Shown piece by piece: positions 1 through 64,000 of a DNA stretch of 64,000 bases. How positions within the stretch are numbered: the stretch's first letter is position 1; every line of letters begins with the position of its first letter. Origin of the DNA: Fimbriimonadales bacterium. GTDB lineage: Bacteria; Armatimonadota; Fimbriimonadia; Fimbriimonadales; ATM1. Under the pieces are notes generated by a model. That model saw nothing but the letters and a program-made list of their open reading frames with translations, was not told the origin of the DNA and did not search any database. The translations under genes were made by a program, and so were the position numbers. Location: contig JBGTLG010000039.1 of the NCBI GenBank assembly GCA_041744215.1, positions 32,001-96,000 on the forward strand, read 5' to 3'.

Positions 1-46
1 ACAGCCACCGCCGTATTGGCAACCAAACTGGAGTTGAAATCACAGC

Positions 47-3000
47 ATGCCCGACGTAACTCTTTTTGAAAAAATCCGTGTGGGAATTGCGAGCCCGGAA
101 GACGTTCTCGCATGGTCTCATGGCGAAGTAAAGAAGCCCGAGACCATCAACTATAGAACGTTCAAGCCGGAGCGTGATGGACTTTTCTGCGAGCGGATTT
201 TTGGACCGGTCAAAGACTGGGAGTGCCACTGCGGTCGATACAAGAAGGTCAAGTACAAGGGCATCGTGTGTGAGAGGTGTGGCGTCGAAGTCACCCGGTC
301 GCGCGTGCGCCGCGAGAGGATGGGTCACATCGAACTCGCGGCGCCCGTGTGTCACATTTGGTTTTTGAAGGGCGTCCCTTCGCCGGTTGCGCTTCTCCTA
401 AACATCGGACCACGCGATCTTGAAAAGGTCGTCTACTTTGGGTCGTTCATCGTCATCGACCTTGACAAAGTGGGCCTCGACGAGGGCCGGTCACAGATTG
501 AAGAACTAGTCGAGCTCGAAAAGTCCGCGCTCGAGCAAAGCATGGCTGAGCTTGAGGAAGAGATTCGCGACGCATTCGCCAGCGAGTTGGAGGAGAACAA
601 GGACGAGTATGACGAGTCAATCATCAAGGATCGCACGAAAGCGGTCAATGATCGGATAAAGGCCGAGCAGCGAGACTCCCAAGATCGCGTCAAAGAGATG
701 GATGTCGCGCTGGAAGTACTGTATAAGCTTGAGCAGAATCAACTGATCGAGGAAGACAAGTTCCGAGCTGTCGATCGGATGTTGAATGCTGTGTCCCGTC
801 GAAGCGGCAAGCAGTACAACCAGATGCTTAAAGCTGGCATCGGTGCGGCTGCGATCAAGGAGCTTCTGCTCCGGGTCAACCTCGACTCGACTTCCAAGGA
901 GCTTCGCGCAGGCATCATGCGGAGCCAAGGACCAAAGCGCGCGCGCATGATTAAGCGCCTCGAAATTGTCGAAGCGTTTATCAACTCGAAGACTAAGCCC
1001 GAGTGGATGGTCCTAGAGGTAATGCCCGTGATCTCGCCTGAGCTACGGCCCATGGTTCAGCTTGATGGCGGCCGGTTCGCGACATCCGATCTCAACGATC
1101 TCTACCGACGCATCATCAATCGGAACAATCGTCTGCGCAAGATTATAGAAATCCGGGCTCCTGAATCAATCATCAATCATGAGAAGCGTTTGCTGCAAGA
1201 AGCGGTAGACGCACTTGTCGATAATGGCCGTCGGTCCCGACCGGTGGTCGGCAGCAACAATCGTGCTTTGAAGTCCTTGAGCGACATGCTTAAAGGCAAA
1301 GAGGGACGGTTCCGAAAGAACTTGCTTGGAAAGCGTGTGGACTATTCTGGAAGAGCTGTCATTGTGGTGGGTCCTCACCTCAAGCTCCATCAATGCGGTT
1401 TGCCGAAAGAAATGGCGCTTGAGCTGTTCAAACCCTACGTGATGAAGGCGCTCGTGGACCAAAAGCTCACGCAGAACATCAAGACTGCGAAGCGCATGAT
1501 CGACCGAATGCACCCGGCAGTGTGGGATGCTCTTGAGGAAGTCATCAAAGATCACCCGGTGCTGCTTAACCGCGCTCCAACGCTCCACCGATTCGGCATT
1601 CAAGCCTTCGAACCGATCCTCGTCGACGGCAAGGCGATCCAGGTGCATCCACTCGTGTGTCCGCCCTTCAATGCGGATTTTGACGGTGACCAGATGGCCG
1701 TGCACGTTCCTCTCAGCGCTGCCGCACAGGCCGAAGCACGCATCCTAATGCTGTCGAGCAATAACCTGTTCTCGCCAGCGGATGGACAGCCGACGATGGC
1801 ACCGGTACAGGACATCATTCTTGGATCGTACGCACTAACTGCTCTCAACCGTAAAGCGCTTACGCGCTTCGAAGCGGAGACAGCTGCGCATCGGAAGGAT
1901 CCCGAAAAAGTGCGCGCACCGATGACGTTCTCGTCCCCTGACGAGGCAATCCTCCTTGCAACGCACCCAGATGCCGCGGTTCGGATTCCACTGAACGACC
2001 CCGTTTTCGTCCGTGTCCGACGTCCATCCGGATTAGCAAATGAAGCGGGCGAGTTCGAAGAGTGGGAGACTGTCGTGCGACAAATGACGCCCGGTCAGTT
2101 GATCTTCCACGAAGTGCTCCCGTACCCAGTAAAGCACCACGATGATTGGATTGGAGTCGAGTTCACAAAACGAAACCTGACTCGGCTCATCACTCACGTA
2201 CGCAACGCAACTTCAACGCAAAAGACTGTCGAGATGTTGGATCAAATCAAGGAGCTCGGATTCGAGTGGGCGACACGATACGGATTGACAATCGCGCTTT
2301 CGGACGTAGACCCGCGCTCCGCTCCAACTTCCGACCTATCGCTTGTCAATGAAATGGCACGGCGCGAAATCGCAGGTCAGGCCATCAGCCATGATATCGA
2401 GAAAGATTTTGAAACTGCAGGACGATTGAAGGGCCTGATTGAGGCTAAGATCGGCGAAGCTAAAAAGGCGACCACCGAAGTTCGAAAGCACTATCAGCTT
2501 GGCACGATGGCGACGAACGAGCGAGACCGAAAGCTACAAACGATTTGGCAGGGCGCGTTCGGAGCGCTGTCCGACACTATTGTTACGGAGATGGGGCAAT
2601 TCAACCCGCTTCGAATGATGGTCGACTCAGGCGCAAGGGGATCGCGTGAGCAGTTGGTTCAGCTGATGGCAACGCGCGGAATGTTCCGTAACAACTTCAA
2701 TCAGCCGATCACGGACATTGTAGGTGGCAACGGGTTGTTCGATGGCTCACGTGTGTTCGAGTACTTCGTGTCGATGTTCGGTGCCCGAAAGGGTGTCACG
2801 GATACCGCGCTCTTGATGGGTTACTCCGGATTCATCGCCCGCCGTCTCGTTGATGTGTCACACGACATCGTGATCAAAGCTGAGGACTGTGGCACCACCC
2901 AGGCCATCTACGTCGCGAAGATTATCAAAGAAGGGGACGTCGTTGAGCAACTCAGCATTCGATGCAAGGGTCGAACGTCGATTGAACGAGTTACATTGCC

Positions 3001-4762
3001 TGGCAGCAAGGAAGAAGTCGTGCTCTGCGAAGCTGGTGACGCCTTTGGCGACAAGGGTGCGGCGCTCTTAGACGAAGCCGACGCTCTCTATTACAAGCTT
3101 CGAAGCGATGCTCAAGAGGCGAAAGACGTCGATAAGGCGACCGAGAAAGTCGAGGCCGACTTCCGCAAACACGGCTTCCGCATTGGTGAGCACGGCGAGT
3201 TGCAGGTATCAATCAGGAGTCCGCTTACGTGCGATCTCGACAGCGGCATCTGTTCCAAGTGCTATGGCTGGGACCTCTCGACCAAGAAGTTCGCCGAGGT
3301 TGGCCTTGCAGTTGGCGTCATCGCAGGTGAAACGATGTCTGAACCTCTGTCTCAGTTGACGATGAGAACATTCCACCACGGCGGCGTTGCGACGGGCACG
3401 GTCCTTACTGGATACAACCAAGCTGGGCGAATGTACGGCACACTACACCAAGAGCTCAAGGTTGACCTCAAGACTGATGAGCTTGACGTGCATGAGATGC
3501 CGGACTTTATTGGTGAGCAGCGCGGCTTGCTCGATGAACTCACGGGGAAGGCCGAGCGGCTCAAGGCCGAAGCAGAGAAGCCGACAAAGAAGACTAAAAA
3601 GTCCTTGACGCCTCCTCCGCGAACCACAGCGAACCGTCAACTCGCTCGGGAGTTGGTGGAGCACTCGTTCTATCACTACGTAGGCATACCCTTCGTAGAG
3701 AGGCTTCTTGAAGCTCGTCGCGCGCCCAAGGGTGAGGCAGTCGTGTCTCGCTACGATGGTGTGGTCGACACAATCAAGGTCGGTCAGCTTGGTCGATGGA
3801 TTGTGATCCGGGCTATCGTCACCCCTGGGGAGCACGACATCGCTGGTAAGACGATCGCTGAGCGGGTCCTCCATCCAGAAACGAAAGAGACACTTATCGA
3901 AGCTGGCACAGAGATCAACAAGGCAGCTACCGACAAGCTTGCGAAGCACGGCGTGGAGAAGCTCACGATTTTCGAAGTGATCCTTCTTCCGAAGCGTCGA
4001 ATCCTTCTGGTTGAGACAGGCGACAAAGTCAAAGCGGGCGATCCTCTCACCCAGGGTCCGCTCGATCTTGGCAGCCTCCTCGAGTTCCGAGGAGTTCGCG
4101 CGGTGCAAGAATATCTGGTAAGTGAACTTCAGTCGATTTACAAGTCGAATGGCGTTAGCATCAACGACCGTCACTTGGAGGTCATCTGTCGCCAGATGCT
4201 GCGAAAGGTTCGCATAAAGGAAGGCGGTGACTCAAAGTTCTTGCCCGGCCAAATCATAGATCGATTCGCTTTCCGAAGAGAGAACGAACGTCTTCAGCAG
4301 ATGATTGCAGCGAAAGAAGAAGTCGAGTATGAGGACATTGAAACCAGCGACATGAAGAAACGGCTTCCGATTCCTGCCACGGCTGATGCAGTCATTCAGG
4401 GCATCACCGAAGCCGCCCTAACGACTGAGTCATTCCTATCGGCGGCCTCCGCGCAGAAGACTGTTCGTGTGCTTACAGACGCGGCCGTCAAGGGGCGCAC
4501 AGACGATCTAGTGGGCCTAAAGGAAAACGTGATCATTGGGCGGCTGATCCCCGCCGGATCAGGATTCCCGGCATACCGAAACATCGCCGTCAAGACGACG
4601 CGAGAGCCGGTGTGGGCAAAGGCTCCTATCACGGCACTCGCGAGTATGCAAGACCGCGAGGATGTGGAGGAGATCGAAGAATTCGACGAGAGCGATATCG
4701 GAGATATCCGATCGCTCGCTGAGAGCCTCGGCGCAGAACGCGTCGACGAAGCAGACGTTTAG
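47..4762 (+). CDS. rpoC: DNA-directed RNA polymerase subunit beta' (atypical bridge helix/trigger helices)
   Basis: KPETINYRT, Zn finger (CHCGRYK...CERC), [67 protein letters not shown] upstream. Confidence 0.99.
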
Positions 4763-4823
4763 AGAACAGAAGTAGATCCGGCAACGGGCTGGTAGTAAGC
4801 CCTGCCGGATCTACTTCCGTTCT
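4763..4823. terminator. Long inverted repeat between convergent rpoC and the next gene; probable bidirectional terminator
   Basis: GAAGTAGATCCGGCA (4769-4783) / TGCCGGATCTACTTC (4803-4817) perfect 15 bp, inner GGGCT/AGCCC, outer AGAAC/GTTCT; no U-tract. Confidence 0.7.
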
Positions 4824-5676
4824 GGAATCAACGTCCAGTTCACCTGGCACGGCGAGCCCTCGCTCGTCGTGATCACGCGGCGGAAATCAAAGTCAAAGCA
4901 GATTGCCTCGCTCTGGCCCTCGAATGGAACTGGTATTGCCGCAGGTCGCTTTGTGAACCAATCGTCCGGTGATCCTTCATAGAGTAAGGCTGCCAGATAA
5001 GTTCGAATCACGACTCGCGTGCCGTTGGCGTTCATATCCCCAGCAGTTGCCATTCGCATCAGAGGAGTTGAGCCATCAAGACGTAAAGTCCCCAACCTCC
5101 GCAGTGTTGACTCACCGTGCTTGAGATCAGAAAAGTAGACACCGCTCTCACCATCTCGTGACTTTGTGACAAGCTGAACGTTGCCTTCGGGAGTGACGAG
5201 CAGAGCTTCACAATCATGCTCGCCGTCAGGGTATCTAAGAACAAACTTCTCGAACTCTGTCACTTGGATGCTGCCCGCAGCTGTCGATGGCTCAGGGATT
5301 CGGTAGACGATGACCGACTGGCGGATGCGATTGTTGTCACCAATGTCTCCCACGAAAAGATAAGGCTTGCCATTGATCGTAGCGCTTGCAATGTCTTCCC
5401 AATCTACCGCCTCGACACCCTTCAACGTGTAAGTCCCCAAGTCCTTTCCGCTCGCATCGAACGCATAGAGGTTTGCGCCGTCTCCGCTGTCGTTGTGTGT
5501 CCAGTAAACGCCCCTTGTGAGCCGAGAAAGGGCTATTCCACTACTTTCGACAACCTCAGCGCTTTCAAGAGTACACAGCCTGCCAAAGACCTGCTGTTCG
5601 ATAACGGGTAGTCTGGCCTCAACATTTGCGGAAGCACAGCCTGCAACAAAAGCCATAACGCAAATGAGTGTGCGCA

Positions 5677-5677
<1 letters not shown>
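4811..5677 (-). CDS. Secreted/lipoprotein, probable beta-propeller (phytase/esterase-like conserved hypothetical)
   Basis: Signal peptide with VAGC lipobox-like motif; motifs ESSG, WTHNDSG, DWEDIA, GDIGDN, DCEAL, QSEAICF. Confidence 0.7.
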
Positions 5678-9384
<3,707 letters not shown>

Positions 9385-9391
9385 CTTCGCC

Positions 9392-10291
9392 TTAGTTCTT
9401 TACGCGGGTCATCTTTATGGTGGTTGTTCCGTTGATGTCCGCTTGGAACATGCCTCCATCAATCTTTTGCTTTGACTTCTGAAGCGTCTCGTGCTTCACG
9501 ATTCGCCCAGTGCCTTGCTCAACCCACACTGTCGCACTAGTTTCCATCGCGCCGGTGATCTTCATGTCCGCCATCATGCCGGCCATGTCGTTCCCGCCGC
9601 CCCCTTGGGCTTCCATCATGCGAGCCATGTCGATGTTCATGGGTGTACTAGCCTTGATCGCGACGACATAGATCAAGACCCCGTCGACATCACGCTGGCT
9701 AACGAGTTGAGCGTTCATCTTCTGATCTGGAGTGCCCGTCATAGCGTTGGCAGGAACGGGGATGTCCCAAGAGTCACCAATGTTTAGGGGTGCCTCGGGG
9801 AATCTGAGGCTTGGAAACATGGTCCCCGCACCGCTCGCGCCGCCGCCGAGCATCATCATCATGCCGCCCATCATCCCGCCGCGGCCGCCGGTCGCTGGCG
9901 CCGCCATCGCGCCGGTAATCTCGCCAAACTTGTTCATCTTGCCCTTGAAAGAGAACTCTTTCGGCATCTGGCTGTCCACGTCCCCCATCATTCCGCCGAT
10001 TGAGCCGAAGTCGTACTTGAGGTCGGTACCGGTGATGTCGACATCAGCTTCCTGCTTCTCTTCGTCCACCTTGCCGACCTTCATGGCGACTTTTGCTGTA
10101 GTAATGACGTCAATTGGAAACTCTTGCCCCATCATGTCCGAGTACATGATCTGACTAGACTTGATTTCGACCAGATAGGTGTCCAGATCCCCTTCTACCA
10201 GTTGGCGACGCAATGTGATGCCGCCCTGCGTGAAACTCGTCGCGGCGAACATGGCTGCTCCCGCGATTACTGCGATTTTGTAGATCTTCAT
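9392..10291 (-). CDS. Secreted beta-rich hypothetical protein, Met/Gly-rich (paralog 2; DUF6263-like)
   Basis: Start moved to ATG 10291 (MKIYKIAV..., ATGA overlap with upstream stop); FPEAPLNIGDSW, VWVEQGTGRI. Confidence 0.75.
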   Translation of the reverse strand: MKIYKIAVIAGAAMFAATSFTQGGITLRRQLVEGDLDTYLVEIKSSQIMYSDMMGQEFPIDVITTAKVAMKVGKVDEEKQEADVDITGTDLKYDFGSIGGMMGDVDSQMPKEFSFKGKMNKFGEITGAMAAPATGGRGGMMGGMMMMLGGGASGAGTMFPSLRFPEAPLNIGDSWDIPVPANAMTGTPDQKMNAQLVSQRDVDGVLIYVVAIKASTPMNIDMARMMEAQGGGGNDMAGMMADMKITGAMETSATVWVEQGTGRIVKHETLQKSKQKIDGGMFQADINGTTTIKMTRVKN

Positions 10292-11082
10292 AGACTTTTC
10301 GACCCCTTGTGTTCGATTTTGAATAGCGTCCGCAGGCGACGTTGCCCTACCGGATCGCCAGGCTTTACATTGTAGACGCTCGAGACGGCCTCCGCGTTTA
10401 CCTCGGCGCGCACAATCCAACCTTTGGGACCTTTGAACCAGACAGTCCCATCCCCGGTAACCTTGGTCCTGACGATCTGGGCCACATCCTTAGCCTCGAG
10501 CGTCGGGTTATTGTTCTCATCTTCTTTGGTCTCATAGTCCTGCCTGAGCGTGAGCCTGAACCGGTGGCCGGTCTCATCCTCGCCGTCATACTTAGCATCG
10601 TAAAACACTGTCGAGTCGCCAAATCGACGAGAGTATGACCACGTGTCTCCGACCTCTACCGGTTCGGCGGGCAACTCAAGCAACATGAATGTTATGTCAG
10701 GGATATGCTGTAGGTCCAAGCCAGGCAAGCGTACGGGCAACTCCGTTTTCGGCATGCTGGTCGCAGAGATCCTCCCGCTGGGATCAAACTTGATCGTCGA
10801 GGTTGGGAACAGGTCCTTTGCGCTTTGCTCGTTGAAGGGCAGAGCCACCCACTCGCCAGTCTCAAGGTTGCTCAAGTACGCCGATAGAGTGCGCAGGCTC
10901 GTGGTGGCTTCCCCTGCCCCCTTCGGCTCGACCGAGAGGCTGATGTCCACCTTCGCCTTTTGCTCAAACCCTCCAAGGAAGGGCAGGTATCCGTCGTAGA
11001 GAAGGGTCAGGTCATATTGCGAGGCCCCATTCGGCAAGCCATAGGTGAAAACCGTCAGGCACAGAACGTTGAGAATCATCAT
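10288..11082 (-). CDS. Secreted beta-rich hypothetical protein (paralog 1; DUF6263-like)
   Basis: Signal-like N-terminus; LPAEPVEVGDTW, GTVWFKGPKGWI; ATGA overlaps on both sides. Confidence 0.75.
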   Translation of the reverse strand: MMILNVLCLTVFTYGLPNGASQYDLTLLYDGYLPFLGGFEQKAKVDISLSVEPKGAGEATTSLRTLSAYLSNLETGEWVALPFNEQSAKDLFPTSTIKFDPSGRISATSMPKTELPVRLPGLDLQHIPDITFMLLELPAEPVEVGDTWSYSRRFGDSTVFYDAKYDGEDETGHRFRLTLRQDYETKEDENNNPTLEAKDVAQIVRTKVTGDGTVWFKGPKGWIVRAEVNAEAVSSVYNVKPGDPVGQRRLRTLFKIEHKGSKSL

Positions 11083-12185
11083 CCTGCTTGTTTGACGCTT
11101 TGAGGAGCAGGGGTGGTCTGCGAAACTGCCGGCCTGCCCGCGGCCGCGCGGACTCGCGCAATTGCATCGTCTGTCAATGCTCTCTCGAAGCTGCGGAATC
11201 CGGCGAGGCGAAATCCATGCTCGGCCGCAAGGGCGCGCATGGTCTCAACCTGGTCGACCGAGACGTCCTTCCCTACTGTAAAGGGCTCGGCTCGGTTTTC
11301 AAGTGCCAAAATCATCGTCTCGCTCATGCAGGCGTACGCGGTACGTGCAGGGAACCCGAAGCTGAAACCGAAGTCCGGGTCTCCCGGGACCTCCACAACC
11401 CCTCCCTCAAGCACCAGCACGTCCGGGCGTTCTTCGGAAACTCTGACGCTCACATCCCTGGGGCGCGCGACATCACAGACCACCGCACCGGACTTCAAAT
11501 GTTCTGGCTGAATCACGGCGGATTCGCTACTCGTTACCGTCACGATTACGTCTGCATCTCGGATCGATTCTACATCGGTCGTCCCGACGCAGCCGCGACC
11601 GATCGAAGCAGCAATCTCCTGGGTTCGGGCGAGGTCTCTTCCAATCAGCAAGGTTTTACGGAAACTCGGTGCCATCACGACGGCGCAGGTGCGGCCGATC
11701 GAGCCCGTCGCGCCAACCACAGCAAGAGTCGAGTCGGCTGGCACGATGTCCATGAGTCGCGCTCCCTCCATCGCTCCCTCAATCGCGGAGGCAACCGTAT
11801 AGCTGTTCCCTGTCGTCACCGGGATTGGGCTGCGTTTCGCTATTGTGACGCCGCCATCACCCACTACTGCCGTAAAAGCACCGAGGCCTATGAGTTTCGC
11901 TCCTCTTGAAGCAGCTAACTCGCAACATTCCAGAATCTTGCTGTAGACCTCCTCTAACGGAAGCTCCAGCATCATGGTCGGAGTGAGCGGGCAGCCGATA
12001 AACCAGCCCTCCGTCCTCGCTCCGGTCGCAGACACGATCCCCGTGGCGTGCCCGAGCATCATCGGCTTCTTTCGCTTGAGGAACCACTCAATCATCGACA
12101 GCGGCAGATACCGCGCAATCGGGTACTTCCGGGCCACATCGCGGCGAGCGTCAATGGGATGAACGATGAAAGCAAAAGGCGTCAT
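11079..12185 (-). CDS. NAD(P)-dependent oxidoreductase, acyl-ACP reductase-like (COG5322-type)
   Basis: FAFIVHP, LGAFTAVV, TTGNSYT, VVGATGSIG Rossmann motif, DVARPRDV, YACMSE. Confidence 0.8.
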   Translation of the reverse strand: MTPFAFIVHPIDARRDVARKYPIARYLPLSMIEWFLKRKKPMMLGHATGIVSATGARTEGWFIGCPLTPTMMLELPLEEVYSKILECCELAASRGAKLIGLGAFTAVVGDGGVTIAKRSPIPVTTGNSYTVASAIEGAMEGARLMDIVPADSTLAVVGATGSIGRTCAVVMAPSFRKTLLIGRDLARTQEIAASIGRGCVGTTDVESIRDADVIVTVTSSESAVIQPEHLKSGAVVCDVARPRDVSVRVSEERPDVLVLEGGVVEVPGDPDFGFSFGFPARTAYACMSETMILALENRAEPFTVGKDVSVDQVETMRALAAEHGFRLAGFRSFERALTDDAIARVRAAAGRPAVSQTTPAPQSVKQAG

Positions 12186-12296
12186 AGTAGGCTTGCGAGA
12201 GCCGGATTATGGCCCATGCCTGGCCCTAGTCACCGGCAGAGCATTTAGGGGTACAAACTGGTTCCTCACACGTCTAATAGGTTGGATCGACACGAA

Positions 12297-12824
12297 ATGA
12301 CCACACTTCTCGCTACCCTCATCCTCTCGACCGGATTTGCGCCGGCCCAGGATCCAAACCCGCAGGTTTCCTTGACAATTCAGTCACGGGGAGAGATGGT
12401 CATTGAGCTTTTTCCGCAAGACGCGCCGAAAACTGTGGCCCAGTTTCTCAAACTGGTCAACAGTGGCTTCTACAACGGTGTTCTGTTTCACAGGGTTGAG
12501 AACTACCCCCGCCCGTTTATCGTGGTGACTGGTGATCCGTTGACCAAAACCCTTCCGCTGACCGACCCGCGAATTGGGACCGGGGGGAGCGGCAACACGC
12601 TTCTCTTCGAAAGCAACAAGCGCTCCTTTGCCAATGGAACCGTCGGGCTTGCTCGCGACCAGAAGGATAAGAACAGCGGAGACAGCCAGTTCTTCATCTG
12701 CAACGGCCCGCAGAAGTTTCTTGACGGCTCATACGTCGCGTTCGGGCAAGTCGTAAAGGGCATTGAGATTATCCCCAACATTGCGTTGGGTGATAAGGTT
12801 ACGTCGGTACGCCAAACTCGCTGA
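12297..12824 (+). CDS. Exported cyclophilin-type peptidyl-prolyl isomerase
   Basis: APKTVAQF, GFYNGVLFHRV, GTGGSG, SGDSQFFI, LDGSYVAFGQV; signal peptide; start taken at ATG 12297. Confidence 0.92.
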   Translation: MTTLLATLILSTGFAPAQDPNPQVSLTIQSRGEMVIELFPQDAPKTVAQFLKLVNSGFYNGVLFHRVENYPRPFIVVTGDPLTKTLPLTDPRIGTGGSGNTLLFESNKRSFANGTVGLARDQKDKNSGDSQFFICNGPQKFLDGSYVAFGQVVKGIEIIPNIALGDKVTSVRQTR

Positions 12825-12879
12825 TCAAGGCACTGCCCGATGGGATGCGGCCCCGGCACCCAGGTACCCTTCGGATCAG

Positions 12880-14049
12880 ATGCACTACATTGACCCATTC
12901 GGAAAGGACGACCTTGTCACGCTTCGAGCCATCCGTGAAGATCATTGTGTCTCGCTCTACCTGCCAACCCACCGGAAAGGGTCAGAGGTTGCTCAAGATC
13001 CCATTCGGCTTAAGAACCTGATTGCGCGAGCTGAGGAAGTCCTCAAGACCAGGGGAGCACGCTGGGACGTCATCGAATCCATCCTAGGCGAAGCGAAACA
13101 GCTTCTCGACAAGGAGTTTTTTTGGCAGCACCAGGCAGACGGTCTAGCGATATTCGCAAAACCAGGCGAAACACGAGCGTTTCGAACCGGAGTCGGCTTT
13201 GGCGAGGCGGTGACAGTGAGCGGTCGCTTTGACTTAGCGCAGATGGTTCGACTTCTCGCTTCCGATGGCCGATTCTACGTGCTCGCCCTGGGGGAGCAAA
13301 TGGTCAAGCTGCTGGAGGGTACGCGATTCAGCGTCTCCGAGATAGCGTTGGACAATCTGCCCCAATCCATTGACGACGCCCTCAAACTGGATGATCCTCA
13401 AAAGCAACTGCAGTACCATACGGGCGCAGGCGCCAGCTCCGGCGGCGGTAGAGCGGCAATCTTTCACGGACACCGATTCGATGGATCCGAAAACAAAGAG
13501 AACCTGAAGAGATTCTTCAACATCGTCGACCGCGGGCTGGAGCCCCTGTTTAAGCATTACCCTGCGCCGGTCGTCTTGGCTGCGGTGGAGTACTACTTCC
13601 CACTTTACTTGGAGGTCGCGAACATTCCGGGACTCGTCGAGGGCGGTATCAAAGGCAACCCCGACGTCATGCGAGACGAAGAGCTGCACAAGGCGGCTTG
13701 GAGCATCGTGTACCCAGCGTTCAAGAAGTCGCAGGAGGATGCACTGGAGCGTTACGCTCAAGTTATCGGTACCGGCCAAACTACACAGGGCGTGGAGGGC
13801 ACCGCGATAGCGGCATATCAAGGAAGGGTGGACACACTGTTCGTCGACACTGAGCCAGACGTTTGGGGCGAAATCGACGAAACAACCCAATCGGTCAGCA
13901 TCCACGAGGTTGAAAACGCAGGCGATCTCGAACTCGTCAATGAGACGACTCTTGCTGTTCTGACAAGCGGTGGAAGGGTGTTTACGATGCCAAGCGCAGA
14001 GGTTCCAGGCAGTGGCCCGATGGCCGCGATCCTTCGCTACGCTGGCTGA
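12880..14049 (+). CDS. Bacterial archaeo-eukaryotic release factor family protein (baeRF3/7-like)
   Basis: CVSLYLPTHR, DPIRLKNL, FWQHQADGLAIF, FYVLAL, AAYQGRVDTLFV, C-terminal AAILRY; start ATG 12880. Confidence 0.85.
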   Translation: MHYIDPFGKDDLVTLRAIREDHCVSLYLPTHRKGSEVAQDPIRLKNLIARAEEVLKTRGARWDVIESILGEAKQLLDKEFFWQHQADGLAIFAKPGETRAFRTGVGFGEAVTVSGRFDLAQMVRLLASDGRFYVLALGEQMVKLLEGTRFSVSEIALDNLPQSIDDALKLDDPQKQLQYHTGAGASSGGGRAAIFHGHRFDGSENKENLKRFFNIVDRGLEPLFKHYPAPVVLAAVEYYFPLYLEVANIPGLVEGGIKGNPDVMRDEELHKAAWSIVYPAFKKSQEDALERYAQVIGTGQTTQGVEGTAIAAYQGRVDTLFVDTEPDVWGEIDETTQSVSIHEVENAGDLELVNETTLAVLTSGGRVFTMPSAEVPGSGPMAAILRYAG

Positions 14050-14056
14050 GAGAGGG

Positions 14057-14131
14057 TGGAGCCTTCGACGGGAATTGAACCCGTGACCTCCTCTTTACCA
14101 AAGAGGTGCTCTACCCCTGAGCTACGAAGGC
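14057..14131 (-). tRNA. tRNA-Thr(GGT)
   Basis: Reverse complement GCCTTCGTAGCTCAGGGGTAGAGCACCTCTTTGGTAAAGAGGAGGTCACGGGTTCAATTCCCGTCGAAGGCTCCA; cloverleaf, anticodon GGT, encoded CCA. Confidence 0.97.
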
Positions 14132-14137
14132 GAGACT

Positions 14138-14223
14138 TGGTGGGGAGTGTAGGATTCGAACCTACGTAGGCATTCGCCGGCAGATTTACAGTCTGCTCCC
14201 ATTGGCCACTCGGGCAACTCCCC
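14138..14223 (-). tRNA. tRNA-Tyr(GTA)
   Basis: Reverse complement GGGGAGTTGCCCGAGTGGCCAATGGGAGCAGACTGTAAATCTGC...GGTTCGAATCCTACACTCCCCACCA; long variable arm, anticodon GTA; TACATT -10-like box upstream. Confidence 0.97.
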
Positions 14224-14311
14224 AAGCGGCGGTCAATGTACCCGAAATCGTCAGTATGAGGCCAAAAACTGCTGAGAGGACATGGCAACAACGGCGTCGA
14301 AACAATCGCAT

Positions 14312-14911
14312 ATGCTTTACACCACAGACGGGAGAACAAAGGTGGGACTCGTCGCATTGTCGTCTGCAGCGGTGGTGGTCGCAGGCTGGGTGGGGTACAG
14401 CCAGCTTACGCAAACCAACTCGGGTAGCGCGCGTCCGATGGAGTTTCAGGTGCATGTCGCTGGCGAGGTGCGGAGCCCTCAGGTTGTTTGGGTGAACTCC
14501 GAATCACTTGTCGTTGAGGCGGCCCAAAAGGCCGGAGGCGAGACTCGAAACGCCGACCTTGACCAATTGAACCTTGCAGCGAAGTTGATTCCAAACACGC
14601 AACTCTACGTACCTGCGATGGGAGAAGAAGCGGGGGACCTTTTGGGGCCCTACGGCGCGGGATTTGCGGCATCAAGGAACGCTCCAGTGTCTGCTTTCGG
14701 TTCACCGTCTGCCGGTGGACTAATCAACGTAAACACCGCCGACATCGCAACTCTGGATCAATTGCCCGGCGTCGGACCCGTGACCGCGCAGAGCATTATC
14801 GATTATCGCAATGTGAATGGACCCTTTAGGTCCGTCGAAGACCTGATAAACGTGAAGGGAATCGGCCCAAAGAAGATGGAGCAGCTACGGACTCGCGTGA
14901 CGGTGAACTGA
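14312..14911 (+). CDS. comEA: ComEA family DNA-binding protein (TM + SLBB + HhH)
   Basis: VHVAGEVRSP, AGG, LNLAAKL, INVNTAD, LPGVGPVTA, VKGIGPK; start 14312 (or 14282). Confidence 0.93.
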   Translation: MLYTTDGRTKVGLVALSSAAVVVAGWVGYSQLTQTNSGSARPMEFQVHVAGEVRSPQVVWVNSESLVVEAAQKAGGETRNADLDQLNLAAKLIPNTQLYVPAMGEEAGDLLGPYGAGFAASRNAPVSAFGSPSAGGLINVNTADIATLDQLPGVGPVTAQSIIDYRNVNGPFRSVEDLINVKGIGPKKMEQLRTRVTVN

Positions 14912-14918
14912 CGCGGCT

Positions 14919-15473
14919 CTAACCCGGCTTGAACTTAAGCAACTCGGCGGTCAGCGTTCCTCCGGGCATATCGTGCTCAATCCGTACCCACCCGACCCCT
15001 CTCGACAGCCAGTAACGGGAAGTCGTTACGATGTTGCCGATTTGAAGGCCGATTTCGGACACGATTGCATCGTAACGCCCAACAGGCAAGGTGAGACGCG
15101 CATCGCTCAGGCGGCGAACTTCCGCCCGCGCCGCGGAGGCCTCGCCAACGGATCCGTCCCAAGACCAGCTTCGAGTGCCTGACGACGAGAAGACGCATAG
15201 CGACGGCATGTAGGCGCCCATCGGCCCCGTTATCTTATGGATCGTAGTGTCCGAAACCAGGATCCTCTCCTCTCCGTAGACGACTTGCCCGCCGAGAGTT
15301 GCCTTAGATGAGATCCGAAGTTCGTGCCCGATGCCGGAAGGAGCCGACTGCTCGATCCTTTGCACAAGGGTGCCCTTGAAGGAGAGGGACTGGAGGTCGT
15401 ACGTCCACTCGACCCCGACAGTGACCGGGAACAGCGGTGCGAGTGATGCGGCGACCAGCTGAAGGACGTTCAC
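14919..15473 (-). CDS. Secreted hypothetical protein (DUF3108/TapB-like motifs)
   Basis: LFPVTVGVEWTY, LTLPVGRY, YWLSRGVGWV; TAATCT 5 nt before GTG. Confidence 0.7.
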   Translation of the reverse strand: MNVLQLVAASLAPLFPVTVGVEWTYDLQSLSFKGTLVQRIEQSAPSGIGHELRISSKATLGGQVVYGEERILVSDTTIHKITGPMGAYMPSLCVFSSSGTRSWSWDGSVGEASAARAEVRRLSDARLTLPVGRYDAIVSEIGLQIGNIVTTSRYWLSRGVGWVRIEHDMPGGTLTAELLKFKPG

Positions 15474-15568
15474 GAGTTAGATTATCGGTCTCAAATCCAC
15501 CGAACTGGCGAGAGCGGCCCGCAAGGGTCTGAGGAGCCCCTCTAACCGGCAACAGTGCTGGAAACGTT

Positions 15569-16723
15569 CTATTCCACGAGCGTCAGAGCCGTAAGCGTCC
15601 GCGTTGGCTCAAGTTCGTCTATCTCTCGCGCAATCTGGTTGTAGTGTGAATCGCGTTCAATCGGTTCGCGACCGGCCTCGAGAATCATCGCAATCATGTT
15701 TGACGGGGTCAAAGATTGAGACTTCTGGCCGAACTCACCCTCTTTGTATGTGATCTCATACTCAAGCACGGTTCCGTCTGCGTCGTCGGCGCCGTACCAC
15801 AGCGCCGCTTGCGTAACCGGAATCGTGTTCATGATCCAGAACGACTTGATGTGCTCAAAGTTGTCCAGCATCAGTCGCGAAACTGCGATGTTTCTGAGAT
15901 CGTCGTGCGCCGTGGGTGGCTGAATGTGCTCAAGCTCGGTTTTCTCAGGATGGAACGAAAGCGGAGTCATACACAAAAAGTGGCCGGTTTCGTCCTGAAG
16001 CTCGCGCAACTGGATTAAGTGATCGACCCGCTCTTCGTCGGTTTCGATGTGGCCGTAAAGCATGGTGGCGTACTGTCGCAGCCCAAGCTTGGCCGCAATG
16101 CGCGCGACTTCGAGCCACTCTTCGCCACGGAGCTTTCTTCCAAACAACTCTTCGTGCACCCGATCCGACAGAATCTCGATACCACCGCCAGGCAAACTAT
16201 CGAGACCCGCAGCCATCAATTCTCGCAACGCGCCTTCTATCGTGGTTTTGCCAACGCGTGCGATTTCGACGATCTCGACGGCGGTAAACGCTTTGACATG
16301 AATTCCCGGCCGCTCTTCTTTGATCGCTTTAATGAAGTCAATGTAGTAAGAGTAAGGCAGGCGCGGATTTATACCTCCCACGCTGTGGACTTCTGTGATT
16401 GGTACATGCTTGTATCGTCGGAGCGCGTGTCGCACTTCTTCAAGACTCATTTCATAAGGTGCCGGCCCACCCTTTTTGGCGTAGAAGGAGCAAAACTTGC
16501 AAAACTTGTTGCAGATGTTGGTGTAGTTGATATGCTGATTGCGAACGTAATAGGTTCGATCGCCGTGCTTGCGTTCCCGAACAATGTTGGCGAGTGCGCC
16601 AACTGCAGTCAGGTCAGGATGACGGTACAGGACGATGCCGTCTTCCCTGCTCAGCCGTCGGCCAGCTTGTACCTTCTCATGGATCGGAAGTAGTTCAATC
16701 GGCAGAGTGGCTTCAAGTTTCAT
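15569..16723 (-). CDS. mqnE: Aminofutalosine synthase (CofH-family radical SAM, futalosine menaquinone pathway)
   Basis: INYTNICNKFCKFC, HVKAFTAVEI, LPGGGIEI, TMLYGHIE, HIKSFWIM. Confidence 0.88.
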   Translation of the reverse strand: MKLEATLPIELLPIHEKVQAGRRLSREDGIVLYRHPDLTAVGALANIVRERKHGDRTYYVRNQHINYTNICNKFCKFCSFYAKKGGPAPYEMSLEEVRHALRRYKHVPITEVHSVGGINPRLPYSYYIDFIKAIKEERPGIHVKAFTAVEIVEIARVGKTTIEGALRELMAAGLDSLPGGGIEILSDRVHEELFGRKLRGEEWLEVARIAAKLGLRQYATMLYGHIETDEERVDHLIQLRELQDETGHFLCMTPLSFHPEKTELEHIQPPTAHDDLRNIAVSRLMLDNFEHIKSFWIMNTIPVTQAALWYGADDADGTVLEYEITYKEGEFGQKSQSLTPSNMIAMILEAGREPIERDSHYNQIAREIDELEPTRTLTALTLVE

Positions 16724-16770
16724 TGAGAGTTCATGGCCATTATACGCCGCCCCAGCAGCCGGCAGGGATA

Positions 16771-17118
16771 CTACTTAGCAAACTCAACAATTCCGATAGG
16801 GTTACCGTCGGGATCAGCAAGAACGGCAGACCAGCCTACCGTCGGCACCTCGGCCTTTTGCTTCAAGATCGTGCCCCCGAGGGACTGAGCCTTCGCGAGG
16901 AGAGCGTCAACAGATTCGACGTCAAACCAGATGGATGGCGACGAGCCCGGCGATACCGTTTCCACCTGTTGCAATCCTCCGATATGCTTGTCACCGGTGC
17001 CGAAGACTACCATCGTGTCCATGAACTCCTTAAACTGCCATCCAAAGAGCCCTTCAAAAAACGATCGGGACCGGGCGATGTCCGTGACGTCAAATTCGAT
17101 GTGACAGATTTCGTGCAT
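16771..17118 (-). CDS. VOC/glyoxalase family protein
   Basis: ICHIEFDVTD, FFEGLFGW, LADPDGNPIGI; start 17118 or 17130. Confidence 0.9.
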   Translation of the reverse strand: MHEICHIEFDVTDIARSRSFFEGLFGWQFKEFMDTMVVFGTGDKHIGGLQQVETVSPGSSPSIWFDVESVDALLAKAQSLGGTILKQKAEVPTVGWSAVLADPDGNPIGIVEFAK

Positions 17119-17221
17119 TGATCTTCTCATTGATTATGTTACGCGAGAGCTGATACCAACAATTTTGCCGATGTTGCAAAATTGAAGAGTGATGAGGAGG
17201 CACCTCGAGTTAGTCGATGCG

Positions 17222-18460
17222 CTACTTCCGAATGGGCGGAGGAGGAGGCGATTCCAACGCTAGTGCCGACTCGGACGGCTTCAGTGCGGTCGTCGGTTGC
17301 CAAAGCACAACTCGATGACCCTGCACTTCGGCCTTTTCCCCACCCAACATCGCTGGGCCCCCGGGCAAGTAGTACGCCGCCGCTTCAGTAACTGCGACGC
17401 CACCAATCGGCGAAACCCTCTGCACGTGTGCGCACAGGTCAATCACATGACTGTAGCTCACGTTTGCCGCATCGCCCTTTGCGGCCATGACCGTTCCTGC
17501 GTGGATTCCACAACGCAACAGGAAGTTTCCTCCGATTCGATTGCGAAACGCATTGAACTCGAGCATGCCGGCCTGCATTTTTCGCGCCGCGAGGAATGCC
17601 TGGTGAGGCTGATTGAAGGTGATAAGTATCCCGTCTCCTGCCGTACTGTGAATGGAGCCATCAAATTCAGAGGCAACAGAACGCACGAAGTTTGTGTACT
17701 CGGTGAACGTGTACTCGACAGCGAGCGGATCCGCGCCGTGCTTCATCGAAGTGCTGCCAACAACGTCAACGGAAAGAAACGTTACCGTTCTTTCCCCTTT
17801 CTTCAATTCTTCCTGAAGCTCGACAAGTTGCTTCAGTAGATATTCTCGCCGTTTCTGAGGGTCTGCCTGAAATCGGATCATTGTTATGCGGTCGCCAAAA
17901 CGACCTACTAGGAATCCGACGAGCGCACAACCAAGCGTCAACGGAATGAGCATCGTTCCATTGGCGGATCCAGGGGATCGAAACAGCCAGGAGAAAAACG
18001 CAAACCCCACTGATGCCGCAAGTCCGAATGCACCACCGGTGAGCGAACCCAAGTTGCTGTTCCGAGTGAGTGCCACGTTATAAACTGCGAGCGCAGCTAG
18101 AATCGTCATCGCGCTCACGCCCAGACCATATTGATCTCCATACACTCGTGCCAGCACGTTCACGAGCTGCATTTGAAGCCCGAGGAAGGCGCTTACGACG
18201 ATGCGCCGGGTGGCAAAGTCCATTTGTCGGAACTGTTGGACAAACCGACCCCACCGGGTTCTCCTTTTGGACTGCTCTAAATGGAGTTCTTCAAGCACAT
18301 GCTCAATTGCCTCGGGGGGAGCGAGCGTCTCCTCAGCAATCTCTCGGAGGGACTCCTGCAACTGCCGACTGACGGTGGCCTTGGCCTGGGTGACTGAGTC
18401 ATCCAGTCCCGAGTGAAGCTGCTCATCGCGCTCCAAGCCAGGCTCTTCGTGCTGTTCCAT
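17222..18460 (-). CDS. Membrane-bound class III nucleotide cyclase domain protein
   Basis: About 4 TM segments, coiled coil, TFLSVDVVGST, AGDG, LRCGIHAG. Confidence 0.85.
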   Translation of the reverse strand: MEQHEEPGLERDEQLHSGLDDSVTQAKATVSRQLQESLREIAEETLAPPEAIEHVLEELHLEQSKRRTRWGRFVQQFRQMDFATRRIVVSAFLGLQMQLVNVLARVYGDQYGLGVSAMTILAALAVYNVALTRNSNLGSLTGGAFGLAASVGFAFFSWLFRSPGSANGTMLIPLTLGCALVGFLVGRFGDRITMIRFQADPQKRREYLLKQLVELQEELKKGERTVTFLSVDVVGSTSMKHGADPLAVEYTFTEYTNFVRSVASEFDGSIHSTAGDGILITFNQPHQAFLAARKMQAGMLEFNAFRNRIGGNFLLRCGIHAGTVMAAKGDAANVSYSHVIDLCAHVQRVSPIGGVAVTEAAAYYLPGGPAMLGGEKAEVQGHRVVLWQPTTALKPSESALALESPPPPPIRK

Positions 18461-18471
18461 CAGTAGACCTC

Positions 18472-18493
18472 ATTCTACAGGAAGCGGTAGAAT
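18472..18493. promoter_or_regulatory. Back-to-back -10 elements for the divergent cyclase and moaD genes
   Basis: ATTCTAC...GTAGAAT; TAGAAT (18488-18493) is 6 nt before moaD GTG; TAGAAT on the minus strand is 11 nt before the cyclase ATG. Confidence 0.6.
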
Positions 18494-18499
18494 CCGCCT

Positions 18500-18730
18500 G
18501 TGGAGTTGACCGTGCGATTGTTCGCCGGGCTGAAGTCCCAGCACGGCACCTGCATCCTCCTAGAAGTTCCCGATCCTGTCTGTGTCGAAGGAGTGCGTTC
18601 TGCCCTCAAGGCGCGAGGGGTCTGGACGTCCGGCGCGAGGATTGCGCTCAACCACTCATTCTCCAACCTAGACGATACGGTCAATCCTGGTGATGAAGTT
18701 GCAGTGATTCCTCCGGTGAGCGGTGGATGA
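18500..18730 (+). CDS. moaD: Molybdopterin synthase sulfur carrier
   Basis: VRLFAGL ... GDEVAVIPPVSGG C-terminal GG; adjacent to moaE. Confidence 0.92.
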   Translation: MELTVRLFAGLKSQHGTCILLEVPDPVCVEGVRSALKARGVWTSGARIALNHSFSNLDDTVNPGDEVAVIPPVSGG

Positions 18731-19140
18731 TCGGCCTTACCAAGGACCCGATCGACCCGGAGACGATTCGGAGGGCTGTGGAATCTGACGAGTTGGGCGG
18801 ACTGTGCATCTTCGTCGGGGAAGTTCGGTCTCTTACGTCGGGGCGCGAAACATCTCACCTCTTCTACGAAGCTTACGAGCCCATGGCCACAGGGAAAATG
18901 AGGGAGATCGCGGCTGAGGCTTCCGTGAAATGGTCTGGAAAGTTCGCGCTGGTGCACCGTGTAGGAGAGCTCAAGCCTGGAGATATCGCCGTCGTGACTG
19001 CCGCAGCCTGCCCGCACCGAAACGAGTCCTTTGAGGCGTGCAGGTTTCTCATTGAGCGGGTGAAGGCCGACGTGCCAATTTGGAAAAAGGAGTTTGGGCC
19101 GGACGGAGAGTCTTGGGTCGAAGGTGAAACAGCGAGTTGA
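18727..19140 (+). CDS. moaE: Molybdopterin synthase catalytic subunit
   Basis: FVGEVR, LFYEAYEPMA, HRVGEL, PHR, PIWKKE. Confidence 0.95.
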   Translation: MIGLTKDPIDPETIRRAVESDELGGLCIFVGEVRSLTSGRETSHLFYEAYEPMATGKMREIAAEASVKWSGKFALVHRVGELKPGDIAVVTAAACPHRNESFEACRFLIERVKADVPIWKKEFGPDGESWVEGETAS

Positions 19141-20132
19141 GCGAAGTCAAGGACGTCACGATAATAGGCGCAGGCCCCGTGGGCCTCTTCGGCGCATTCT
19201 ATGCTGGCATCAGGGGATTGTCCGTTCGGATCATTGACTCCTTACCGATTCCTGGCGGACAACTCACCGCGCTGTACCCTGAAAAGTATGTCTATGATAT
19301 GCCGGGCTTCCCTCAAGTTCTCGCCAAAGATCTTGCTCGTGAAATGATCGAACAGGCTTCCAGGTTTTCGCCGGAGTATGTGCTCGCGGCGCAAGCCGAA
19401 ACGCTAGAAAGAGTAAATGATGATTGGATCGTAGGCACCTGCAGTGGCGAGTTCCCGACGAAGACACTCATTATCTGTGCAGGGGTTGGCGCGTTCAACC
19501 CTACAAAGATTGGTGTCGACCGGGAGCAGGAGTTCGAAGGCAAGGGTCTCGCGTACGGGGTTAAGAGCAAGGAGGATCTGAGAGGAAAGCGCGTGGCGAT
19601 TATAGGAGGTGGGGACAGCGCACTCGACTGGGCTCTCGGTCTCGAAGGAATCGCATCAGAAGTTGTGCTCATTCATCGACGCGACGGATTTCGCGCCCAT
19701 GAAGAGAGCATTGAACATCTCCAAAGGAGTTCGGTAAAAACCCGAGTATGGGAGGTGGTGTGCGAAATTGTTGGGGGCGAGCGCGTGGAGGCGATTGTTA
19801 CAGAAAACAAGAAATCCGGAGAGAGGACTCGAATTGACTGCGACTTCGTAAGTGTGAACATTGGCTTCAAGAGCAACCTCGGCCCGCTGCTCACATGGGG
19901 CCTTGACCTAGAGAAGACAAAAATCAAGGTCAATGCACATATGGAAACTAACCTCCCCGGGGTTTACGCTGCGGGCGATGTGTGCAGCCACGAAGCAAAA
20001 CTCGAGTTGATTGCGACAGGTGTTGGTGAAGTCTGCACGGCAGTGAACTTTGCGAAGACGTTTCTCGATCCCAGTGCGAAGGCGTTCCCGGGCCACAGCA
20101 GCGACATGGACATACCATCCATACAAAAATGA
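19137..20132 (+). CDS. Ferredoxin--NADP reductase (TrxR-like, YumC type)
   Basis: GAGPVG, GGQLTALYPEKYVYD, GGGDSALDW, no CxxC, C-terminal PGHSS. Confidence 0.9.
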   Translation: MSEVKDVTIIGAGPVGLFGAFYAGIRGLSVRIIDSLPIPGGQLTALYPEKYVYDMPGFPQVLAKDLAREMIEQASRFSPEYVLAAQAETLERVNDDWIVGTCSGEFPTKTLIICAGVGAFNPTKIGVDREQEFEGKGLAYGVKSKEDLRGKRVAIIGGGDSALDWALGLEGIASEVVLIHRRDGFRAHEESIEHLQRSSVKTRVWEVVCEIVGGERVEAIVTENKKSGERTRIDCDFVSVNIGFKSNLGPLLTWGLDLEKTKIKVNAHMETNLPGVYAAGDVCSHEAKLELIATGVGEVCTAVNFAKTFLDPSAKAFPGHSSDMDIPSIQK

Positions 20133-21181
20133 GAGTCGCGATTATTGGCGCTGGCGCGACAGGATGTGCAGCGGCACGGTTTCTCGCTAAATCCGGTAAT
20201 GACGTGGACATTTATGAACAGTTCTCACTTGGACACGAACACGGGAGTTCACATGGAACGTCTCGAATCGCAAGAAAGACATATCCCGATCCACTCTACG
20301 TTCGATTGATGACTGAAGCATTTCCGCTATGGTTTGAGTTGCAGGAGGAGGCCAGAGAGGAGTTGTACCGAGAGACGGGCTTCCTCATCTTCGGACTCCC
20401 GAATCACCCGTGGATGCGGGAAGCGAGGAAGAGCTTGCTTGAGAACCACGTCGCGTTTTGGGAGATGGGGTCAATCGATGCGGCAAGAAAGTTCGGGGGG
20501 ATACACCTCGAGCCTGATGAGGTTGCGATGTTTCAACCGGAAGCAGGCATTCTGCTAGCGGAACGAATCTTGGCCGCGCAACTCGACATCGCCAGAGAGC
20601 ACGGTGCGCGAGTGCTCGAGCGGACCCACGCGAGCATTGACAGCGAGGGACTCATTAACCAAGAAAGGTATGACGCAATCGCGATCTGTTCTGGCGCTTG
20701 GATCAATCAGTTTCTCCCGCTAGGGCTCAAGTCCCACCTTCAGACGTTTGCCTACTTTAGCGCTCCGATCGGAGAAGCCCCGGCCTGGGTAGAGGCGTCA
20801 GACGATTTGTTCTATGGATTTCCAAACTATGGGCGCGGATTCAAAATTGGCCGGCACCGGTACGGCCCGGAAATCGACCCGGACGGCCCGCGCCCAATTG
20901 ATGATCAGGCGGCTTTCGATATCTCCGAGTGCGCCCGGATGCGCCTCGGAGCCCGGACGCCTGCAAGCGAGATTTTTTCCTGTATCTATACTGTCGAACC
21001 CAATGAGGATTTTAGGATTGGGAGGCTCAACTCGCCAACACCGACATACTTCGTTAGCGCTTGTTCGGGCCACGGATTCAAATTCACAATTTGGTTTGGG
21101 AAGCTCATTTGTGACATGATTGAAGGGCGCAAACAACCAGAGGAGTACCCAAGATTCAATGTTGACCTACCACAACTTTAG
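20129..21181 (+). CDS. FAD-dependent amine oxidase (monomeric sarcosine oxidase/SolA-like)
   Basis: GAGATG, GSSHGTSRI, CIYT, ACSGHGFKF. Confidence 0.88.
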   Translation: MRVAIIGAGATGCAAARFLAKSGNDVDIYEQFSLGHEHGSSHGTSRIARKTYPDPLYVRLMTEAFPLWFELQEEAREELYRETGFLIFGLPNHPWMREARKSLLENHVAFWEMGSIDAARKFGGIHLEPDEVAMFQPEAGILLAERILAAQLDIAREHGARVLERTHASIDSEGLINQERYDAIAICSGAWINQFLPLGLKSHLQTFAYFSAPIGEAPAWVEASDDLFYGFPNYGRGFKIGRHRYGPEIDPDGPRPIDDQAAFDISECARMRLGARTPASEIFSCIYTVEPNEDFRIGRLNSPTPTYFVSACSGHGFKFTIWFGKLICDMIEGRKQPEEYPRFNVDLPQL

Positions 21182-22697
21182 CCGTTCTCTCGCTACATTA
21201 GCACTAGCGGCACTCGCCCCGCTTGCGCTAGCAGACGATCTCACGAACCTGCTCCAGCGGGCACGTTCAGCCGCAGGCACAGAGGCATTTGAGAAACTCG
21301 CACTCATGGTCGAAGCAAAAGGTAAAGCTAAAGCGCTCGGCGTTGATGGTGACTACACGCTTCTATTCACGAACAAAGGCGAGTTCCTTGAAACGTTCGT
21401 CAGTCCGCTCAGCAACTCTTCTGGATACGACGGCAAGACTGGGTGGTCGACGGATTGGAGCGGCGCCACGCGGGTACTCGAACTTGAAGATCTTGAAGTT
21501 CAACGAACAATCATTGCTCTCGTTACCGGGCAATGGCTAACCGAACGCTCTCCACTCTCACTTTCGCTCGCAGAACCCACGGGAGATGCATTTCGACTGA
21601 CTGCCAAGTATCTTGGTGGCGAGTTGGTCGCTACAATCACAATTGATAAGCAGACCTATCTGATCACCGAGTTCTCACGCAAGTCGTCTGCGGGCGATGA
21701 TGTTTGGAAGTTTTCCGACCACTCAGTTGACTTCGGATTGTCGATCCCCCGTAAGATTAGCAACACAAACGGCGGCCAAACCAACACGTTTACACTGCTC
21801 GAAGTTGGCCGCGCTCCGACATTCGTTCGAAACCCCTTCGAGATGGTCGCCGGACCGGTGCCGAATACAACTTTTCGATCCGAGGTTGATGGGAAAGTTG
21901 AATCTCGCCGAGCAGTTTCGGGCCATGTGCTCATCAAGCCGACGATCAATGGCAAAGACATCGGATGGTTCATTCTGGACTCAGGCGCAGGCGCCCTTTG
22001 CATCGATTCGAAAGTGGCAGATCGCGAAGGATTTGGCAAGGTTGGTGAGATTCCGGCCGTGGGCATCGGCGGCGTCGTCTTGTCGCCTATGCGAATGGCG
22101 GAGTCTATAACAGTTGGCCAGGTGACGTGGACAAAGCCGGTGTTTGTACAGTTAGACTTGGAACAAATCGGACGAATGTTTGGCATCGAGTTGGCTGGAA
22201 TCGTCGGCTACGATCTTATGGCCCGAGCAATCGTTGAGATGGATACGCAGCAAAATCATGTTGCGGTTTTTGATCCCAAGTCGTACACTTTATCGGGCGC
22301 CGCATGGTCTACGCTGCACCTCGATGGCAAGCACCCAGTGGTCGAAGCTCGGTTCGAGGGCAACCGCAAAGGACTGTTTCGCCTAGATACTGGCGCGAAC
22401 AACACTTTGACGTTTCATACCGTTTGGGTCGAACGATATGACTTGCTCAAAGATCGACAAACGATGAACACTGCATTGGGCGGCGTCGGCGGGATGATGC
22501 CTGCTAAGCAGGGTCGTATCGAATGGTTCGAACTCGCAGGCGAGCGATTTGAGAACCCTTCGGTGACCTTTTCTCAGGCAGAGAGTGGTCCGCTTGCAGA
22601 GGGTTACACGATCGGCAACATCGGCCAAGGCTTCTTGCGCCCGTTTAAGTTGGTGTTCGATTATCAGAGCCGGCGTATGGCATTCGTGAAACGATAA
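21159..22697 (+). CDS. Secreted protein with two retropepsin-like aspartyl protease domains
   Basis: Signal peptide; FILDSGAG and FRLDTGAN, GIVGYD, GNIGQGFL; start ATG 21159. Confidence 0.85.
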   Translation: MLTYHNFSRSLATLALAALAPLALADDLTNLLQRARSAAGTEAFEKLALMVEAKGKAKALGVDGDYTLLFTNKGEFLETFVSPLSNSSGYDGKTGWSTDWSGATRVLELEDLEVQRTIIALVTGQWLTERSPLSLSLAEPTGDAFRLTAKYLGGELVATITIDKQTYLITEFSRKSSAGDDVWKFSDHSVDFGLSIPRKISNTNGGQTNTFTLLEVGRAPTFVRNPFEMVAGPVPNTTFRSEVDGKVESRRAVSGHVLIKPTINGKDIGWFILDSGAGALCIDSKVADREGFGKVGEIPAVGIGGVVLSPMRMAESITVGQVTWTKPVFVQLDLEQIGRMFGIELAGIVGYDLMARAIVEMDTQQNHVAVFDPKSYTLSGAAWSTLHLDGKHPVVEARFEGNRKGLFRLDTGANNTLTFHTVWVERYDLLKDRQTMNTALGGVGGMMPAKQGRIEWFELAGERFENPSVTFSQAESGPLAEGYTIGNIGQGFLRPFKLVFDYQSRRMAFVKR

Positions 22698-22718
22698 TCA
22701 GCGAGCATTGGCGGTGCG

Positions 22719-23198
22719 TTAGACTTCGAACCAAGGTCCGAGTTGCATATCCTCCTCGCAAATCTTCCTTTCCGCTTCGTCTTCGATCTTTTTGATCGCT
22801 TCGAGCGCGAGCGACTTATGCTTCCTCGCCTCAACTTCGTTGCCGATAGCGCCGAAGGCGCGTGCTATGGCAGCCTCCGCAAAGGCTGTGTCCCAACCTT
22901 CGGCTTCCGCTTCGCCGCAGAGGTCCCGATACTTCTTTGCATAGTGAAGGGCAAGCATCGGCTCGTTGTCTGCTTTCGTGAGCGCTCGCGAGATCGTCCC
23001 GTAGGCCCGACCGCGATTGATTGGCTTGCCGATCGCACTCCAGTGAAACAGCGACGCGAACGCCGCGGAAATCATTTCTTCCTCTTTGTCGATACTCAGC
23101 TTTTCCGGTTTGGAGATGAAGTCCCAGGCGAGGTTGTTGGTCTCGACCGCGAAGTAACGGTGGTTCACTAGCAGCAGGGCATCTGTGTTCAGGGGCAC
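22719..23198 (-). CDS. Conserved hypothetical helical protein
   Basis: HRYFAVETNNLAWD, ASLFHW, WDTAFAEAAIARA; track start 23279 overlaps glmS, so GTG 23198 or 23168 is preferred. Confidence 0.7.
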   Translation of the reverse strand: MPLNTDALLLVNHRYFAVETNNLAWDFISKPEKLSIDKEEEMISAAFASLFHWSAIGKPINRGRAYGTISRALTKADNEPMLALHYAKKYRDLCGEAEAEGWDTAFAEAAIARAFGAIGNEVEARKHKSLALEAIKKIEDEAERKICEEDMQLGPWFEV

Positions 23199-23256
23199 AG
23201 GGCAGTTTGGCCGATTGGGTACGAAACTGGCAAGCCGGGCGTCATAATGATCCTGT

Positions 23257-25086
23257 ATGTGTGGCATCGCCGGATACATCGGCCCGAGGGAGGCCGTAAC
23301 AATAGTCTTTGATCAGATCACCCGACTGGAGTACCGTGGATACGACAGCGCTGGCGTTGCCTACGGCACCGAGACCGGCATCGGCGTTCTGAAAAAGGCA
23401 GGGAAGCTGAACAATCTTGGTCAATTGATCGAAAACGAAAGGCCGGTTGCTCACATTGCAATGGCGCACAGCCGCTGGGCAACCCATGGCGGGCCAACAG
23501 ATGAAAACGCCCACCCTCACTATGACCAGTCCGGCAAGATAGCGGTGATTCACAACGGAATCATTGAGAACTACTACGAGCTTGGTGAGGCACTCAAGCT
23601 GAAGGGTCATCGATTTGAGAGCCAAACGGATACTGAAGTCGCCGCGCATGTCATCGGCGAAGAGTACGCAGTAACGGGACTGTTCGTAGAAGCCGTGAGG
23701 CGCGCAGTTCGCCGATTGCGCGGCGCGTTTGCGATGGTAGTCATGTGCATTGACGAACCGGATAAAATCGTCACCGTCCGAAACGCAAGCCCGCTTGTCT
23801 TAGGAGTTGGACAGGGGGAAAACTTTCTCGCAAGCGACATACCGGCCCTGCTTCCGTACACGCGAGACGTAATCGTGATGGACGAAGGCGACCTCGCAGT
23901 GCTAACCCGTGAGGAAATCTACCTCGAAGATGCTGAAGGTAAACCGAAACTCCCAAAGCGGGTTCACATTGACTGGAACATCGAAGCTGCAGAGAAAGGT
24001 GGTTATGAGCACTTCATGATCAAGGAGATCATGGAGCAGCCTCATTCGATCCGCCAGTGCCTAGCGGGTCGGCTGCTAAAAGACGAGACAGTTGCCCTCC
24101 CCGACACGTTCTCCACAGATGAATGGAGGCGATTCGAGCGGGTGATTGTGCTGGCCTGTGGAACTGCGTACCACGCGGGACTTCTAGGTAAGCAAGTTTT
24201 TGAAAGCCTCCTCAGAATGCCTGTGGAGGTTAATTTTGCGAGCGAGTTTAGATACAACAATCCAATTCTTCGGCCAAGTGATTTGGTCATCGTAATCAGC
24301 CAGAGCGGTGAGACTGCGGACACCCTGGCCGCACTAAGGGTTGCGAAAGAGGGCGGAGCAAAGTCGCTTGGGGTAGTGAACGTCGTCGGCAGCAACATTG
24401 CCCGAGAATGCGACGCGGTGCTTTACACTCAGGCTGGGCCAGAAATCTCCGTGGCGAGCACCAAGGCATACACGGCCCAGGCAGCGCTCCTGACGCTGAT
24501 CGCGCTCCATATGGCGCAGCACAGAGCGCCGGACAAAGAGAAGTACCAGCGACTAATCACAGAGCTTGAGCGGCTTCCTGAACACATTGAGGTCTGCCTT
24601 CGAGCAGACGAAGAGGTGATCAGGGTTGCCGAAAGCATTCGCAATACACCTCTCATCTTTTTCCTTGGCCGAGGTGCAGACGCGGCAGTTGCGATGGAGG
24701 GTGCGCTCAAGATGAAGGAGATCGCGTACATACCCACGCAAGAATCACCAGCGGGAGAGATGAAACACGGACCGCTGGCACTAGTTACCGAAGGAGTCGT
24801 CGCAGTCTTCGGGGTAACAAACCCGCCAACGCGAGAGAAAGTGATTAGCAACATTAAGGAAGTGAAGGCGCGCAGTGGGACCGTGGTCGCGGTCGTAATG
24901 GAAAGTGACACAGTTACGCCAGCGGAGTCCGACTTCCTGCTACGCATTCCTCACATTGACTCTAACGTGATCGCAGCCATCACTTCCGTGGTCCCCCTAC
25001 AGTTGCTCGCTTATCATGTGGCCAGGCTCCGAGGATGCGATATTGACCAGCCTCGAAACCTGGCGAAGTCAGTTACAGTCGAATAG
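23257..25086 (+). CDS. glmS: Glutamine--fructose-6-phosphate aminotransferase
   Basis: MCGIAG, LEYRGYDSAG, HSRWATHG, SQSGETAD, PRNLAKSVTVE. Confidence 0.99.
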   Translation: MCGIAGYIGPREAVTIVFDQITRLEYRGYDSAGVAYGTETGIGVLKKAGKLNNLGQLIENERPVAHIAMAHSRWATHGGPTDENAHPHYDQSGKIAVIHNGIIENYYELGEALKLKGHRFESQTDTEVAAHVIGEEYAVTGLFVEAVRRAVRRLRGAFAMVVMCIDEPDKIVTVRNASPLVLGVGQGENFLASDIPALLPYTRDVIVMDEGDLAVLTREEIYLEDAEGKPKLPKRVHIDWNIEAAEKGGYEHFMIKEIMEQPHSIRQCLAGRLLKDETVALPDTFSTDEWRRFERVIVLACGTAYHAGLLGKQVFESLLRMPVEVNFASEFRYNNPILRPSDLVIVISQSGETADTLAALRVAKEGGAKSLGVVNVVGSNIARECDAVLYTQAGPEISVASTKAYTAQAALLTLIALHMAQHRAPDKEKYQRLITELERLPEHIEVCLRADEEVIRVAESIRNTPLIFFLGRGADAAVAMEGALKMKEIAYIPTQESPAGEMKHGPLALVTEGVVAVFGVTNPPTREKVISNIKEVKARSGTVVAVVMESDTVTPAESDFLLRIPHIDSNVIAAITSVVPLQLLAYHVARLRGCDIDQPRNLAKSVTVE

Positions 25087-25089
25087 CCA

Positions 25090-25839
25090 TCAGTCGAACT
25101 TCTCAAGTTTTGGCTCCCGTAGCTTTACAGGGGCGCTTGCCTTCTTCTTAAGCCGAAGATTGAGCATCTCTACGACGATCGCGAACGCCATTGCAAAGTA
25201 AGTGTATCCCTTTGGGACGTGTACGCCAGTGCCTTCAGCGACAAGGTTCGCCCCAATGAGAACGAGAAATGAAAGAGCTAGCATCTTGACCGTAGGATGA
25301 GACTCGACAAAGTCGGCGACTGGCCGCGCATAGATCATCATTAGTGCGATGGAAATCACTACCGCTGCGATCATCACCCCAAGCATGTTTGACATTCCGA
25401 TCGCGGTCAGCACCGAGTCGAGCGAGAACACGAGATCGAGAAGCGCGATTTGAACTATTACTGAAGTGAACGTCACTTTCTTTGGTGCTTCGCCGTGCAC
25501 TTCGACTCCTTCGAGCTTGTCGTGGATCTCTCGAACGCTCTTCCAAATAAGGAACAAGCCTCCAAGCACAAGAATGACGTCGCGACCCGTAACAGGCTCG
25601 TTGAAAATCACAAACAGCGTCGAAGTCAATCCAAGTATCCAAGTTATCGATAAGAGCAACAGCACGCGCATCACCAAAGCCGTTGTAAGGCCGATACGAA
25701 ACGCAAGCCCCCGCTGCTGCTTCGGCAGCTTGCCGGCAAGAATCGAGATGAAAACAATGTTATCGATTCCTAATACGATCTCAATGAGCGTCAAAGATAA
25801 GAGGCCGATCCAAACTTCCGGATTTGAAACCCAGTCCAT
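25090..25839 (-). CDS. TerC family membrane protein
   Basis: EIVLGIDNIVFI, DLVFSLDSV, HPTVKMLALSFL, KGYTYFAMAF. Confidence 0.95.
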   Translation of the reverse strand: MDWVSNPEVWIGLLSLTLIEIVLGIDNIVFISILAGKLPKQQRGLAFRIGLTTALVMRVLLLLSITWILGLTSTLFVIFNEPVTGRDVILVLGGLFLIWKSVREIHDKLEGVEVHGEAPKKVTFTSVIVQIALLDLVFSLDSVLTAIGMSNMLGVMIAAVVISIALMMIYARPVADFVESHPTVKMLALSFLVLIGANLVAEGTGVHVPKGYTYFAMAFAIVVEMLNLRLKKKASAPVKLREPKLEKFD

Positions 25840-25974
25840 TGCCGGATTGTACCGTTCGCTTTGCGGGGTCGAAAGTCCTGATCCTCGCCGCTGATCCGAC
25901 TTTTCGACGCCGTTTGGCGGATAACGTTGATGGCACCTCTAACTGAAGAGCGGCCGCAAACAGGAGGCTTATCA

Positions 25975-26493
25975 ATGTTGATCATCGGAGACGTCTTGGC
26001 TTTTCTTGCAGGAATCACTCTGCTTGCCGCTTCTTCTTGGGCGCTCACTATGTGCACTTCGCTCATGTTTCCTGGCCGAACAGAGAGAGCCCGCGATCTT
26101 CTGTTCGCTAAGCCATGGCAAACACTTCTGGTTGGAATCCTACTGCTGGCGCTGCCAGGGACGGTTTCAGTTTCCCTCCTAGCGCAGCCTTTGCCTGGAT
26201 TGAAGCTGCTTGGTTGGATTGGGCTGATGTTACTCCTTGCGATGGCTGCCGTTGGCTCAGGGGGCTTGGCCACGCTCGTCTCCGCTCGTATCCGAGCGCT
26301 GGCACCCGAGCTGACGCTATTGGCTGCAACGGGCCGCGCTTCCGCAATCATCGTGACAGCGGCGCTCTTCCCAGTCCTGGGCTGGTTCGTTTTTACTCCC
26401 CTCACGCTGTTGTTTTCACTAGGGGCAGGTTTTCGTGCGATCGTTGAGCGCGATCGTATACGGGCAAGCCTAGCTGGCACACTGGAAAAGTGA
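25975..26493 (+). CDS. Hypothetical multi-TM membrane protein
   Basis: AGGAGG upstream of ATG 25975; hydrophobic segments; GTGA overlap with DUF1800 gene. Confidence 0.75.
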   Translation: MLIIGDVLAFLAGITLLAASSWALTMCTSLMFPGRTERARDLLFAKPWQTLLVGILLLALPGTVSVSLLAQPLPGLKLLGWIGLMLLLAMAAVGSGGLATLVSARIRALAPELTLLAATGRASAIIVTAALFPVLGWFVFTPLTLLFSLGAGFRAIVERDRIRASLAGTLEK

Positions 26494-27890
26494 GCGATAC
26501 AAGCAGCCGACGCGAGTTTCTGTCAATCATGGCGGGCTCTGCCGGCATGCTGGCTGGCTGCCGCCTTTTGCAGTTTCAAGAGGGCGAGTCGCTGCCTGAG
26601 TCGGTTTCGCTGCCGACTCAACGCGTCGAAGCCCACGTCCGCCTTCTGAATCGAGCCACTTTCGGCCCGAGACCAGGAGACATCGGGCGGGTGGATGCAC
26701 TCGGGAGAAAGGACTACGTCGACGCGCTACTAAGAGCAGACGGAAGTGAGTCTCTTGGCCTGATCTCCCGATTACATCGTATCGATGTCTTGCGGATGGA
26801 CGGATCGGAACTCATGGACCTGCCAAGGGAGGAGATCATACGGCAGTTGCAGCAAGCCGCACTTCTTCGCGCAACTTTTGGCAGAAATCAACTTCTCGAG
26901 CGACTGGTGGAATTCTGGTCAAATCACTTCAACATCTACGCTCGTAAGAGCGAAGGAATGTATCTGTTGCCTGCAGACACTGAGCGAGTCATACGGTCTA
27001 ATGCGCTGGGCAGGTTTGGTGATCTGCTTGCTGCGTCAGCAAAGAGCCCGGCTATGCTCTTGTACCTCGACAACCAAGTGAATCGAAAGGGCGTACCGAA
27101 CGAGAACTATGCACGAGAACTGTTGGAACTGCACACGATGGGTGTTGACGGCGGATATTCGCAGACTGACGTACAGGAAGTCGCGCGGTGCCTGACCGGA
27201 TGGACGATCGAATCTCGGTTCTTGAGACCCCGAGGCAAGTTCCGCTTCGACAGCTCAATGCACGACGAGGGCGAAAAACTTGTGCTTGGCACTCGGATTC
27301 CTCCCGGCGGTGGGATTTCCGATGGGGAGCGTGTGCTTCGAATACTGGCCAGCCATCCATCGACGGCTAGTTTCATTTCTCGGAAGTTGTGCCGTTACTT
27401 TCTCGGACACGAACCACCGGAGTGGGTCGAACAGACCAAGGCAACTTATCTAAGAACGAACGGAGACCTTCGAGCTATGTTGCGACCGATTCTCCTCGCG
27501 GACGCGCTCACCGAGGCGCCTGCGATTGTCAAGAGACCTTTCGACTTCGTTGTTTCATCGCTGCGCGCTTTAGACGCGGTGACGGATGCGAGCCTGCCTC
27601 TCCAAAGTTACCTGACGTCAATGGGGCAACCGTTGTATCAGTGGCCAATGCCTGATGGATATCCTGATGCAACAGCGTCGTGGACTGGCTCGCTGCTTTC
27701 GAGATGGAAGTTTGCGACGGATTTGGTGGGAGATCGCATCAGCGGCACTACTGTGTCCCTGAAGCGACTCAAGGAGCGAGGTGCCGACTGGTCCGAACTG
27801 ATTGCCAAGCCAAACAGTCCTTTGAAGTTGGGTGTTGATGATGAAAGGGTCGCCCTGCTCCTTTGTTCTCCTGAGTTTCAATGGCGGTGA
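26490..27890 (+). CDS. DUF1800 family protein (Tat signal, possible lipoprotein)
   Basis: SRREFL + LAGC; LLNRATFGPRP, FWSNHF, MLLYLDN, NENYARELLELHTMG. Confidence 0.93.
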   Translation: MSDTSSRREFLSIMAGSAGMLAGCRLLQFQEGESLPESVSLPTQRVEAHVRLLNRATFGPRPGDIGRVDALGRKDYVDALLRADGSESLGLISRLHRIDVLRMDGSELMDLPREEIIRQLQQAALLRATFGRNQLLERLVEFWSNHFNIYARKSEGMYLLPADTERVIRSNALGRFGDLLAASAKSPAMLLYLDNQVNRKGVPNENYARELLELHTMGVDGGYSQTDVQEVARCLTGWTIESRFLRPRGKFRFDSSMHDEGEKLVLGTRIPPGGGISDGERVLRILASHPSTASFISRKLCRYFLGHEPPEWVEQTKATYLRTNGDLRAMLRPILLADALTEAPAIVKRPFDFVVSSLRALDAVTDASLPLQSYLTSMGQPLYQWPMPDGYPDATASWTGSLLSRWKFATDLVGDRISGTTVSLKRLKERGADWSELIAKPNSPLKLGVDDERVALLLCSPEFQWR

Positions 27891-29182
27891 CGAAAATGAT
27901 AAACCACTGGATGACTTGTGACGGGGACTCACGTGAGTACGCGCTTCGATCGCCGGAAACCTCACCCCTCTCGCGGCGAAATCTGCTGACTGCCGCGCTT
28001 TTGTCCAGTGTGTGGTGGACAAAACGACCTGCGACAGGGATTACTGAGTTAGCAGTATCGTCAAACGGACGACACGACAACGTGTTAGTCGTGGTCTTCT
28101 TGCGCGGCGGTGCCGACGGGCTGAATGTCGTAGTCCCGTATCTCGAAGATTCGTACCATCGCGAACGTCCGACACTTCGAATCAGAAACCCCCTCGATCT
28201 TGACGGGTTCTTTGGATTTCATCCCGCGATGGCTGCATTGCTGCCTCACTATCGCGACGGTGAACTGGCGGTCCTCCACGCAGTGGGGTCGGGAGACACG
28301 ACGCGATCCCACTTTGAAGCTATGTCAGCTATGGAACGCGGCCTAAAGGCTGAGGGCCCGGGCGATACGAGCGGCTGGATTGCCAGGCACCTCAATGCAA
28401 CTCGACCACCCGCAGCGTCTCCGCTGCGAGCAGTTTCGATCAGCTCAATAGTGCCCGACAGTCTTCGTGGAGCAACATCAGCCGTCGCCATGACATCTAT
28501 CGCCGAGTATCGACTCGAACCTCCGTTCGATAAGAGCCTCGTCCTACGTGGCCTCGAGCGCCTTTATGAACATGGTCGTGATGAGATCTCGCAAGCTGGC
28601 CGCGAATCGCTCACAGTCTTGAAAGAGATTGAGCAACTAGATCCTGCAAAGTATTCTCCCGATTCAAAGCATCCGTATCCCCAAAGCGAACTCGGGGAAT
28701 CACTCAAGCAAATCGCTATGCTGATAAAAGCGGATGTCGGCTTAGAAGTCGCTTGTGTAGACCGCGGAGGATGGGACACCCACGTCGCGCAAGGGGCTGA
28801 GTCTGGGTGGTTGGCGGGAAACCTCGCTGATGTATCTGCTGCACTAAGTACGTTCGCAGGTGATCTCAACAAGGAAATGGAGCGCGTCACCGTTGTGGTT
28901 ATGACAGAGTTCGGGCGCCGTGTCTATGAAAACACAGGTCTAGGTACCGATCACGGACGTGCAAGCTTTATGTTGCTCATGGGCGGCGGTGTACGCGGCG
29001 GGCGCGTGTACGCCGATTGGCCAGGCATTGATCGCGACAACCTCGAAGGCCCCGGCGACCTCCGAGTCACGACCGACTACCGTAGCGTTCTTTCGGAGGT
29101 GCTTGAGAGGCGCCTGATGAACACGGCAACTACCGAAGTTTTCAAGGGGCTAAGCAGACCCAGAATTGGCGTTTTTGCTTAG
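27881..29182 (+). CDS. DUF1501 family protein
   Basis: VVVFLRGGADGLN, RSHFEAM, GGWDTH, TEFGRR, GTDHG. Confidence 0.93.
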   Translation: MAVTKMINHWMTCDGDSREYALRSPETSPLSRRNLLTAALLSSVWWTKRPATGITELAVSSNGRHDNVLVVVFLRGGADGLNVVVPYLEDSYHRERPTLRIRNPLDLDGFFGFHPAMAALLPHYRDGELAVLHAVGSGDTTRSHFEAMSAMERGLKAEGPGDTSGWIARHLNATRPPAASPLRAVSISSIVPDSLRGATSAVAMTSIAEYRLEPPFDKSLVLRGLERLYEHGRDEISQAGRESLTVLKEIEQLDPAKYSPDSKHPYPQSELGESLKQIAMLIKADVGLEVACVDRGGWDTHVAQGAESGWLAGNLADVSAALSTFAGDLNKEMERVTVVVMTEFGRRVYENTGLGTDHGRASFMLLMGGGVRGGRVYADWPGIDRDNLEGPGDLRVTTDYRSVLSEVLERRLMNTATTEVFKGLSRPRIGVFA

Positions 29183-29508
29183 GTTCGCCTTTTCGTCCTT
29201 GCTACCGCTAGAGCTTTCTTGATCCAGCCTTCCAGCTCAGGCGGGCTATTCAGTACGCTGTCCGGTACCTCCCAATAGTGCATGGGTGTTGAAGAGTCAT
29301 AAGGGTGGAACGGACTCATCCCGTAATCTTCGAAGTCTGGTCGGTTGGAGTCGTCGACCTTAAAGTACAATTTATCCTCCGCTATGAGTGCGAAGAACAA
29401 GTCGCTTGAGTAGATCCCAACTCCTCCAAACATTGCTTTCGTCCGAATCGGCACTATCTCCGATAACTTCTCTTCTATCAATTCCCGGTACTCAGCTGTA
29501 AAACCCAT
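29179..29508 (-). CDS. TfoX/Sxy N-terminal domain protein
   Basis: KAMFGGVGIY, FFALI, LYFKVD, MHYWEVP; start ATG 29508. Confidence 0.88.
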   Translation of the reverse strand: MGFTAEYRELIEEKLSEIVPIRTKAMFGGVGIYSSDLFFALIAEDKLYFKVDDSNRPDFEDYGMSPFHPYDSSTPMHYWEVPDSVLNSPPELEGWIKKALAVARTKRRT

Positions 29509-29515
29509 AGCGATG

Positions 29516-30559
29516 TCACGATTCTGACAGACGTGAAAGCCTCTGAGTGCACAGGTTGGGATCATGTCGGACGCTCAGCGATTCAACCACTGCCATTTGC
29601 TTATGTTCTGTTGAACCCGGGTTAGGAGCCGGCAATGGCCGAAGTTGCAGTATCACTGCCATGTACGATACATACAGTGCGATAAGGAGCACACTGCGTG
29701 ATCTCGGGATGCTTCCGGACCTTCGTGGGTAGGCGCACAACAGGACCACGATACCAAAGATGATGCCGATGCTCAGTTCTCTGAGCTCTATGCTGATTGG
29801 ATGAATCGACCCAGCAATCGGAACCACAAAGAGGACGTTGAAGATATTGCTCCCTATCACCGTGCCCAATCCAACTTCATCATGACCCTTTAGCCTGGAA
29901 ATCATTACTGTCGCCAACTCTGGGATCGTAGTTCCTATGGCGACAAGCGTCGCGCCAACGACGAACGTATCCAGCCCAAACAACTCACCGACGCCTGCCG
30001 CCCCAATCACGATTGTGTGCCCCGCGACTCCAAGAAGTGCAAGGCCGACGACACACCAAACAATTATCAAGGAGTGGTTGACTTCGCCTAGAGTTTCGAC
30101 TACGCTGCTCCTCTGTCTCCGCGCCTCGATTATCACCGCTGTGAGCCAACCGAAGAAAAGCAGAATCATGATCGCAGAGTCCAACCGTGAGAGCTGACCA
30201 TCGACTGCGAACAGAATCAGGACGACTGGAGCAAGCACCGCGACAGGAAACTCGCGCTTCAAAGTGCCGCGGGTGGCAGTGATGGAGGACATGAAGAGCG
30301 CAATCGCTAGGATGAGCGCGACGTTCGAGACGTTGCTCCCGATCGCGTTGCCAAGCGATATCTGGGGCTCCTTCGCAAGGCCGGAGGAGACGGCTACGGC
30401 GACCTCAGCGCTCGACGTAGCGAACGCCGCAACGGTTGCGCCGATGATTCCGGGCGATACCCGGGCCCAATGGGCGAGGCCGACTGCCCCACGGACAAAC
30501 AACTCACCCCCAAGGCCCGCACAGACGAAGCCGATCGCGAGCGCAAGCCAAGGGTTCAT
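29516..30559 (-). CDS. Calcium/sodium antiporter (CaCA, YrbG-like)
   Basis: Two alpha repeats: ATSSAE/GNAIGSN and GTTIPE/GTVIGSN; start ATG 30559. Confidence 0.92.
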   Translation of the reverse strand: MNPWLALAIGFVCAGLGGELFVRGAVGLAHWARVSPGIIGATVAAFATSSAEVAVAVSSGLAKEPQISLGNAIGSNVSNVALILAIALFMSSITATRGTLKREFPVAVLAPVVLILFAVDGQLSRLDSAIMILLFFGWLTAVIIEARRQRSSVVETLGEVNHSLIIVWCVVGLALLGVAGHTIVIGAAGVGELFGLDTFVVGATLVAIGTTIPELATVMISRLKGHDEVGLGTVIGSNIFNVLFVVPIAGSIHPISIELRELSIGIIFGIVVLLCAYPRRSGSIPRSRSVLLIALYVSYMAVILQLRPLPAPNPGSTEHKQMAVVESLSVRHDPNLCTQRLSRLSES

Positions 30560-30660
30560 CGACGCGCATTTTAGCGTCCGGCGCGTGATAAGTTTCGGAT
30601 GATAGACTCCAGCCCCAACCAGGCGGTATAATTGCGGCTCATTCATCCGAGGTCGATCCC

Positions 30661-30795
30661 ATGAAGCGAACCTACCAACCCAACAATCGGCACAAGCACA
30701 AGACCCACGGATTCCGGACTCGCATGAAGACCCGGAACGGTCAAAACGTGCTTAAGCGGCGGCGGCAGAAAGGTCGCCACAAGCTTGCTGCCTAA
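30661..30795 (+). CDS. rpmH: 50S ribosomal protein L34 (absent from ORF track)
   Basis: Manual translation [52 protein letters not shown] and GAGG upstream. Confidence 0.98.
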
Positions 30796-31108
30796 GAGCC
30801 GCCGCTTGCGAGCGAAGGCTGACTTCGAACGAGTTTTCAGGGCCGGGCAGGTCGTAGACCGCCCAGAACTGCGTATAATCTGGTGCCGAGGCGACGGTAA
30901 AGCCGCCGTTGTCGCGGCTAAGGCGATAGGAAGCCTAGCTCACCGCAACCGGGTGCGGAGACGCTGGCGGGAAGCACTCAGGCTGATGGTCGATCGCCTC
31001 CCCGGAGACGTTGACATGGTAGTTCTTGTGAAGCCACGGGGCCTGGCTATCCAAGGGCAGCGGGCTGTTGAACTCCTGGGCGACGCGCTCGGACTGCTAC
31101 CGAATTGA
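30785..31108 (+). CDS. rnpA: Ribonuclease P protein component
   Basis: [19 protein letters not shown] (RNR motif); follows rpmH. Confidence 0.92.
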
Positions 31109-31323
31109 GACAGTTGGGAACAAAGATGGGTGTTGGCCTCATCAGGCTCTACCAGCGGGGCACACGCTGGAAGCCGGCTGTGTGCCGATTCACGCCCACC
31201 TGCTCACAATACACTTTGGAGGCGATACAGAAGTACGGATTGATGAAAGGAAGTTGGATGGGTGTTCGACGCATCGCGCGTTGTCATCCATGGCATCCTG
31301 GCGGATTCGATCCGGTACCCTGA
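31105..31323 (+). CDS. yidD: Membrane protein insertion efficiency factor
   Basis: [27 protein letters not shown]. Confidence 0.97.
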
Positions 31324-31337
31324 GGCTCGGCTAACTT

Positions 31338-32609
31338 ATGGCGCAACCTTCTCCTAGAAGCAACTTCATCACCATGCTTATGGTGATGGCCGTGGTTTTC
31401 CTCGGCTACAACCTTTTTTGCGGACAACGAGGAACTCCAGCACCGACTGAACAGCTGCGAGACAACTACATCAAGGCCGTTGAGGCGAACTCTCCGCAGC
31501 AGATCATTGAGAATGGTGTGGCTTATGGGCAGCGGCTGCGAACTGAAGCAGACGCGTTCGAGGGGGACCGAAAGCAGAGAGCGATCTCGGAGGCGCGACA
31601 GATTGAACTAGCGGTTGCCGATGCGCAGTTTAAAGACGCCGAGGCGCGTCAGGATTTCAACGTTGCAATCATGGCCTATCAGGCATTCGATCGCCTTGCG
31701 CTCGACGCGGAAGGCACTGAGGTTGGCGCGAAAGCGGCTGAGCGGAAACTCGCTAGTCGGGACTTAGCGACTAAGCTGCCAAAGAGCCCGATCATCCAAG
31801 TTGGATACGATTTCATCAACTGGCTAGTCAGCGCGACTGGAAGGGTCCCAGCGTTCAGCTTCTGGTTCGCCGCGCTAATCTTGGCCCTTATCGTTCGCGC
31901 ACTCGTTTGGCCCCTGGCGACCAAACAAATCATGGGCTTCAAGCGCATGGGACTTCTCCAGCCGATGATTAAAGAGCTTCAAGAGAAGTACCAGGGCGCA
32001 GAGCTTCAGTCGCGAATGATGAAGCTGTACGCGAAGTACGGAATAAACCCGCTCGCGGGCTGTTGGCCTGCACTAGTCCAACTTCCCTTCTTCTTCTGGG
32101 TGTTCTACTGCATGAACGCCTATCGATTCGAGTTTCAATCGGGATACTTCCTCTGGGTGAACCCCGAGACGGCGAAGATGATGCCTGGTATCTTGGCGCC
32201 AAACTTGGGCGAGCGGGACATTCCTCTGGTAATCCTCTACGGTATCTCGATGATCGTGAGCACGATGGTGACTCCAGTCGACCCTCAGAACGCGAAACAG
32301 ACGCGGATGATAGGAATCATCATGGCCGTTGCGTTCACAGGCATCATGTTGATGCCATTTGCTCCGTTCCCGAGCGCTTTTGTGGTGTATTGGATTGGCA
32401 TAAATGTGTTGTCAACGGCGCAATCAATCTACTTATCAAGGCAGCCTATTCCACCTCTCGTTGAAATCCCGGAGTCTGAGAGAAAGAAGGGGGGTATGTT
32501 TGGTGGACTGACGCCAACAGACGGACCCGCAAAGAACGGTAACGCCGTTAAGCCGCGAGAGAAAACAGGTGCGCCTAAGCTGCACAAACCGAAGAAGAAG
32601 AAAAAGTAA
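31338..32609 (+). CDS. yidC: Membrane protein insertase
   Basis: LIVRALVWPL, LQPMIKELQEKY, GINPLAGCWPALVQLP, YW; synteny. Confidence 0.93.
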   Translation: MAQPSPRSNFITMLMVMAVVFLGYNLFCGQRGTPAPTEQLRDNYIKAVEANSPQQIIENGVAYGQRLRTEADAFEGDRKQRAISEARQIELAVADAQFKDAEARQDFNVAIMAYQAFDRLALDAEGTEVGAKAAERKLASRDLATKLPKSPIIQVGYDFINWLVSATGRVPAFSFWFAALILALIVRALVWPLATKQIMGFKRMGLLQPMIKELQEKYQGAELQSRMMKLYAKYGINPLAGCWPALVQLPFFFWVFYCMNAYRFEFQSGYFLWVNPETAKMMPGILAPNLGERDIPLVILYGISMIVSTMVTPVDPQNAKQTRMIGIIMAVAFTGIMLMPFAPFPSAFVVYWIGINVLSTAQSIYLSRQPIPPLVEIPESERKKGGMFGGLTPTDGPAKNGNAVKPREKTGAPKLHKPKKKKK

Positions 32610-32639
32610 ACGAATTCCATTTGGGAGGAATCCAAATCC

Positions 32640-33401
32640 ATGTCGGAACAAACAATCGAAGCAACTGGCAGAACACTTGACGAAGCGAAGCGCGCAGCGG
32701 CAGACGCATTAGGCGTTTCCGTAGACGACTGTTCTTTCGAAGTAGTAGAGGAAGGCGCAAAGGGACTCTTTGCCAAGAACAACTACAAAGTGCGGGCGGC
32801 TATCGCAGACAAGCCAAAGCCTGTGCGCAAGCGTGTCACTAAGACTGTCGAGAAGGCGAAAGAGCCAGAGACAGGAGCAGCGCAGCCCTCACGACCGGAG
32901 GCTCGTGATGATGCGGTTGAGCCGGGTCCTGCCGTCGAAGCGACGGAAGCTGACGGAGAAGCTTGTCGAGATCTAGTGCAAGGATTATTCGGCGTATGCG
33001 AGTTAGACATTGAAGTTGCCGTTGAAGGGATTTCAGGAAAGTACGTAAACCTCAGCCTCTCAGGAGAGGACGTCGGGATGCTTCTTCAATCCAAAAGCCC
33101 GGCCATCGACTCGATTCAGTATCTCTCGAATGCGATGCTTACGCGAGTGCTTCCCGGTGGAGTCCGAATCACGCTTGACGCAAAGAAACACCGCGAACAG
33201 CGGCGCATCGCTCTTGAGGCGGAAGCTCGCGCGATCGCCGACGAGGTAATCAAGATTCAACAAGAAGCGGTGTTCGATGCGTTGCCGGCTCACGAGCGAA
33301 GGATCATTCACCAGTCACTAATCGACTATGAAGGAGTTGAAACTTACAGCGAGGGCGAAGAGCCGAATCGCCGCGTCGTTATCTCGCCCAAGTCAGGGTA
33401 A
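32640..33401 (+). CDS. jag: Jag/KhpB (EloR) RNA-binding protein
   Basis: Jag_N (IEATGRTLDEA...GAKGLF), KH-like region, R3H (ERRIIH), YSEGEEPNRRVVI. Confidence 0.92.
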   Translation: MSEQTIEATGRTLDEAKRAAADALGVSVDDCSFEVVEEGAKGLFAKNNYKVRAAIADKPKPVRKRVTKTVEKAKEPETGAAQPSRPEARDDAVEPGPAVEATEADGEACRDLVQGLFGVCELDIEVAVEGISGKYVNLSLSGEDVGMLLQSKSPAIDSIQYLSNAMLTRVLPGGVRITLDAKKHREQRRIALEAEARAIADEVIKIQQEAVFDALPAHERRIIHQSLIDYEGVETYSEGEEPNRRVVISPKSG

Positions 33402-35156
33402 CTAGGGCGCGATTTGACACCACTCGTTCCAACTTGTGGCGTTGCTTAAAGACAGCAGGTTGTAGGTTGGCCAGTAGGACTGAGTTGCGGGGCCGAACTC
33501 AATAGAAAGACCAGTTGCGTTTGGCCTTAGCGTATTGTTATGATTGTGCACGACAGCCGCTTGTACTGCAGCCACGACCGCGTCGCAGGCAGAGCCAATT
33601 CCCGAATGGGCGATCAGTGCCTTCAGCCGAGCCGCAACATGCCCCAAGTCACGGTACACATGGCCGTATTGCGCTCCAAAAGCCTCTGAAGACTGGCGCG
33701 CTTGAACAATCTCCGTGTTGTACGTGCCTGCCGTCGCAATCAGCTCGTTCCCGAGAGCATCGATGGCGTTAGCCAAGTTTTGGAGTTGCGAAGTGCGTAC
33801 TGAGCTCTGCGTAATCGCGCGGGTTTCTCCGTAGAACTGGAGCATCCCGAGCCCAAAGTGCTGCAAGAACGTCTCAGTCGGGAGATTTGGGTTGTCTCGA
33901 AGAGGTCCGAAAACGAGGTGATAAGGGAGGCCTTCGCCAGGAGGGCTCTCTTCCGAACCCACGACATAAGCGACTCGATCCTTGACTTCGTAGGCAACTT
34001 CGATCATTTGCATCAAGCTCGCATCCCAAGAGAGGACGTCAATCGTGTCGATCGAGTCCAATGCTTGTGCTAACTCATGCGTCTTGATGTAGGTTCCGAA
34101 CTCGTCGTCAAAACTGACCCCTCGTGTTGGCGCAATCGGCTCTTCGTCGCGCCAACCAGACCCATGATTCCAAACGACGACAACATATCGCTCCGCTGGA
34201 TAGTAAGTCATCCCCCAATTGATGAAGTCCCGCAAAGTTTCCTTTGCACCCATGTCAATTCCCTGCCCAAGATCCTGAACCAGCTCACTCTGGATGTTCG
34301 CCCAGCCATTGTTGGGGTCGTTGTCATAGGTCACGTGGTAGCGCCGCGTGCCGGTCCAAGGTGCGCCAAACCCGAGCGATTGAACTCGCTTCCATTGCAC
34401 GATGAACCGAACATCAGCGTTGTTAGCGACGCGCTCCATCTGGTTGACGTTGAGATCACTGAACGTGTCCAGATCGTTCGCAGCATTCAAGAACACCAAC
34501 ACGGTCCACTTCGTATTCGTTGTTTGAATGGGCGTGACGTTGATGACGGCAGTATTCTGGAAACCGGATTGAGAATCGGTCGCGCGAATCACCCCTTGAC
34601 CTTGCGTCTCACCGATGACAATTCCATCGGAGTTCACACTTGCGTGGCCATTGAGGGCTACCCAGCTGAAGGAGCCAGGAGGTGTGAACAGCGTATCCCC
34701 CGCCGCATCCTTGACGACAGCATAAAGCTGGACACTTCGTTGCACCGCGATGGTTGCGCTCGGCGGCGATACGACGACGGTAGCCGCAGTTCCTTGCACA
34801 CGGGTTCGATATGTCGAGGTCGATGCAGTAAACGAAGCAAGATCATTGATCTCGCCCAGCACGGAACCTTGTGCGCTTGGCTGAGAATACAGCAACACTC
34901 GAACATGATAACTTCCCCGCTTCAGCCCGTTGAACTCAGCCGACTGCACACCGCCTGTGTCGTTGTTGATTACAATCTCCGTGAAACCGCCGGACACAGG
35001 ATCGGCGAGGCGGATGCGCTGGCTCAAGGAGGAGAGTCCGCCAGTCCAATCCGTCGTGTAGATAAGTTTGATAAGTCCTGCTCCGCCTCCACCGCAACCG
35101 CTGAGTGCGAGCAGTCCAGTGACGACGAGCAACAAAGTCCATCGGACGAGAAACAC
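33402..35156 (-). CDS. Lipoprotein with Ig-like domain and clostripain (C11) domain, catalytic Cys replaced by Ser
   Basis: LSGC lipobox; KWTVLVFLNAANDL, WNHGSGW, WDASLMQMIEVAYE, GSEE. Confidence 0.88.
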   Translation of the reverse strand: MFLVRWTLLLVVTGLLALSGCGGGGAGLIKLIYTTDWTGGLSSLSQRIRLADPVSGGFTEIVINNDTGGVQSAEFNGLKRGSYHVRVLLYSQPSAQGSVLGEINDLASFTASTSTYRTRVQGTAATVVVSPPSATIAVQRSVQLYAVVKDAAGDTLFTPPGSFSWVALNGHASVNSDGIVIGETQGQGVIRATDSQSGFQNTAVINVTPIQTTNTKWTVLVFLNAANDLDTFSDLNVNQMERVANNADVRFIVQWKRVQSLGFGAPWTGTRRYHVTYDNDPNNGWANIQSELVQDLGQGIDMGAKETLRDFINWGMTYYPAERYVVVVWNHGSGWRDEEPIAPTRGVSFDDEFGTYIKTHELAQALDSIDTIDVLSWDASLMQMIEVAYEVKDRVAYVVGSEESPPGEGLPYHLVFGPLRDNPNLPTETFLQHFGLGMLQFYGETRAITQSSVRTSQLQNLANAIDALGNELIATAGTYNTEIVQARQSSEAFGAQYGHVYRDLGHVAARLKALIAHSGIGSACDAVVAAVQAAVVHNHNNTLRPNATGLSIEFGPATQSYWPTYNLLSLSNATSWNEWCQIAP

Positions 35157-35231
35157 AGTATATAGGACGCCACTCAGTCGCTTCGGTTCTCATTTCATTT
35201 TCATCTGCCGTCCCATCGGTAGAATGTCCCG

Positions 35232-36968
35232 ATGGCAATTGAGGGTGCGGCTAGGGCAATCTGGACAACCAAGACGCGTGAGCTGGTGCTCGAGGCGGCC
35301 TTAGAGCGTGAACTGGGCATCCCCAAACTCCTCGCTGCGGTCCTCATCGCACGGGGGTTCACCGAGCCTGACGAGGCGTCGAAGTTTTTGTCCCCGAGCC
35401 TCGCCGATCTCCACGATCCGCTCCTGCTCCCAGATTGCGCCGAAGCCGTCCGCCAACTGCTCCAAGCGAAAGAGGCAAACGAGCGGATCTATGTCCACGG
35501 CGATTACGATGTCGATGGAGTTTCAAGTGCTGCCCTTTGGACCCGCAGCCTTCGTAGACTCGGATTTGATGTCGTGCCTCATGTGCCGCATCGCATACGT
35601 GAAGGTTACGGAATTCACCGTCTCGCAGTTGAGGAAGCTCGAGATGCGGGGTGCAAGCTGTTTTTGACGTGCGACTGTGGATCATCCGCGCATGTGACCG
35701 TTGCTATGGCGCGATCCTTCGGCATGCGCGTTGTGGTCACAGATCACCACGAAGTCGGCGACGTCGCCCCGGAGGCAGAAGCTCTCGTCAATCCACACCG
35801 AAAGGACAGCGCTTATCCATACAAGCACTTGGCTGGAGTTGGCGTAGCGTACAAAGTAGCGCAAGCAGTTGCGGAAGAGTGCGGCGCGTCGCGCCAACAG
35901 TTTGAGAGGGCATTCCTTGATTTGGTTGCGCTGGGAACAATCGCCGACGTAGTGCCGCTCACCGGCGAAAACCGAATCCTGGCGTGGCACGGACTTGAAC
36001 GGCTCTCACAAACAAAGAAACCCGGGCTCCGAGCGCTGATTTCTAAAGCAATCAAGAAGCCGGCCCGACCATTGAACTCACGGGATGTTGGGTGGGCTTT
36101 GGGCCCAAGACTGAATGCCGCAGGCCGGATCGACGACGCAGAACACTCGCTTCGCCTGCTGCTCACTGACGATTTCACAGAAGCAGAAGAGAAGGCCGAA
36201 CTCCTAGATCAGCACAATCGATCTCGGCGAGTCGAGCAGGATCGAATCCTCGCTTACGCCGAGGAGATCGTGCTGGAGCGGAGGCTTCACGAGGGCCCGC
36301 TCATCATCGTCGCTGCGCAAGGCTGGCACACCGGAGTAGTCGGAATAGTTGCTGGGAAGCTTGCCGAGCGCTACTACAGACCAAGTTTCGTCGCGAGCAT
36401 TGGTGCTGATGGGGTCGCCAAAGGATCGGCCCGCAGCATCCCAGGGTTCAACCTCCATGACCTGCTGACAGCTCATTCCGACCTATTCCTGTCTGGAGGG
36501 GGCCACGAACGCGCGGCGGGCTTCTCCATCGACGCTGGACGCCTTGAAGAGGCACAGGAGCGGCTGGAAGCGTACGCGGAAAACTTGCTGTCACCAGAAG
36601 ACCTGGTCCCGAAGATCGAGGCGGATTTGACGCTTCATGCCGATGACCTGACGTTCGCGGGCGTGGAGGCACTCAGCAAGTGTGAGCCGTTTGGCGAAGG
36701 TAACCCCGCGGTTCGGTTCGTCATCTCCGGGTCTCCGTTCTCGTTCGTCCAACCCACCTCAAAGCCGGAACATGTGAGGTTTGGTTTGGCGGGCACTGCA
36801 AATCTAACTGGGATCGGATTCTCGTTTGGAGAGCGCCTTGCTCGTTACAGTGCAGGGGACCAAGTCGACTTGCTCGTCGAGCCAGAAATCGACGAGTTCA
36901 ACGGGAGCCGCAAGGTCAATCTGCGACTCACCAACCTACAGTCCGACCGGGAATCTTCCGAGTGTTGA
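35232..36968 (+). CDS. recJ: Single-stranded-DNA exonuclease
   Basis: GDYDVDG, TCDCG, TDHH, GTIADV, PRLNAAGR, GSARS, GGGHERAAG, PFGEGNP. Confidence 0.98.
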   Translation: MAIEGAARAIWTTKTRELVLEAALERELGIPKLLAAVLIARGFTEPDEASKFLSPSLADLHDPLLLPDCAEAVRQLLQAKEANERIYVHGDYDVDGVSSAALWTRSLRRLGFDVVPHVPHRIREGYGIHRLAVEEARDAGCKLFLTCDCGSSAHVTVAMARSFGMRVVVTDHHEVGDVAPEAEALVNPHRKDSAYPYKHLAGVGVAYKVAQAVAEECGASRQQFERAFLDLVALGTIADVVPLTGENRILAWHGLERLSQTKKPGLRALISKAIKKPARPLNSRDVGWALGPRLNAAGRIDDAEHSLRLLLTDDFTEAEEKAELLDQHNRSRRVEQDRILAYAEEIVLERRLHEGPLIIVAAQGWHTGVVGIVAGKLAERYYRPSFVASIGADGVAKGSARSIPGFNLHDLLTAHSDLFLSGGGHERAAGFSIDAGRLEEAQERLEAYAENLLSPEDLVPKIEADLTLHADDLTFAGVEALSKCEPFGEGNPAVRFVISGSPFSFVQPTSKPEHVRFGLAGTANLTGIGFSFGERLARYSAGDQVDLLVEPEIDEFNGSRKVNLRLTNLQSDRESSEC

Positions 36969-38045
36969 TTCAGTTTGTGGAGCTTGCGCGATCGGTGTCC
37001 GTCTAAGCGCGCTTCGCTGCTGTAGCGATGACGGATCAGCCACGACCGCCACTTGTGCCGCCACGAGCGTCGCTCCCCTGCGAAGCTGGAGCTGAACAAT
37101 CTCGCCGACTTGCCGTTCGAACAAGAATGCGGCGAAGTCGAAGCTGTTCTCAATCAAGTCGCCTCCAGCTGTCAAAACGACATCCCCAGGCTTAACGCCC
37201 GCGACCGCAGAAGGCCCTCCATCGACGACCCTCGAGATGACTGTCTGCCCGCTCTTGTTTGTCTCGAAAAAGATGCCGAGATATGGGTGCTGCACGATTC
37301 CATTGTTGCTGACGAACCCGGTTACAACCCGATTGAGAATCTTGAGTCCGAGGGAGTAAGTCGTGGCCGCCGGCCGCGGCCCCTGGATTGTGTCGGCGGC
37401 TCGCTCTGCGAGTGCCTTCGTAGTCCCAGCGTCAATACCTGTTCTCGGGGCGATCCCGCCACCGCCCGCACCTTGGCCGGGGGTCACCAGAGATGCTAAC
37501 AACAATCCTGCGAGATTTCCGGCAGTGTCGAAAAACGGCGCGCCGCCGAGTGGAACCCCTCCCCGTTCAAGCCTCACTTCGATCAAAGGGACGTATCGGC
37601 GACTATAGGACATCACTCCAGTTACGCTGGCCTTAGTGATCTCGGCTCTCGCGGAGCCCGTGGGCAGTACAACGAGGACAGTACCGCGCTCGGTCGCTGT
37701 CGAAAGCTTCGCAGGCTTCACTGCTTCAGGTGCCTGTGCTAGCCGAACCAGCGCGATGTCGGTGACTGAGTCATAAGCTTCGACAGCTAACTTCGTGCGG
37801 AAACCACTCGAAAAAGTCGCGTCCATACCGAGGCGTGGGTTACCATCCGGGCCAAATGCGACGTCCCCAGTAGTAATCGCGATGCCCTTCGGCCCAACTA
37901 CCACTCCCTGACCAAGCGTGACCCCAGAAAGGCTGATGGTCAAGCTGGCGGACTCTGCCGACTCCGCCAGCTTGGAGCTAAGCGGGGACGTCAGGCCGTC
38001 TTGGCCAGACAGTGCAATGGCTAGGCTAATTACTGAGTACCACAT
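36936..38045 (-). CDS. HtrA/DegP-like trypsin + PDZ protein, probably catalytically inactive
   Basis: GQGVVV, TDIALVRL, PFFDTAGNLAGL, PYLGI, PDZ GPSAVAGVKPGDVV; His and Ser motifs altered. Confidence 0.82.
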   Translation of the reverse strand: MWYSVISLAIALSGQDGLTSPLSSKLAESAESASLTISLSGVTLGQGVVVGPKGIAITTGDVAFGPDGNPRLGMDATFSSGFRTKLAVEAYDSVTDIALVRLAQAPEAVKPAKLSTATERGTVLVVLPTGSARAEITKASVTGVMSYSRRYVPLIEVRLERGGVPLGGAPFFDTAGNLAGLLLASLVTPGQGAGGGGIAPRTGIDAGTTKALAERAADTIQGPRPAATTYSLGLKILNRVVTGFVSNNGIVQHPYLGIFFETNKSGQTVISRVVDGGPSAVAGVKPGDVVLTAGGDLIENSFDFAAFLFERQVGEIVQLQLRRGATLVAAQVAVVADPSSLQQRSALRRTPIAQAPQTESTLGRFPVGL

Positions 38046-38712
38046 CTCTTGGAGATCTCAATTCTGTCGCATCGCTCGTGCCGTCAATTCCTGAGCCGCT
38101 GGGATTAATGAAGACAACTGCTTCGAGTGCGTCTAGGGACTCCGTGGGGTCCTCTAGTACGGGTGCCGTCCGCGTGGGTGGGTCCACTGTTTTAACGGCC
38201 GCCTTGACAGGCGTGCGCTTACGCACCGCCGGCGCCGCTTTCGCTGGCGCAGACTCGGTCACCACCGGGGTCGACTCTGCAGGCTGAGGCGGCGGAGCGA
38301 GAAACGGGCTCGTTGCAGCACCGAGTCCGGTACCACTTGGCTCAGCTTGCTCTGCGATTACCCGGTCGCTCAGAGGATCAACGGGCTTGTGCGCGTCTGG
38401 CAGGAAAATGTAAATCGCCAACGCAACAGCGGCGACAGCCGAAGACGCGAGGCCGATCCATTGCCACTGCCACCGTCCATTGCTCCGAATTTCGGACGAC
38501 AAAATCGCCTCACGCAAGCTTTCTGCGCTGAGTTGCTGCTCCGGTGGCGCCGGCAGGGATTTGACTCCCGACGCTGCGACGGAGTAAGTGTCGTAAGCAG
38601 TCCGCGCCTCCGAAGATTCTGCAAGCAGATTCTCCGCGAGCACGGCCTCGGCTGCGCTGAGTTCGCCATAGGCATACAGCATCATAAAATCGTCTAGTTT
38701 TTTGCCTTTCAT
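38026..38712 (-). CDS. Putative transmembrane anti-sigma factor
   Basis: YAYGELS N-terminus (ZAS-like, lacking Cys/His), single TM, Pro/Ala linker; ATGA overlap with sigma gene. Confidence 0.75.
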   Translation of the reverse strand: MKGKKLDDFMMLYAYGELSAAEAVLAENLLAESSEARTAYDTYSVAASGVKSLPAPPEQQLSAESLREAILSSEIRSNGRWQWQWIGLASSAVAAVALAIYIFLPDAHKPVDPLSDRVIAEQAEPSGTGLGAATSPFLAPPPQPAESTPVVTESAPAKAAPAVRKRTPVKAAVKTVDPPTRTAPVLEDPTESLDALEAVVFINPSGSGIDGTSDATELRSPRDVVLSN

Positions 38713-39356
38713 TTCGTCTTTGGCTCCTGGTCGCGTAGCATCGGCTCAAGGCGATCTCGAAGTGCCCGTCGAGCTCGAAGCACCCTCAGTTTTGCACCTC
38801 CGACTGTACACCCGAGGATTTCACCAATCTCCGTATACTCTCTTTCCTCAAAATCTCGCAAAAGGATAACGTTGCGATGGTGGGCCGGCAACGCCATAAC
38901 CGCTTTACGTACCAATTCTGCGCGGCGATCCGCCTCCATATTCTCGTTGGGATCAACGACTTTCCCTATGGTCATCCACTCAAGCCCGCCGGTCGCCTCC
39001 TGCTGCTCCAGGTTTCCGCGACGGGTTGTCATTCGGCCTCGATCAGTACATAGGTTCGTGACAATGCGTAGAATCCAGGTCGTAAACTTCGCCTGCTCCC
39101 GAAACTTGTGCAGGTTCTGAAACGCGCGCACGAAGGCTTCTTGGGTGGCGTCTTCTGCCTCGTCTCGGGAGTGAGTCATTTGGTATGCGAATCGGTAAAC
39201 CGTATTGCGATGCAGTTCGTAGAGCCGCTCAAAAGACGCGTAGTCGCCGTCGCGGGCTGCGCGAATGAGGTCGTCATCGGTATCCGTCACGCGAACGCCA
39301 TGTGCTGCGGAGAAGGCTGCTGCTTCCATCGGGTCTTTCGGGTCCTTGCGATCCAT
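38709..39356 (-). CDS. ECF RNA polymerase sigma factor
   Basis: AEDATQEAFVRAF, FTTWILRIVTN, region 4 EIGEILGCTVGGAKLRVLRAR; start uncertain (39356/39371). Confidence 0.95.
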   Translation of the reverse strand: MDRKDPKDPMEAAAFSAAHGVRVTDTDDDLIRAARDGDYASFERLYELHRNTVYRFAYQMTHSRDEAEDATQEAFVRAFQNLHKFREQAKFTTWILRIVTNLCTDRGRMTTRRGNLEQQEATGGLEWMTIGKVVDPNENMEADRRAELVRKAVMALPAHHRNVILLRDFEEREYTEIGEILGCTVGGAKLRVLRARRALRDRLEPMLRDQEPKTK

Positions 39357-39409
39357 GTTCTTGACGCTCAATCGGCTTTGCGGTTACGATTACAGGGCAG
39401 GATAGCCCA

Positions 39410-39997
39410 GTGAACCCCAAGATGCTCCACATTCTCCGACTCGACGCTCACGAGGCGGCACCTCGGCTCGTTGGTGCCAGGTTCGCCTTCGGTGGCTGCT
39501 CGGGGATCATCGTTGAGGCCGAAGCCTACGGCGAGGCGGACCCTGCCAGCCATTCCTACGGAGGAAGACGGCCACGCAATGCAACGATGTTCAAGGAGGC
39601 CGGAAGGTTATACGTTTATAGGTCGTACGGCGTGCACTGGTGCGTCAACCTGGTCACCGGGCATGAAGGGAGCGGGCAGGCGGTTCTGCTCAGAGCGCTC
39701 GAGCCGAGGGAGGGTGTCGAGCAGATGAAGATTCGGCGGGGGTTCCACTCCGCATTCGAGCGGCTGTGCGCCGGGCCTGGGAATCTCAGCGCTGCCTTTG
39801 GTATCTCCGGCGAACATGACGGCGCGGAGCTGGGTAACGAGTTCGAGCTGTCGGCTTGCGAGGTTCGCAAGGTTTGGGCGGGCCCCCGTATCGGGGTCAC
39901 CCAGGCGGCGATGGTTCCGTGGCGATTCTTCGACCCTGGGTCACGGTTTCTCAGCCGAAAGGCGCTGCGTGGATCTGCCCGAATTGAACCCCGATAG
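39410..39997 (+). CDS. mpg: DNA-3-methyladenine glycosylase (MPG/AAG family)
   Basis: [45 protein letters not shown]. Confidence 0.95.
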
Positions 39998-40111
39998 GCC
40001 GTCTGGCAGAGATTTTCAAAAAAATCTTAAAAAGTTCGCTCAAATTTGCCAAAAGTGCTGTATCTTGATGATTGATCTCTGCTCGTGCAGACAGGCAATG
40101 CGTCAGAAAAG

Positions 40112-40145
40112 GGGCCCGCTACGGTGGGCCCTACTTCTTTATTGT
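40112..40145 (+). terminator. Intrinsic terminator-like hairpin
   Basis: GGGCCCGC-TACG-GTGGGCCC followed by TACTTCTTTATTGT. Confidence 0.7.
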
Positions 40146-40295
40146 CCAAGCTATCGAGGTCATTTGGTGTCACGGGGGCCGAGATTAGGTGGCCTGTGGG
40201 CCCGCATTTCCTCAGACCAGGAATCCTCCCAGCTGCCCCACTGCGCGCTCCGCGTGAAGTTACTGAGCTGGCTACCGAGTAGACTTTTGTTTGGA

Positions 40296-41519
40296 ATGAC
40301 CTCTGAGCGCAGACTTTTCTATCCAAGGCGACCAACGCGCTCGATCCGCGTCGGCGACAAATGGATCGGGGGGGATCACCCGATCCTCGTTCAGAGCATG
40401 ATTACTGAAGAGACGCGGAACGTAGACGCCTGTGTGGACCAGATCATCGCATTGCATGAAGCGGGGTGTGAATTGGTCAGAGTCACAACACCCACACTTG
40501 AGGAAGCACGATGCCTCGAAGAGATTCGCGCAAGGGTGATTGAACGGCACGGTGAGGTTCCTCTCACCGCAGACGTTCACCATCAGGGTGCGCCAATCGC
40601 CATCGAGGCAGCGAAGTGGGTCGACGAAGTGCGTGTGAATCCAGGTCTTTTCGTCTTTCGCAAGCACACTGGTCAAGAGGAGTATTCGTACCAGGAGCAC
40701 GAAGCGGAGCGCGCAGCGATTGAAGAATCCTTTGCTCCCGTTATCGAAGCTTGCAAGTCGCGTGATATTGCTATGCGCATAGGCGTCAATCACGGATCGC
40801 TTTCGGAGAGAATGTTAGTGACGTACGGCGATACACCGGATGGGATGGTGGAAAGCGCTCTGGAATACATTCGCGTTTGCGAGCAGCACGGATATCGCAA
40901 CATCAACATCAGCGCGAAAGCGAGTCGAGTTCCGATCATGCTCGCTGCAAATCGTTTACTAGCAAATCGGATGGACGCAGAAGGCATGGACTATCCGCTA
41001 CACCTGGGAGTGACAGAAGCTGGCGACGGCGATTATGCGCGTATCAAGTCGACAACTGGTATTGCTACATTGCTTGCTGAAGGCATAGGAGACACGATTC
41101 GCGTTTCGCTCGCAGAGGACCCCATTAACGAGATACCGGTTTGTTACGACATACTACAAGCACTCGGACTCCGGCGAACAAAAACTGAGTTTATCGCCTG
41201 CCCATCGTGTGGCAGAACTAAGTTTGATTTGCCAAGCGTCTTCCGGCAAGTAAAGGAGGCGACGGGTCATCTTAGCGGGCTCGATATCGCGGTGATGGGA
41301 TGCATTGTAAATGGCCCGGGCGAAATGGCAGACGCTGACTACGGATACGTGGGAAAGGCCGGTGGGATGATCACCCTCTATCGAAAGCGGGAGCCAGTGC
41401 GCACGATATCTCAAGAGGATGGTGTTGCAGCCCTGATCGAACTTCTCAAGGAAGATGGAGTTTGGATTGAGCCGACCGCCGCCGGTGAGGGCCAGCGTCA
41501 GCTTCGCGTGCTTGGTTAG
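40296..41519 (+). CDS. ispG: (E)-4-hydroxy-3-methylbut-2-enyl-diphosphate synthase
   Basis: [57 protein letters not shown]; start ATG 40296. Confidence 0.98.
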
Positions 41520-41523
41520 CGCA

Positions 41524-43290
41524 CTACTTTGGGAATCCCGCCATCGCTTCGGTGTGAGCCGCCTCTCCTGCTACCCAATCGGGAGTACCGGGGGTGCACT
41601 CGCTAGGGTCAGTCATCTCAGAAGACACTTTCGCGTTCTTCATCGAGTTTGGATCCGCAGGATCGTCACCTGCTCCAAACACCCATTTTAGCCGCATCTT
41701 CCACCTAAACATCTTGCAAATCTTGCCATCCTTTATGAAGTATGTGTAGAACTCAACTTCCTCTACGATGACCTTCGCTCGTGTCCGTGGTGGCGTGTTA
41801 TTCGTGTAGTGCGCAAATGCTTGCTTGGCCCGCTGTGGACGGTCAATCATCTCTCCTTTGTCTTGATGAGGATAGTCAGGGTTCTTTGCAGCGCGACCTG
41901 CATCGTTTGTGTCGATTTGCCACTGTGGAGGTGTGGCACCATCCGGCTCGGGAACGTATCGCCCATCGACTAGCGCCGCGCGCTTCAGATTGTTCTCAGC
42001 GTCTCCGACGTAGGTGGTCGAACGAACGACTTGCCTCCATTTGCCACCGGCGCAGTCGGAGCCCTTGTACTTAAAGTGCACTCGATACTGCCCTCCCCTA
42101 AACAACTTTCCGTCCTTGTCAAAGCTGATCACATAGAGCTTCTGCAGCCAAATGATGACGTCATCAAAAGTCTTCTTCTCGGGTTTTTCCCAATGCTGCC
42201 ATTTGGAATCGTCATTCGGATCGCCTTTGTTTTGTTTATCAGTCTTGGCGTCCGGCTTGAAGCCCTGCGGGCCGACCTTGGTCGCTCCACCTAACTCGGT
42301 CTCGTCACCTTGAACTCCGTCAGGATGCTTTTCGTGAGGCTTGAATCCTGGGGGGCACTTCTTTTCGTCTACTGCCTGAGGTGCGTTGGGCTGTTCGGGT
42401 GGCTTTGCTTGAAGCAGGAACGATCCGGCCCGCTTGCTCATCAGCAGCAATTGGTAACCGCATATCCCAGTCGCACGAACCATCTCTTCCGTTACTTCGA
42501 ATTCGCGGTCGTTGCCACCTTGCATATCTACAACATCAGGCGACAGGTTGATAACTCGAACCTTTAATGGCTCTTCCAAGTCTTGGCAACCCGAAACGGT
42601 CAACTGAACGTTTACGTTCTCACCGGCTAACACTGTGTTCTTGTCAGCCTCGAGCGAAAGGCCGATGACACGAATCCTGTCGCCACCCGAGTTTTCTCCC
42701 TCAGTGCAACTGATTGTCGTGGGCCCCAGTTCATCGGGCGGGCAAACGACGATGGCTTTGCGTGGCGACTCTGCGATGATGGGTACTGGCGACGATCCCA
42801 AGTAAGCTTGCGTGTTTTTCAGTTGCCCATCGAAGGGACCAAAAACTTGCACTGGACTGCCCGGGGTCGTAAACTGGGGGAAGTGGAAATCTCCTGCCGC
42901 AATGCCCGGTGGTGCATAAGGAACAGTCAGAGTGCCGCGCGTACGTCCCGAAGGCTCCGCTAGTTTAAGTTCGAACGCGCCCTCCGCCACCCCTGATGGG
43001 AATTGCCACTCAAACTGCGGTCCGTTAGGCGATGCGTCGCCGCCAGGGCTCGTGACGACTAAGCCCTGAAGGGTCGATGCATTGGCCTCCCTCTCTCCCG
43101 GACTCGCCCCTGCAGGTATAGCAACAACAGTCCCCGATATTCGATCACCAGCCTGCAGGTCATCCGGGAGGTAGATCCTCACGGCACCCTGCGGTGTGTT
43201 GAAGGTTGCGGTAGTTAGTCCGCCTGACGAACCGAGCTGCGTCTGAGCGGGAAAGGCAAGAGCAATACTAAGGGCAATCATTGAGACCAT
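41524..43290 (-). CDS. Secreted multidomain hypothetical protein (Ig-like N-terminus, distinct C-terminal domain)
   Basis: AGGAGG SD, signal peptide, 588-aa ORF. Confidence 0.8.
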   Translation of the reverse strand: MVSMIALSIALAFPAQTQLGSSGGLTTATFNTPQGAVRIYLPDDLQAGDRISGTVVAIPAGASPGEREANASTLQGLVVTSPGGDASPNGPQFEWQFPSGVAEGAFELKLAEPSGRTRGTLTVPYAPPGIAAGDFHFPQFTTPGSPVQVFGPFDGQLKNTQAYLGSSPVPIIAESPRKAIVVCPPDELGPTTISCTEGENSGGDRIRVIGLSLEADKNTVLAGENVNVQLTVSGCQDLEEPLKVRVINLSPDVVDMQGGNDREFEVTEEMVRATGICGYQLLLMSKRAGSFLLQAKPPEQPNAPQAVDEKKCPPGFKPHEKHPDGVQGDETELGGATKVGPQGFKPDAKTDKQNKGDPNDDSKWQHWEKPEKKTFDDVIIWLQKLYVISFDKDGKLFRGGQYRVHFKYKGSDCAGGKWRQVVRSTTYVGDAENNLKRAALVDGRYVPEPDGATPPQWQIDTNDAGRAAKNPDYPHQDKGEMIDRPQRAKQAFAHYTNNTPPRTRAKVIVEEVEFYTYFIKDGKICKMFRWKMRLKWVFGAGDDPADPNSMKNAKVSSEMTDPSECTPGTPDWVAGEAAHTEAMAGFPK

Positions 43291-43379
43291 CTAGAGTCCC
43301 TCCTTGGGAGCATTATCCCCAATTTCACTTCGACCCCTCGGTTGCGGTAATGTTCCGCCGAACAAGGAGGAACCTACAC

Positions 43380-44774
43380 ATGAAAACACTCACAGCGATT
43401 CTCTGCCTACTCCTGCCTGCTGTGACGTTCGGTCAGGGCAACACTGACACCCTGAGCAAGATAATCGAAGAAGGAAAGAGCAGGAATCGAACGCTCCGGA
43501 CTCTTGAACACATTTGCTACCAATTTGGGCCGCGGTTGACCGGCTCGTCCAGCCTCACCCGGGCCTGCAACTGGGCGGTAGACCACTTTAAGGAGTTGGG
43601 GCTACAGAACGTCCACCTTCAACAGTGGGGGGAAATCCCTGTGGGATTCCAGCGCGGCGAAAGACAGGTTGGCAGGATGGTTGAGCCAACTTTTAGAAGA
43701 TTCCAGTTCACAACTCGCTCATGGACCGCTGGGACAGACGGATTGGTGCGAGCGGGCGCAGTGATGATGCCAAGTGACGTCGCTTCGGTCACATCGAGCC
43801 CTAACCAGTATCGTGGCAAATGGGTTGTAGATCTGAGGAGAGCCAGCAATCAGCAGCCGAATCAGCAAGCGCGAAATGCAATGACCGCAGCACTTCGCGA
43901 TGCTGGGGCGGTTGGTCAAGTTTGGGGTTCCCAGGATGAACTCGTCCGAACTTCCGGCTCTTGGGCGGGACTGTCCTGGGACAATCTTCCGAAGGACGTG
44001 ATCGTGACGGTGCGCCGAAGTGACCACGACGCGATCCTTGAAAATCTAAGCGCGAACAAGGAGGTCGTTCTCGAATTCGAGCTTGAGAACATTTGGGAGC
44101 AGGGCCCTGTACCCGTATACAATGTCATTGCTGATCTGGTCGGCACGGAAAAACCGGACGAGATCGTGATCGTTAGCGGCCATCTCGACAGCTGGGACGG
44201 TCCTGGGACGCTTGGCGTATCGGACAACGGCACGGGCTCCGCAGTTACGATCGAGGCCGCGAGAATCCTGATTGCCGCGGGCGCAAAACCCAAGCGCACA
44301 ATTCGATTCATCCTTTGGACGGGCGAAGAACAGGGACTCCATGGTTCGAGGTGGTACGTACAGAACCGGCCCGAAGAACTTCCCAAGATTCAAGCGATCC
44401 TAGTGGATGACAGCGGAACGAACTACAACTCAGTCTTGAGCGGACTGGAATCAATGCGGCCTATGCTCGAACAATCGATCGCCGGGCTTAACGAAGCTTT
44501 TCCTGATATGCCAACGAGCGTGCGCGTTGTCCAGTCAATGCGCGGCGGGGGGGGGAGCGACCACGCTCCGTTTGTTCAAAACGGGGTGCCGGGCTTCTTT
44601 TGGGGCAAACAAGGCGTCGCTTCATACCAATACATTTGGCATACGCAAAATGACACGCTTGCAGGAGCCATCCACAGCTACCTGGTGAAGAGCTCAACCG
44701 CAATGGCGGTGGTCGCGTACAACCTCGCGTCCGCACCAGAACTGTTGCCTCGTGTTCCGACTGGCGGACAGTAA
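43380..44774 (+). CDS. M28 family metallopeptidase (carboxypeptidase Q-like)
   Basis: AGGAGG + ATG 43380; GPRLTGS, GHLDSW, DNGTG, GEEQGL, SDHAPF, WHTQND. Confidence 0.93.
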   Translation: MKTLTAILCLLLPAVTFGQGNTDTLSKIIEEGKSRNRTLRTLEHICYQFGPRLTGSSSLTRACNWAVDHFKELGLQNVHLQQWGEIPVGFQRGERQVGRMVEPTFRRFQFTTRSWTAGTDGLVRAGAVMMPSDVASVTSSPNQYRGKWVVDLRRASNQQPNQQARNAMTAALRDAGAVGQVWGSQDELVRTSGSWAGLSWDNLPKDVIVTVRRSDHDAILENLSANKEVVLEFELENIWEQGPVPVYNVIADLVGTEKPDEIVIVSGHLDSWDGPGTLGVSDNGTGSAVTIEAARILIAAGAKPKRTIRFILWTGEEQGLHGSRWYVQNRPEELPKIQAILVDDSGTNYNSVLSGLESMRPMLEQSIAGLNEAFPDMPTSVRVVQSMRGGGGSDHAPFVQNGVPGFFWGKQGVASYQYIWHTQNDTLAGAIHSYLVKSSTAMAVVAYNLASAPELLPRVPTGGQ

Positions 44775-44787
44775 CCCAACAAGCAAT

Positions 44788-44818
44788 CAGCGCCCACGAT
44801 TGCTTTCCGTGGGCGCTG
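44788..44818. terminator. Hairpin between convergent genes
   Basis: CAGCGCCCACG / CGTGGGCGCTG 11-bp perfect stem, followed by CTTTGT. Confidence 0.7.
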
Positions 44819-44827
44819 CTTTGTCAG

Positions 44828-46303
44828 TTAATAGCCCCGAGTACTTCCGACGAGTCGCTGACCTCCGCTTACACCTGGCACCGCAACGCGATCGCCAGGA
44901 TTTACGTCGCGACCATCAGGCAACGAATCGATCAGGTTGGTCGCGTGGACGACCGCTTCGGCTCCCCGCGTGTGCGTTTCACCAATCCACCTGGCCCTAT
45001 CCCCTGTCGATCCGCTAGTCGCAGTCTCGATGCCGTCGCGATAATGACCGATGTCCAGAAAGTCGTCGGTCGTGTATTCGCCTCGCCGCCATCTGTCTGC
45101 TCGCTCAGCTTGCCGCTGGTACTCCTCGATTCGTGCGCGGTTTTCTTGCCATCGATCGAAGCGGTCCATCCATCGCTCAAAGAACCCAGGGTCTTGCGGA
45201 ACTGCGTACGACGGGTACACAGCGCGAATCCAAAGGGCGTTGGGTAGTCCTCGGTTCTTGACAAACGTCCAGCCTACGGAATCGAAGGTCGCCTCACGGA
45301 TACCGCCACCGTCCGCGCCCGGCGCAAAAATCTTGATCCTCTTGAACCTGTATGCGAGAAGCGATGGATCGCGCGGGCATGCCCATCCTGCTACCGAGTC
45401 GTCATACTCTACTTCGCTACCGTAGCCCGGTGGGCACTCAAGCCGCACGATTCTGCCCTTTTCGTCTCGCTTGATTTCTGGCTTATGAGGGACCACCACT
45501 TCTGCGGTCATTCGGCTGTACCCCGACGAACTGTAGCGAATAATGTATCCGTTGGGATGCCAGGACCACCTCCCTGCATCGATGATCACCTTTTCGGCGG
45601 TGTCGCGAGGCAAGACGGCCATACGCTCAATCTCTGCAAACGGGCGGTTTGCGTCGTACACCATCCTTCTCATGCGATTGTCGAACTCGAAGAGTGGTCG
45701 CAACGCAGCATTGAACTTCGGCATCAGTTGGCGCATGGCAGCATCGTTGAGGACATCGATCCCGTATCCATTGAGCTGGTTGACCTCGTCTCTAGTCAGC
45801 AACGCAGTGGCAGCCCTTTGCGCGCCTCCCCGCATATCCTTGGGCTTTGCACGGGATAGCAATCCCCAGATCAAGAGTTGCATCTCTTGTTGCGATACTT
45901 GAGGCTTCAAGTTGTATCTCTCCAACAACTTTGGAAAGAGGTCTGCCTTCCCGCCGAGATAAGGACCGCTCACGAAACCTAATCCACCCCAGGGTCCGGA
46001 CGCATAGCCTTTTGCACAAAACGACTGCACTCGAAGTTGGTAGTAGCCAGGTCTCAAGGTAAAGGTTCCGTGCTCATTCCTATCGACCTCTTTGAGTTCG
46101 ACGAAGGCCTGGGGAGCATAGCCGTCCAGGAACTCCAAGCCAACTCCCGAATCGTCAAGACCGGTCGTCAGCGGGGGATCCTGTTGGAAGAGCTTCTCCA
46201 AGCCGAGCAAATCGAGACCTGGGAGTTGGCCCCCGCCAATCGGCGGAAACTGCGGAGCACCAAGCCCAACCGCAAGAATTGTCGAGAGAATGGGCGTCAT
46301 CAT
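44828..46303 (-). CDS. Secreted hypothetical protein (thioester-domain-like motifs)
   Basis: Signal peptide MMTPILSTILAVGLG; SFC and MQLLIW motifs. Confidence 0.75.
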   Translation of the reverse strand: MMTPILSTILAVGLGAPQFPPIGGGQLPGLDLLGLEKLFQQDPPLTTGLDDSGVGLEFLDGYAPQAFVELKEVDRNEHGTFTLRPGYYQLRVQSFCAKGYASGPWGGLGFVSGPYLGGKADLFPKLLERYNLKPQVSQQEMQLLIWGLLSRAKPKDMRGGAQRAATALLTRDEVNQLNGYGIDVLNDAAMRQLMPKFNAALRPLFEFDNRMRRMVYDANRPFAEIERMAVLPRDTAEKVIIDAGRWSWHPNGYIIRYSSSGYSRMTAEVVVPHKPEIKRDEKGRIVRLECPPGYGSEVEYDDSVAGWACPRDPSLLAYRFKRIKIFAPGADGGGIREATFDSVGWTFVKNRGLPNALWIRAVYPSYAVPQDPGFFERWMDRFDRWQENRARIEEYQRQAERADRWRRGEYTTDDFLDIGHYRDGIETATSGSTGDRARWIGETHTRGAEAVVHATNLIDSLPDGRDVNPGDRVAVPGVSGGQRLVGSTRGY

Positions 46304-46404
46304 CACCCCATTTTGACCCAACTGCTTGTCAAACCTGAGCAGAGTATCAGCAAATTGCGGTTAACTCTGCATTGACCTTGACAATGCAACATCCAGGAGC
46401 CCCA

Positions 46405-47313
46405 ATGGCTAACACAATCTCACGTCGGAATCTAATCGGGTATGGAGCAACGACCGCCGGGTATCTCGCACTAGATCGTTTAACCGCGACCGAACCGCAC
46501 GCACATAAAGTCGCAACATTCGCATTCCTGACTGACTGCCATCTGCCAGCAGCTGGAGAGAACGAACGCTTCATCAAGGCGATTGAGCGTGTGCAGGCCG
46601 ACCCACGCAAGCCGGAATTCATCGTCTTTGGTGGAGACAATGTGTTCGCGGTTGATGGGAGGTCTTCTAAGGATGCCACGGCTCAGTTTTCAAATTGGCA
46701 AGATGTCCTGAAGAAAAAGCTGACGCTGCCGTGCTTTCATGTAATCGGCAACCACGACATCTGTGACGAAGCACCGGAAGGCGAAACAGATCACCGTGCT
46801 GGCAAAGGATACGCCCTAGAAGCTTTCAATATCCCACACCGATTCTATTCCTTCGACAAAGCAAACTGGAGGATCATCGTGCTTGACACGTTTCATCGCG
46901 ATGGTTGCCACGTCGACGATGAGCAACTCGCCTGGGTGAAAGGTGAAATGGGAGATGTTCGTAAGAACATACTTTTTGTCTCCCACGCGCCAATCTTGAC
47001 CGTAACATCGTTCATGGAAACGAGTACGCACAAAAATGGCGCTTTTCATGTGCCGGCAGGATGGATGATCGCGAACGCGGCAAAGCTGCGCGACGAATTT
47101 CGCAACTTTCCAAACGTCCGGCTCGCGATCAGCGGGCATATGCACCAGATTGATCGCGTCGAATTCGATCACGTCACCTACGTTTGTGGCGGCGCAGTGA
47201 GTGGAGCTTGGTGGAAAGGCGACTACTACCACTTCGGACCCGCATACATCATTGTCGAACTGTACGATGACGGTTCCTTCGCACACAAGACTGTGTACTG
47301 GGAGCGGCCGTGA
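46405..47313 (+). CDS. Tat-exported calcineurin-like metallophosphoesterase
   Basis: SRRNL; TDCH, GGDNV, GNHD, SHAP, SGHMH. Confidence 0.9.
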   Translation: MANTISRRNLIGYGATTAGYLALDRLTATEPHAHKVATFAFLTDCHLPAAGENERFIKAIERVQADPRKPEFIVFGGDNVFAVDGRSSKDATAQFSNWQDVLKKKLTLPCFHVIGNHDICDEAPEGETDHRAGKGYALEAFNIPHRFYSFDKANWRIIVLDTFHRDGCHVDDEQLAWVKGEMGDVRKNILFVSHAPILTVTSFMETSTHKNGAFHVPAGWMIANAAKLRDEFRNFPNVRLAISGHMHQIDRVEFDHVTYVCGGAVSGAWWKGDYYHFGPAYIIVELYDDGSFAHKTVYWERP

Positions 47314-48746
47314 TCGATAGTGACAATGGGCTCGCCCATGGCTTAGCCTCCGTTCTGTCCGGTGATCAAGTTATGCACGGCGATGCGGCTCGGCGCGCCT
47401 ATGACTGCGATGCCTACACTGTCCACCGCAAGCACCCTGATGCGATCGTGTTCCCCATTAACACCGACGAAGTCTCAAGAGTCGTAAAGTGGTGCGTCGA
47501 GCACGAGGTTCCGTATACGCCGAGAGGAGCGGGCACGGGCCTGAGTGGGGGCGCGCTCCCGGCATTCGGCGGGGTCGTTGTCGCGCTGACCCGTATGCGC
47601 CGCATCCTGGAAGTCGACGGCGAGAACCGCACGCTGTTGGCCGAAGCTGGGTGCCCTAACCTTGCCTTGACAAGGGCAGCAACGCCACTCGGGCTGCACT
47701 TCGCTCCTGACCCAAGCAGCCAAACAGTTTGTACGCTTGGCGGCAACGTGAATGAGAACAGCGGCGGTCCACACACGCTTAAGTACGGAGTAGCAGCGGA
47801 TCATATTCTGGGCTTGACGGTCGTCGATTCTCAAGGCGAGGTGCGGTGCGTCGGGGGAATCGTCTCGGGCTTCCCAGGATACGACCTGCTGGGACTCATT
47901 GTGGGCAGCGAAGGAACTCTAGGCATAGTTACTGAGGCGTGGGTGCGGCTCACGCCTAACCCTCTCGCGATCAGAACCGTACTCGCTGCCTTCCCTTCGC
48001 CAAGGCACGCTACTGAAACCGTATCACAAATCATTGCATCCGGAATCGTCCCGGCAGCCATGGAGTTTATGGACGGGACGATCTTAGAAGCGGTGGAAGC
48101 AGCGTTTCACGTCGGTCTGCCAACTGACGCGGGTGCGCTGCTCTTAGTCGAGTGCGACTCGCTCAATGATGCTGAACAAGCAGAACACGAGATGCGCATA
48201 GTGAACACAATTTGTGACTCAAACTCCGCGATCGAGGTCAGGGTCGCGAGAGATGAAGAAGAGCGGGCAAAACTTTGGCTTGCACGAAAGAAAGGAATTG
48301 GTGCGATTGGACGTTTGTCGCCAAGCATGGTCACTCACGACGGAGTGATTCCTCGCTCCAAACTTCCAGAAGTGCTCGACTTCGTCTACAGAGTTGTTTC
48401 AGAAGAAGGCTTGCGCGTTGCAAACATCTTTCATGCAGGCGACGGCAACTTGCACCCGATCATTCTGTTCGATGATCGCGATGCTGACCAAGTCGCGAAG
48501 GTTGTCGCCGTGGGCGAGAAAATCATGCGACTCTGCATCGAACTCGGCGGCAGCGTGACCGGCGAGCACGGGATTGGCGTCGAGAAGATCGATCTGCTTG
48601 GAGAAATGTTCTCCGAAATGGACCTCAAGTTGCAGGAGGACGTGAAGCGCGCGCTGAACCCGGGAGATTTGTGCAACCCTGGCAAGGTCCTGCCTTCACA
48701 AAAGTCTTGTGTTGAAGTCAAGCTCCGTCGCCGGGTCGCAACGTAG
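47310..48746 (+). CDS. glcD: Glycolate oxidase FAD-linked subunit
   Basis: RGAGTGLSGG, PDPSSQ, ENSGGPH, GSEGTLG, HAGDGNLHP, GEHGIG, NPGK. Confidence 0.92.
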   Translation: MIDSDNGLAHGLASVLSGDQVMHGDAARRAYDCDAYTVHRKHPDAIVFPINTDEVSRVVKWCVEHEVPYTPRGAGTGLSGGALPAFGGVVVALTRMRRILEVDGENRTLLAEAGCPNLALTRAATPLGLHFAPDPSSQTVCTLGGNVNENSGGPHTLKYGVAADHILGLTVVDSQGEVRCVGGIVSGFPGYDLLGLIVGSEGTLGIVTEAWVRLTPNPLAIRTVLAAFPSPRHATETVSQIIASGIVPAAMEFMDGTILEAVEAAFHVGLPTDAGALLLVECDSLNDAEQAEHEMRIVNTICDSNSAIEVRVARDEEERAKLWLARKKGIGAIGRLSPSMVTHDGVIPRSKLPEVLDFVYRVVSEEGLRVANIFHAGDGNLHPIILFDDRDADQVAKVVAVGEKIMRLCIELGGSVTGEHGIGVEKIDLLGEMFSEMDLKLQEDVKRALNPGDLCNPGKVLPSQKSCVEVKLRRRVAT

Positions 48747-48771
48747 AGTCGGTGCGCCGTATACTCTCGAC

Positions 48772-51189
48772 ATGGTTGCCGCGCCTCTCGTGCTGTTTGC
48801 ACTCGCCCTAGATCTCACTCCGAGTCAGCTGCTGGTAGTTCCCCCTGTCGGCAGAGGCGGTCGGGTTCCGGTTCACACTGACGCAATTCAGTACGCTTTT
48901 GCAGTAGGAGAATGGAAGCCTCCAATCGCAGGTGACAAAATACGCTCCGCTGCGGGACAAGAGATTGAATGGCGAGCGATAGTCAAAGGAGATGACGGGT
49001 GGTTTAGAGATCGGGCATTGAATGGAGGATATGCGTTTTGGTCACTCGACCATTCGCGCGAAGAAGTGATGCTCCTCGAGGCGGCAGGACATTCGATGGT
49101 CTACGTAAATGGCGATCCTCGCGGGGGAGATGTCTACGGATTTGGCTACACGAAGCTTCCGATTAAGCTCAAACGTGGAAAAAATGAACTCTTGTTCAGT
49201 GTGGCTCGTGGGGGTATGAACGTCAAACTGACGCCGACTAAATCGTCGGCCTTTTTTAACACAGGAGACCTGACTCTTCCAGATGAGATCGAAGGCGAAG
49301 ACTCCTCACTCATCGGGGGAATCATCGTTATCAATGCTACGGAAACCTACCAGCGTGATCTCATTATCACAGATGAAAACAACACAATCACGCGACTGCC
49401 CACGATCCCGCCGCTTTCAGCCCGCAAGGTGCCGTTTCGCTTTGACAAGAGCGAATTGGTCGCAGGATCCGAGCGGGAAGTAAACGTAGTTCTCAGGGAC
49501 AACTCGCGAACACTTGATAAAGCAACCGTCAAAGTCAGGGTTCGCAAAAGGACCGAGTCCCATAAACGGACGTTCATCTCCAACATCGACGGGAGCGTGC
49601 AGTACTACGCCGTACGGCCCGCGATGCCGAGAGCCATCACCGCCGATCCCGGAATCGTCCTGACGGCCCACGGGGCAGGTGTTGAGGCCATAGGCCAGGT
49701 CGATGCCTACGCCTCGAAGTCCTGGGCCCACCTGGTTGCTCCGACGAACCGTCGACCCTACGGTTTCGATTGGGAGGACTGGGGTCGTCTTGACGCGCTT
49801 GAGGTTCTGGAAGAAGCAAAGCGTACGTTGACACACGATCCAGCTCGCATATACCTGACGGGTCACTCAATGGGCGGTCACGGAACATGGATCATCGGCG
49901 CGACCTATCCAGACAAGTTTGCAGCGATCGGTCCCAGCGCGGGATGGATCAGCTTCTTCACGTACGCCGGTGGGGCTGCATTGCAAGCAATAACTCCGAT
50001 TGAGAAGATTTTGCAGGGCGCGACACTACCAAGCGACACAGCTTCGCTCGTAAAAAATCTCGCTCCACTCGGTGTATACATCTTGCACGGGGGGGCTGAT
50101 GACAACGTTCCGGCTACACAGGCGCGACAAATGGTCGAGTACCTCAAGGAGTTTCACATGTCTTTTGAGTATCACGAGCGACCTGGAGCAGGACATTGGT
50201 GGGATACAAGCGAAGAACCTGGCGCAGCATGCGTCGATTGGCCGCCGATGTTCGATATGTTTTCGCGCCGACGCATCCCTGCCGTTACGGAGACCCGCCG
50301 CGTTCAGTTTGTAACAGCGAGCCCTGGCATATCCGCTAGGAATGGAGCGGTCGAAATCGTGAATCTGATCAGAGACGGCGAACTAGCAGAAATTGAGGCG
50401 GCATCGGAACCCCACACTGGAACGGTGACAATCAAGACCAAGAACGTGCGCGCTTTCTTCATCGACAGCAAGATGCGCTATGCGGCGGACGGCATATTCG
50501 TCATCGATGGCCAGAAGGTCGAGGCATTGCAGCGCTTAAGTGACCTCCGCTATCTGTTCGTCCGCAGGGGCGAGATATGGGAGTCCAGAGGCAAACGGAC
50601 AACGGGAGAGAAATCACCTACGGCGTACGGTCCGTTCAAAAACACCTTTGCGAACCGGTTTGTCTATATAGTGGGCACAAACGGAACTCCGGAAGAAAAT
50701 CATTGGATGTTCTCAAAGGCGAGATACGATTTGGAAACGTTTTGGTACCGTGGAAACGGCGCGTTTGATATCGTAACCGACGTCGAGTCAAGCTCGATGG
50801 ATCTTGCCAATCGGAACATCATTCTGGTGGGAAATGCGGATGTCAATTCCGCGTGGGAGCGATACATCACTTCGAGGGAGATCCTAGTTGGAAGTGGAAG
50901 GCTGACATTTGGTAGTTTCAGCTCGACGCGAACCGACCTGTCAATCCTCTTCGCGCGACCTCATCCGATGAATAGTGATCGACTCGTTGGCGTCATCGCA
51001 TTCACCGGTCTAGAGGGCGCAAGAACGATCGAGCGGTCACCCTATTTTGTGAGCGGCGCCTCGTACCCAGACTGGATGATCCTGTCATCGCGTTGCCTGC
51101 TCGATGGAAACTCAGAAATTGTGGGCGCGGGTTTCTTCGGGCCGGACTGGACGATCGACGGCGGTGATTTTGCGTGGGGTAAGCGTTAG
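48772..51189 (+). CDS. Secreted alpha/beta hydrolase (S9/esterase-like) multidomain protein
   Basis: TGHSMGG nucleophile elbow, HGGADDNV, GHWW; TATACT 6 nt before ATG 48772. Confidence 0.85.
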   Translation: MVAAPLVLFALALDLTPSQLLVVPPVGRGGRVPVHTDAIQYAFAVGEWKPPIAGDKIRSAAGQEIEWRAIVKGDDGWFRDRALNGGYAFWSLDHSREEVMLLEAAGHSMVYVNGDPRGGDVYGFGYTKLPIKLKRGKNELLFSVARGGMNVKLTPTKSSAFFNTGDLTLPDEIEGEDSSLIGGIIVINATETYQRDLIITDENNTITRLPTIPPLSARKVPFRFDKSELVAGSEREVNVVLRDNSRTLDKATVKVRVRKRTESHKRTFISNIDGSVQYYAVRPAMPRAITADPGIVLTAHGAGVEAIGQVDAYASKSWAHLVAPTNRRPYGFDWEDWGRLDALEVLEEAKRTLTHDPARIYLTGHSMGGHGTWIIGATYPDKFAAIGPSAGWISFFTYAGGAALQAITPIEKILQGATLPSDTASLVKNLAPLGVYILHGGADDNVPATQARQMVEYLKEFHMSFEYHERPGAGHWWDTSEEPGAACVDWPPMFDMFSRRRIPAVTETRRVQFVTASPGISARNGAVEIVNLIRDGELAEIEAASEPHTGTVTIKTKNVRAFFIDSKMRYAADGIFVIDGQKVEALQRLSDLRYLFVRRGEIWESRGKRTTGEKSPTAYGPFKNTFANRFVYIVGTNGTPEENHWMFSKARYDLETFWYRGNGAFDIVTDVESSSMDLANRNIILVGNADVNSAWERYITSREILVGSGRLTFGSFSSTRTDLSILFARPHPMNSDRLVGVIAFTGLEGARTIERSPYFVSGASYPDWMILSSRCLLDGNSEIVGAGFFGPDWTIDGGDFAWGKR

Positions 51190-51192
51190 AAC

Positions 51193-53091
51193 GTGATCCT
51201 CGCTGTTTCAGGGCTTCGGAAGTTATACGACGTGGACATCGTTCTAGACGGCGCAGACCTTCGTATCGACAACGGAGAGAAAGTCGCACTTGTTGGAAGA
51301 AACGGCTCGGGGAAGACGACGCTGCTCAGGATTGTTGCAGGTCTCGAGGAACCGGACGGAGGTTCGGTGCAGTTTGCCCGTGGAGCGAAGTTTGGGTACT
51401 TACGCCAAGACTCCCCAGTACCGACTTCTGGAAATGTCATTGAGATTGCCGAGGAAGGTCGCAAGCACGCGCTGGAGCTCAAGTCTCGATTGGAGGACTT
51501 GGAGGCGCGATTGTCCCTGAGTCCGAACGATGATGAGCTCGAGGAGTATGCGTTACTCCATGAGCACTTCATCGACGCGCAAGGCTATAGCGCGGAGCGC
51601 GATGTCCGAACGGTGTTGCAGCAGCTGGGGTTCGAAGAATCAGAGTTTGAGAAGTCGACGAGCGCGCTGAGCGGCGGAGAAAGGACGCGACTCGCGCTCG
51701 CAGTCCAGTTACTTGAAGAGCCTGATTTGCTGATACTTGATGAGCCCACAAACCACCTTGATTTGAAAGCGACCGAGTGGCTGGAAGGGTGGCTTCGATC
51801 TTATCGAGGTGCGGTACTGCTCGTTTCCCACGACAGGCGGTTCTTAGAACAAGTGGCCACGCGCTTTGTCGAATTGTGTGATGGCAGAGCAAAGAGCTAC
51901 CCTGGACCCTTCGAAAAGTACGCCCGTCTGCGCCAGGAAGACATTGATCGACAAGCGGCCCTTGCTGCCAAACAGCAAGAGGAGATCAGGCGGCTCGATG
52001 AATTCGTGCGCCGATTCATCAACAGTGAACGCGTTGGCCAGGCGCGCGGTAAGCGGCGCATTCTTAATCGCTTAGTCGCCTCGAAAACAGAGACGCCACG
52101 TCAAGTTCGTTCGATGAAGGGAGTCTTCGGACAAATCGAACGCAGTGGCGATCTCGTTTTCGAGTGTGCAGGACTTGCAAAGTCATTCGGCAGTCAACGG
52201 TTGTTTCGTGAACTGAATTGGACCGTAAGGCGCGGCGAACGGTGGGGCATCATCGGCGAGAATGGCGCCGGGAAGTCGACGCTGATCAAAATTGTCCTTG
52301 GCCTATGCTCGCAAGACGACGGCACTGTGCGCCTCGGTTCGAATGTAACTGCGGGATTCTTTTCGCAGGATGCCTCCGACCTCGATACGGAAATGACGCC
52401 GCTCGAAGTGATGACCTATGACGCTGGAATGCAGATTCCTGCCGCACGTAACCTGCTCGGCAGCTTTCTGTTCAGCGGCGATCAGGTCTTTCAAAAAGTA
52501 GGCACATTGAGTGGAGGAGAGCGCAACAAACTCGCCCTCGCGCGACTTATCGCAATGAATCCTAATCTGCTCGTACTTGACGAGCCCACAAATCACCTCG
52601 ATATGGATTCTCGCCAGGCACTTACGGAGATTCTGAAGACGTTTGAAGGAACTCTGGTACTGGTCTCACACGACCGATGGTTGCTCGAGAACATCACTAC
52701 CCAAACCCTGGATGTGCGTTCCAGCGGGGTGATGCTGTTTCCTGGGTCGTACGCCGACTACAAGAAACGAAACCACTTGGCCGAAGACACAGTTGGGCGA
52801 AGGCAACCATCTGGTAAGGTGCGAGCGTCGTTATCTCCGAGGGAAGTCAGCAAGGAGATAGTGCGCGTCGAAAAGCGAATCCTGGAGTTAGAGTCCTCTA
52901 TTGGCGAGGCGGAAGATCGTCTTCGATCCATCGAAGAGTCCCTTGCGTCGCCGCAGCAGTCTGAAGATATTGGGGCACTTTCTCGCGCACATGGGGAAGC
53001 GAATGGAGCGCTCAACGAACTCCTCGAAGAGTGGGAAGTTGAGAGTCGTACGCTGTCTGATCTGCAATCACTGCAAGGATCGCAACTGTGA
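51193..53091 (+). CDS. ABC-F family ribosome-associated ATPase
   Basis: Two ABC domains (GRNGSGKT, LSGGE, LDEPTNHLD twice), linker, C-terminal coiled coil, no TM. Confidence 0.96.
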   Translation: MILAVSGLRKLYDVDIVLDGADLRIDNGEKVALVGRNGSGKTTLLRIVAGLEEPDGGSVQFARGAKFGYLRQDSPVPTSGNVIEIAEEGRKHALELKSRLEDLEARLSLSPNDDELEEYALLHEHFIDAQGYSAERDVRTVLQQLGFEESEFEKSTSALSGGERTRLALAVQLLEEPDLLILDEPTNHLDLKATEWLEGWLRSYRGAVLLVSHDRRFLEQVATRFVELCDGRAKSYPGPFEKYARLRQEDIDRQAALAAKQQEEIRRLDEFVRRFINSERVGQARGKRRILNRLVASKTETPRQVRSMKGVFGQIERSGDLVFECAGLAKSFGSQRLFRELNWTVRRGERWGIIGENGAGKSTLIKIVLGLCSQDDGTVRLGSNVTAGFFSQDASDLDTEMTPLEVMTYDAGMQIPAARNLLGSFLFSGDQVFQKVGTLSGGERNKLALARLIAMNPNLLVLDEPTNHLDMDSRQALTEILKTFEGTLVLVSHDRWLLENITTQTLDVRSSGVMLFPGSYADYKKRNHLAEDTVGRRQPSGKVRASLSPREVSKEIVRVEKRILELESSIGEAEDRLRSIEESLASPQQSEDIGALSRAHGEANGALNELLEEWEVESRTLSDLQSLQGSQL

Positions 53092-53954
53092 CAGTACTGT
53101 CCCCAAGTAGTGCCGAGGAAGCAGCAGAAATGGTCCGTCAGAGCGAACCGATGCGCATCGCGGGTATGGACACCAAGCGTGATTTCGGCTCGCCTGTGCA
53201 CACAACGAAGGTGCTATCGACTCGAGAGATGTCAGGCGTTGTCGATTATTCGCCCGAAGATTTAGTCGTTGTCGCTCGTGCAGGAACGCCAATAGACGAA
53301 TTGCAATCTGTGCTCGGTGAACACAATCAATGGCTTCCTATCCCGACTGTCAACTCCACTCTGGATGTCGTGACATCTGGACTTCCAGGAACAGTCGGCG
53401 GATTGGTTGCAGCCGGATTGCCCACGCGCTGGGACGCACGTACCCGTGGTGTGCGATACTGGGTTCTCGGACTCACGATTGTGCGAGCGAACGGCGACAT
53501 TGCGAAGTGTGGCAGCAAGGCGGTCAAAAACGTTGCAGGCTACGATGCTCAAAAGGTGTACATCGGCGCATGGGGAACACTCGGTCTCATCGTAGAAGTA
53601 GTGCTAAGGGTTTTTTCAAAGCCTGAGAGCTTCGTGGAGCCGGAGGTTCACGCTGTAGGCACCTGGGACGGAGTTCCGCCACTCGCCATCGCTTGCGCGC
53701 CCATATCTCAAGCGGCTTCGTACGCGGCCGAAACTTTTCCACACGCTCACTTTTTGGCGAAAGAAAGCGGATTGATCTGGGCTCCCACTCGCGCCTCCGT
53801 CGAGCCTCCTGAGGGCGGCTGGGCGATGTTTGCCGGCCTCGGCGACCGAAACTGGCTGCCGGCAAAGGCCAACCTTGACTGGATGTGGAATCTGAAGCAA
53901 ACACTGGATCCGGAGAACCTGTTCAACCCTGGAAAACTCAACGGACTGCTATGA
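53088..53954 (+). CDS. glcE: Glycolate oxidase FAD-binding subunit
   Basis: VDYSPEDLVV, GTVGG, KNVAGYD, GAWGTLG, DPENLFNPG. Confidence 0.85.
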   Translation: MTVLSPSSAEEAAEMVRQSEPMRIAGMDTKRDFGSPVHTTKVLSTREMSGVVDYSPEDLVVVARAGTPIDELQSVLGEHNQWLPIPTVNSTLDVVTSGLPGTVGGLVAAGLPTRWDARTRGVRYWVLGLTIVRANGDIAKCGSKAVKNVAGYDAQKVYIGAWGTLGLIVEVVLRVFSKPESFVEPEVHAVGTWDGVPPLAIACAPISQAASYAAETFPHAHFLAKESGLIWAPTRASVEPPEGGWAMFAGLGDRNWLPAKANLDWMWNLKQTLDPENLFNPGKLNGLL

Positions 53955-55174
53955 TCCCCGAACTCCACGAGCAAACAATCAAATGCATTCGGTGCGGTTT
54001 CTGCTTGGAAGCGTGTCCGACCTTCGTTCTAACCGGGCGGGAAACGGAGTCGCCGCGTGGCCGAATCTACTTAGTGAGGAGCGCTGTCGAAGGTCAACTC
54101 GCGTGGTCGGAAGAAGTGCAGGAACATTTGGATACATGCCTTGGTTGCCGGGCATGCGAACCCGCTTGTCCTAGCGGTGTTCAGTACGGATCGATTCTTG
54201 AAATGGCGCGTGCAAAACTCGAAGCTAAGAAGCTGCGGCCGTGGAGAGAACGCTGGGCTCGAAGCGTTCTTATCAGATCATTGATGCGACCTACGCGACT
54301 TCGTGTACAGACCGCTTTCGCCCGCATGTTCGGCATCACCGAGATTCCCTCTTTACTATCGCGCCAGCTTTCAACTGACACTCAGGAGGCCCGACTACCG
54401 GTACCTGAACGTTCAAAATGGCCAAAGGCAGCCTATCCGGTACCGACTCGCCGTGTTTACTTTCTTCAAGGCTGCGCGATGCGCTCACTTTTCTCAACTA
54501 CTAACGGCGCAACAATTGATCTGTTACGCAGACATGGATGTGAAGTCGTGATGTCGAGCGTATCGAGCTGCTGCGGCGCACTAGCAACGCACCTCGGTCA
54601 GGCCGCAGATGGACAAACCCACGCGCGCAAACTCATCGACGCGATGCCAGAAGAGATCCCAATCGTCACAAATTCTGCTGGGTGTGGCAGCGCAATGAAG
54701 GAGTACCCACATCTCCTTGGATCGGTCGATATGTATCGAGAGAAGGCGGCTCGATTCGCATCAAGAGTCAAAGATATTTGCGAATTCCTGCACGAATGCG
54801 GATTCTCGCCACCTGCTCACTCGCGACCCCTCAGAGTAGCGTATCACGATGCCTGCCACCTCGCCCACGGTCAAGGCATTCGAACTCAACCGAGAGAGCT
54901 TCTTGCGTCCTTACCCGGAGTTAATCTGGTTGAGATTGAAGAATCAGACCGCTGCTGTGGTAGCGCCGGAGTTTACAACCTAACACAACCCAAGCTTGCC
55001 CGAGAATTGCTGGAGCGAAAATGGAAGTTCATCGAGGCCGCAAATCCAGACGTCATTGCTACAGGGAATCCCGGATGCCTTGCGTGGATTGCGCAGGCGG
55101 CAGAAGAAAAAAAGTCAAAGATCCGTGTTGCACATACCGCTGTTGTGCTCGCAGAATCATTTCTACAATCCTAG
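53951..55174 (+). CDS. glcF: Glycolate oxidase Fe-S subunit
   Basis: CIRCGFCLEACP, ESPRGR, CLGCRACEPACP, CCG domains; start ATG 53951. Confidence 0.9.
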   Translation: MIPELHEQTIKCIRCGFCLEACPTFVLTGRETESPRGRIYLVRSAVEGQLAWSEEVQEHLDTCLGCRACEPACPSGVQYGSILEMARAKLEAKKLRPWRERWARSVLIRSLMRPTRLRVQTAFARMFGITEIPSLLSRQLSTDTQEARLPVPERSKWPKAAYPVPTRRVYFLQGCAMRSLFSTTNGATIDLLRRHGCEVVMSSVSSCCGALATHLGQAADGQTHARKLIDAMPEEIPIVTNSAGCGSAMKEYPHLLGSVDMYREKAARFASRVKDICEFLHECGFSPPAHSRPLRVAYHDACHLAHGQGIRTQPRELLASLPGVNLVEIEESDRCCGSAGVYNLTQPKLARELLERKWKFIEAANPDVIATGNPGCLAWIAQAAEEKKSKIRVAHTAVVLAESFLQS

Positions 55175-55178
55175 CCGT

Positions 55179-55436
55179 TTAGCCCTTTTTTTCATCGGAT
55201 AGTCTGCGGCCCTCGATTGCGTTCTTCTCGATGTAGTCCTTCCATTGGCTGGGTACGTCAGTGTCGACGAAAATTGCGGTAACCGGACACTCAGGCTCAC
55301 ACAAGCCGCAATCAATGCACTCATCAGGGTTGATGAAAAGCATGTCCTCACCTTCATAAATGCAGTCTACGGGACAAACCGTCACACAAGACTTGTCCTT
55401 CACTCCGATGCAGGGCTCTGTTATGATGTAGGGCAT
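55179..55436 (-). CDS. Ferredoxin (7Fe type)
   Basis: [17 protein letters not shown] and [12 protein letters not shown]. Confidence 0.95.
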
Positions 55437-55514
55437 GGGTTTTGGCAGGTCGACAGGCGTCGACGACGCACGGAATGTACCCGAAAGCCCGCAGTCCGGG
55501 GTAGATTGCGTCGC

Positions 55515-56486
55515 ATGATGCGAGCGGGTGTCTTGGGTTCTGGCAGCTGGGGGACAGCCCTCGCCGTCCTTCTCGCGCGGAATGGGGTGGAAGTCAAACT
55601 TTGGGGTCGAGACTCCGACGAGGTCGCTTCCATGCAGGCCGAGCGCGAGAACATAAGATACCTACCCGGCATTGAATTGCCGCCAGAAGTCACCGTTTGC
55701 TCTCAGCCGCCGGCAGACTGTACTTTCTATGTCCTCGCAGTCCCAAGTGGTGCCCTTCGGGAAGTCTGCGCCTTACTCCCGACAGACTCGACGGTCATCG
55801 TGGCGTCAAAAGGGCTCGAACCTGGGACGTCAATGAGGATGAGCGAGGTTTTGAAAGAGTCATGTCCGAGCTCCCAGGTCGCCGCGCTGAGCGGTCCAAA
55901 CTTGGCCGTTGAAATAGCACGCGGGATCCCGACCGCGACGGTAATCGCATCACAGTCACCAGAAACCGCGGATTGGCTCCGAGAAAGATTCATGTGCCGA
56001 ACGTTCCGCGTCTACACGAGCACCGACATTGTGGGCGTTGAGTTCGGTGGCGCACTAAAAAATGTCCTTGCAATCGGAGCGGGGATGAGCGATGGACTCG
56101 GTTTTGGTGACAACACTAAAGCCGCGCTTCTTGCTAGGGGGCTTCGCGAAATGTCTGCCTTAGGTGCATCGTATGGAGCAAACCCGGAAACATTCCTGGG
56201 ACTAAGCGGTGTCGGCGATCTGATCGCAACCGCAGTTAGCAAACTCAGCAGAAACTATAGGGTGGGCAGCTTACTTGGAAGCGGGGTTTCACTTGACTTG
56301 GCATTGCATGACATCGGACAGGTCGCAGAGGGAGTGCCTACCAGTCAAGCAGCAGTCGCGTTGGCAGACAAAGCAAGAATTGACGTTCCCCTCATGCATG
56401 CGATACTGCGCGTCATACGCGGAGAGCGAAAGCCGCTCGAAGCGGTGTCCGAGCTTATGGAGCGCTCTCCTCGCATGGAGTTTTAG
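55515..56486 (+). CDS. gpsA: NAD(P)H-dependent glycerol-3-phosphate dehydrogenase
   Basis: [41 protein letters not shown]; start ATG 55515. Confidence 0.97.
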
Positions 56487-59122
56487 CGCGGCGGATCCGT
56501 TTCGCGCACCTCGATTCCGGCCAATCGACCGCCACCTTCTGACTTGTTTGTGATACGAATAAACCTCGCAAACTGAGGACGCGCGCGCAGCGCAACTGTG
56601 ATTCGCTGATGATCCTTTGGATCAACATCCCGCTTCGTCATGAGTGACTGTCGCCAATTCAACTCACGAGTATAGAGTCTTGCCTCTTCGATGCGCTGCC
56701 CGGTGCTATAGACCGTTATGTCAAATGAGTTCCACATCGCGTTCGCGTCACCACGAAGAACGAAGCGAATCTCGCCGATCGGCCTGTCACGACCAAGATC
56801 GACTTCGAACCAATCTCCCTTGCCGCCTCCCAACTCGTAAGAGGTCTCCGGAGATCCGTCTACCAGGGCACGAACAACTTCCAGACCGGAATTGCGGCTG
56901 TCCGTCACGACACGATTCAACGCGAGATTCCCGAACTTGATGGGTCTTGAAGTGACATTGAACTCCAAGTTGTGTACGTAGGCGCCACTCTTAGAGCCTC
57001 TGAAGTATGCATCGACTAGCTGCCACGCCTTCAACCATGCCCACTCGGTTTGTCCGTTGGTGTCCATCCGAACAAGAAAGACTCCGTTAGTGCCAACGAC
57101 ATCAAGGCGACCAAAGGGGTTGGGCGAAAGCTTATGGCCAGTCAATGTTGTGAAAGGCTCCTCCAGGCCCGTAGCGCGGTTGGGCAGAATTGCACTTCCG
57201 CCTGAGATTTCCAATTGGAATGCAGGAGGATCGTTTTGGATCGCCCCGTTTCGCATTTGGTAGAAGGAAAGAGTGCCGGAGGTGATCGCTTGTCCGTGGG
57301 CATCCGTCGCTGTGATAAGGACTAGCGGCGGCATTGAGTACATAAACTCGCCATAAAATCCACGCCGGAAGCCGAGATTGGAGTCCAGTGCTGCAATGTC
57401 GGTCAGCGCGTAGAGATCAGTCGGTTCAAACAGCGGACTTCGATAGAGCGCACTATCCAGATCTCGCTGCGGGATCGGCAGCTGCGAAGGGATATGCGTT
57501 TCATTCCTCGTGTCGCCACCTCCCATTAGCCCACCGAAAGGATCAAACTTTCCACGAGTGACGACGCTATCATTCCAAACAAGCTTCACCTTTCCGCCTT
57601 CTCCATTAGGAAGACTTGGGTCGACATTCATCCAATACAGGTCAATAAGCCCAACTTGATGGCTCATCTCATGAATCAGCGCTCGATCCGCGATCTTGCG
57701 AACAGCATCAACGTACCCTTGTGCATCGCCAAAGCTTCCGTCAAATCCCCATTCCCCGTCGTAAATCAACGTCGGGGTGTCATTGGGAATGTGGGCTCCA
57801 CCTTTTAGTGTCCCGTCTGGGACGATCGTGATTCGCCCGACTCTAATCCTTTCGCGGCTACCATCTTGGGCGAAGCTAAACCGACTATGTTTTAGAAAAA
57901 CGTCGTTCCAGATTCGGAATTGCCACTGGATCCAGTCTTCGAAGCTGCGTGTCCCAGCGCCATTCAGCTCTTTAGCAAACATCGCGTAAAAGCTTTCGTC
58001 AACCCAGATGCCGATGTTGAGCGCGTTGGCCTGAATCTCAAGGTAGTTGTTCCCCGCAAAGGCGTCAACCTTTGGTTGAATCAAGAACCCGATTGGTTGA
58101 GTGCGATGATCTGCATGATCGTTCTTGAACTTTGTCGAGAACGTGAGCTTAGTGGTCTGTCCTGGCTCCAGTGTCGACCCGTGATCGCCCTTTTGGCGGA
58201 GCTCATTTGAGATGTGCCATTCAAAAGCGAAGCCGTCCGACCGCTCTGTTCCAACGTTCTTGACGACCGCAGTATAAGTGACATCCTCGCCATCCTGTGG
58301 CCACTTCTGCGTCTCTGCTCTGCCCGGCTGCATCATGACGCCGGATTCATGTCCGTCAACAAGCTGACGTACGTAAGCATCCCCTCGATTGTCATATCGT
58401 TCGTATTCTGGAGTTCGCTCAATGGATACTACGCTCAGATCCGGTCCCGTGCGTTCCGATCCAATCTCGTATGTGATCTGCAATTGTGGTCGACCGGATC
58501 CGGACTGGGCCGAGGAAAAAGTTACATCGATTTCCGCATCTATCGACCATCCATGGTTTGAGTACCACCTGTCATAAAAGTCCTGCACGTCCTTTTCTAA
58601 GCCCTCAAATGTCAGCTCCGTAGAATCCGCAGACACTGATGCTGTTGATGACGGCGTAGTTGCAACATGCTGACTTCCACCATTAGACCAGCGCTTCGCA
58701 CGGGAGTCGCTTGCATAGTATTGATAGTTCCAAGAGGTACTCCAATCGGGCGGAATCGGCTGGTTTTCGCCGGCACCAGCTCCTTCGTGCCACGCGCTAC
58801 CGAATCGAGACAGTCGGATTTGACCGCTACCCGCAGCATTCTCAACACGCATCACTAGCTTCGCCGAGAGGACTTTCGCATTCGGAGGAAGCGCACGTCG
58901 CAAATCGGCAAACCGGATCAGGCTGCGTTTCCCTCTGCCCACACTAAGAACTCCTCCCTGACCACTAGAACGCTCCGGGTGGTCCCTCAGCAAAGTCGTG
59001 TCTTCGGCCGCCCAGTAGCGAGTTTGAGGATCATTTGCGAGGGCTGAACCTCGATGCAACGCAACGCTCTGAGGCGCGCCAGACGCGAAAATGGTCACGA
59101 GAACGAGCGTGGAGACGATCAT
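56483..59122 (-). CDS. Secreted multidomain zinc metallopeptidase (DNRLRE-like + CARDB + HEXXH + discoidin-like)
   Basis: EDTTL/LIRF, PDLSVVSIER, VKNVG, IHEMSHQVGLIDLY, WFEVDLG. Confidence 0.8.
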   Translation of the reverse strand: MIVSTLVLVTIFASGAPQSVALHRGSALANDPQTRYWAAEDTTLLRDHPERSSGQGGVLSVGRGKRSLIRFADLRRALPPNAKVLSAKLVMRVENAAGSGQIRLSRFGSAWHEGAGAGENQPIPPDWSTSWNYQYYASDSRAKRWSNGGSQHVATTPSSTASVSADSTELTFEGLEKDVQDFYDRWYSNHGWSIDAEIDVTFSSAQSGSGRPQLQITYEIGSERTGPDLSVVSIERTPEYERYDNRGDAYVRQLVDGHESGVMMQPGRAETQKWPQDGEDVTYTAVVKNVGTERSDGFAFEWHISNELRQKGDHGSTLEPGQTTKLTFSTKFKNDHADHRTQPIGFLIQPKVDAFAGNNYLEIQANALNIGIWVDESFYAMFAKELNGAGTRSFEDWIQWQFRIWNDVFLKHSRFSFAQDGSRERIRVGRITIVPDGTLKGGAHIPNDTPTLIYDGEWGFDGSFGDAQGYVDAVRKIADRALIHEMSHQVGLIDLYWMNVDPSLPNGEGGKVKLVWNDSVVTRGKFDPFGGLMGGGDTRNETHIPSQLPIPQRDLDSALYRSPLFEPTDLYALTDIAALDSNLGFRRGFYGEFMYSMPPLVLITATDAHGQAITSGTLSFYQMRNGAIQNDPPAFQLEISGGSAILPNRATGLEEPFTTLTGHKLSPNPFGRLDVVGTNGVFLVRMDTNGQTEWAWLKAWQLVDAYFRGSKSGAYVHNLEFNVTSRPIKFGNLALNRVVTDSRNSGLEVVRALVDGSPETSYELGGGKGDWFEVDLGRDRPIGEIRFVLRGDANAMWNSFDITVYSTGQRIEEARLYTRELNWRQSLMTKRDVDPKDHQRITVALRARPQFARFIRITNKSEGGGRLAGIEVRETDPPR

Positions 59123-59167
59123 GCTTCCCTTCCTTTGTTCACCTTGCAGGGCACAGCCCTGCCTGGA

Positions 59168-60448
59168 TCAGCTTCCCAGTTTGTCAATTATCAGCTCCGC
59201 AGCCTTTTGCAATTGATTATCTTTCTCGGGGTCGCCGGGCGTAACCCCACGATCCAGTTTGACTTCGACTGCGGGTTTGATGCCGCCCTGCGAGTACTCG
59301 CCGCGTTCATCTTCCACACGCTGGATCAAATCTCCGTTGGGAAGATAGTAGCGCGCAATGGTGACTTTCGCCTGGGCGCCGTCGACCAATGCGACCACAT
59401 TTTGCACGGCAGCTTTGCCGTAGGTGTGCTCACCAACAATTGTGGCAATGCGATAGTCTCGCAACGCTCCCGCGAATATCTCCGCTGCACTCGCTGTCGA
59501 TTCATCTACGAGGATGACAATCGGATAAGGCTTGCGTTGAGCAAGTCCGTTTCGTGCGAAGTACTTTTCAGGCTGTCCCGTCTTGCGTCTCATGCTGACG
59601 ATCAGACGTCCATCCACAAATCGCGAAGCCATGTCGATTGCTGCGCCCATCAATCCACCTGGGTTTCCCCGTAGGTCGATAATCAATCCTCGGATGCCTT
59701 GCTTCTCCAACGCCAATAACTCTTCGTCGAACTGCTCGACGATAGTCTCGCTGTACGACCGAACTTCTAACCTTCCAATTGGCGGCTTACCGCGAACGTA
59801 CGCGCCGGATAGCACCTCTCCGTACACATCTTGGATCTGCACCTTCTGGCGCGTCAAGACTTTGTCGAACGTTTCCTTTGTCGCTGTTCGATAGATTGAT
59901 AAGCGAACCGATGTCCCTTCATCTCCCCGGATCTCGGTTACCACATCTTCGATCGGGAGTCCCATGATCTCCTTCCCGCCAACGGCGACAATAATGTCAT
60001 CGGGTCGTAACAGCGATCGAGAAGCGGGACCGTTTTTGAAGACTCGCCTGATACGTGCGCCCATTGGGTCGGGACTCAATTCTGCGCCAATCCCCCCACT
60101 GCCAACAAACTTGCCGCGACTTCGCTCATCAAAGCGCTTTGCTTCCTCCGGCGGCATGATCGCAGTGTAAGGGTCTTTGAGCGAGTCCATCATGCCTTGG
60201 ATCGCAACGTAGGTCACCTCCTGGCGATCAACTTCCCCCCTGTACTTCAGCTCCAGGTTTGCGAGAACCTGAACGAAAGTCCTCGTTGCAGTAAGTTCGC
60301 TCTTGGGTTCGGAACGAAGTCCCAGCGCGGCAGGAATCGTTTTGAGATTTGGCGAGTCTCCTGCCAACACATCGCGCAGGGCATAACCTCCAACGAATGT
60401 TACGACAAAGATGCCGATGCAAACAACGACTTTAGTGAACGCGTGCAT
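59168..60448 (-). CDS. ctpA: S41 carboxy-terminal processing protease (intact)
   Basis: DPYT, GIGA, PDZ, DLRGNPGG, TASAAE (Ser), TYGK (Lys). Confidence 0.95.
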   Translation of the reverse strand: MHAFTKVVVCIGIFVVTFVGGYALRDVLAGDSPNLKTIPAALGLRSEPKSELTATRTFVQVLANLELKYRGEVDRQEVTYVAIQGMMDSLKDPYTAIMPPEEAKRFDERSRGKFVGSGGIGAELSPDPMGARIRRVFKNGPASRSLLRPDDIIVAVGGKEIMGLPIEDVVTEIRGDEGTSVRLSIYRTATKETFDKVLTRQKVQIQDVYGEVLSGAYVRGKPPIGRLEVRSYSETIVEQFDEELLALEKQGIRGLIIDLRGNPGGLMGAAIDMASRFVDGRLIVSMRRKTGQPEKYFARNGLAQRKPYPIVILVDESTASAAEIFAGALRDYRIATIVGEHTYGKAAVQNVVALVDGAQAKVTIARYYLPNGDLIQRVEDERGEYSQGGIKPAVEVKLDRGVTPGDPEKDNQLQKAAELIIDKLGS

Positions 60449-61731
60449 CAGTTGCCGCCCTCCTGATTACTAGGGCTACTGCCAGAAACCAAGCGCTCAA
60501 CCAGCAGGCTCGTCCCCTGCAAGTCGACAAAGTGACCGCGCGTCAGCGTGTAGCCACTGCCGTCAGCAAGCGTGTAGTGATCGGACAGGAAGCCAAGCTG
60601 AGCAGTTGGACCTCCGACTAGCTTTGCATTCGCCCTATCTCTAAGCGCGACTGCGAAGAGTTCAGCTTCGCGCGCCGTCCCTTCATTTACCAAGACGATG
60701 ATGTTCAACCTGTGCTTTGCTCCACTTTTCAGCAGCAAGGGGACCGCGGGGCTGCCGCGCTTGGTTACGATCCTCGCATACTCGCCTTGTGGGATCAATT
60801 GGGCTAGGCAGTTCTCCATTATCTCAAATGATCCGCCAGGGTTGTTCCGCAAATCAACCGTTACATCACCTGAGGTCGACAGGACGTCCGACATCCTCGT
60901 GTCCACTCCGCGACCGAAGGTTCGGATACGGATAATGTCGGCGTCCTTCTCAACTAAATCAAAGCTGCCACTCGCCAGCGTGACGGTGATAGTGACTGGC
61001 ACCCCTTTGCGCAGGACCATTATGTTAACTGGCTCACGACTTGATACCTGAACACGCTCAAGCGCGTCGTTGATAGAAATCGCGCCGAGTGATTTTTCAC
61101 GCAGCCGTTCAAACTCTATTTGATACTCTTCATCGGTGATCTCGCCCTTTTGTCGCTTCTCGCTCGCAATGGCAAGGTCGTTCAGAAGTGACCTGCTCGC
61201 AACCCAGTTCCCGTTAACCTCCTCGATGACATCTCCGGGAAGAAGTCCTGCCTTGTGGCCGGGCCCAGAATCGAATACTGAAACGACGGTTAGAGGTAGT
61301 TCAGTATTCGAGCCCTCTCCCTTCCAGATGATCGCGAGATCTGCGCCAAGCCCCTCATACTTGCCCTCAAGCTGGTCGCGATAACGTCGCCATTCGACCG
61401 GCGAGTAAAAGCGGGTGCCTGGGTCGCGGAGAGACTGGAGCATACTGCTCACCGCTCCATGTGCCAACGGTGTTTCGTCTCGAATCGGGTCGACGAATTG
61501 TTCCTTTAGTATCTCGAGGACGTTATCGAAGTATTCCCCAGCGGACCTTCCGCCCATCGGTCGTGAACCGTCATCTCGAATCGGGGCGGGGTTCGTCGCA
61601 TAAATGCGTTCGAGCTCGGGGAATCCTCGCTTAGCGTCGTAGGAAGTACGGGTGAAATGGCCCAGAGAGACGCCTACAACCGCAAGCCCCACGGCGCCAA
61701 CCGACCATATCCACCTTCCGTTCAGCTTCAT
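60448..61731 (-). CDS. S41 family paralog, probably inactive
   Basis: GLGA, PDZ, DLRNNPGG retained; TAREAE and TAQLG replace Ser/Lys motifs. Confidence 0.85.
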   Translation of the reverse strand: MKLNGRWIWSVGAVGLAVVGVSLGHFTRTSYDAKRGFPELERIYATNPAPIRDDGSRPMGGRSAGEYFDNVLEILKEQFVDPIRDETPLAHGAVSSMLQSLRDPGTRFYSPVEWRRYRDQLEGKYEGLGADLAIIWKGEGSNTELPLTVVSVFDSGPGHKAGLLPGDVIEEVNGNWVASRSLLNDLAIASEKRQKGEITDEEYQIEFERLREKSLGAISINDALERVQVSSREPVNIMVLRKGVPVTITVTLASGSFDLVEKDADIIRIRTFGRGVDTRMSDVLSTSGDVTVDLRNNPGGSFEIMENCLAQLIPQGEYARIVTKRGSPAVPLLLKSGAKHRLNIIVLVNEGTAREAELFAVALRDRANAKLVGGPTAQLGFLSDHYTLADGSGYTLTRGHFVDLQGTSLLVERLVSGSSPSNQEGGN

Positions 61732-61734
61732 TTA

Positions 61735-62205
61735 CTACTTACAATACGCGGGCGAGGGCTCGTTGCATTCGCCGAGTTGATCGAGCTTCTGGATCCTTCG
61801 GACGTGACGCGCCTCCGAGCTAGGTTCTTGATCGAGAAAGGCCTCCACAATTCGTATCGCGGCGTCAGGCGCAATGAGCCTTGCCCCCAAGCACAAGATG
61901 TTCGCATGGTTGTGCTCTCGGGCTAGGCGAGCCGACTCCTCATTCCAGCAGTCAGCTGCTCGAACACCGCAGTAGCGGTTCGCCGCCATCGCCATACCAA
62001 TGCCAGTCCCACAGATCAGAATGCCGATCTCACTTTCTCCTCGAACGAGCCGCTCAGCAACCTCGCCCGCAGCGACAGGATAGTCATACGCGCTTTCGTC
62101 AGTTGCGCCCATTTCCGCGACAGCGTAACCCTTTTCGACCAGGTGGTTGGCGAGAATGCGACGTAGTGCGAATCCCGCGTGGTCAGAACCCAAGTGAATT
62201 GTCAT
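61735..62205 (-). CDS. rpiB: Ribose-5-phosphate isomerase B
   Basis: GSDHAG, YDYP, CGTGIG, REHNHAN, RHVRR; start ATG 62205. Confidence 0.96.
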   Translation of the reverse strand: MTIHLGSDHAGFALRRILANHLVEKGYAVAEMGATDESAYDYPVAAGEVAERLVRGESEIGILICGTGIGMAMAANRYCGVRAADCWNEESARLAREHNHANILCLGARLIAPDAAIRIVEAFLDQEPSSEARHVRRIQKLDQLGECNEPSPAYCK

Positions 62206-62206
62206 G

Positions 62207-64000
62207 TTAGTTACTCCGTCCAAGCCTACCCGCAAGGGTGCGAACTTCCGCGCTAGGATGGGAATCCAGTCTCTTTAGTACGTCGGCAGGCATGTTTATC
62301 TTCCCCGCCTCGTGCGCTCGAAGCAACGGTAAAAGAACCTGCTCAAACATTTCACCGCTCAGCGACGCAAACTCTCCCCAAGCTCGTTCACCGGGCAACC
62401 CGACTATCGAAGCGACCGCGGCGGCGCGGACGTCGGGAACCGCGTCGGAGAGGAGCGCAGTTAGCGTTGCTAGGTGGTGCAGCTTGTTGTCGCGGCCAAG
62501 CTCGGCTGCGATGATTTTGCGAATCTCAGGATCCTCGTCGCGAATCCCACTGTAACCTAGCTCGCGCGTCTTTGGGTCTGCGGATCTCGCAAGAGCTGCG
62601 AAAGAGTAGCCCCGAACAACATTTGAGACATCGTTGACGCTTGCCCATTCCATTCTGCGCGCGGCTGGATCTAAATCGGGGTCAATAATGCGGCTCACCT
62701 CGAGGCGAACCATGGGATCGACTTCCATCAGGAACACGAGCGCGCGTCGCTGTGCCTCTGGAGAAGGAATAAGTCCGAGTGCTCGAACTGCAGCCGCTCG
62801 CGTCATCCAAGAATGAGCGGCGAGCAGATTCCCGATCGGAGTGATGTACTCCTCATTGCCGAGCCGACCCAGTTCGAGGGCTGCCTTAGAGAGGACATGC
62901 TCCTCAAATCGTAGCGACCGCACAGCAGTCTCAATACCCTTGTGCGCCACCGGAGTGTTGATCAGAGCGAGAGCTTCGATTGCGAAAATGCCTGCCCGCT
63001 GATCCGGATCCATAAGCGCGGTTTCAGCGAGAGCAGCAGTAGCGCCCTCGTCCTTTACTCGAGCGAACGCGGCGGCAGCGTTTACGCGAACAAAAGGATC
63101 GCGATCTTTCAGCAGGCCGCGCACCGCTGCTCGAACCTCCGGCGGAGATTCGTCTGTAAGCCCGGCTGCAGCTCTCGCACGCACAGCCGGATCAGGCGAA
63201 CCCGCGTTAGCCGTTCGCCTATCACCAGCATCAGGATGTTCTTTGATTGTGTTGTCCGCAAGGTTCGCCTCACGAGTGATTCTCCACTCATCGACGAAAT
63301 GATCGCGTTGATCCTCGTCGGACTGCTGGTTACTGGAGAACTGGCGGGTGTCTCCAAAGCCGATATCGAAAATGACTATCCTTTCTGAACCGATGACCTT
63401 TGCCAATTCGCCGCCAAGATCGTATACAATGCGCTGCCATTCGCCGCTAGGAATGAACTTCGCACGCGGCAACTGAACGCTCTCTCCCCACTGTGCCCGA
63501 TACTCCCCTGCAAGCATTATCGTGAAGCGTCTTCCGTCGTGCAGGGTCACTACGATGCCCAACGTATCATCGTAAGTCGTCTTCAAGTAAAAGTCGAGGT
63601 ATGGGTAATCGTGAACGTCATAACCCAGCCACTCCGGATCTGGCTTTCCATCCTCCAAGTATCCTCCGAAAGCGTTGACACGCCCCCACCGCGTACCTCC
63701 CGCGTCAGTTATCTGAAGGCACTGACCCCTGAACCCGCCGGGTATAGCACGCGCCCGCCAACCGCCATTGTCTTGGCGAGGTGTATTCCAGCCGTCGGTC
63801 CCTGCGCCGGGGCGGGTTGTAAGTTCGAAGGTCGCGTGCTCGAGAGTAGGCTGGGTGAATCTAACGATGCTAAGGCGCTCGGTTTGGATGGGTCCGGAGT
63901 AACTCTGAACGATCACATCGAGTGCGATTGTAGCTGGCCCGTCCTGCGCATCATCGGGCGCGATGACGCTGCCCTTTATCGTTCTCCGCTCGTTCGCACT
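62207..64000 (-). CDS. HEAT-repeat protein with upstream beta-sandwich domain (5' truncated by window edge)
   Basis: Repeats DPAVRARAA, DPFVRVNAA, DPMVR, DPEIRK, PDVRAAA; frame is stop-free from 63916 to 64000. Confidence 0.85.
   Translation of the reverse strand, partial: SANERRTIKGSVIAPDDAQDGPATIALDVIVQSYSGPIQTERLSIVRFTQPTLEHATFELTTRPGAGTDGWNTPRQDNGGWRARAIPGGFRGQCLQITDAGGTRWGRVNAFGGYLEDGKPDPEWLGYDVHDYPYLDFYLKTTYDDTLGIVVTLHDGRRFTIMLAGEYRAQWGESVQLPRAKFIPSGEWQRIVYDLGGELAKVIGSERIVIFDIGFGDTRQFSSNQQSDEDQRDHFVDEWRITREANLADNTIKEHPDAGDRRTANAGSPDPAVRARAAAGLTDESPPEVRAAVRGLLKDRDPFVRVNAAAAFARVKDEGATAALAETALMDPDQRAGIFAIEALALINTPVAHKGIETAVRSLRFEEHVLSKAALELGRLGNEEYITPIGNLLAAHSWMTRAAAVRALGLIPSPEAQRRALVFLMEVDPMVRLEVSRIIDPDLDPAARRMEWASVNDVSNVVRGYSFAALARSADPKTRELGYSGIRDEDPEIRKIIAAELGRDNKLHHLATLTALLSDAVPDVRAAAVASIVGLPGERAWGEFASLSGEMFEQVLLPLLRAHEAGKINMPADVLKRLDSHPSAEVRTLAGRLGRSN

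Follow-up and report, generated by a model that had tools for sequence, protein, structure and literature searches.

The window (the whole 64-kb stretch of DNA analysed) begins 46 nt 5' of rpoC, too close to show an upstream rpoB, and the product of this gene, P0001, can be assigned as a bacterial beta' subunit of the RpoC family on score, domain content and catalytic and Zn-binding residues. It scores 1375.2 bits against TIGR02386 rpoC, well above the equivalog cut-off of 963.5, and carries Rpb1 domains 1-5 in order (PF04997, PF00623, PF04983, PF05000 and PF04998, all above their cut-offs); its top PDB matches are bacterial beta' chains, with the C-half of these alignments scoring much below the N-half. 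Aligned to the fetched E. coli rpoC, the protein keeps R425, N458/D460/D462/D464 and trigger-loop Q929 through H936, and the catalytic NADFDGD triad, the two Zn sites and trigger-loop M932/R933/H936 are present in the window and in 100% of the rows of the clade described below. An earlier, sequence-only reading of this DNA had called both Zn sites, NADFDGD and the trigger-loop residues intact, as the alignment confirmed, and all of the motif strings it quoted were recovered in the translation of P0001 where it had placed them.

Table 1. The rpoC gene and its elements, with positions in the window; substitutions in E. coli numbering
Feature	Position	Strand	Basis
rpoC, RNA polymerase beta' subunit, P0001	47..4762	+	stop-free ORF, 1571 aa
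N-terminal Zn site C60, C62, C75, C78, intact	224..280	+	aligned to E. coli C70, C72, C85, C88
Catalytic NADFDGD, aa 542-548, intact	1670..1690	+	string found and alignment
F-loop, aa 872-900, rewritten	2660..2746	+	quoted string and alignment
Bridge helix, aa 906-940, central face rewritten	2762..2866	+	quoted string and alignment
Span with second Zn site C948, C1062, C1069, C1072, intact	2888..3262	+	aligned to E. coli C814, C888, C895, C898
Trigger helix 1, aa 1092-1110, base rewritten	3320..3376	+	quoted string and alignment
Trigger-loop insertion, about 100 aa, charged, predicted mostly helical	3377..3670	+	insertion lengths by group; model
Trigger helix 2, aa 1209-1224, with R1140F, E/D1143R, F1145L	3671..3718	+	quoted string and alignment
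Region H / switch-1 segment SAASAQKT, aa 1465-1472, with F1325A	4439..4462	+	quoted string and alignment

The surroundings are those of an ordinary chromosome (ligA, glmS, rnpA, yidC, recJ, ispG, gpsA), and the gene order rpoC-hyp-OGG-ligA is common to the window and to locus L001, where the 840 nt upstream of rpoC hold just a small basic ORF. It had been proposed that rpoB should be sought upstream, and in the clade relative L002 it does lie there, separated from rpoC by a small ORF; this rpoB carries a frameshift and masked bases. No second rpoC was found in the 64-kb window.

In the F-loop the changes are G742A, M743T, L746M, M747F, P758V and F763L, together with L767S (aa 901), and 8 of the 15 conserved positions of aa 866-905 are altered. 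The bridge helix has 10 of 29 conserved positions altered and reads T776M, H777F, L783V, A784T, K/R789L, T790M, A791G, D/N792Y, Y795F, L796I, T797A and Q805H, while F773, G778, R780, K781, G782, D785, T786, R798 and R799 are retained. At the base of trigger helix 1 (6/23) we find Q921E, S922T, I923M, G924S, G927L and T928S, and the substrate-contacting residues Q929, L930, T931, M932, R933, T934, F935 and H936 are all retained. The E. coli positions that the earlier reading had given hold against E. coli rpoC, both in the bridge helix (H777F, K789L, T790M, A791G, N792Y, Y795F, L796I, T797A) and in the trigger helices (G924S, G927L, R1140F). Its description of the two remaining elements was borne out in part. 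In trigger helix 2 (3 of 8 conserved positions altered) R1140F, E/D1143R and F1145L are clade-specific at conserved sites, but the N-terminal YHYVG of the quoted string, which adjoins a trigger-loop insertion varying phylum-wide, did not stand as such a change; in SAASAQKT, which we take to be switch 1, F1325A is clade-specific, as is T1329V just after it, but the K occurs throughout the phylum. S1313A and L1306I also lie near this segment, and 3 of the 20 conserved positions of aa 1455-1480 are altered.

Across the rewritten module basic residues are lost at 789 and 1140 and gained at 1143, and acidic ones are lost at 792 and gained at 921; three glycines are replaced (G742A, G924S, G927L) and A791G places a new one in the helix. 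Position 779 is A in the window and T in 12 of 13 clade rows. The trigger-loop insertion is common to canonical Fimbriimonadales and is not specific to the clade; AlphaFold2 predicts helices in it at model residues 326-344, 355-367 and 369-377. The bridge helix is likewise predicted to be helical with a break at G912, as in a canonical control, but the models are uninformative on the module because the F-loop and the N-terminal bridge helix are of low confidence in both the window protein and the control.

Clustering, rarity and tempo of the changes

The variant is carried by 11 clusters at 90% identity (P0001-P0011), all from Fimbriimonadales/Armatimonadota MAGs, and all motifs also occur in the partial locus L005 and in three fragments (P0243, P0392, P0393). 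L001 is identical to P0004, which makes one duplicate among the clade rows, and L002 is 95% identical to P0011; full-length identity inside the clade is 0.65-0.92. The host group is a small set of soil-type bacteria of the order Fimbriimonadales.

As a conserved-site set we used the 455 beta' positions with at least 90% conservation across 173 non-clade sequences, an outgroup that is mostly Armatimonadota and Firmicutes. The clade has changed 40 of these 455 positions, and they are far from evenly placed: 30 of 95 in the F-loop, bridge helix, trigger helices and switch 1, compared with 10 of the 360 outside them (odds ratio 16, p = 1e-14, Fisher), with only 5 of 274 in aa 1-800. The claim that divergence is not spread over the whole protein is upheld by this comparison. 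At the stricter level of invariance (at least 99.5% in the 173 sequences) there are 68 positions, and the 10 that the clade has changed, T790, Y795, L796, G924 and G927 among them, all fall in the F-loop, bridge helix or trigger helix 1. The protein thus departs from the canonical bridge-helix/trigger-helix/F-loop consensus, a family hallmark but no formal criterion, and we class the beta' of the window as a variant and not as an ordinary RpoC member because 30 of the 95 conserved module positions are replaced.

A phmmer scan of aa 860-945 against 1.84e9 (1.84 billion) representatives returned clade matches at 160 and 114 bits, and the only other match above 70 bits, P0244 (99.7 bits), is a canonical fragment with a duplicated segment. 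The window's residues at T790, Y795 and T797 were never seen among the 149 best non-clade matches, in all of which (149/149) these positions are canonical. Whether the same substitutions are common in other RpoCs had been named as a check, and they are absent from the 173 other beta' sequences as well as from these 149. Phage and plasmid records held no close relatives (best at most 38% identity). Among the 1.84 billion representatives scanned, the variant module is restricted to one Fimbriimonadales/Armatimonadota clade.

The module differs from the rest of the protein in tempo as well. Identity to the nearest canonical relatives (the 'near' group) is 0.85 over aa 1-145 and 300-600, the conserved N-terminal core, and 0.50 in the module; module identity is 0.95 inside the clade, about 0.50 to all others and 0.74-0.87 between canonical groups, and the 'near' relatives themselves share 0.87 with other Armatimonadota and 0.77 with Firmicutes. 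For the remainder of the C-half, clade and 'near' group are 0.59 identical, and canonical groups are 0.57-0.64 identical to each other. FastTree gives stem/crown lengths of 0.059/0.117 for the N-terminal core, 0.762/0.070 for the module and 0.310/0.513 for the rest of the C-half, the ratio being about 11 for the module and 0.5-0.6 for the other two. All three trees recover the clade as monophyletic; its sister is the canonical 'near' group in the N-terminal core and rest-of-C-half trees, and one unrelated tip, P0097, in the module tree. Within the clade, four DNA sequences differ over 154 module codons by 4-11 amino acids as against 75-94 synonymous-only codon differences, and dN, at 0.04-0.075, is lower in the module than in the N-half (0.15-0.22) or the remaining C-half (0.31-0.43). 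The active-centre module therefore changed in a burst on the stem and then froze in the crown, where it is the part of beta' under the strongest constraint and under strong purifying selection. Positive selection on the stem and relaxed constraint followed by compensation are indistinguishable here because dS is saturated.

The partner subunit and published contacts

Compensating changes in fork loop 2 of beta had been suggested as a further check, and matching changes were indeed found in beta 534-572 (E. coli numbering). The rpoB clade, P0123-P0135, was set by identity to the rpoB of L002; it is joined to the rpoC clade directly in L002, and two more pairs, those of P0001 and P0002, are joined by equal contig size, clade rpoB clusters lying on contigs of 180332 (P0126) and 818458 bases and the P0001 and P0002 contigs being equal to them. 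The beta subunit has changed 28 of 462 conserved positions, 8 of 30 within 534-572 (p = 1.5e-4), and all seven of its changed invariant positions lie in this stretch (G534P, L538S, V547Q, D549E, H551Q, H554E, I572M). Fork loop 2, canonically LGPGGL, has become LP(D/E)RRPSASG, with additional residues, and the beta streptolydigin segments STL1/STL2 are changed at L538S, V547Q, D549E, H551Q, I569V and I572M. On these alignments the two large subunits, beta' and beta, co-vary.

Going by published contact descriptions, the changed residues would touch one another in three dimensions. As set out in a portion of PMC3077646, bridge helix 773-780 adjoins fork loop 2, K789 contacts trigger-loop L930, T790 occupies the i+1 site and K781 makes contacts to both the F-loop and beta D-loop II; looser contacts between bridge helix and beta lead, in the relevant extract of PMC3959191, to altered catalysis, translocation and pausing. 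The streptolydigin site is described in part of PMC3957892 as beta 538-552, beta 557-576, the bridge helix and the trigger loop, with beta' D792 critical and D792G resistant. Salinamide-resistance sites include, in an excerpt of PMC4029172, beta' 758, 763, 779 and 783 and beta 569, 675 and 677, and one substitution is enough for resistance in E. coli.

Position 792 of beta' is Tyr in 100% of clade rows, and since the formerly acidic residue is now Tyr and both beta segments of the site are changed, we infer that the enzyme has an intrinsic insensitivity to inhibitors of the streptolydigin type. Its response to salinamide- or CBR-type compounds has probably shifted as well, given that sites mapped for resistance or contact are changed (beta' 758, 763, 783 and, in most members, 779; beta 569).

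Identity of the enzyme and rival explanations

We think it probable that P0001 is the sole housekeeping beta' of a family-level lineage of Fimbriimonadales, in which the module was rewritten as a unit on the stem and has since been constrained as tightly as the old version. The sequence-only reading had left two alternatives, a lineage with an unusual core RNAP or a specialised second beta', and of these we favour the former; those of its proposed checks that were run all gave the outcome it had anticipated. In the proposed stem event the bridge helix, both trigger-helix bases, the F-loop and a switch-1 residue would have been rewritten together, along with the facing beta surface (fork loop 2 and the next segment, 534-572, plus 672/676), and the new module version would then have come under constraint as tight as that on the old one. 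An active polymerase with the ordinary two-metal and trigger-loop-closure mechanism is to be expected because the chemistry and substrate residues are kept (NADFDGD, beta' R425, Q929 to H936, R780, K781, D785, T786, R798, R799). What would be altered is the packing and charge pattern at the bridge-helix/trigger-helix/fork-loop interface, and we infer from the substitutions that the coupling of bridge helix, trigger loop and beta, which would control translocation, pausing and fidelity, is set differently from canonical enzymes. Somewhat more tentatively, all transcription in this free-living lineage might run on a second stable solution of the translocation and closure machinery, with different kinetics and an intrinsic insensitivity to several inhibitor classes; if true, the lineage would provide the first natural case of a nucleotide-addition cycle with 'alternative wiring' in the housekeeping RNAP of a cell.

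Alternatively, the cause of the rewrite could have been target-site resistance in an ancestor to a natural product binding at the bridge helix and trigger loop, for instance a tetramic acid resembling streptolydigin or tirandamycin or a peptide resembling salinamide, followed by compensatory changes at the interface. The changes do span the streptolydigin site in its bridge-helix segment, 792 included, and in its two beta segments, and five salinamide-resistance positions are changed (beta' 758, 763, 783 and, in 12 of 13 rows, 779; beta 569). Furthermore, beta 513 and 526 in the rifampicin region, which we take to be resistance positions, differ from E. coli in canonical and variant Fimbriimonadales alike. 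We nevertheless consider a resistance origin unlikely, as some 40 co-ordinated changes far exceed the need where single substitutions suffice in E. coli (PMC4029172, in part), A779 is retained in the window, and there is no known producer or exposure.

A specialised second core polymerase, kept beside a canonical pair for some genes or conditions, is considerably less probable again. In its favour, beta and beta' have changed as a matched set, as a dedicated paralogous core would need, and no rpoC, whole or fragment, could be tied to the 2.23-Mb contig that carries the clade-type rpoB P0131. A scan with the exact peptide VKDWECHC gave no second locus among the matches listed for three clade species genomes of a GTDB-based collection, at a sensitivity of about 50% at best (the peptide occurs in 3/7 'near' and 37/65 other Armatimonadota beta' sequences). 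Against such a paralogue, the 180-kb, 818-kb and 2.23-Mb contigs each have only one rpoB cluster among the best 120 matches, a list in which a canonical paralogue at the distance of the 'near' group should appear; the window holds no further copy, and the neighbourhood is housekeeping and syntenic with L001. Outside the module the clade is an ordinary sister of canonical Fimbriimonadales, with an ordinary N-terminal core stem, and constraint within the protein is highest in the module, as expected of an essential enzyme. It is harder still to credit that beta' has simply drifted as a whole in a fast lineage, with only its famous motifs noticed. The C-half outside the module is fairly divergent from the 'near' group, and the PDB alignments weaken there, but 0.59 is within the canonical between-group range and the module is the outlier; whole-protein drift is contradicted by the clustering test, the partition identities and the stem/crown lengths. 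To an assembly or binning artefact, or a decaying pseudogene, we give next to no weight. The data are metagenome-assembled, and the L002 rpoB has its frameshift and masked bases, but the 1571-codon frame is intact, the same residues recur in 11 clusters and in fragments from several sources, and module dN is low while synonymous sites are saturated; this independent recurrence and the purifying selection dispose of the assembly error that had been raised as a check.

Relation to known polymerases

Canonical RpoC (E. coli, Thermus, Mycobacterium) shares with our lineage the domain order, TIGR02386, NADFDGD, the Zn sites, R425 and the trigger-loop substrate residues, as well as rpoB upstream in a clade relative; it differs at 40 positions of the conserved-site set, of which the module accounts for 30, and in a partner beta with LGPGGL in fork loop 2. 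Divergent bridge helices and trigger loops are tolerated in specialised polymerases such as plant Pol IV/V and phage multisubunit RNAPs. Those enzymes are additional and specialised, whereas the clade enzyme appears to be the main one and keeps all catalytic trigger-loop residues.

Natural substitutions in mobile active-site elements of a housekeeping enzyme are known from Deinococcus, where trigger-loop substitutions raise intrinsic RNA cleavage (PMC4756841, in part), and from cyanobacteria, where intrinsic hydrolysis is high without Gre factors (PMC7026648, in part), and there a kinetic property has changed. In the parts of these accounts that bear on the question a few trigger-loop positions are involved, whereas in the clade four beta' elements and beta have together changed at dozens of otherwise invariant positions. 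The Pol II active site shows epistasis in the pertinent extract of PMC12391331, and active-centre residues evolving as interdependent sets are a further likeness. The same interface is touched by E. coli laboratory mutants (beta' F773V, P750L, H777A; beta V550A; Sal-, Stl- and CBR-resistant alleles), with beta' 758, 763, 777, 779, 783 and 792 and beta 569 common to clade and mutants; in the mutants, however, one change is involved each time, and growth or regulation is often impaired, as compared to a naturally fixed, multi-site, two-subunit set under purifying selection.

The bridge helix, trigger loop and fork loop 2 rank among the most conserved protein segments in biology, and models of translocation, pausing and fidelity, like several antibiotic programmes (on streptolydigin, salinamide, CBR and related compounds), presume that this module hardly varies. 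The clade polymerase would be a second, natural form of a machine for which just one was believed possible, and it could be used to probe how much re-tuning the ratchet allows. Its approximately 40 beta' changes and 10 facing beta changes would amount to an evolution-validated multi-site suppressor set, showing which contacts must co-vary, and they carry a warning that target-site insensitivity to this inhibitor class may already exist in environmental bacteria. Whether mechanism or historical lock-in through epistasis is the cause of the conservation becomes directly testable, with sister enzymes for that test that are 85% identical in the conserved N-terminal core.

The rewritten module in the two large subunits

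The rpoC gene of the window encodes a beta' subunit (P0001) in which all five Rpb1 domains were detected with Pfam, which scores 1375 bits against a cut-off of 963.5 for the NCBIfam rpoC equivalog, and whose closest solved relatives in a PDB search are bacterial beta' chains. The PDB alignments gave a first sign of uneven divergence, with 574-799 bits over the N-terminal half versus ~60-170 bits for each of the C-terminal pieces. The unusual motifs quoted by an earlier sequence-only reading were all found in the P0001 translation at the positions it assigned to them. Its observation that these motifs are rewritten is confirmed, and all checks that could be made support its interpretation as co-evolved re-engineering. 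In this bacterial core polymerase of one Fimbriimonadales clade, a module of bridge helix, trigger helices, F-loop and fork loop 2 underwent a co-ordinated rewrite across the two large subunits and was afterwards fixed.

We aligned 186 beta' sequences, namely 13 rows of the clade carrying the variant (one a duplicate) and 173 from outside the clade. About 105 of the latter are Armatimonadota, and the remainder are Firmicutes and various further phyla represented in the loci, among them E. coli for numbering. A column was called changed when it was at least 90% conserved in the 173 others and the clade had a different, internally conserved residue. By this measure 40 of 455 conserved columns are changed, and the divergence is clustered rather than uniform, as had been claimed: 30 of the 95 conserved columns in the five elements named by that reading are changed (F-loop 8/15, bridge helix 10/29, trigger helix 1 6/23, trigger helix 2 3/8, switch-1 segment 3/20) versus 10 of 360 elsewhere (Fisher odds ratio 16, p = 1e-14). 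Residues 1-800 account for 5 changes among 274 conserved columns. Ten of 68 columns invariant in the outgroup are changed (G742A, P758V, L767S, T790M, Y795F, L796I, S922T, G924S, G927L and T928S), all within the F-loop, bridge helix or trigger helix 1. The clade retains the residues that bind metal, substrate or nucleic acid, namely NADFDGD, R425, both Zn sites, F773, R780, K781, D785, T786, R798 and R799 of the bridge helix, and Q929 to H936 of the trigger loop.

The protein also carries insertions. Its match to Pfam Rpb1 domain 1 is 420 residues long for a 312-position profile, and together with gaps from domain 3 to domain 4 this indicates further N-terminal-half insertions in the lineage; those at residues ~146-250 and ~600-800 are charged, coiled-coil-like and common to canonical Armatimonadota. 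The trigger-loop insertion is likewise charged and predicted to be helical. Insertions at this site measure ~100 residues in the Fimbriimonadales type, ~64 in most other Armatimonadota, 11-13 in Firmicutes and 200 in E. coli, and we do not count this one as part of the novelty since the canonical relatives have it too.

The partner subunit is encoded by rpoB, which lies just upstream of rpoC in almost every locus retrieved, that of the clade member L002 included. The L002 rpoB has a frameshift or short deletion at a conserved AIIxSERLV segment and a masked stretch close to the 3' end; these breaks are probably assembly noise, and they leave the sole clade rpoB seen in genomic context imperfect. 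Used as a query, it retrieved 13 clusters that are 65-97% identical to it, below which identity falls off smoothly (59, 57, 54, 52%); two of the 13 are on contigs of 180332 and 818458 bases, sizes equal to those of the contigs bearing the clade rpoC clusters P0001 and P0002. Measured against 167 beta sequences from outside the clade, 28 of 462 conserved columns differ in the clade, 8 of them among the 30 in E. coli beta 534-572 (p = 1.5e-4), and all seven changed invariant columns (G534P, L538S, V547Q, D549E, H551Q, H554E, I572M) fall inside that segment; E672N and A676G nearby are also changed. The compensating changes that had been anticipated in fork loop 2 are therefore present, the universal LGPGGLxRxxAxxEVRDVHxSHYG being rewritten as LP(D/E)RRPSASGRAGVVDAQREVQPSEYG with extra residues.

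In the rifampicin region, variant and canonical Fimbriimonadales rpoB alike (e.g., P0123-P0149, L004, L006) read ...QLS(T/S)(F/Y)MDQTNPLSEL(T/S)NKRRLS..., which corresponds to Q513T/S and H526N in E. coli beta, at two positions we take to be sites of rifampicin resistance. Q510H and T525S are found in the clade alone.

Distribution and tempo of the variant

Ten more 90%-identity clusters, 62-87% identical to the query, were recovered with residues 800-1571; identity then falls to 47% at the next match, and the named sources of the clade clusters are Fimbriimonadales or Armatimonadetes MAGs. In an alignment of 120 matches the variant F-loop, bridge helix, trigger helices and SAASAQKT occur in P0001-P0011 only, and every sequence from P0012 onward has a canonical YF(V/I)-type bridge helix. 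Among the matches listed for species-representative genomes the variant appears at three loci only: L001 (identical to P0004), L002 (95% identical to P0011) and the partial L005. The closest canonical relatives among those matches are at loci L003, L004 and L006. A search of shorter proteins added three more clade fragments. When residues 860-945 were run with phmmer against 1.84 billion cluster representatives, a clade representative scored 160 bits and a clade fragment 114 bits, and all others scored at most 70 bits, save one canonical fragment (P0244) double-scored through an internal duplication. In this 172-residue metagenomic fragment the F-loop/bridge-helix segment stands twice in tandem, probably as an assembly artefact.

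In the 149 non-clade phmmer matches, the most query-like, the canonical T790, Y795 and T797 are present in 149 of 149, L796 in 147 and A791 in 145, and the residue of the window was never found at any of these five positions. The canonical relative L006 has the bridge helix YFVSTYGARKG, that is, H777Y alone, and this is the sole partial step to the clade state in any non-clade sequence seen. A search of full-text literature open without subscription found no prior description of the variant, only known cases of lineage-specific tuning. No close match came from phage and plasmid collections; their distant matches are at most 38% identical and appear to be host rpoC, and on these grounds a mobile origin was rejected.

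The tempo of change differs sharply along the protein. In the N-terminal core, clade members and their closest canonical group have a mean pairwise identity of 0.85, equal to that of canonical Armatimonadota groups among themselves; in the module it is 0.50, as compared to 0.74-0.87 among canonical Armatimonadota, 0.71-0.80 between these and Firmicutes, and 0.95 inside the clade. FastTree recovered the clade in all three partitions, with a stem of 0.059 and a mean crown depth of 0.117 for the N-terminal core, 0.762 and 0.070 for the module, and 0.310 and 0.513 for the rest of the C-half. The closest canonical group is its sister in the core and C-rest trees, and a lone unrelated tip, P0097, is its sister in the module tree. 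Across 154 module codons in four DNA sequences (window, L001, L002, L005) there are 4-11 amino-acid differences and 75-94 codons that differ by synonymous changes only, and dN rises from 0.04-0.075 in the module to 0.15-0.22 in the N-half and to 0.31-0.43 in the remaining C-half; dS is saturated even inside the clade, so that dN/dS for the stem is not computable. The module thus underwent a burst of change on the stem, and no other part of the protein has been as tightly constrained since then; assembly error, pseudogenisation and evenly fast evolution are thereby ruled out.

An AlphaFold2 model of residues 800-1571 (pLDDT 77.2) has a helical bridge helix broken at G912 (E. coli G778) and helical trigger helices and trigger-loop insertion; its F-loop and the N-terminal part of its bridge helix are of low confidence. 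The control, a canonical L004 fragment modelled from the same alignment (pLDDT 77.3), has the same helix layout and the same low-confidence parts, so that the comparison, in which no loss of fold was seen, discriminates nothing and neither supports nor questions the rewiring.

Predicted function and alternative readings

The E. coli bridge-helix map (PMC3077646) places residues 773-780 against fork loop 2, with H777 as a hinge position and K781 in contact with the F-loop and beta D-loop II; in the same map K789 touches L930 of the trigger loop, and T790 is found at the i+1 nucleotide. According to another study (PMC3959191), substitutions that weaken contacts between bridge helix and beta give faster catalysis, slower forward translocation and blunted pausing. 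Among the salinamide-resistance sites are beta' 758, 763, 779 and 783, and in beta 569, 675 and 677 (PMC4029172), and the streptolydigin site is formed by two beta segments (538-552 and 557-576) together with the bridge helix and trigger loop (PMC3957892), with an acidic residue required at beta' 792 and strong resistance in D792G. By alignment, the clade changes fall on exactly the surfaces named in these studies. The charge pattern is exchanged in the clade, not lost (R/K789L, R1140F, E/D1143R, D/N792Y, Q921E), and such swapped charges would have the look of compensated co-evolution. On good grounds, but as predictions and not as results, the enzyme would show altered translocation and pausing and be intrinsically insensitive to inhibitors of the streptolydigin class. 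That an inhibitor drove the change is a question of cause, separate from that of identity, and we regard it as unlikely.

Alternatively, the clade genomes might also carry a canonical rpoBC pair, so that the variant would be a specialised core, as the sequence-only reading had allowed. No second rpoC was found within the 64-kb window, and a scan of genome contigs found one locus per clade genome among the matches listed, weak evidence given that roughly one in two canonical copies would escape its patterns. This limited power leaves some room for a canonical pair, as does a 2.23-Mb contig (2232626 bases) bearing a clade-type rpoB (P0131), for which no rpoC cluster, full-length or fragmentary, was found among the cluster listings and no split rpoC among the shorter proteins; either the contig record of the clusters is incomplete or this rpoC is unpredicted or broken. 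Against it stand the normal phylogenetic position and normal N-terminal divergence of the clade beta', the housekeeping setting of its gene, three long contigs with only one rpoB cluster apiece among the best 120 matches, and the three species genomes with no second locus among the matches listed. We consider a second, canonical pair very unlikely, and favor the variant as the core polymerase of this clade.

Genomic setting

The window is otherwise ordinary chromosome, with genes for an OGG-like glycosylase, ligA, glmS, rnpA, yidC, jag, recJ, ispG, gpsA, rpiB and an ECF sigma factor, and the order rpoC - hypothetical - OGG - ligA is common to the window and L001.

Coordinates of features in the window and in related loci
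Feature	Sequence	Position	Strand	Remark
rpoC, beta', 1571 aa (P0001)	window	47-4762	+	one open frame, ATG at 47, preceded by 46 nt
trigger-loop insertion	window	3377-3670		aa 1111-1208
baeRF-like protein	window	12763-14046	+	428 aa
rpoC, canonical relative	L006	6276-10961
rpoB, frameshift or short deletion	L002	near 8016
rpoB, masked-base run	L002	about 9520
small basic gene between rpoB and rpoC	L004	9349-9972	+
small basic gene between rpoB and rpoC	L002	9673-9972	+
small basic gene between rpoB and rpoC	L001	57-824	+
position of small basic gene	window	1-46		only this part lies in the window

A small gene lies between rpoB and rpoC in canonical and variant Fimbriimonadales alike. Its product starts with the conserved sequence MAxV(R/M)FVF... 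and continues into a strongly basic tail of AT-hook-like or Lys/Ala-rich repeats (RGRPPK or KKATTAKKATGAKRGRKPAA), and in L001 it has a weak Pfam match to HC2 (histone H1-like); such features suggest a putative DNA-binding protein, which would be unusual inside an rpoBC operon. Further downstream in the window is a protein resembling the bacterial archaeo-eukaryotic release factors (baeRF family 3 at 1.7e-42, and family 7).
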